Assembly (NCBI GenBank): GCA_000708835.1
Contig: DF237641.1
Coordinates: 1-43,286 of the forward strand
From: Klebsormidium nitens
Lineage: Eukaryota > Plantae > Klebsormidiophyceae
Reading direction: 5' to 3'
DNA length: 43,286 nucleotides
Shown here: positions 1 to 43,286 of the stretch, piece after piece
How positions within the stretch are numbered: the first letter of the stretch is position 1
Layout of the letters: each line of letters begins with the position of its first letter
Position numbers and translations under genes: made by a program
The notes under the pieces: generated by a model
The model's input: the letters and a program-made list of their open reading frames with translations, nothing else
The model's database searches: none
What the model was told of the DNA's origin: nothing

Positions 1-124
1 GCGATGCCGTTCTAGGAGCCCCAGAAGTCTATCTATGCATATCCAGAGCGCGCAGAAGCCAGACGAGCGTTCTTGGAGCAAAATCCAGGCAGCTCGAGCG
101 CGGGTTCAAAAACGGATGCTGGAC

Positions 125-275
125 CACACGGAGCTCGTCCAGCTTTTGCAGAATCAAGGCATATATAATTGTGCAGAACGTGGACAGCTCTGGCGCCGGA
201 TGCCAACCTCACGAAGCTTGTCCAGCTTTTGCAGAATCAAGGCTTATACAAAATTGCAAAACCTGGACACCTCTA
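125..275 (+). repeat. 83-bp tandem repeat, about 2 diverged units; same family and orientation as 2783-3045
   Basis: The core (c/t)gtccagcttttgcagaatcaaggc(a/t)tata recurs at 136 and 219 (period 83). The ctctggcgccggatgccaacctc segment is shared with the array at 2783-3045. Confidence 0.9.
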
Positions 276-718
276 GTGCACTGGAACGAGCAAGCATCCC
301 TGATCGTTCTCTAATAAGCTCAATGGCTGCAGTATGAAAAAGCTTTTCAACGAACTTACCCGTGGAAGCCGAAACAAAGCTTGCAATGCTAGCAGTGTCC
401 ACTCCGCTGCATGCCCTAGTGTTGGCCATAGGTGCTTCTGTGACAATGCAAACGGATTAGAAGTAAATGAAGCTTGGAAACATGACATCGTGTTAAGTAC
501 ACTGAATCTTGGATGTGATTCGACCTTTCGAAAGGATCCGAGATGATCGTTTTTGTTGAAAGGCTCGGATTGCAATAGGGGCAGTATAGACTTGCGAGAT
601 CTACCATTCACGTTGCAGAAAGTAACCAGCAAGTGTTAGCCATCCGAAAATGACTAGACAAGTTGCAAACAATGTTCAATAGGCCTCAGTAACATCTAAG
701 ATCTGGTTGGAATCGTAC

Positions 719-1755
719 CTGCAAAGTCCAAGTCGTTGGTTGTCACTCTGCACCTGGAGGGGGCCTCCTCCACAGGCAGAGCAATACCTTGTTGCACAAA
801 GCACAGGACTGAGGGGTTTCCGAGCTTGCGGACGCGGCTCTTCATTTGGTCCAAACCTCTTGGCGTGGTGCTTCCCAAGCACATGTAGATGAAGGCTCGG
901 GCAAACCAGGGTTTGTTGAAGTCCACCGCAGCCTCGACGGTAGGGCTCAGCATGACCAAGCGTCTAGTCCATTGCTCGTTCACCTGCTCGAGACCCTTCT
1001 TGACTGCACCGCACGAGTCTCGTGTGATCTTTAGGATCTCAGCCTCAGACAGTATCTTCTCCTCAAGGACGACTCTCTCTAGCAGATCGACCTCATTCGA
1101 AGACATCGAGTACACGATGCAGTTCTCTCCACTCCGTAGCGATTCGAGCAACGTATTCTGCCAGTACTCATGCCCTTCCTTCCCGTTGACGAACACAAAC
1201 TCCAGGGGCCTCTCAGGGAGAAATCTATTGATGACTACAGGCCCGCACTTGATCTCGTTCATTGTGAGAAAGTCAAAGGTTCGTTGGCCTAGATGACCAT
1301 CGAGCGCGATGACTTTCTTTGCTTGCCGCAGAATCTCCACCAGCAGATTGACAGTGGAATGCCTGTTTCGAAAGGTCGAAGCAGACAGGTGGGAGAGGAT
1401 GGACTCGATCTCATCAAGAATGACCAGATCGAAAGGTGCAAGAAATCTTCCCGCAGCGATGAGGCCCGGCAAGCTGTCGAACTGGCAGATGACGTTGGGA
1501 AACTGTTCACGGTCGGCCAGAGCCTCCACAAAATGCCCCTGCTCGTTGAAGCGGCCCGGCATGCTCTTCAGATCGTTATAGTGGAAGTAGTCTGGGTTCT
1601 TTCCCTGGGCGTCGCTCGCTTGAGTTTGCCGGTATGTCACCATGAGCTTTGTTTTTGGCCTCGGCTCTTTGGAGGAGAGCTGCTTGACCATAGTGGATTT
1701 ACCGGTGTCCATAGGGCTCCGGATGAGTAGAGCCGGGAAGTCTCCTGCTTGAAAC
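719..1755 (-). CDS. Exon encoding a UL9/origin-binding-protein-like superfamily 2 helicase core
   Basis: ORF 696..1850: Walker A LLIRSPMDTGKST (~1718-1692), motif Ia LMVTYRQT, QFDSL, Walker B LVILDEIES (~1415-1404), VIALDG, SPTVEAAVDF and QMKSRVRKL. This is the motif order of the herpes UL9 / NCLDV origin-binding helicase family. Confidence 0.9.
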
Positions 1756-2182
1756 CTGCAATAAGGTTTTGTCGTCAAGAGATTCTCGAAGAAGTCTGCT
1801 TTTAGAGCAAGAACTCGTCTAGGTTCTGGAGAACTCGATGCATGTATCAAAAACGCAAAAGCTAGACGGGGTGGCCCGAAGAGTTAGTAAAGGTGATTGC
1901 TTCTTGACGTCATCGCATGGGCATATACAATATGAACAACAGCACTATAAATCACACGAAGGGACTACTTCGCGATTGAAACACACTTGGAAGCTCTGAA
2001 AAACCTAGGCAGTCAGGCTGGTTGGATGTTGAATCTGTCGCTCGCGTTGACATAAGAAAGTTGAGGCATCAGAGTCGCTGAGTATAAGTCGTCTGCCTCC
2101 AGCATACTCGATTTCAAACGGGACCGAGGCTTGCAAGGTGGAACTTTCAAAGAGAGACGCAAGGGAAAAATCTTTCACTTAC

Positions 2183-2718
2183 TTGTTGACCTGCCTGTTG
2201 AAGACAACGTCGTCCGTCATTTGCCTGATTCCAGCTCGGATCAATTGCAGATCCATAGGACCAGCAACCAATGGGTCCCTGCCCAAATATCGCATATTGA
2301 CCTCCACGGCTCCCGCTTTCCAACTTTTCGCGTCCGCATACAGAGGCCCTAAGTAGTGGGCAGGCTATTGTTTGCACGTCAGACCGGTCGCGGGGTCGAC
2401 TCTCTCGCTCGAACACTTGGCAAAGACCGCGTTCTCTCGTTCGTTTACAATGCAGAGAATGTCGCGCTGTCCGGGATGCATGTGCCCTGTATAGCATGGC
2501 TCACCATCCCGATCCGTCCAGCTGAAGTTGAGCTGGTTGCTTGAGCCTCGCTTGAAAGCGGTCGGGTGCAGACCTTGCAGAAGCTCGAGACAGCGCTGGG
2601 TGTTGTATGCGTTGGCAGAGTGTGGGCTGAGGTGTGCCATGTCCGCTGACTTCTTGAGAGGTCTACACTCCTTGACAGCGTCGGGCGCAATAGTTGGAAC
2701 CCGGATGAAGTCAACCTC
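2183..2718 (-). CDS. Exon encoding a primase-associated Zn-finger-like linker domain, interrupted by a premature TAG
   Basis: ORF 2365..2739 contains CYTGHMH...LCIV...VFAKCSSERV (C/H/C pattern of PrimPol/UL52-type Zn knuckles). Acceptor ctttgcag|GAG at 2718; donor AA|gtaagt at 2183. Confidence 0.65.
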
Positions 2719-2782
2719 CTGCAAAGCGGCATACAACATCAGAATCTAGACAATGGTTTCTCTGGCTGGAATCGCTCTGTGA

Positions 2783-3045
2783 CCACGTGGCTCGTCCAGC
2801 TTTTGCATAATCAAGGCTTATACAAAAGTGCGGAACCTGGACAGCTCTGGCGCCGGATGCCAGTGCGGAACCTGGACAGCTCTGGCGCCGGATGCCAACC
2901 TCGCGTGGCTCGTCCAGCTTTTGCAGAATCAAGGCATATACAAAAGTGCGAAACATGGACAGCTCTGGCGCCGGATGCCAACCTCGCGTGGCTCGTCCAG
3001 CTTTTGCAGAATCAAGGCATATACAAAAGTGCGGAACCTGGACAG
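2783..3045 (+). repeat. 83-bp tandem minisatellite (~3 units plus a 35-bp sub-duplication) inside predicted intron 2719-3127
   Basis: cgtccagcttttgca starts at 2793, 2911 and 2994 (spacings 118 = 83+35, and 83). The units are near-identical, so this is not a CRISPR array. Confidence 0.95.
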
Positions 3046-3127
3046 TACCTGCAAACGACAAAGCAGCCAGTCATGCGTATCAAGTTGTTCGTCAATGTAC
3101 TTGAATGAAAACTCTTGATCATCTTAC

Positions 3128-4005
3128 CTGGTCCAGCCAAGTGATGACTGCGTCCGCAAACGGCTTGCGCGGGTCCAGAGGCAGCAACGGGCACAGAGGG
3201 GCGGACAGGAGGGTTTGGAACACCCAGGCAATCTGATGCCCCGATTCCGGGTGTACACACCCTGGTCAATCAGCTCCGCTAAGTGTGGCGAGAGAACTTC
3301 AGCGAGCCTGCGTGCGAGCTGTCCTGCCCCTTGCGGATCCGCTGTGTGTGCGAGATTGGAGCGGAAGACCAGCTGCGGGGTGTGCGTAGAAATGATGAGA
3401 TGCAGGCTGAACTTGCCGCCCGGGCCGTAGTCGCAGGGAACCCAGTTGAAGGCCGCCTCGTCAAGCTTCACGCCATAGTCCTCTATGAAGATCCGCATGA
3501 TTGCGTCCTGGAACTGTGTAATGACGCTCTCAAGAGTCTCCCCCTCCGGCAGGCCGCCATCTCTCTCCATGTCCAGGTACGGTTTGCACGGCCTCCCCTC
3601 TACCAAAACCTCCTCTCCATGAGGCTGCCCCTGGAAATGTTCCATCGCCGTGGGCCAGTCTGGGTAAGAGCCGTACCTCCTATACCCTTTGTTCTCGGAC
3701 AGGTGACGGATCTCAACCTTGTGGTCCAGCAGAGCAGCAAAGCGCTTGCTGAATCCCTGAGGCCCGTTCTTAGAGTCTTTGCAGCTGAGCCCAGACATGC
3801 TAGACATCTTTGAGAAGAAAGAGGTGCCCAGCATCATCTGGCGGACGGTCTGAACGGTGCCGTTCTCAACGGTCTCACTATGGACAATCGTGCTGTTGGG
3901 AGGGAGAGGTCGAATAGGTTGCTCGCTGCTGGGGACACTTGAGGTGGGGTTCTCGTGATTGGAAGGATTCGCAGGGGCAGCTGCCGTCTCGTCGGGCAGC
4001 AACAT
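3128..4005 (-). CDS. Exon encoding an AEP-superfamily (PrimPol/UL52-like) primase catalytic domain
   Basis: ORF 3124..4005: motif I RPCKPYLDME (DxE at 3573-3565), motif II KFSLHLII (SxH) and motif III LIDQGVYTRNRGIRLPGCSK. A frameshift restores PLLPLDPRKPFADAVITWLDQ, ending at the donor CAG|gtaaga. Confidence 0.9.
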
Positions 4006-4663
4006 GGAAGGCTACATCAAGAAAGAGAAGCACACAAACTTTAGATATGTGCCAGTGAATCGACGTCACGAATGATATTTAGATATCTTTGCACCGAATC
4101 GGTTTCAGACTCACGAGATGCAAGCTCGATATCTCCTGGCATCTGCTTTCTTCCGACATACATTGATAAGCGGCAAGATAGGCAAAGCGTCACACTTGAT
4201 CATTGGTGAAATGCTTTGGCTTGCTGCACGGAAAGATGCTGGCCAGCTTGGAACAATAAACCAGCATGAGAAACTGACTGAGTAAGGACCTGACTCTGTC
4301 ACAGTCAGTACGTTTGATAAGAGTTTTCTCAAGCTGTTTCGTCTGAACTCTCAGAGAGTAGAACTCGGCGCATCCTCCGTTGTTTACGAAGGACAGTCAG
4401 AGAAGTCGGCATTTTTTGCGTCGCTGGTGCTGAGCCTACCTCTGCATCAAGATCAGCAACTTTCCGTAGGGTTCCCTCAGTTTTGCGCGCTGCTTTCCTT
4501 TGTGCAAACTCTGCACTGTCGCTGCCCTTGTCATCGTTGCGGGTTCTCTTCCTTCTTCTGACGCAAAAGTTCCTCTGGCCTTCAAGCGATTCGGCCGCGT
4601 CAATCTGCACAAGTCGACAAGTGGATCAAAATCTGCGTGGTTAACACTAGGACCGATAGATAA

Positions 4664-4896
4664 CCGTGCCCGATTGGGCACGGATAATATAAATTTGTAA
4701 GCATTGGATAGAGGCCTTATTTTGCAAAGTATCTTTCTATACTAGATAGCCCTTTTCATCCCGGTCACAACGCTTCTTTCGGATCCGCAATCCGATAACT
4801 TTTGATGTATATGTCATCGATGATGTGCCGGTAGAAACTGAGAACTGCGAAATAAGCTTCACGGGCAAATTATTATCCGTGCCCAATCGGGCACGG
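4664..4896. mobile_element. 233-bp non-autonomous MITE with perfect 25-bp TIRs, piggyBac-type target (ATAA left, TTAA right)
   Basis: ccgtgcccgattgggcacggataat (4664-4688) is the exact reverse complement of attatccgtgcccaatcgggcacgg (4872-4896). It is flanked by ataa (4660-4663) and ttaa (4897-4900). The interior is AT-rich and has no convincing ORF. Confidence 0.85.
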
Positions 4897-5425
4897 TTAA
4901 CTTTGTGAAGCGGTCGTGACGTCACCTTTGAGAATTTTATAAAGATACTTTGTAGACATGTTGGGACGGACCTAATCTTGTTTGCATACTAGTTATATGG
5001 CTAGCTAACGACTGATCTCATCATCTACAATAGGTGTGCACACGCCTACCGCGAAAAGTGGCTGTTTTTGAGCTAATTGCATGGATTCTATTACTTCCAT
5101 ACAACATTGCACCTCGTTTGAACATTGAAGCAATTCAGATTAGATTTATATATGTCTTGGCTGCACGATTGTAAAGTTTCAATGAATAAACCTCATATTT
5201 GCACCAACTTTCACACACTCATATAAGGATTGCCCATATACAGCTTTTTCCCTGTCATACTGGGGGCATGTATGAAACCATGATCAATTGGACTTCTTTT
5301 CGAGCCAGACTGGTAAGACTTGAGACTCACAACATTTGCAACAATCCAACACACAATTTCAAAGCGGAAACCAGTCTGGACAGAGTTTTCAGAATAGATA
5401 CGTCGAATAAAACACGTCTAATAAT

Positions 5426-8162
5426 CTACTTAGGAATCCTCTTTCTCTTTGCCCCAAAGTCCCTTCCTTCCAATCTCTCCGTGTTATGCCACTCTTTGAA
5501 ACAGTCCCCAAAGCACAAGGGGACATTGCAAGCATAGCAGTAGTATCGAGTACGGCTACCCTCCTTTTCTACTCCCATGTTCTTCAGCGCACACAGCCTG
5601 CACCGCCTGCGCTTGTTCCCCTCCGTCTTCTCGCAGAAGTGCTGGCTGCTGTTGCTGGCTCCTCCTCCAGACCTGGACAGTACACAAGAGCAATAAGATA
5701 TACTGTATGGTACACGAAGCATCCTAAGCGGCAGGCTTGCAACTCAAACTCAAACCCAAATTCAAACCAGCCACTCACCAGACTGTCCAGACCAAAGAAG
5801 CAACTAACAAGAATGTCCAAACCAAAGCCAGCAACAGGTTGACCACAACCAGGTAGAATCAATCAAGCAACTAACCAACCCCAAATCAGCAACTAACCAG
5901 CCCCAAACCCGCAACTAACCAGCCCCAAACCAGCCACAAACCAGCTCCAAACCAGATTACAGAATTGCTCGCAGCCACTTGCATCAGGTGCCACACTTAC
6001 CCCCTGCCAGACAGCCGATTGTCTTGTGTGTTCTCCACCAACTGCTGTTGCAGAGTGAGCATGAACTCAAACCTGCTGACCTCCGGGTGCTCCTCTTTGA
6101 ACAGAATGTAGGCATTGCTGAAAGCACTGTCCAGCAACCCAAGAAAGACCCGGATCCACCACTTCCTCGAAACCACCTCCATCTCAGCGCTATAGTGCTG
6201 ACTCAAACACGCCTTGTCAAACTGATCTACCCCATCCTTATACTTATTGTAGACGTACGCAGCCTCAGGACACGGAATCTGATCCACTGCAGCGCCAAGT
6301 CGGCGATCAGTTTCTCCCATCAACAAACAATGCGACGTGCTGACAAAAAAGACTGGCTGTCTATCCTTCCAAGCAAACGCCACCATGCCCTGCTCCCTCT
6401 CCACTGCAGCCACCACCGTTCCCCTCTCCGCCTCCTTATCCAGCTTCAGCATGTGAGCTGGAAACTGCTTTCTGTTTGTAACACACGTCCCTGTCCCACT
6501 GAAACCCTTAGCTTTGAGCGACTGCAAGACAACTGGCGCTGTAAAACCCCTGTCCAAAATGCAGACATGCCCTAGATCTCGAGGCAAAGTGTCAGCCAGG
6601 ATGTCTACCATCTTTGCATGCAGGTCCTGGCACTTGATTTTATCGTAAACATGCTGGTGCCAACAATAGAAAGTTACAGCGTCTACAGCGGCAAAAACCT
6701 CAACCCCAAACTTATGGGGTTTCTTAGGGTTATAAACTCTAACGGGGCAGGCTCTATTCCTAATGGGGATGGTGCGCTCATCAAAAGTGACATACTGACC
6801 AAGCCTGTAAAACTTCTTGAAAGTATCATTGATAGTGTCTAGGAGGGGAAGCAACTGCCACAGGCGGTACTTTCTAGTGCTCCTATCAGCTGGTCGCTGC
6901 GAGTTGTCATTCAGATGCAAGTAACGCTTTATCTGCTCAAACCGATTCTGAGACATGCCCGTACGACTGGTATCAGGAAAGGTGACGTTGCCAATTCTGC
7001 CACTGCGCCAGTAATCAGACAGCTGAGGCGGGGGATGCAAGGCCATGGACAAGACAATACCAACCCACTTCAAAAGCTCCTGCAACGTCACAGGAGTCCA
7101 ACCCCGTTGCTTCCCTTTCTCTGTTGGGCCTGCATCCCCCCTGCTGACCTCTGCGTACAAGTTCGTCTGCTCGACTGTCCCTTCCCAAAACCTTTCCAGC
7201 GGAATCAGCAGCAGAAAGATCTGAAAGGGATTGAGCAGGGACAGGCTGCCGATGACTCCCCTCACAACCCTGGACCGGCCACCCTTCCACTCCGGGGGCT
7301 GGATGAAGGCGCAGTCATCCCCCTCCTCCACAGCTTCCCACTGCAGCGCCGCAGACGAGGAGGGAGCAGCCGCCTCCCCCGCTGTCTCCAAAGGGTCCCC
7401 CTCGTCTTCCAGCTGCTCGTCATCGGAGAACTCCTCTTCCCCACTTGACGCTCCATCCAGCAGCTGGCGGGGGACTCTCTTCCTCGCCTTGGCCTTGGCA
7501 GCCCTCTTCTTCATGGGCTCCCGTTCCACTGGCACTTTTTCTTTCCCCTTCCGAGAAACAGGGGCTGACTGCCGGGCTTCTTCCTCACTCTCCGTCTCTT
7601 CCTCACTCTCCGGTTTGTCCCCCTCGTCGGACTGCTCCTCTTCGTCGTCCTCTTCTTCCTCGTCAGACTCCACCAGCCGAGCTGGCGGCCGAACTGCTCT
7701 CCTCACACGAGGAGCATCCTCAACTGCATCCCCGCCAGTTCCCCTTCTTTTGCTCTGGGGTGTCCTGAGATCTTGCTCAGGGTCAGCCCTCGCCTCGGCA
7801 GCCCCCCCGGCAGCCCCCCCAGCAGCGTCCTCTTCATCCCCCACCAGCAATCGACGGGGTGCCCCATGCCCCACAAGCACCTCTAGCGTCCACCAGTAGA
7901 CGCTGCCATCAAAGTCAAACTTGACCTGCCACCTTGCAGGTGTTTTTCCCCTTCCAGGCTTGTGAACCTCGATGTGGCCCACAAGGGTTTCCGTCTCCCA
8001 CTTGTCCCCAAAGTTTTCCTTTGCCCAAGCTTTCCCAAAAAAGGACGCTTTCACATTGACCATGAGGCCAATGGAAGGATGCAGACCTGCAGCCCCTGTG
8101 GATACGGAAGCCATGGCGCCAGTGAAGGAGGAGAAGTCAAAGGTCAACCTGTCCCCGCTCAA
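5426..8162 (-). CDS. piggyBac-family DDD transposase, two exons (8162-6001, 5672-5426), about 800 aa, with C-terminal cysteine-rich domain
   Basis: ORF 5997..8162 carries YVTFDERTIP, KPHKFG, CILDRGFT and YNKYKDGVDQFD (three catalytic Asp), plus WWIRVFLGLLD. The phase-2 intron 6000-5673 (GG|gtaagt ... ctgtccag|G) joins it in frame to HFCEK...RRRCRLC...RTRYYCYACNVPLCFGDCFKEWH. Confidence 0.95.
5866..5954 (+). repeat. Short tandem repeat (~23-bp then ~11-bp units) in the transposase intron
   Basis: gcaactaacca(a/g)ccccaaa occurs three times, followed by ccagc(c/t)(a/c)caaa variants. Confidence 0.8.
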
Positions 8163-8454
8163 AATCCCAACCAGACAGCACCTGCAGCTTGACCAAGTTT
8201 CTCAATCCCGCTCAAATCTAGGATTTTGAATTCCATAGGCTGAATCTGCGTTGTGCACACTGATGTGCACTCTGGGTTCTGTGCTTGTTGGACAGGACCA
8301 CAATGTCCGGTAAAAATCAAGCCCATCTGGGGGTCAGCTGATCCAAAGTGACCAATCAGCAGTCAGGTAGGGACCATGTGGCACCTACTCAGGATAACTG
8401 ATGATTGGACACCAAGATCTGGGGCCAGAATGTGCGCGCTTTGCTCGCGCTCAA

Positions 8455-8485
8455 TTAACCGTGCCCAATTGGGCACGCCGTGCCC
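8455..8485 (+). mobile_element. Left end of another TTAA element of the same TIR family as the 4664-4896 MITE, truncated by the gap
   Basis: ttaa (8455-8458) is followed by ccgtgcccaattgggcacg and a further ccgtgccc, then Ns. Confidence 0.75.
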
Positions 8486-8505
8486 NNNNNNNNNNNNNNN
8501 NNNNN
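8486..8505. other. Assembly gap (20 N)
   Basis: Run of N in the sequence, directly after a palindromic repeat end. Confidence 1.
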
Positions 8506-9677
8506 TGCTGGAATTGAGAATTTGACATCGCCGACTTAGATTTCATATAGGCCCGCAGTCCGCTGTTATTTTGCTTGCCGTCGAGGCTGAGTCTGGTCGA
8601 GAAGGTCAAAAATGCGTGCACGTATGGCCAAAAACTGCGCATACGTAACTGGCCCTACGCAGCATACGTGTGCGAGGCGCACATTCTTGCCCTCAAAATG
8701 TCCCACTCGGGAACAGACCCCGATCGGACAGACCCCGTAGCGAAATTTTAAGGCCACCGGCAGAGACGGAAGGGGAACACGTGGCACCCTGAGATTGGCA
8801 GATATCATGCCGGATTTCAGATGGTTAGTTGATCTGGGTGCGATTGTTTCTGGCGCTGATGTGCAAGTCTAGATGGACGTTCGTTGACACCACATTCCAA
8901 TCTTGGTTCTCGGGCGAAGGAAAACAGGACTGAATGCACGGTACACCGGTTGCGTGGGGTAGGTAACTGGAATCTGGATGTGTTGAGGACGGCAAAGTTT
9001 CTGCATGATGAGTCCGTTCATGATGCCTGAATGTACGGGCACCTCAGGCGAGCGAGATTCCACCAATGAGCTTCGTCTATCCCACGTTTACAGCGACCAA
9101 AGTAACTTTTGGAAGATTCATGGCCATCCAAAGGAGGTTGCGGAGATTGTGCAACTGAACAAGCATGCTTTGCTTCGCTTGTACCCACGACTGAGTACGG
9201 TACGCGGTAGACTGCACAAAACACGAACAAATGTACCGTAACGTACCTGCGGTCGTACCTACCGTACCCCCAGTAGGAGGTGCCCAATCCCCACTTCGGT
9301 TTAGGTTATGTAGCTGGGTTGACTACAGCCCGGTCCTCCGGGCCCAGTCTGCCACTGCCAGGCAGCTTGCTAGGCCCCACCTACCGGTGATCCAGCCTAC
9401 CAGACAGAAGAAACCCATTAGGTAAACCTTCATTGTGGGTTAAATATAATGAATGGGTTAAATAGATGGATATCCCCGGTACGTACTGATGCCACGCGTA
9501 AGCCCGAGCATGACTTTGAAGTGTACATGTGCCATTGTACAAAGCCGGACAGGCGGAAATTATCCCGTGACGTTGAGTACTAGGTAGTCGGTACATTTCA
9601 CTCTGCACAGAGCGCGAGGAAGTGTTGCAGCAAGCTGCTCGCAAGCAGCTGCGCTGACTTCGCGAGGCCTGTGCACT

Positions 9678-10322
9678 TCAGCGAAGAAAGGTCCAAGGGT
9701 TGAGTTCAAGGCTTGATGAATCTGATGAACGGGACCTTCGGCCAAGGAGCTTGAGCAGCTTTTGGTGTTGCGCTAGCAAGGAGGTGTTCCTAGTCACCCA
9801 AGGATTATGGGTGCGTTGAGCTTGCATGAGAAGCGCACGACGAGCTTGCTTTTCTAAGAAGACCGGAAAACCAAGATTGGAGATTTTGCAAGACAGGTGA
9901 GCAGCTGGATTTGTGGGTGCGGTCCTCTTTGCGAGCTTTTGTGCCCGCCGCTTTGGATTTTCTCGTGCATGAGGGTGGGGTTAGTGCGCTGCAATGCATC
10001 TATACAATTTGCCCAAGTCATTTACAGCATGCCGCACTCCTTTCCTTAGCTTGACGACATGGGGTTGGAATAGTTTTGGCAGGGCAGCTTGCAGTTGCAT
10101 TATGGTCCACGAGATGGAGTTTGAACTTGCACACTCGTAGACATGTGCTCTCATTAGCTGCTGTTGCGCTCAATGCCTAATGGTGTCGTCCCGTCCGAGA
10201 TTGCAAGCCGGCTGATGAGGCATCACTGAAATCTGCATCGTCGAGAATCCTCCATCTTTGAACGTCTCAGACTTGGATAATGAAAGTGTATCTGCAGGGA
10301 CCTTTGCTTTGTCAAAGTCGAT
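9678..10322 (-). pseudogene. Possible decayed protein-kinase (TKL-like) remnant
   Basis: One minus frame reads ~215 codons with only two internal stops: IDFDKAKVP...FKDGGFSTM (Gly-loop-like), KLFQPHVVKL (HPNIVKL-like) and CKISNLGF (KIsDFG-like), in kinase order. No intact HRD motif, and the spacing is short. Confidence 0.35.
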
Positions 10323-10525
10323 GGGGGGTTTATATTTTTTTTCCCTCTAGGGTTCCCTGGTCCTTAATTCGTCCCAGCAGCATGTGGCAAAACCTGTGAG
10401 GTGGTTTTTCTTGGTGCAGCACTCATCAGACTTGACCAGCCACCTCTTATGGTCATGTTAAGTTTGCCAGTCTTGGAGTTTCAATGCATTGATTCTTCCT
10501 GCAAAAGGTGGAGTTGACTTTCACT

Positions 10526-10573
10526 TGCATTTGTTCCTTTGTCTGCCGAGCTGCATTTGTTCCTTTGTCTGCC
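10526..10573 (+). repeat. 26-bp-period direct duplication
   Basis: tgcatttgttcctttgtctgcc at 10526 and 10552. Confidence 0.85.
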
Positions 10574-12594
10574 AGAATATGATCTCAGAATCTGCAGAGA
10601 GCAACATATTTGCGAAGAATGGGTAAGAAGCAATATGGGAATTGGAGCTTCAAAAGATGCAGTGTGAAAAGAGATGAACAGGCCGATGTGCCCTTTGAGG
10701 TCAGAAGTGCAAGATTCGAGAAGCCTCGCCCTCTGCGACCAATGTTAAGCCTTCACCAAAGCGGATGAAGAAAAACTAGTAAGAAGCAATGTTCTGAGCA
10801 TGGTTCTGGATACACTATTGTTTGGAGGAAAATGCATAGTGCAGCTTGTGCAACTGCACTCACGAGCCTGGAATCATATTCTGCTGACTGTTTCAGCAGC
10901 GCTGCGGGCCAGCCATGACGAGCGGTCTTCAGAACATTCACAAGCTAGGTGCAGAAGCTGCCTGAGAATGCTTGCTGCGGATGTCTGGTGCTTGGACTTG
11001 TTTGATCACCCTGGTGGTTTGGTGCATTAGGCCTGTTCGTATGGTCATTCGCTTTTTTGAGTTGATATTCTTTCTGGCAGAGTTTATGTGTGAAATGGCT
11101 TGCCAACCAGAGAATGTCCTGCCCTAAAGGTCATATATCCTGTAAAGTTCAAGCAGCGTTGGCCCTTCTTCTCCTTTTTCTCCTTGCTTTCAAGCCTCTC
11201 ACTCCAAGAGGATTTTGTTTGATTGCTCTAGACTTGTTCTCTTTCCAGTGCATACGCCTAAGATATTGCTTGCTTAATGCTCATGATCTGGTTGAGGCCA
11301 TCAGGTTTGCAGAGCTTTTGGCGCACAGGCTATTATCCTGATGTCTTAGGGCTTACTAGTGGATCTTGCGCACCTCTTTGTGCATTTGCTTTGATTGATC
11401 CTCGCGTGCGCTTTCTGAACTGGATCTTTCAAGATTGGAATCCTTCCATCTACTCGCATAGTAGTTCAGGTGCCTAAACGAGCAATCTGACGGTTGCACT
11501 CTTAGGCGTCTCTGGAACACACTGCCTCCCTGCATTGTACATACATTCCAGTCTTGTTCATCCTTTTCCCCCAGCCCTTCTGACCAGATTTGAGTACAAT
11601 TCCTAAAAAGGTATTCAACATGGCCAAGTGGCGCATCTAATCAATCCATTCAATCACCAGCTGTTTCTTAGCTGACACCTTCTGAATGAACCAAGCACTT
11701 CCAAAGAAAAATTCAAAAGCATAAGTGGCATGGAAAGGTAACCAATACTTGATGTGCAGGTGACATTAAGCTATAATTCGCATGGATTCCGTTCAAGCAA
11801 GTGCATCAAGCTCCGCAGGATCCGCCAGTTGCGGGGTCAGCTGATGTCAGGTGGTCTTACCTGTGCAGCGTTGACACCAATGACTGGAGAACGGCGTACG
11901 CGAGGGCGGCTTGAGCCAGAGAATTGGTTGGCCCGGGACACAGATAAGGCCAGGTATGGCTGAGTCTTTTGCTCTGTGCCCTTTAACCTTGCTATATTCT
12001 GCGCGCGTTTGTCCTTTTGTTCTTTGAATCAAGAGTGATTACTAGGTTCCAAGGGGTGTCTTAGATAGAGGGGCGGTTAAAGCAATCACTAAGTGGAAGC
12101 TCCTGATTGAGCTTGACAGGTAGCGCTTCCAACGAGGATTGTACTGGTTGACGACAATGTCTTTTTCCTTGGTTTCCAACGGCACTACTCTCTCAGCATG
12201 TCCTTTCTGTAGAAATCTGCTTCCTCATGGTGCAAACTGCACCACAATCAAAGTGCAGCTTGTTGCCAGGCGTTCTGAAGTTCTCTGCGGGAGACTTTCT
12301 TTTGATTGAGTATGCGCCCTTAACACAAAGCACACACCATCAGATTGACTTTCCATAGTAGGAGCCTCTCTACAACCACATCTTCACCGCTTGTTACATC
12401 TTTGAGAAGAGTCGTCAACACAACCCCCATCTTTCCTTTTTTTGTCCAGTCATCTTTTCTGTATTCATACCACTACTCCAGTTTCATACAGATGAGTCAG
12501 CTGATGCTCAACTGATGCTTTTTTAGTTTGCCTGAACGAAGGATTCCTTTGCCCTCCCTCCTGCAGAAAACAGCCCCTCCTAGCTGCCGTCAAC

Positions 12595-15500
12595 ATGCGT
12601 CTCCTTCCTGAACTGCACCCTCTGGATTCCCCTGGGGGGGACAACGACGCCGATCTTCAGGAGCTTATCAACAAGTACCGCCGACCTGAGAACACCGCCG
12701 ACACTGAGGTGCGCAGGAGCCCCCGTACCCCCCGAAAAAGTTTCGGCGATGATGCTAAAGGGCGGGGGATACACGTTCTGATCGAGGAGCTCTCCAGGGG
12801 GCTCTGTGATTCGTCAGGAGGGGAGAAACTCGCCAGCAAACGGACCCCTGGGAGGAACGTTCGTAAGAAGCCTCCCCCTCGGGGAGAAAGCGATGGTGAG
12901 GATAGTGATGAGGAACGGCCTCTGGAGAATGGAGCGGCACTGCTTTTGGAACTTGCAGGGGGGTTAGCGAGTCCCCCCCCTGGGGAGGGGCGCCCCATGC
13001 GCCGGCGGCAGCAGGTGCAACGGTATGAGCCTGATGACGCCCCCGTTTCGCAACGGGGGGGCAATGTTCGGCTTCCAAAGGGCAGCGAGGAGAGGGAGGG
13101 GGGAGAGGAAGAAACGATTCCGGACGAGCGGCGGTGCGTTATCAAGGGGGGAACCGGGTGGCGCTGCCCCTTAGAAGCTATGGAGGGCCTCAAGCACTGC
13201 GAGAAGCACCTCGTGAGGATGCGGGAGCGGCGGCGAGGGCCCCGGGGGGGTGCGTCCGAGAAAGCGTCCGGGGACTCTCTCGGAAAAGCGTCCGATGGCT
13301 CTGAGGGGAACGAAAATGCATCTGGGGGGGAAGAAGTGAACGGTGGAGGGGCGGTCAGAGGCTCCCCGAGACGGCGGCGGAGTGTGAGCTTCGCAAAAGG
13401 GGGGGTGGACGACGAACCGGAGCATGCTGCTGAGTCGCCAACGTCTGATGGGGGGCTCAACGTTGAGGGGGGGGAAGAGGGACAGCGGGCCCGGAGGCAG
13501 CCGCAGGCGAAGAAGGAATGGAAGGAAGAAGAAGACGCGGTACGGGTGCGGGGGGCGGTGCGGTCAGCAAGGCCGAGAAGGAGGCGGGCGGTGGGGAAGT
13601 GCTGGGGGGAGAGTGACCTTGATGGGGAGAGAAAGGAAGCGGAGAGTGGGGAGCAAGGGAAAGCGGGAGGGGAAGAATCTGAGGAGAAGGAGGCGGCGGG
13701 CTTAGATGTGCTGTCAAAGGAGATGCTGACGTTGGAAGCGGAGAGTGGCCAGGGGAAGGGGGAAGCCGAAGTGAAGCCGGGAGAAGGGGGAGTTGCGAGT
13801 CTGAGGTTGGTCGAGAATGAGACAAAGGATGCTGAGATGAAGGGGGAGGATAGAGCGGGGTGTGCCGGTCAAACCTTACCGGATAAGGAGGGGGGAAAGA
13901 GTGGCCTGGAGAGTGAAGAACCAGACCGGAAAGAGGCCCAAGAAGAAGCAGTGCTGAAAGGAAACGGGGAGGCGGGGTCAAACGAGGCTGTGGAGGGGGG
14001 CTTCACTACAATAATGGAAGAGGAGGGCGCTGATGGAGGGGGAACAGGGTGCCCCCCCCGGGTAATCTTAGATACAGACGTAGTACAGGTTGCAGCGGTT
14101 GCAGGGGGCGAGAAAACGAAGAAGGAGCGGAAGCCAAGGGCGCCTGGCGAAGGGGCCAGAAAGGCGAAAAGCTCTCCCGGAACGCTACCAGTGGGGGTGG
14201 TTTTAAGTCCTGGGACTGTCATGGAGGCTAAGAAGGTTAGGCGGAAGTCAAATAAGGGTGGCGCCCTGGGGGCAGGCTGCCAGGTGGCAGCGCAGGATTT
14301 GCCGGGGCTCTCGAAGGGGGTGAAGCTCCCAAAAGTGGTGTCGGAAAGCGACAGCGACCAGGAGCCAATTGGGAAGAGGCTGTCGGGGGAGGTTCCTTGG
14401 GGGAAGGTCACCGCCAAACCCAGCAAGGTCATCCGGCCAATTATCCTGGAAGCCAGCTTACCGGTTAAGGGGGAGGTTAGGGACGGGGCAGAGAGCCTGA
14501 GGCCGCAGGTTGCGACGGAGGAGGAAGGGGGAGCAAGCGTGCCTGACCGCAGTGGAGGGGCGAAGAAGAAGAGGAAACGGAAGGAGGATACTGAAGGTGA
14601 GACTTGATTCATGCCTCCGATGCAAGAGTAGCGGAAGAAGGATTGTGTTTGGGAGATGAACGGATAGCAGGTCCTTAAACACGATCAATGGGAAAGAGCA
14701 GTAAAGAAAAGGAGATACAGGGCGGTCAAGGAAAGTTGTCTTGACGGGCATGAACAAGCACGATGTCTTGAATCTGCCAGTTATTCGTCAAAAGGTCTTT
14801 GCAACGACAGGCAGACTTCTCGCTTGACAATCCGATCAGCTTGAGACTCCTTGGAAAGGTCTATCTTCTCGCAGCGGCTCTTTGTTAAACCTCAGATACC
14901 CCCAGAGAAGCGTTCACCGCTTCTCTTGCTCCCTCTGTTTCGAATGCGTCCCCTCTCCCTCGTGCTCCATCTCTGCGCGCATTCGCGAGCTGCGAGTCCA
15001 TCGCTTATTGATGCTTCATAGATCATGTTATAATCTTCGGATGCAGATCCCGAGCGTTGCCGCGAAAGGCGGGCGGCGCGCAAGCGCCTCAAGAGCGAGC
15101 AAATGTCTGAGGTCCTCAATTTAATGGCGTCCCTGATGGCGCACCAGAACTTTCCGGGGGGTACGCTGGAAGCCCTAACCTCGGGCGAGCCCCTGCCCTC
15201 CATTCCGATCAGCATGGAGGACGCGGGGAGCGCGTCTGACGAAGAGCCGATTGCCCTGCGTTTGAAACCTGGAAAAGGGGGGGTGCTTTCCAAGGGCAAG
15301 TTCCGGCCCCCCAGCGACGACGAGGGCAAGTCGGAAGCGGACGCGATCTGTCAAAAGCCGAAGAAAGAGGTGCGGAAGCGGGAAAACGTGGCTGGGGCGG
15401 GGAGGAAACGGCCGAAACTGGAGACGCAAGAACTGAGTGTTGGGCTGGAGCCGTCCTCCGGCGAGGGGTTGCTCGAGACGAAAAGGTCGGACGCGTCGGG

Positions 15501-18500
15501 ATCGATGGAGTCGGATCCGGGAAAAGCACACCCGACGAAGCGGAAAAGGGACGTGCTCCAGGTAGGGAGTCGTTGACGTGGTATTGGACGTGTTCTAGCT
15601 TTGAAAGGGGTTCTCTGCGACTGGTTCCCCATCTTGAATGACCGCTATGGAGTCCGTTTCAGGATCTCTGACGCGGTCCGACCTCCGTCCCGAAGTCGTC
15701 AATCTTTTGAAAGCTCATCGAGTATTCTTTGCACCGTCTCTGATGATACTTCAAAGTGTTTCTGCCTGCCTCTTGCGGAATCTGAGGCGTTACTATCGTG
15801 ATACATGCAGACTCCCTGCTCAGCGAAGCAGCCGCTCTTTCACCTCAAACTCGGAGTAGATTTTCCGCTCGCTCGTTTTTAACTTTTCTAAGAGGCTGAT
15901 TGCAGATCCCTACTCCGATCAGATGAGCAGGTAATCTGCGCCCATCCACTCCCCGTCCCTAGTTACGATTCCGCACCCTTTCGCTGCAGGAAACCCTGGC
16001 CAAGTTTTCCATGCCCGAGCGCATCTCCATCACCGACGCCGCGGCCAACGGGCAGCCTGCGCTGCCGATCTTTGCCGGACTCACCGGCCGCAACGCGGGG
16101 CTCAAGCTGAACCCCCACGGGCGGGGCATCCGCGTCTCTCCCCTCCTGATGCCCCGGGTCGTCGCGGAACGGTCGTCGCCGTTCGGCCCCCTCTCGGGAC
16201 CGATCACCGCAGAGCTCACGGCCTGCGGGAGCATTCACATCGACGGCGCCCCGGGGGGTATTCACATCGACGGGCCGCAGGGGGGGATACACATCGAGGG
16301 CCCCCCCGGGGGGGGTGTCTCGGAAAGCGCCCTTCCCGACATCCAGCCGAGCAACCCCGCCGAAGTGGTAGCGGTGACATGCCCTCCATGCGCGGACATA
16401 GTGCCGGGGCCTGGCCCCCCTCCCGTGATTGGCATTCCACTTGCGGCACCTGCGGTGGCCCTTCCGGCTCAGCTCCCGCAGCCCGTGAACATCCCTCTCG
16501 CAAATGGGGGGGTCGTTCTGCCTTCCCGAGAACGCGCGCCCAGCATGGACCCTCCGATGGCCCACACTTCGGGAGAGTGGGAATACGGAGCTCTCGGCTC
16601 GACGCCCGTCCCCGTTTCGGGGGGGTGGGTGTACCCCCAACTGGGCTCGGGGGTGTACGACTTCGCAGGGCAACTGCTGGACGCACCGCTGCCCCCCCCC
16701 ATCAAGCCGCCGAAGCGCCTCGAGCTCATCAACAAGCACCGGAAAATGGTGGAACCTAAAAAGGGGGGTTCGAAGAAGGGGGGATCGCGCCCCCGGGGGC
16801 CGAAGCCGCGGCCTGTGGAACATCCAACGGTGGGGGAAATGGCGGATACGGTCATGAGGCTCGCCGCTAACTCCAGAATGGGCGTTAACGGCTCCTTGGC
16901 TGCGCAAAGGGACTTGGGTAATGGGTGGGCGATGCACGCGCCGTCCCAGGGGGTCACTTTCCCTGCCTCGCCCCCCCCCCCTAATGGGATGAAGACGTTC
17001 TTGGGTTTGTCGCCGGGTTACGAGGGGAACCCGGGTCAGGCAAGGGGCGTTGCGGTAGTTTCTAACGGGTTAAGCCAACCAGCCCAGGTTAACAAAGTGG
17101 GTCATGGGGCCGAGTTGAGGGGAAATCAGTGGGGAGAAGGGAATGGGTTTGAGAGTGCCGGGCCGTCGGGAACCGGAGGCGCGGACTTTGAATCGATTGC
17201 GGGGCTTATAGGAGTGTACGATCTTGGTAGTGGGACGGAGCCGATGCAGGGGGAGAGACTTAACGGGGCAGAGGGAGGGGGAGACGCAAGCGCCGCGTTT
17301 CTGGCAGGTGAAGAGTGGCAGTGACGTCTGATCGTGCTGAGCTATGCATTGGGGAACGTTCTCAAAGGGTACCCCAGATCCGTCCGATAGCAGCACTCTT
17401 TGCTTGTAATTGTCAAACCATGCAGCACTCTTTGGTTGAAGAGATACAAATTCTCGGCTTTTTGAGTCTCGGACCTTTGACGAAGGTCAAGCAAAACAAC
17501 AGCCAACGGGGCTTTGCTCTCTCGGTCGGTCTGTCTCGGATACGAAAAAGCAAGCGCGTTTTGAAAAGTTGAGGTGCTTGATGGAGGTCGCCTAATATCG
17601 ATGAATCTATAAGGATCGCAAGTTGCACAATTCTGGAGGTTTGGTTAATTTGAGTCTGCCACAGGTCATGCCTGTTTTGGGCCCGGACAAGCAACCAACA
17701 CGAACCGAAGGAAACAGCAGCGAACAGTGCACACTCACATAAGGCCGAAACGTAGCTGTGCCGTCTAATGCTCGTTTTTCTTTGCGCACCAGATCTCATT
17801 GAGAGCGCTTCGGGCGCCAGACCGTACGACGACCCCCTGACCATCGACGCCCTCCGGTCTTGGGAGCAGAGCCTAAAACAGGACAGCCAGTCGAACCCCC
17901 CCCCTCAAGAGCCGCCGCGGTCCTTCCAACAGTCAGAGTCGGTGTCGGAGTTTCTGAAGGAAGCAGAGGCGATGGTGAATCAGTACCGAGCAGACGGGTC
18001 GGCTGGGGTACCGACTGGGGCGCACGGCGCAGACGCGGAGACTGGGCGGCAGACGAACGGAAAGCCGGCGGAGTTCGGGCGGAACGACGGGATGCGCTCG
18101 TGGGATCAGGGCTTTCCGGGGGTTGCTCTGAGTTCCGGTCAAGCGGGGTTGCCGGCCGAGAGGGCAGACGGTACGAAGCACGGGGTTGCGAGACCGGTGT
18201 ACGGGTCGCTGAAGGGAACGGACGCGTTAGCGAATGGCACGAGAAAGACTTCGGCAGAAAGTCGGAGTAGAAGGGGGGAGGCCGGCGGCACGAGGGGGGG
18301 GCTTGCGGAGCCCTCACAGCACCCCCGCGGGGATGGCGGACACAGTGGGCCTCCAGGGGGGAACGACAAGACGGGCACGTTTAAGTTGTTCGGCACCGAG
18401 TTGAGCAGCGGGGTGCGGATGGGACCGGTTCCGTCTGCGACGGCACCGGGGATTGCAAGGCCCATTCGAATGCCGGGGGATAGGTGGGGCGGGCAGGCTC

Positions 18501-18823
18501 AGGGAAGGGGCCTTGTCAACGATCTCCGGCACCAAGGGTGGCCATCGAACGGGCCATACGCTATCCCCCCAATGAGACCGGTTCCTCCGTCTTTCCTTGG
18601 GCCGCAACAGCAGATTAGGCAAGATAGTGTTCCGAACGGGTTTCACGGGCTTCCCATGCTTTGGAACGGCCTTCCGATGCGGCCCGCCGGGGGCGAGCCG
18701 GCTCAGGCTATAGGGCGGAAGAACGGTTTAGAGCCAGATACTAATATCAGAGCGCTTCCAAAGAGATCATTGAATTGGTGGGAGCAGGATCAAGCAGCGT
18801 TGATGGGGGTTACGCCGGTCTAG
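12595..18823 (+). CDS. Large, mostly low-complexity nuclear protein with a WRC zinc finger; 4-exon model 12595-14596, 15047-15561, 15990-17307, 17793-18823 (1621 aa)
   Basis: ORFs 12595..14607, 15103..15576, 16011..17324 and 17768..18823 join in frame via GT-AG introns (phases 1, 0, 1); total 4866 nt. WRC motif RCVIKGGTGWRCPLEAMEGLKHCEKH. Basic NLS-like KKKRKRK. Small extra exons cannot be excluded. Confidence 0.8.
13135..13209 (+). other. WRC zinc-finger coding segment (C-x9-C-x10-C-x2-H)
   Basis: Exact canonical ligand spacing, with the W-R-C signature. Confidence 0.9.
16233..16313 (+). repeat. In-frame 27-bp coding tandem repeat, 3 units (IHIDGAPGG / IHIDGPQGG / IHIEGPPGG)
   Basis: at(t/a)cacatcga starts at 16233, 16260 and 16287. 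Confidence 0.9.
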
Positions 18824-20946
18824 TTGTAAGCTTTCAGAGGTTGTACACTATGTTTAGGCCATTTGCCGGCGCGCTGGGTGTGGACTGTGCGACTCTCGAT
18901 TGATTCTGGTGGCATGTGTATGTTAAGCAGATTTTAGCGGCAAAAATTCAAATGATACAGGTTTTGCCACATATGCAAGGTACGAGGCATGGAAACCAAG
19001 CCAGTTCTAGAAAATAGAGCATCGAACTTGGCCAAGCCTGTTGGGCAGCAATTGTGTCTAGACAAGGAGACACAGAAGTATAGGCCAGCAAACCTACCGT
19101 CCGAAATCCGACACAAGTCGGGTGACTTTCAATTGACATTGCTTGTGTCGCTCCATTGCATGGGGCCACTCAATATTACGTACACAAGTCTTGAGGTACT
19201 TCAAACAGCTCAATGACTCACGCTCCTATTGAAGTGCCCCTCCCTTCAGTATCATGCATACATATATTTGCATGTGTGGCGATGGCAATATTATCGGGTC
19301 ATGCAGTAAATTGCCACTGAGGCCGCGTGACAATGATACCGTATGATCATTACCTAGCTGGTTTGGTCAAATGATTAGACTGGAGTCATGGCCCGTCAGT
19401 GCTGTGTTTCATTACTTCGACCTCACTGAGTAATGCACACAAGTAAATGCAGCTAAGATGGCATGGTAGCTGATCGATTATGTATGTCCCGGCAGACTCC
19501 AAATGCTAATTTGATATCCACCGAGTCAAATCGTTCAACGTCGGTCAGTGCGTTTCGGCTCATGCGTCGGACCAGAGGGTCCCGGCGCGTGCGCTATGCA
19601 TTGTTCGCATTTGTGTCGACTCTGTTGTTGAAGCCCGATCAGCCTATATTAGTCAGAATAAAAGCGAAGTGACTAGCGAGGACTGCATGAAGAATGGCAT
19701 CCTCTGGTTATGCACGAAGAATTAAAAGCACGTACCCGGCTGACGGTCGGGGCTGCAAGCCGAGGGCTGCGTCGGCGTGCACTCAAGTCCTGCAGCAGCT
19801 TTAGAGCAATGATGGCCGCCGTAACTTGAAATAGCATGCAATACATGAGTAAGTCTACGAGACCGCACCGCTGACTTCGATTATTGGTTGGCGGCCGCAC
19901 CGGCATGCAGAGCCGAACGGCACCTCTGCGTGCTGCTAGTGACTGCCAGCGTGATCAAATCAATGACAATTGCCAAAGCTTTCGAAAAATGCTGTCATTT
20001 TGATCACGCAACGTGAAAGTCTCTTTTCAAATAGCCATAGCCAGTTCGGCCATAGGCTTCTCATGGCATACATATGTGGTGTGTAGATTGATTGGACATG
20101 CAACATGTCAGTCTCGGGCAGAGGAGATGCTACTGTTACCGTACCGCGCATCAAGATGAAACAGTCCACTCGAGTCCTTATCAGCTCGACGAATCGTTCG
20201 AACTTCAAATCCAATGTCTAGAGCGAAGACGCGGCCCGGCCGCCGGCCTGTCGATCGCCGAGGGCCTAAAGGTACGGTATATGCTCCACGGAGAACTGAT
20301 TAGAAGGTTTGCGCGGGCACACAAGTATCAAGCCGCCTCCAATCCCAAGCTCCCGTGAACATAAGTACCTGCACTTGCAACAAGACGAACGGATCTCTTG
20401 GAGTCTGTCTGCCGTTCGCGAATTGCCCTCGCGACCAATCTCGCGGCCGCCCTCGCGGGCTGCGTTCTCATAAGCAGTTTAGTCATTATTCCTTATTCGT
20501 TGTCCGAGCAGTCCTCTGCGCCTTTAAGCCTCTGGTGTAGCTCACAGCGCAGGACCTGAATGCGCGAAAGGCGCTGGATCACTTGCTGTCGCGGCTCACG
20601 GGGGCTTGCTTCTATAGGTTGGACCAGCATGCATGCATCAGGCTGATCAAGCAGGTAACTGATTGGATGGAGAGGGAGTCAGACGCCGGCAAAATCACAT
20701 GCGCTGCTAGTCCTGCTTAATCTGTTGATCTAGCGCACACTCTCTGGGTGAATTGTTTCGAACTAGGATAAGGGGAACAGGATGAAATAGGAAGGGGTTT
20801 AGGTTGGGTTCAAGGTTTGGAGCGGGGCGGGTGAAGCTGATCAGTTTCAAGTGTTTGGTCCCTGACAAAGTGGGAGGATCCATAAGCTAAGGGGATAAGC
20901 AGGTGGTTAAGGGGTGCGCCCTCTGAGGCGCTCTTTATTCCGAAAG

Positions 20947-22875
20947 ATGGACGAGGACCTGGAGCAGACAGTGGAACGCTACGCCACGCTGCTGACGTCA
21001 AATGACGCCGAAAGGTTTGAGAAGGGGTGCGCGCTGATAGACGACGCGTGCTACCAATCAGAAGAGGTTGGAAATCAAAAAGCTGAATCAAGCTGGGCAC
21101 CAAAGAGTAGGATAGAAGTTCAGGTTGGAAATCAGAAGCAAGAGAGATTTGCTAGAATTGCGCAAGAGCTTGCAGTCTACAAAGGGAGCGCTGTCTTGCT
21201 GCGCCTTTGGGAGGGAGCGCTCACTGAAAGGTCTAGACTTGAGCAGTTTGGAGATGCTTCAACGGCGGTCAGATTCTTTCAGACTAGCTGCATCGCGGTC
21301 GCGTGTCTGTCCACAAGCAAGGTCGTCGTGGAGCGCTGCTTGAAAGAACTAGGCGCGGCGGGGCAGAAGCGCATCGCGCGGGAGGTTTACGAGACTTTCT
21401 ACGCGCGCGCGTCGCGGGCCGCGCGCGAGATGGACCCGGAGAAGCTGATAGCGTATGGGCGGCTGATGGTCGCGACGCCGCTGAAGTGCGTGGCCAACTT
21501 TGCGCTCGCGTCCAAAGCGTTCCGGGAGGCCATGAGGGAATACTCCGCGGAGCGCTCGCTTTTCGAACAGTTTGGACACTTCCTTTCCGCAGAGTTCCGC
21601 AGCAAGCTGCTCAGCGGAAGCGCTACGTCAGTTCCGTTGTTTCTGTCAGATCTTGCGATGACACTCGCGTTCTCAACCGACAGTCAGATGTGGGCTCTCG
21701 ACAAAGGTCTTCTCAAGCTCATGGCAGCCGTGTACGAAGCTTCCGCTTCCGCAACCCAACGAGGCCGGAACGGAACTCCGGTGTTCCGCTGCAACGCGTC
21801 CCTGCTGCACCTGGCGCAATCGGAGCCCACAGTGGAGAAGCTGCGCGCGCTCAACGCCCTCGAAGTATTCCGGCCCTACAAACGGAACATCGTCATAACG
21901 GAACCGAACGGAATCGACCTCTGGGAATATATTGAGGCAAAGCTGCTCCGCCGAACCGTCATAATGAGAGAACTTAGTTCCGGTCGGCAGTTTACCTTAA
22001 GCGCGCAAATGAGCGGAAGCGGAACCCCAGTCGTTTGCTCATGGAAGCACTGTACCGCAGGACCCGAGCCGGTTGAAGGGACGAGATTTGAAAAGTGTGG
22101 GCACTGTAAAGTTGCTCGCTACTGCAGGTAAGATCAGAACCGCACAATGGCTTCAAACTGAACACCGTGCACGTGGTCAACTTTTCAGAATTGAGCAGAT
22201 TCTCCACGTATTGAGCCGATGTTAGGGGCTTGAGGGTGATTGAGTGAGGGCACCAGTTCACATTGATATTTTTGCGAAGGATTCTGACCTGTCACACAAC
22301 TTGGACACAGTTGTCCTTGTCCCGGAATTCTTCTTTTGCAAACATTCTTGGAGTGCCTGAGCCTTTTGAATCAGGAAATCCATGTTCTCAGGCCACTTTC
22401 ATCAAGCCATTTCGAGCGAAGTCGAATCAAACCTGTGGGTTTGGCCGTGCGGGGCTCAATATTTTCCGACGTGTGTTGCAGCGCGCAGGCCTTGTGGTCT
22501 CGCAGTTGCTTCTTCAGTTCTGCCGAACGAGGTCTGGATTGCATTGCCTGATTGTGATTTCAGTCAACCGAGTCCTGATTTTCTATCCTTGATTGTCCAC
22601 TTGAGGTGGGTTGAACTTAGTAGTGTATTCAATCGCTTCACATAGAAGCTTTTCAATCATCGACAACTTTGACTGCCGTACAGACGTGCGAGAGTCGGAG
22701 CAGATATCTTTGTGCAAGAAACAATGATATGCACAAGCTAAGCTGGCGACGATCGAGTCAGTAAGCAGAACTGGTTCTTGAATCTTCGTGCAGCAAGGAG
22801 CACCAGATCCTGCATTGGCGCACCCACAAGATTCACTGCAAAGCGAGTCTGGCGCAAGACAAAGCGAGTTCGTAG
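20947..22875 (+). CDS. Helical-repeat-like protein with C-terminal MYND zinc finger; exons 20947-22127 and 22794-22875
   Basis: ORF 20914..22131 ends CSWKHC...FEKCGHCKVARYC at AG|gtaaga. The acceptor cttcgtgcag|C (22794) continues in phase as SKEHQILHWRTHKIHC...stop, completing the MYND pattern. ATG at 20947 chosen. Confidence 0.88.
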
Positions 22876-23867
22876 TCCTAGGCTTCCGAGGTTTGAAAGC
22901 GTCATGCAAGCGGAGGCCGGCAGGTTAGCATGTTGCAGGTCACAGGGTGGCAGATACAAAGCGAGATTCAGGATCGAATTGGCGGCTCGAGAACTCCGCA
23001 GCTACCGGATCGTGTAAGGTCTTCTTATTTGTACCTACCTAACCTGTATTTTGATGCACTAAGGCTTATCGATACAACGTACGGGCCTTTTACTATGATT
23101 GCGAAGGTCGATCGATCGGACACGCGTACGGCCGCCTTTCCGACGATATCCCGAGACACGTGTCAGGCCTATGCTGCTTGCAACTTGTATACTGAACAAT
23201 GATGCGAATGGCGGTAGTGCTAGGGTAGCCGCCTCAGCTGATGGATCAGTGAGCACTGAAACTTAGCAAAATGCAGCTGCATTCCGACTTGTACAGGTAC
23301 TGCGATGCACAGCATGCCACGAGGTCTTGGCCGGCAGATTGAGACACACGCGTGCTAAACGTACATGCAGACGATCTGAAACGATCCCCGGGCCGGCAAC
23401 TTTTGTTTGAAGTTGCGATCGCGCAACTTGAGTTCTGACTTGCATAATCTTCAAACTAATTCAATTTTGGCCGCCAGCGCACATGATGATGTAGTACGTG
23501 CATTTGCGCCTGTATGACATGCATCAGATTCAGAATATTGTTTGACGCATATCAATCGAGTGACCGGTAAGACCAGACGAGCGTAAGTATGGAACTTATA
23601 TGGAACTCGGAAGCAGACGTCATGCCCTATGTATACAAAGTGACACGCTATCAGCACAAGTCTGGGGCAGCAGATGGCTCGGCCCTTTAATTTCGCGGAC
23701 ACCGGGTACAAAACACCGCATGAAACACGTCCATAATGACTGAGCGCAGCAACTAATTGCTCATGCATACCTTCATTGACACGCACAGTCTGGATTTGAT
23801 GCTTGAAAAAGAGAAGCCGACGCCCTTCTTTGGATACCACCCTTAACACACTGTTTCACAGCTACGA

Positions 23868-26800
23868 CTACTTTCTTGCGAAGAAGTCCGTCACTTTTGA
23901 GGTTGACCGCTTTGCAGGTAGCCGGGTGAACAGGCTGGATCCGCCCCTGTGCGCACTTGGCATAACATTACCCCCCAATATGCCCCGACCAGAAGTCGGT
24001 GGCTTAGCTTTGTCGAGACCCTTCTCAACTGCCTGCATACACTGACTTCCGCCACTTTCTTTCGCAACAAGCTTGTTAATCGCGTCACGTTTCTGCCTCT
24101 CAATTCCTTGCTCGCTAAAGCCCCGCACCCCTCCAAGCGGTCTCGAGCTCCGACCGCTAGTCCCCCGCTCGCCGGTAAATTGAGACTCGGGCGCTCCCCT
24201 TCCTTTCCACCCACACCCCCCGGAGCTAACTCCCCCGGTGTCCGCGCTCTCATCTTTCGAAAACAAACTCGTGGTTGGGGCTCTAACCCGGGGACTAACC
24301 TGCGGTTGATTCGGGCGCTCTCCTATGACGGAAGCCCTCACGACCGGGGCACCGGTCGCAGGCCCCGTGTCGCGAGACGGTTTATACCCAAACTTGGGCT
24401 TCTTCGTCTCTTGAATGTTCTTTCTTATCGTAGCCACGAGACTAGATTCCGCTCTTTTCCGGCCCACTTCCGACCGGAACAACGAACCGGTTCCTTCCAT
24501 CCCCCGGTTCCTCAACACGTCTCGAATCCCTTCCTCCTGAGAAGCACCGGGCAGCGAACCCGCTCCCCGACGGATCCGCATTCCGTCTAGTTCCGAGGCG
24601 TTCGGGTCAACTTCTCCCAAAGTCGCTCCGATCCGCTGTTCCGGTCCGCGTTTCACTGCTTCTTCCTGCTCATTCTCTCCGTCATCTTCCGCTGCAAATC
24701 GGAAAGAAGTTGGAAACACTTCCGCCTCATTTTCGGAGTCTCTTGTCGGGCTGGGGACATCAGAAGCTCCCGATCCCCTCGCTCTCCCTCCCGTGTCGGA
24801 AGGCATTCCGTCCGGCCCAGCGTCGGGGCGGAATCCGTCCTCCCCTTCGTCAGCACTATCCTCAGCCTCGAAGTGAATGTCGCCATCTCCAAAACCCTCT
24901 GCATCCTCTGCACGCCCCGAACCGGCCCCGTCTCCAAAACCCTTGCTGATGATATTCGCTTCGACTTCTGGGATACCCTCCAAAGAAGCGCCCGCATCTC
25001 GCCATTTCGTTCCCTGAAACCCGGCCGTTCTCTTCCGCGACGAGGCCCCCGGCCCGTCCATCCCATTCCGGTCCATTCCGTCGGCGGAACGCTTGCGGCC
25101 GGACTGGGCGCGCTTGAGCTCCTCCTCGAGTTGCCCCACTCGGAAGTCCTGCTTCAAAACGTCCCGCTCCTTCTCATCGATGACTTCCTGTAGTCAAACC
25201 GTGTTCAATGTGTCTTCAAGGTTTTGTTCTTCAAGATGTCCCGGGCACTACAGAGTATGACTTCTACTAGTGGCCATGAATCGCGGGCCCATCTCCTCAG
25301 TGCCCGTCAAATTCTAAAAAGCCTGAATTTACGATTTAATTCTTCGCAGGCGCCCTCTCCAGACTCTAACACTCGTTACGCTGCCTGGTTTGTAGCATCC
25401 CAAAGGACTGTCTATACAGCTCCATGCGCGTGCTGATCCAGGGAGCGACCGACTTCCGGACAGACTAAGGGACAGATCCAGACAGTGAGCAGAATTGAGA
25501 CTTGCGATATCGCCGAAAGCCGTGACGGCCACATATCCAGCTGATTCTGTTCGAAGTGACAAGCGACACAAAAGCTACCACCGCTCGTCCACTGTTCCTA
25601 CACCATGTTTAAAGAAGAACTGACGCCAAAGATACCCGCCACTTTCGTTGGTTGAGTTGCTTGCAATTGTTTCGCGTTGCATCAGAGAACGCAACAGCAC
25701 AGAATTTGCAGGCTGGAGCTGTTTCAACCCTCATTTCGAGGGGGCTCCTTTGGAGTGTGCTATATCACAATTCGGCGCTTTGGTCCCATCAGAGAACTTT
25801 TGATTAATTCTGTCCGCCAAATACCCGGCCAGGAGCAAGCCAAGAGTTGTCCTCACCCTAAAGTGCTTGATTCTGCCCCTGAGCTTCGCATTCTCCTCTT
25901 CCGCTATGCTGACCTTTTGCTCCGCTTTCCGTTGTGCCGCACAGGCGGCAGACACCTTCTCCATGAAGCTCTTCCGTTCACTGCAAGACGGACCGGGCTG
26001 ACGTCAGACTGACGTCGAGATCGCAATGGACTCAGCAGGCTTCTCCGAGTTGGTGCCGAACAGTTTACGTATGTCGAGGAGTGAAAGAGTCAACGTCTAC
26101 AATTCCAGGCCATTTGCGTTGATCTCTTGGTGAAAACGAAGCGTATCCTTATTTTGCAAATAGTATCATGCAGTATTCTGCCTTACAAACGGAACAGATC
26201 GCCCTGCATTTACAACAGAAACTGCTCGATTGAATCTCAACAAATTTGACAATCCGTAGAGTCTGTTTGGTAAAATCGGTCAGACAAAGGACCCCTATAT
26301 ATTCTCTTTCGCTCTATTCAGTCCTGTGAGACGCTTCCAAGGAAACTCACTCGTTGCGCTGTTCCAAAACCTTGTGCTGCGTCGCAATCACCATGTCCGG
26401 ATTCTTCCCCCAGGTCAGCTTGGCGAGGGCGCTCCGATCGAGGCTGATGTCATGCAACCTGCTCGAAATATCGTTTCGGTCTAATGCACAACGCTTCCGC
26501 TACGACCCAAAGAAAACGCCTTTCCAAAGGATCGCCTGTGCCGGACATTTGCACGTCAACGTTTGTGCTGGCAGACTCTAGGAATCAGCATGTGGGTCCA
26601 CTCAATTTATAGACTCTCTTTCAACAGACTCTCTTTCAGAGTGGGCCAGGCTCACGACTGTCGACTCTTCACCAAGAAAACAAGCGTTTGGGATGGCTCG
26701 GTCCATATTTCATTTGCGGCAAGCGACTCACTTCTAAAAACGACAGGAAGGCCTAGTAAGATTCCGGTACTTGACAGCAGACAGACAGACAGTCAGATTA

Positions 26801-29428
26801 AGAGACCAGATGGGGAAGAGATGGAGAGCGTCCTCATACGTCTGAGACTTCGATAGGTGCCTCTAATTTTTTGCTGATGAGTCGTAACGGTTACACTAGG
26901 CTCCGAATTGGAGCCTTGCGAGTGGGCTTTGCAATCGAAGGTGCAAAAGCGGTTGTGGAACAAAAGAGAAAGGTATGATCGAACCAACAGAAACGTGTCT
27001 ATTCTCTTTCAAAACGTGAGTGCTTGGAAATCAAGACTCCACACTATTGATTAAACGGTCTCTAGCTTTCTATGCAGAGTCTGGCCGATAACCCAGATTA
27101 GCTTGGTGCCAGAGACTTACAGAGAGTGCTCCATGTCCTTCGCTTCTAGGGCCTCGTTCCTCTCCTGGAGCGATTTGACAATCTGTACAAGGGCAGGACA
27201 GCCAAAAGGTTAGCCCGGCATCCTCCTCAGAGTGGCCCCCGTAACTCCAGCAACCTCAACGAAGTCAAACCTCCAGTAACAAATTCGGTTGTCCACAAGC
27301 TCTAGTAGCCCCGTTTCTCTGGGGAACTGGAGACCGAGGACGATCACCACTGCACTTCCAACTCTGCAACTCACTGGAGCAGAATGTTCCACCTTCTGCT
27401 TGAGCTGCAGTTAGTCCCAGAAAATGCGGACATTGAACCACCTTTATCACAGCTTCAGCACTAAAGTGAGCACGATCCGGCAAACCGACAATCGACCCCC
27501 TGCCTCGAGAAGCTCTGCAAGAAAGAGGATTCCAAGGGCAGAAGGATCGGCAAACGGAACAGATCAAGGGCCAGGAAGAAAGACAAGCTGGAGGCTCGCC
27601 TGCTCTAGTTCTAGCTTCTGCATCTTTGCCCTGTCCCGCTCCGCGACAGCCGTCGAGTGAGCACATTCCGTCACGCGCGCCTGATGACACAGCGTGTCGA
27701 TGCGCTTCTTGTCCTCTTTGGTCTGCAAATCAAAGCGCACTCGCTTACGCGGTTTTAGAGTGTACTTCCCTGCTTGAAACTGAAAGTATTGAATGTCAAA
27801 ATAGTCCAAGAAGCCACAGCCGGCAAGACGATTTGAGTCTCAGCGAGTCTGAGACAGCCGCTGAGTAGGACAAAAATTTAACAGACGAAGTGCTCTGAAG
27901 AAAGCTTCGAGTGGCAGTGGTAGAAATGATGCTCAGTGAATAAGGCTTTTGGTTTCGATCTTACATCTCCGCACACCTACATCATCAGAGCAGGAGGGCC
28001 TGCTTGAGGCACAGCCTGTATTCAGAAGCAAGGGTAAACATGTGCACTCTAAGAATGCGGAACCCCGAACATGTTTGAAAGGCAGCCTTTTCAGCGCTTG
28101 CCTCACCTTTGCCTGGAGCTTCTCCACCTCCGCTTGCCGCTCTTGTAGCGAGGTCTGGATTGTTTCGCACAGTGCCTCCAGCCTCCGGAGCTCCAGGATG
28201 CTGGCCTGCACATGTACAGCTTATCTCGTTTGCATCACATTTTGAAGCTTTGACGTCCTGAAGACTACATCCGTGTCTCAAATCTTCCAATTCCTCAAGG
28301 GATGAAGGAAAGATAAGAAACGCCTGCGTGTTGCCCATGCTTTGGGATTCAGAGGTTGCAGGATTCGACTGAAGGGTGGAGTCTCAGAAATCCTCGCTCA
28401 GGACTTTCGGACATTTGAAGAGAGGATGCCTCTTAAAGGACAAATAATGATGCATGCTTGCTTTGTCTGCTGGCTTGGGCAGAAGCAACCTATATTCTCA
28501 GAATGCACTTCCAGAAATTGCAGCACTGACTTAATGAGGTGATCTTGCAACCACAGTGCTAAGAGACTACCCCAGAGATTAGCTCATGGAGATGGTGGTG
28601 GGTATCCTCTTGTCGAATTATGTCGTGCAAAAGATCTACTCTTAATTCTAGTCACCTGCGGGGGTCGGTTTGGGCTGTCGGCTCTTGGAGGTGATCCCCC
28701 TTCATCTTGGCTTTCCAGGAATACCCGCAGGCATTTGCTGTGGTGGAATGGCACCTTGCAGTTTGGGCACACTCTCTTGGCGGCCACGTTGTACCACTGG
28801 TACAGACTGCAACGAGGTAGCACTGGAAATTGGTTCGAAAGTCACGGTGCCAGCATTCCAAAACGTGTGCTAGCATTCGTTTCTGCCACAGATCCATCTC
28901 TTCCACAGGGATAGCCGGGAAGCCGTCATGTTCAGTCCCTTGCTAAGCCTAGGCAAGTGAGCTTTCAGCAACAATACGTAGGTTGATTGTTTGGTGGCAT
29001 GAGACTCTCAAAATGGTAAAAGCTGAGCAGCACAACCGTAGATTGCTCAAATTTAGCTGCAACAAGTAATAGTCGAACGCATTAGCTCTCTAGAGGTATG
29101 CCCATTCCTCCTCAAAAGCTGATTGGGTCTCCATTCTTGTCCTTGATCTCCTTCACACAGGTACATTACGCTTGTACCTTGCCCATGCCCACAGAAGCAA
29201 ACAAACCTTTCTACAAGGACAATATTCTATTGATCATAAACGGTCTAGTTACTTTTGAGCTGTCGAGAACCACAAAGATTGCATTCAATCAGCTTGCAAG
29301 CAAGTTCGCTGCTCGAGAGTAAAGTGTGCTTACCATGTGTCATGGAAAACATGGCCGCATTCATGAATTGCTACCCAGGTCAAGTCGGGATTGTTCCCTT
29401 CCAGGCAAACCGCACAAGCGTGTCCCAT
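23868..29428 (-). CDS. TRAIP: TRAIP-like RING E3 ubiquitin ligase (RING + coiled coil + C-terminal PIP-like box)
   Basis: Exons 29428-29334, 28806-28656, 28205-28107, 27722-27600, 27182-27121, 26458-26351, 25980-25857 and 25187-23868 join in phase. N-terminus MGHACAVCLEG...ECGHVFHDTC|LYQW...VCPNCK (RING-H2 type), heptad-rich middle, C-terminus KRSTSKVTDFFARK. Orthology is inferred from architecture. Confidence 0.8.
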
Positions 29429-31399
29429 TTTTTCAACAAAATTCCCCAGTAGACTCTTACGCTATTGTCTGCTGCCCAACGGACGCAGCGCAGTCAATAT
29501 AAGCAGCAGGGAGATCTGACTAGCTGAAATATGTGCTGAAAGTACGAAGCTGTTCTTTGCATCGCTCCCTGCCTACAAACCCTGTCTGTGTTGAAGGTCA
29601 TAAGAACCGGAGGAACGAACTGGAACCTGCCGCCTCATTTCAGAGGACTTTCTCTGTAATCGTCACACTGGGTGGTCTGTTATGACGTTCTTGTATTTGA
29701 AGGACTACAGAATTCAGAAGCGCAGAAGTGTGCAACAGGCCACCAAGCTAGGTCCAACTCCTGACTAAGCTAAGCACCAGCATATTCTGCTGACAGTACC
29801 CTAAGATTGACTAACGTCCGGAAGTTGAAGGAAAAGTGAGCTTTCGAGCCAGCTCTCAGCGCAAAGTTCATCCCCAAGCAGATATCACCTCGATCTGATC
29901 CTACAAACGATACCAGCACGCGCTTCCTATATCTCCCTTGTTGACGACCCTAGCAATCTGTGCGCTTTGCGAGCCAGCTGCAGGCTGCAAGGTGCCTGCC
30001 GTCCTACGTTAGCAAAGAGGTAGGAGCCATGGACCCGCCCCCATGAATCATGATCATGCATTAGCATTCTTTCACAAGAACAGAAATTTGAAATTCGAGA
30101 GGAAGGTGGCGGGGCTTGACGGGGTTTTACGACTTCCCCGACATCCCATTGGTCGATAGTCGTCCAATCGAAACCCTGCGCGGCTCAGCCTCCGGAATGC
30201 TAATAAGCGGGCGCGCGCGCGTCCGCCTCGCGCAAATTCAGCGCGGCCGCGCCAGGGGCGTGCGCCGGCTGAGATCCATTGACAGGCTCATGCGGATGCG
30301 CTGCGTCTTGTGTGCTGCCTCCAGCTGTCAAAGCTTGCTAGATTTATGGCGGACCTTCTGACAAACTGATCTGCTGAGAGCAACGTACATCCGACAAATG
30401 TACTCCAGCGCGTCCAGCACGCATTCACGTTGATAGCAGGTTCAACGGCGGGCGTGAATTGTTTGAAGAGAGAGACCTCGATCCTTCTATTATCCGCAAC
30501 AGCTTGCGACTGGGTGCAGACAGTCAACGATCTGGATGTCTACTGAAGCCTTCTGCAGATAAATTGCTTCTTCTGCTTCATCTTGTGAGGCGCAAAGGTA
30601 CATCGTCAACCTTCGCTTGGGCGTCTTGGTCTCTTGGTTGGAATAGCTGACGTCGACTTTGTGCTGGCTTGGAAAGAGCCTCACCAGACGGAAGCAGTTT
30701 CAGGCTTGTTTTCTAACAAGTGAAGACTGGTTTCTCAAAATTCAAGGCCGTTTTTGTTCCATTATGCTGGAGACTCCAGATTCATTCTGAATATTTGAGG
30801 GTTTAGTATTCATGGTGAATGATGAACCAACGTTCTGAGCTTGTTCTCATGTACGTTACATAATCTGTTCATTCCTGAACAGCTTTGAGGTGCTTAGACA
30901 CAGAAGCTTGTGCTTTGGGTCTTGTCAGAATTCATTGCCTTTCAAACGGTCTTCTAGGAAAACTTGGTCAGCTGGCGGGCTTGTGAATTTTACTCTAAGA
31001 TCTATCCACAGCGTGCTAAGGGTCTTTCGTGCAGAAAACCCGGTTCCATATCCTGAACAGCACCGTAGGAGAGGAGCTCAGACAAAAGAAAACTTTTTTT
31101 TCTGCAACACTCTGACTGAAAATGCTCAGTCAGCTTCAGAGCTCTGTCCATCTTTCATACAGGAGCCACACGTCCAAATCCTTCAGTAGAGACGTTTGTT
31201 CAACAGGTGACGTAAGCTGCGTCATGTTCTCCATCGTTTCAATCCATGTCTGTCGAGCGGGTCGCACGCACACACTCATTTCGGAATTTGGCTTGACGTC
31301 TTTGTTGCAGCAACTTGCAGGCAAAAAGGAGTACATCGCACAATATTTCGGGCATCAGAGCGCGGAGCGACATACCAGAACCATATCTCAAGACAGGAA

Positions 31400-31855
31400 A
31401 TGGGGGTCGAATTTGTCTTCTGCGACGAGAAGGGCAAGGTAGTTGACTGTATTTCGGGCTGCAAGTCCTTATGGTACGGCTACGAGCAAAAGACCCCTAA
31501 ATTCGATTACAATCAATCTCTCAAGGACGTAGCTGGATTGGATGACAAGGCTCTAGATAGCCAAGGGATGCGCGCTTTTGCTGCAGACATTCACTACTAT
31601 CTCGAGGAAGAGTTCCCATGGGTTCTAAGGAAGGAAGATGCGGAAGTCTACAAACCAGATTTAGAGAGGCTCAAAGAGCTGGTCGAGGCGCAGAACTTTA
31701 CCGAATTGCTGGCCTTCTACGAAAGGGAGCTCGAGGTGGTAAAGATCTTTGAGTATGATTATTCCTTCAGCCAGATCCTGAAACTAAGAGAATTTAGGGA
31801 CAAGCTTATGAAATATGCAGAGGTTGAGAATATGTACGCTTGTTTCAGCCGTTAA
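31400..31855 (+). CDS. Intronless 151-aa hypothetical protein, no recognised family
   Basis: Clean ATG-to-TAA ORF with globular, protein-like composition (aromatic/acidic helices) and no long competing ORF across its body. Confidence 0.65.
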   Translation: MGVEFVFCDEKGKVVDCISGCKSLWYGYEQKTPKFDYNQSLKDVAGLDDKALDSQGMRAFAADIHYYLEEEFPWVLRKEDAEVYKPDLERLKELVEAQNFTELLAFYERELEVVKIFEYDYSFSQILKLREFRDKLMKYAEVENMYACFSR

Positions 31856-34800
31856 GGGACATCACGCACCTTCTTTTCTGTACACTTTTACCACGCACTG
31901 AGTCGTGAGTACACAAGCTGCACAAAGGTGTTGGTTGCTAGCCTCAGTCAAGAACGAAATCTTGTGAGTATACGGCGCTTGCTGAACACCGACCTTGTAT
32001 AAGCTATGCCTGTCTTCCATTGAGCTAGTGATTGCAGTGATTGACGGTGTGCTTTCCATTTTTGGGCAAAAGTCGATTTCGACTTTGAAGCATTACGGCG
32101 ATCACCACTGTAAGCTCTAATCACTTCCCACTCAAATGCATCACTCTAGATGTGATACGGTACACGATAGTCTTGGAAGAATAACAAACGTGGCCTTTTG
32201 CTGCACTGCACGCTCGCAGCTATAGGCCGAGCCCTCTACTCTTGTCCTTGAAGAGTGAACGGGCTCAAACCATTAGGATGCAACTTGCTTCAAACGCACT
32301 GTATGCGATGGCAGATTTTCTACATCACTCGCTCAGTGAAGATTGGCATGGAACATCCCCAGAATATGTAACGGCCAGGGGCGCGGCGTGCCCCTCGTGT
32401 ACGTTCCTCTGATCCTACTGACGATCCTACTGATGCTAGCTGATCAGTTGTCGAAACTGCGGATACACAATTGACTGCATGTTTCCGATCTTCGAATATA
32501 AATTTCTAAGTTAAGCATCCTTGTTGTTGTCCAAAAGACCAGCCGCGATGATCGATGCTCGAATGCTCCGATGCTTCCCTTCGGTCTCTTTACAACTTAG
32601 ATGGGCCCAGCAACTTGCGCAGGTTGCGCGCTTGCCAGCTGCAGGGCAAGCTGGTAGGAGGAAGAAGCCTGCATAGACGCCAAGGCCAAATCCTAAGGAA
32701 CAAGAGAAAGTACACTGCTTGCAACTAAGACGTGCACGTCTCATACTGGCGCACGTCTTATACGTGCGCTAGTACGTGGTCGAACTCGAAGCTTGACATC
32801 AAGAGGCAAAACCCCGCCAAAACTCCGTGCCGGCAGTCGCAAGCCAGGCAAGCGGCCGCGGCCGTTGTAGACCGCCCGACCGAGCGCCGGGCGCGGCGCC
32901 GGCGGCGCGCCGCGATCGACGCCCGTGTTTTGACTACCAGTCTGCAGGATCTGAGTTCCAGCTGCACGTCCAACACGCTTGGCGGAAGGATCAGATGCCC
33001 ATTGGGAGGCCGGTGGGACACGAAGAGTTTTGCGAAGACTGCCTTGTCTTTCGTATTTTGGACAGCGACCGGGTCCAGAGATTCCACGACTTGGCTTCCA
33101 CAGCCTGCTTATGAAGAAAGCAGGTACGTTATCAAGCGTCACCAGCTGTGTTGAAGGACCTCCGTTGAATCATGTGCTGTCCGTTAAAGCACCTTACTTG
33201 AGGCAAAGAATGCTACTCTCCGAAAGCAATCTCATAAAGTAAGAAGGACGGTCGTTTGGATCAAGAACAAACCAAGTAAAATTTGCAGTCAGCTTTGGTG
33301 ACCACGAGGCTTTGTCCATCTTAGAAACGACACGCCCTCATACCTGATTTGAAGTGTTTGTTTTAAAAGTGTACTCCACTTGAATTAAGTTCTGTCATAG
33401 CTGTCAAGCAATTCATTGTCAGGTTAGAAACTAACGGCGAAGTTAAATTCCAGTCACCAAATGAATCGGAAAAAAGAAATCACTGTTCACTTTTGTGACT
33501 ACTTAAACTAGCAGCGAGCTAGCAATTCCTTTTTGGTCTTTCCGTGACTTCCCTTGCCAGGATCCTAGCGAAAGCAAGCTCTTCGATAGATATCTCCACC
33601 TTCTTAATTTTTGTTTTGCGTCTAGTGAATTTGCAGAAAGGTCAAACGTGTTCGCTAATTTCAGCTTTCAGGCGACACCACATAGTCGTCATCCAGGAAA
33701 AGTAGGAGCATTCTGCCCGCTTAAAGGCGCCATTGAAAAGTCTGAAGGAACGATGGCGATATTAAGGCCCACCGGAGCCACGTCACGAGTTACGTCACGG
33801 GTCGAGCCGGCGTCACAGGAAGGGGACGAGGTCTTCAGGTTCCCTAGTAAGTCGCTGTACAACTCGTTTCATGCAATCTGCTCCAGAGCAACTGAAAGCG
33901 CTACCTGCTTCGAGCATTATGGGCAAGAAAACGTGGACTTTTTACCGAATGCAGAAGAGTTCAAACGCAAAATTTCGGTGATAGATATGCAAGAGTTTTA
34001 AAAAACGTCACTTTACACAAATCTTTTTGAATTTTGATTATGGCGAAAGATCACAAATGTCGGTCTTTGACAATGACCTTTACGCCCTGCTCGAGATGAA
34101 CCTCCGCTGAGGGCTTCAAATCGTTCATGCAGACCCATTAACATAACACCAGCGAAAGCGACCGGGTGAAGGGGTGAGAGGGGACCCGACACAAAAGTGG
34201 TTTTTGTGCGCACGATAAACTTTAGGATTGGGTCTTGAGTTCCGGCCTTTCCGCATCCATGGACAGGTTCTTACTAACTTCATCCTTACAGAGAGCAAAC
34301 GCAGGTTTACCCCGATGGAGCGCGACCTGCCCACCGCGTTCGTCCTGTGTTCCTTCGCAATCGCCGCTAGTATCCTCTTCCTCGCCCACTCGGTCAGGAG
34401 ACCTTGGTAACGGCCTGAAGAGCGTCAGCATCACCACTTTCGAGAGCGCATTTAGGCGGCGGGCGTGACGACGGCGGCTTCGGCTTCCGAGGCCGCGGGA
34501 TCGGGCAAGCCAGGCGCGCGGGCGTGCGGCCCACTAAAGTTCGCTTAAAGGGAGCTTCGGAAGCGAGAAATCAGGGTAGTATGGGGGTGTGGGCGGGGTG
34601 AAGTGGTGAAATTGTAGCGCTGCAGCGCTCAGCATTATCGTTGAGAAGTGAAAGTGACTGCCGGGTAAGACACGTAACGCTCAGTATGTTTGATTTTACC
34701 CCTCCTTAAGGAGTTTTTATAATGAAACACTCGATCGACATGTGAGAGACGGCCGGCTCAGTACTTTCGAGAGGTCAGAGAAATTAAGCCGCCACATACA

Positions 34801-35690
34801 TGCACCCAGTGCTTACCAAGCGCGCCGCTGCTTTTGAAGAATTCGATCGCTCAAAACATCCGGTCAATCAGACAATTAACATCATTCGAACAAGTTGCAT
34901 CATCATTGAGCGCGCCGCGTTCAACGAACGACGGTTGCATGTGTATCTGTGCGTGAAAGGCACTATATTGTTACCGTCGTGCGCCGTCATGCAGCATTTT
35001 GCATGTGCATATGTGGCAGACGCGGTCGATTCAGCTATAAACTGACTCAGATCAATCTACTAGCTGATTTGTTCACGTGCCGAACTCTGGAAACAAACTC
35101 AGCAATTGAGTAAGTCCCATGCAAACTTTGCAAGCTCATACTGCGCCGTGAGTCCGATCATGCGACTCATCGGACGGTTGCGAGTGACTCACCGATCATG
35201 CCATGGCACTTTATCTATAGTAGGATCGACCTGACTCGTGCACGAATGACGCGATGTTGACCATTCAGCGGGCCTGCACTGTACGGTCATGTCGAAATGA
35301 CGGAACCTCGGTGGCTAACTTAACCAATGCTATCGATCCGATCGTACACTGATGGGCTGTATGTTAAGAAGCGTACAAGAATCACAAAAACCCGAGTGCG
35401 CGACTGCACCTACATGCACCTTGCAATGCCAATTCCCCCCATCGCGCGGCAGATTCAATTTTAGTCGCATGCGACTGCTTGGTACTAACCAAATGTTAGG
35501 ACCGTGCCCAATGAAGTGATCAAAGTACTAGCCTATATGAAGGCAACAAACACGGCAAGCAAAGTGGGTTTTCTCCACATCGATTTGCAGGAACAGATAA
35601 GAGTGTCTTCTCTTTCGTTCTCAAGACTTATTGCGCTTGCTTTGGTCCTATGTACACATTTCTGTGGACTGTCGTCCGTCAGCTTGTGGA

Positions 35691-38600
35691 TCATACATCT
35701 ATTAGGTGCCGGGGATCAAGAGGAATTTGCTCGAGCGCGATCCGAGCGGCCGCGGCAAGCGACCCCGAACTTTCCGCCAACCACCTGCAGCATACGCAGA
35801 ACATAAGCGTTAGCGCCCTCTAAACAGCAGAGAATTCAACAAAGTCGAGCAAAGGCTGGTTGCATCTCACGAATCGTACCAGACTGCCGAAAGTCAATCG
35901 AGATTGAAGCCCCTAAGGACCCCAGATTGGTGGCCCCTAAGTTCTCTCCCGACTGATTTGAAGGGCGACTGATATTTCGTACCTGTGCCAGTTGTCCAAA
36001 GTGTCCGCTTCCATCTGGTACCGCCGCAGAAGGTCCTCCCGGCACCGCTCGAACAGCACCTCCACGTACCTCTTCGACATCTGGTGCGGAACCGCCGGCG
36101 AGGCGCCGTCCGCGCTCCGGAGGAAGGGGTGCGCTCCCTGATAAGGAGATGGTATATCGAAGATCAGAGAAAGCAGGCTTACTTCTCTATGTTTTCAAAA
36201 AGCCCCTCATACACTCGAAGGGCCTCTTTCTTTGCTAACTGCCGGCGAGACGTCGTCGACGCTCCGGAGGTCGATCCCCACAGGAAAGACCTCAATCCTT
36301 CTAATCAGTAAGAGTCGAAACGAGTCTATCTTGTTCGTCTTCTACAAGGAATATCTCGTCCTTTCGCTGAAATCCAAGAAACATCGGACCGCCGGCGAGG
36401 CTATATGAGGGATAAGATCAGAAGCGCACTTCTGATTGTCCCCTGGTCGCCGGAGAGCGTGGTTTAACGTGCTCGCTATAGCGACGACGCCTTCTTGTGA
36501 CACGTGTTCGCGGCTGCTGTGCTGGATCTTAGTGAACGAATCGAAGCCGGCACTAGACGGTATCACAAGAAGCGTAGCAAGTTGAGCCCTACCACTGGCT
36601 GCCCTTTTGCCGACCATAGAGCGTGGTCACATGTGCTCGCTTCTAGCCGTACTCGCATCATTCACCATGGTCTTCAAAGAGGGAGTACTTTGAAACCCCA
36701 GCAATAAAAAGGATCAGTAGCCTACCTCTGCTTTGCCCCTAACGACCATAGGGTGTGCTTTGCTCAGTCATAGCCGTTCTGGTGAAACCAACTGACCAAA
36801 CATTACTTGCCTCACCAATACGAGAGAATGAAACCACAAACCCACCTCTGGCTGTCCCCTCGTCAATCGTAGAGCCTGGTTGGACGTGCTTGCTGTTCAA
36901 AGCCCTTTTGGTGACAGCATCTGCCTTTCAAAGAAACGCAAAACGAAAGACAAACCCACCTCTGCTTGTCCCCTGGTCGATCGTAGAGCGTGGTTTGACG
37001 TACTTGCGGCGGCCGCGCCTTTCTCCTCATCCGTGGCAGGTTCGTCGTCAAGCGCCCGCTCGTACTGCCGCTCAAAGCTACTCTCCAGGATTTCATAATC
37101 GAAGAGCCACCTGACACAAAGTTGAAGGAGTGTTGGTGTCAACTTCAGCTTCGATATTTGCGAACCTCCCCAATAGGCATCCCCGCAAGTGAATGTGCTG
37201 CTCAACGCTGCTTTTCTGGAATTCTGCACTAGTGGAAAACCGCCTGACAGGGAACAACACGTGACAGGCGCAGCCGTGAAAGATGCGTGACTTGCTTGCT
37301 TTATAAAAGCACTCTAGCCGACTCAACACTCGAGTTGATGAGTAGTCAAGAACATTCTCAGAAAAACGAATTCAAGCACGGTAAAAAGGCCAAGCTGATA
37401 CATACCCCAACCAGGTCAACAAACCTGCTCAACCATCCTGCTTCTCAGGGACTCTCCCTACAGGACTAGCCGGCAAAAAGCATCTTCCCAAGGCACAGAC
37501 TCAACTTTCTCCACGGCCAGAAACGTATTTCGTTTTCGTCCTTTTCAGTTTCGCCTTGGCTTCATCGATTTAACCAACACGAGACTCCATAAAAGGTATC
37601 GCACGGAAGGGGGTTCACAAATGTACGGAACCTTGTTTGCGCACCTCTTCTGAAGCTTGACCCGCTCAGCAAAGAGCTCTTCCCTTCTCCGCAAAATTGC
37701 CTCTGGTACTTTCCCCAATTCTCCTTCCGTCGAGGGATCACCCTCCGTCCCCCCTCCCGAAGGCGCCTCCAAATCCGCAGTCTTCTCCGCACCCACAGCT
37801 TCGTTTTCTTGCCTGTCCGGAGCACCCGCTTTCGTTTCGGGGGGGTCCGGTCCTTCTTCCACGGGAACGGTTTCAGTTTTAGGGGGTTCGTTCGCAGACG
37901 CAGGGGCTTTTTCAGCCTCGGGGTGCGCGTCGTCAATCTGCATAGTATCTGGTCCCGTTTCGGGGGGGTCGTCTGGAACCCTTGGCGCCTCTTCGCTGCC
38001 TTCAATAGCGTCCTCCACAGCTCGAGTTGGATCTTCCTTCGCTTCCGAGGGGTCCTGCAACCGGCCGTTTGCCCCATCTTTCCACCCCCCCGAAACGCTG
38101 GCGTGCCACTTGGCCTCTCTCCGGTCCAGCACCCCGAGCAGCTTACACGCCGCCAAGAGCCTCCTCGTGTGGATTGGCGGCTGCGGATCTTCGAACCCTC
38201 CCCCGGCCCTGCGGAAGGGGCCGTTTAACACGTCTCGGTCGCGCTTCCTCGAGCTGGCCAGCGAAAGGAGGGGTGAATACGCCGGGCTGCTAGCGGGCAA
38301 AAGTTGCTGCAGCTCTCTACTCGAAACGCGTGCCGACATGCCCCCCGGTTGTTGAAAGCTGCCCCCTTCTTCATCGTGGTTTGCCTGCCCCCCCTCCGCG
38401 TTACTGTGGGGGGTTGACGGATTTGACGCGAGCCGGGGGGTGGTCGCAAACGCCCACCGTAGTGGAGCCTCCCCCCCCATCCGTTTCCGCTTCTTCGGCT
38501 GCTTGTCATCTCGCCCCGGGGGGGTCCCCTCCCCCCCCCCGGGGTCTGCATCCGACGCGGGATGCCGAATCCGCACCTTTTTCACGGCCTTGAAGAGCGC

Positions 38601-41600
38601 GTCGGAGCTTTCCCGCCGCTTTAGTCCCCCCGCTTCGGACTCCTTCGCGCGCTCCCTCGCGGGCGACGCCGCTCGCGCGGGGTCGCTCAACCGCTTCCGC
38701 TTGTGCACCGTCTTTCCCCCCAGAACCACAGTCAGCCCCTTCGGCGCTTCGCCCTCAGAATCCACCCCCGGTTTATGCGACCGCTTCTTGACTTCGCCGT
38801 CCTCCCCCTCCCCCTCTCGCTTCCGGATGGTCAGCGAAACTTTCTCCCCGTCTACCATCCGGTACAGCGTGATCGGACCCCCCCCCTCGTCCGAGCTTTT
38901 CGGCTTCGGCTGCATCGACGGCCCAAACTTCCCGTTCGGCATGCGCATCTGTTTCCCAGGGGCGGCGGCCGGGCCGGCCCCCACCGGCTTTGCGATCGCG
39001 GGCAGCGCTAGCGCGACAGCTGGCGCCTTGGCCATCAGGTGTGGCGCCAGGTGGCGCCGCACCAAGGTGACACTTGTCGGCGCGTCCGTGTTCCTCCGGA
39101 TGATCTTGACCCCCGCCATCCTGTCGTTCTTGTCCCTGTGCTTCCGATGGCCGCCACCTGGCGCCTCGCCCTTGGCCCTCGGCGCCATGTCAGCCGCAGT
39201 GATGGGCTTTACAGTCACTTTGGGCATGTCGGACCCCTTCTCCTTCCCCTTCCCCTCCGCTCCTCCGCCCAAGTGCAAAATCCGTACGCCCTCTACGGGT
39301 CGAGACACCGTCCCTGGAGCTGGCCCGGTGACGCCGTCCTTCTTGCTGACGTCATCTCTCCCGCTGACGTCACCCTTGACCCGCTGCGTGTCGAAAGAAG
39401 TCTCCGCTCCATGCCCCCCCTTCGTTGCATCGTCTTTTCCTTGGACTACAGCCCTCGACTCGACCTTTCCAGACCCACCCACTGTCTCCTCATCCTCTGT
39501 TCCTGCTTCCCCGTCTGTAGTCATCGCCGATCTTCGGTCACCCTTTTGCTCGTCCTCGCCCCTTTCACTCTCCACCGGTTTCCGTCCCCTTTCGTTCACG
39601 GCCAGATTTCCCTTGTCTCCCGAGGGGCGCCGCTCCAAGGAACCCCGCCCCGCCTCAATCTTCTTTGGTAGCTGATCTTCACCAGCTTCACGTTTCGACA
39701 AATCCTTTTTTGTTGATTCCCCTCGGAGTCCGCCGATTCCGTCTTGCTTGCTCGATTCCCTGTAGTCGTTTGTTCTCAAAGGAACACCGGGCCTCTCGTC
39801 CGCTCCAGCATCTTTCTGCGGAGGCAATCCCGCGTCCCCGTCCTGCTTCGGCCTCTTTTGCACTTCGCTCCGATTGGGATCGTCTCTCTTGGCGGGGGTT
39901 GCGTCCGAAGTCCCGGGGCTCGGAGCCGCGGCGACAGGTGTCAGAGCATCGGAACCGCTTGAAGCAGCTTGCCGATCGGTACTGATGACGCCCGACTTGA
40001 CCAGCTTCGCGTGGAGTTGACGGCACTGCAATGGATACCAAGGAAGGCCAAGACTTAGCGTCTGGCGCGGCCACAACGACAAAAAACTACTCTTTGTAGA
40101 AAGAAGAGGTTCGGAATCAACTGATCTCCGTCGTCTTGGACGGCTGACTCTGACTCCAGGAAGTGTCCAGGTGTCCTATCAGACCTTGGCCTAAAAGGGG
40201 CCTTCTGAGCCCTTTCCACAACCACACACCACTTTCAATTGCGAGAGTAAGCTCCGTTTTTGCCTATCATTGCCTATCATTGGTTGTTGACGCAAATAAG
40301 GAGACTATTCGCAGCCACGCTCCGAAGTGTATCCACAAAAATGACAGAATGAAGAATGCCCTAAAGCGACACGGACTTCCAAACGCTGGAAGAAAAAGGA
40401 ACTCCGTAGCCAAGTCTCCCTACTCAAAGTGCATCACTACCTGCATCCTGTCGCATAATAGGAAGAGCGTGCATTCACACCTGCATCCCATCAGGAGACA
40501 AGGATCAGAGTGCATTCACACCTGCATCCCGTTGCGGCTTGGGAAGTGCATGGAGAAGAGCCCCCACTGGTCGTTCTCAACCGGGTGATCCTTCAGCATT
40601 TGCACGAAGCGGGTTTGCTCCTCCAAAGTCCATTCCCCGAGGTCCAACTCGTGACCTGGGGGTGCGTACTTCTCGTAAAATGCGTTGGCGTCAATCGCGA
40701 GATTGTTCCTGGAATGGATTCAAAATCTCACTTTCAACAACTTCTGAAAAATGCACTTAAACATGAGGTGGAACAATCCAAAAAGGCGTTGGCGTCAATT
40801 GCAAGATTGTTCCTACAAAGTTGGATGGAGACTAATAGCTTTGAGGAATGCAAAGGAAGCACGTTTGAATCAAAAAGTGACAGTATGTTGGCGTCAACGG
40901 AGGATTGTCTTGAATAATGACGTGGTACTCGCATGGAATTTGCAAATCAAGCATATTCGAGGAGAGACGGCAAAAGGAAGAGCAGAAGAAGATGGTGAAG
41001 CGAGCAGGCTGCCTATCTGAAGAAGTACGAACATAAAACATGGACTGGAGGTGAGTCCTGGAAACTTCGAAGTGTTCCTTGAATCGTCAGCAGGTCAAGC
41101 ATGAACCCGCTTTTGACTCACAAACGTGCAAGCTGTCAAGACTCACGTGATGCAAAAAGATGCACGGAAACTGCTGACAGTCTAGCAAATCAGCAACCCC
41201 TCTTCCTCACCAAAGACAAAGATTTGCGGCTGTGACTATCCGCTTGTTGTTTGTGAACGTCTGACTAGCAATCTGCTCAAGCAGAACGCTCAAAAAGCTG
41301 TAAGATGGGAGTGGGGATCCCTTACCACGCTGCCTGCTTTGCCGGGGGCCAGGACGCAAACTCCTCGGGACGCCACACGGGCAGTGGATCGTCATCGTCC
41401 TCCCCGCTCCCACTGCCCTCATGCAGCCTCAGATCACCTGCAGCACAAGACAAACGCTGATGCGTGCACTGAACGCATGAGCATACTCTCCTTGGCTTCA
41501 GATTGAATGTTGACAAGAGAGAAGACCTTTTACCGTTGACTTGGTTCGCGCTGACACCCGGCTGGCTGTTTCGATCTCTCCGGCCACCATCGAAAACGTT

Positions 41601-42379
41601 GGCGGGAAACTCAGGTTGACCTCCTCTCAGTGACGACTATGTGTAATTTGGGTAGGAAGTGCTCGGAATCAGGAAGTGGCGTCTCGACAGAAAACACTGA
41701 GCAAAGTGTGTGCCAGCAGCAGCGGCAAACGGCACCATGTGTCGACGAAAGAGGGGCAGATGCCCAGATAATTTCCTTTGGTCTTTGATTGAAAAGTCCC
41801 CTTGGCCAAATTGTGGACAAATGCATATCAATTTCCCATCGAACTGTCGGTGTTGATTGGATGTACCTGCACCGGTTCTCCGCTGCCGCACTCTCGTCCG
41901 CTTTCCCATCCCCCGCGGCATTGGAATCGGGGGCGGAAGACGGCCGCCCGAATGTCCGAAACCTGCGGGCGCCGTTTCGTCCAAACCTTGTCCATCTCCA
42001 TCCCTTATGCCCCCTTCTTGACCATCTCTTATCTGCTTCCTGCCCTCGTCCTCCTTCTTCTCGTCCCCTCTTCTTCTATCATCCATCTCGCTTCGTTCGG
42101 GGTCACCCGTCTGCTTCCCCTCCCCTCTTGGACGCTTCACATTCTCCCTCTCGCCGTGGCCCCCTTTCCGCTTCCTCCTGTTATCCCCCCCGCTCGAGCT
42201 CCCGTCATCGTCGCTGTCATCGCTGACCTCAGAGTCGCTTTCGGAAGGTGCCGGAACTGACTCAGTCTTTGTCTGTTTCAGCAGGAGGGCCAGTTGTTGA
42301 CGCTCTGTCAGGTTAGGAGGCACGAGGGCCGAAGGGACGCCCTTGGGGCCCCCTTTTAGTCCTTGCTTACCCGCAGCCT
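35691..42379 (-). CDS. Multi-exon SANT/Myb-like domain protein with ANKRD11/12-like N- and C-terminal motifs; 5' end not found
   Basis: In-phase exons 42379-41963, 41437-41326, 40708-40522, 40025-37632 and 37457-37425 give PLPVWRPEEFASW...AWNNLAIDANAFYEKYAPPGHELDLGEWTLEEQTRF...QWGLFSMHFPSRNGMQCRQLHAKLVKSGVI (SANT-like). Further likely exons: ~37110-37004, 36300-36183, ~36140-35983 and 35784-35691 (stop TGA). Two 3' joins could not be phased with certainty. Confidence 0.72.
36425..37005. repeat. Five diverged ~50-bp copies of the donor-proximal intron sequence, spaced ~115-165 bp
   Basis: Consensus-like ctctg(c/g)(t/c)tgtcccctggtcgatcgtagagcgtggtttgacgt(a/g)ct at ~36425, 36587, 36721 (partial), 36838 and 36952. 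Confidence 0.85.
40439..40529. repeat. Triplicated 5' splice-site region (40-41 bp period)
   Basis: acctgcatcc at 40439, 40479 and 40520 (minus strand ggatgcag|gt). Confidence 0.85.
40688..40910. repeat. Triplicated 3' splice-site/exon-start region (~100 bp period)
   Basis: ggcgtcaa(t/c)...gattgt at 40688, 40791 and 40890. The minus strand reads ag|(g)aacaatct...ttgacgccaac each time. Confidence 0.85.
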
Positions 42380-43286
42380 CTGCAAGGAAGAGCAAATGTG
42401 TTTTCTGTATTCCACGATGGTCATTGTTGTGTAATCATCTACCAGATGATGGAAGTTTTGGTGGTCATTCGGTGCAAGCATTCAAAGAGCCTTACAATGA
42501 GCCACCTGATGCTTTTTAGGGTTTGTTAATTTACAATTGTGCCGCTTGCTTCATAAACATCAGCGATCGGTCAGGGTAACTTTGGACCTGCAAAACAATT
42601 GCTTGCACAAGATGAGCTTTCCAAACTTCAAACGATGTTTGCAGATCCCAAGGCTGAACACATCGGATGAATCAATATGGAAAACAAGAGAGAATCTCAA
42701 AGGAATTGGCTCTAGCTGGACTTCCTTTCTCAACAAGATTGTTATTGAAACAGTGGCTTCTGCCAACTTCAATCCACCACCATCCATTCAAAACCACAAT
42801 TTATCACCAGACTAATCTGCTCCGAGGCCAGCAAGAGCTGACAACCCTATCACTAGAGCAAGACCTACCCACCTGCTGCGCTAACTTTGGCGCCAGCCCC
42901 ACCCTTGTCTGGATTCATCCTCGCAGCGTCTTTTGAATCTCTGTCCATCCGAGCCAGAATCTAGGGAAGTTTGTTCTCCAGAGGACTAGGTAGCTTCATT
43001 TGCTTTGCAAGAGGCGGAATTCAGGCTGCTGCAGCCATGCCGTCAGCATCTCATCTTCTGCAGCCATGGCCTGACAGTTAACTCCTGAACTAGTGGTAAA
43101 TTTGTGTGCAGCTAGCGCCCCTGCCAGTGCTTGTGCTATGCTGCTTTGCACTCCTTGTGGCCCTCCGAGCGAACTAGACTCGTTTGTTGCTCAACCAGTA
43201 CCGTAATTGTTCAACGGTTGACGGCTACTAATGGGTGGTAACAGTACTATTCTGAACTCACGCTCTAGCAGTTCATACTAGATGCA

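Follow-up and report, generated by a model that had tools for sequence, protein, structure and literature searches.

The locus considered here raises the question of how a primase-helicase of viral type came to lie, interrupted by introns, in the genome of the alga Klebsormidium nitens, and whether it is the relic of a virus, a gene adopted by the host, or the replication protein of mobile DNA. The window, that is, the whole stretch analysed, comprises 43,286 nucleotides of contig DF237641.1. Its minus strand carries the primase-helicase gene, with three coding pieces inside the span of 4005 to 360 delimited by a sequence-only reading. The gene stands at the window edge, its 3' side lying off the window, and the scan for neighbours in the window covers the other side. 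The following features were assigned.

4440..4604, minus strand: upstream exon with an acidic low-complexity leader; tblastn match to K. nitens KFL_013220020 residues 37-101, AG and GT boundaries
4012..4439, minus strand: intron 1, GT-AG, 428 nt, phase 0, GC 0.46; junction peptide near P0010
3128..4011, minus strand: PrimPol-type AEP exon; human PrimPol alignment and paralogue identity
3573-3559, 3408-3397 and 3270-3241, minus strand: AEP motifs A, B and C, located by alignment and intact
2719..3127, minus strand: intron 2, GT-AG, 409 nt, phase 0; paralogues contiguous across it
2183..2718, minus strand: linker and C-H-C-C zinc-finger exon; motif conserved among relatives
1756..2182, minus strand: intron 3, GT-AG, 427 nt, phase 2, at the primase/helicase junction; paralogues contiguous across it
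719..1755, minus strand: UL9-like SF2 helicase exon; Pfam Herpes_ori_bp
1718-1695, 1418-1404, 947-918 and 848-828, minus strand: helicase Walker A, Walker B, motif V and motif VI
275..718, minus strand: non-homologous stretch, GC 0.44, donor-like GT at 718; composition, and no match to the C-terminal profile
113..274, no strand: second array of the 83-bp repeat of intron 2; 87% identity to 2889-3044
4664..4896, no strand: MITE bearing terminal inverted repeats CCGTGCCC, flanked by ATAA and TTAA; outside the gene, given as context
5426..8201, minus strand: piggyBac-type transposase and its zinc finger; Pfam DDE_Tnp_1_7 and zf-Tnp_2

The three open reading frame (ORF) pieces proved to be, as had been read from the sequence, an AEP primase, a zinc finger and a UL9-type helicase. 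Aligned by phmmer with human PrimPol (E 0.0011), the primase piece matches it at all three AEP motifs. Its exon goes unrecognised by PHROGs and Pfam; it is 91% identical to P0010 and 56 to 68% identical to seven other Klebsormidium-type proteins, and it keeps 31 of 32 near-invariant positions. The zinc finger has its C-H-C-C ligands at about 2496-2371, kept across relatives, and all 18 near-invariant positions of this exon are retained; a Coccomyxa homologue gave a weak match to Herpes_UL52 (E 0.077). The helicase piece matched Pfam Herpes_ori_bp with 39.1 bits against a cut-off of 20, which bears out the domain call by profile, and 42 of its 46 near-invariant positions are kept.

For the introns 3127-2719 and 2182-1756, matches to paralogues stop on one side and resume on the other, and the junction peptides are gapless. 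Homology thus confirms two predicted spliceosomal introns inside the span, so that the joining of pieces through several introns stood, except for the fourth exon reaching down to 360. GC content is 0.45 to 0.51 in the introns compared to 0.53 to 0.59 in the exons. Paralogues and intronless relatives run contiguously across the introns, which places both domains, by homology, in one polypeptide. Nor does the gene appear to start at 4005, as initially proposed: exon 4604-4440 and intron 4439-4012, supported by a single automated gene model (KFL_013220020) and matching its N-terminal part, would put the start upstream of this position. No further 5' continuation of the exon was found.

At the other end, relatives carry a C-terminal domain of about 370 amino acids after the helicase, to which the Atlas search assigned no family. 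A profile built from 29 relatives, with which three held-out sequences score 55 to 180 bits, found no such domain when run over 1-790 in all three frames of the minus strand, where nothing scored above -3.4 bits. An exon between 718 and 360 was therefore rejected, and with it the proposed extension of the last exon to 360. The stretch 718-275 has an intron-like composition and opens with a donor-like GT at 718, the acceptor and exon being off-window or lost; it is probably a long intron that continues past the window edge, or else marks where the copy was truncated. The two closest gene models, P0010 and P0013, likewise end inside the helicase.

Since the AEP exon measures 884 nt between two phase-0 junctions, it carries one frameshift, near 3200; an in-frame TAG at 2367-2365 stands where relatives have a residue. 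Both lesions had been noted beforehand. They are not the only ones, however: the window lacks the C-terminal domain, a G of motif V is replaced by A, Walker A reads SPMDTGKS, and the 5' end of the gene runs into the MITE and the piggyBac element. Walker A is also altered (SPMDTAKS) in five K. nitens gene models. From the window sequence alone, the copy is incapable of making a full protein. Overall it keeps 91 of 96 near-invariant residues, which argues for recent decay.

The gene belongs to a family. Its closest protein is K. nitens KFL_013220020, with 91% identity in the primase and 85 to 86% in the helicase. Fifteen K. nitens gene models, many of them partial, were found on different scaffolds, together with JGI and ENA ORFs of the same clade; this removes the objection, anticipated in the sequence-only reading, that the gene might be single-copy. 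The K. nitens copies form one clade (SH-aLRT 98 in the helicase tree and 97 in the primase tree; quick IQ-TREE runs with SH-aLRT only and midpoint rooting), in which Klebsormidium subfamilies are 34 to 97% identical. At the protein level, they constitute a dispersed multi-copy family with young and dead copies, as transposable elements do. P0032, P0049 and P0075 stop where intron 3 lies, as does the model P0073, and P0001 starts there. Read from these unspliced ORF ends, intron 3 is common to subfamilies that are about 38% identical, and is therefore older than their split. Intron 2 is not common to the subfamily of the JGI ORFs P0049 and P0075, which continue unsplit across its position.

The N-terminal leaders vary across the family. 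In five K. nitens models from two subfamilies, a motif G-[GA]-[VI]-E-x-N-P-G, close to the 2A ribosome-skipping consensus, lies upstream of the primase, about 430 to 610 residues before motif A in the four models where motif A was located. In three of the five it ends in W, where skipping needs a P. A sixth K. nitens model has a ubiquitin domain ending in GG within its leader. Both kinds of leader come from automated gene models, and the 2A-like motif was not seen in the window near the primase-helicase gene.

The profile search also reached Asterochloris glomerata and Tetradesmus obliquus, and Coccomyxa elongata through cluster members. One 1277-amino-acid C. elongata sequence occurs under two accessions on two contigs, perhaps through duplication in the assembly. 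Of the 22 members of the Asterochloris-type cluster 15 are listed, several of them on contigs of 1.1 to 4.6 Mb. Pieces of this cluster were 92 to 98% identical to Aster-02351 in all 11 compared; the ENA members may come from different assemblies. Expression values of 19.0 and 13.9 RPKM are given for Aster-02351 in the accessible part of the PMC6652019 supplement. Of the IDs close to it, some fall on scaffold 114 of the host and others on the viral scaffold 80. Near Walker A, the ORFs of Coccomyxa type and of Asterochloris type are broken at two positions, neither of them that of intron 3; the introns of the other algae were therefore apparently gained separately, judging from ORF ends. Support for a group of algal copies is low (84).

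Outside the algae, the nearest relatives are about 30 intronless environmental proteins of 1050 to 1200 amino acids without a long leader; many of the intronless environmental relatives show a GC-rich residue bias. In four profile scans of IMG/VR, relatives among the matches listed were at most 30% identical and came from giant-virus bins and other viruses. The closest clade was not found among the IMG/VR matches listed; one of the scans covered 49 of 64 parts, so that its matches are a lower bound. A pattern from one IMG/VR scan was present in 16 of 34 close-clade proteins, and single-protein scans found nothing in IMG/VR or in GTDB genomes. A metagenome scan of 15 of 64 parts with loose helicase patterns found at least four distant loci, none from Klebsormidium among the matches listed. 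A fold search with an environmental relative (AlphaFold model of low confidence, pLDDT 55) placed giant-virus origin-binding proteins at the top. The Atlas neighbours include Nucleocytoviricota and Preplasmiviricota clusters; the top ESM Atlas cluster, a possible lead, consists of Mucoromycota Herpes_ori_bp proteins (59 members, 93% eukaryotic), a further eukaryotic set of UL9-like proteins whose features are similar (score 0.95). The viral ancestry of the gene holds, as do the domain call and the spliceosomal introns.

The fusion of an AEP with a UL9-like helicase is itself known from mimivirus R8, ASFV pF1055L, OsHV-1, some mriyaviruses (SF2_hel) and SmDNAV, according to the accessible parts of PMC11253617 and 10.64898/2026.08.29.747986. 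The protein type is therefore not the undescribed system that had been suggested. For the spliced multi-copy algal family, in contrast, no description was found in the literature searched (subscription journals and Repbase lie outside its coverage), and the accessible part of PMC10120064 does not mention Klebsormidium. Equally absent from it were the spread in algal nuclei, the near-identical copies in Coccomyxa and Asterochloris-like records, the shared intron, the apparently separate gains and the 2A-like motif. With the R8/pF1055L type the algal gene shares an N-terminal AEP with intact motifs and a C-terminal UL9-like helicase in one protein. It differs in being nuclear, spliced and multi-copy, in its long acidic leader and in having no genes for virion proteins close by. 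PriCT-2, present in the giant-virus relatives P0019-P0025, is replaced in it by a C-H-C-C finger. The C-terminal domain that relatives carry after the helicase, absent from 1-790, may lie past the window edge. Cellular PrimPol (CCDC111) has the same aligned AEP motifs, but is a stand-alone AEP and zinc finger without the helicase to which the algal relatives are fused. The herpesviruses have a UL52-type zinc finger and a UL9-type helicase, but on separate proteins; in the accessible parts of 10.64898/2026.08.29.747986 and PMC11253617, orthoherpesvirus UL9 has no active primase.

A further likeness is to plasmid proteins. The C-terminal region and the helicase match CyRepA1 plasmid Rep proteins (NCBIfam NF042913) below the family cut-off of 200 bits, with scores of 119, 128 and 139 bits, 119 being that of the window helicase. 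The CyRepA proteins, described in the accessible part of PMC10079941 as plasmid replication factors, pair a DExD domain with one related to primases, and in this resemble the algal protein; autonomous replication would be a further trait in common. Unlike them, the algal protein is eukaryotic and has an AEP, not a DUF3854/Toprim primase.

The surroundings of the gene consist of transposons and host-like genes. Upstream, the MITE sits just beyond the upstream exon, followed by the piggyBac transposase and an assembly gap; a second MITE copy has its end at 8459, beside the N gap. A role of piggyBac as the carrier of the primase-helicase was not supported, as no TTAA-flanked inverted-repeat pair encloses the gene. 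Intron 2 contains an 83-bp tandem repeat (about 2786-3045). The repeat has no exact match in IMG/VR; its unit folds no better than shuffled sequences (z -0.39 and 0.98; -2.63 for the 123-269 array), and Rfam detected nothing in 1-12500. As the sequence-only reading had stated for capsid, packaging ATPase and DNA polymerase, Pfam, which is not NCLDV-specific, detected no viral hallmark (MCP, ATPase, PolB, VLTF3) among 15 and 17 window ORF pieces. Nor did Pfam, which divergent capsids escape, recognise a mriyavirus or polinton-like capsid, a packaging ATPase or an HUH or integrase domain in the window, the genes expected together in a 15-45 kb unit of such a virus. No GC step was seen in the window, nor were the ends of an element, a duplicated target site, an integrase or any gene travelling with the primase-helicase.

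The reading that we favour, at about an even chance, is that the window holds a copy, broken not long ago, of a PrimPol-zinc finger-UL9 gene that is spliced and derives from a virus, and that the family encodes the replication protein of self-copying mobile DNA. The intact protein would be loaded by its C-terminal domain on an origin in its own element, the SF2 helicase would unwind the element and the AEP would prime synthesis. Host polymerases might then copy the element outside the chromosome, by analogy with the single primase-helicase Reps of cyanobacterial plasmids. New copies would enter chromosomes via host repair or recombination, or through a partner gene; such help would be needed because the protein lacks an integrase domain, no Pfam integrase, transposase, recombinase or HUH nuclease domain having been found in the full-length relatives scanned. 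Passage through nuclear transcription would account for the lineage-specific introns. The idea of a minimal replicator, not a provirus, is in keeping with how many copies there are and with the damage seen in them, with the shared intron and with a window without viral genes. We counted for the element the retention of motifs, the expression of Aster-02351, the near-identical copies, the lineage-specific introns, the transposons next door and the likeness to CyRepA1; against it, the failure to see element ends, target-site duplications or a partner gene, the NCLDV inserts of K. flaccidum, the several copies that viruses can carry, the chance that near-identical copies stem from assembly, the two scaffolds near Aster-02351, the altered Walker A of five K. 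nitens models and the weak algal grouping.

Ranked below this, and distinctly less probable, is that algal DNA viruses (NCLDV, mriyavirus or polinton-like) bearing an R8-type primase-helicase integrated again and again and left the copies as relics, which gained introns later and were multiplied passively by segmental duplication or other transposons. The protein type is viral, as are some of the Atlas neighbours, the environmental relatives are intronless and have no long leader, and the accessible parts of PMC5294986 and PMC6652019 report NCLDV inserts in K. flaccidum (= K. nitens) and Asterochloris, with the same hosts, viral ancestry and several diverged copies. For K. flaccidum, PMC5294986 counts 5 genes each for DNA polymerase and VLTF3 and 6 each for ATPase and capsid, and leaves the D5 column blank, so an R8-type protein could have been the primase-helicase of that virus. 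One virus may also hold multiple copies, as three loci lie on one 1.15-Mb viral contig, and in Asterochloris a D5-type family of 13 has those of its members that are listed on the viral scaffold 80. However, these known inserts, as far as the same sources show, are intron-poor blocks dominated by viral genes, for which a composition step would also be expected, whereas the algal gene has three introns, partly conserved, and no recognised viral neighbour, and lies without a GC step among transposons and host-like genes. The 15 models exceed the 5 to 6 copies per core viral gene, the motifs are conserved across divergence to 38% identity, and the intron shared at that divergence implies that amplification came after nuclear residence. 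Host domestication seems unlikely: a captured primase-helicase would serve algal repair, repriming, or subtelomere or organelle maintenance, the window copy being a pseudogene. The introns and host-like GC would suit it, as would the expression of the Asterochloris homologue near the level of neighbouring IDs (PMC6652019, accessible part). The gene numbers of several K. nitens models are low within their scaffolds, as for subtelomeric repeats, but this is equally expected of repeats that break an assembly. The patchy distribution, the many partial or broken copies, the variable leaders and the intron positions that differ per lineage argue against a host function.

Two routes are known for self-copying eukaryotic DNA elements: Polintons rely on a protein-primed B polymerase, Helitrons and Replitrons on an HUH nuclease. 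If the element reading is true, the spliced primase-helicase family, by its spread in algal nuclei, would add a third self-copying route and show a giant-virus gene on its way to becoming a resident parasite of the genome. A bolder proposal, which we hold only tentatively and consider less likely than not, is a new class of eukaryotic mobile DNA, copied in plasmid style by one PrimPol-zinc finger-UL9 protein with neither capsid nor B-family polymerase; it would have colonised Klebsormidiophyceae, Trebouxiophyceae and Chlorophyceae with separate intron gains, its protein being freed in Klebsormidium from a polyprotein by a 2A-like or ubiquitin leader. The self-copying element would also offer a nuclear-expressed enzyme of R8/pF1055L type for biochemistry and possibly a replicon for algal episomes. 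Even if they are only virus relics, the copies still document intron gain and show that several algal lineages kept a viral replication gene for a long time.

The second intron of the gene (window 3127-2719, minus strand) resembles a 79-nt GT-AG intron joined to a 330-nt insert that bears the 83-bp tandem repeats. Both parts terminate in an identical 7 bases, which, judged from sequence, looks like the pattern expected from a target duplication at the acceptor.

Within the window, the 83-bp repeat was confined to the interior of the gene and to the segment directly 3' of it, and could be a candidate origin. One repeat copy (about 2953-2944, minus strand) has 9 bases in common with Box I of HSV-1 oriS, the Box I sequence being taken from bioRxiv 10.1101/2025.10.31.685793. 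The remaining copies diverge at these 9 bases, and the likeness, which was spotted post hoc, is probably due to chance.

The following further features were found in the window:

4664-4896 and 8455-8485, two copies of a piggyBac-type MITE whose terminal repeats are palindromes

5426-8201 on the minus strand, transposase of piggyBac type in two pieces: an open reading frame of 734 codons and, apart from it, a zinc finger

12505-14607, long, host-like ORF with a WRC domain

20911-22131, 406-codon ORF with a CxxC cluster at its end

One of the MITE copies is flanked by ATAA and TTAA; the other continues into an N gap (8486-8505). The region of the piggyBac transposase had the lowest CpG observed/expected ratio (0.53) among the ten regions measured, and no ends of the element were found. 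The ORF at 20911-22131 had no match in either of two Pfam scans; its CxxC cluster is reminiscent of a MYND finger.

In six K. nitens gene models (P0005, P0014, P0015, P0016, P0073 and P0003), the leader N-terminal to the primase bears a 2A-like motif (five models) or a ubiquitin domain (the sixth).

Among relatives elsewhere, one lies in a giant-virus bin, close to genes for a Ulp1-like protease and a CoiA/UvrD-like product:

L020 (the locus holding it), 5309-8665, intronless relative of 1119 aa

In the ESM Atlas, the best-ranked cluster consisted of Mucoromycota Herpes_ori_bp proteins, possibly a parallel expansion in fungi. Finally, in an environmental protein (P0037), a related primase domain (AEP) is fused to PriCT-2 and a D5-type region, the UL9 helicase being replaced; this architecture shows that the helicase has been swapped.
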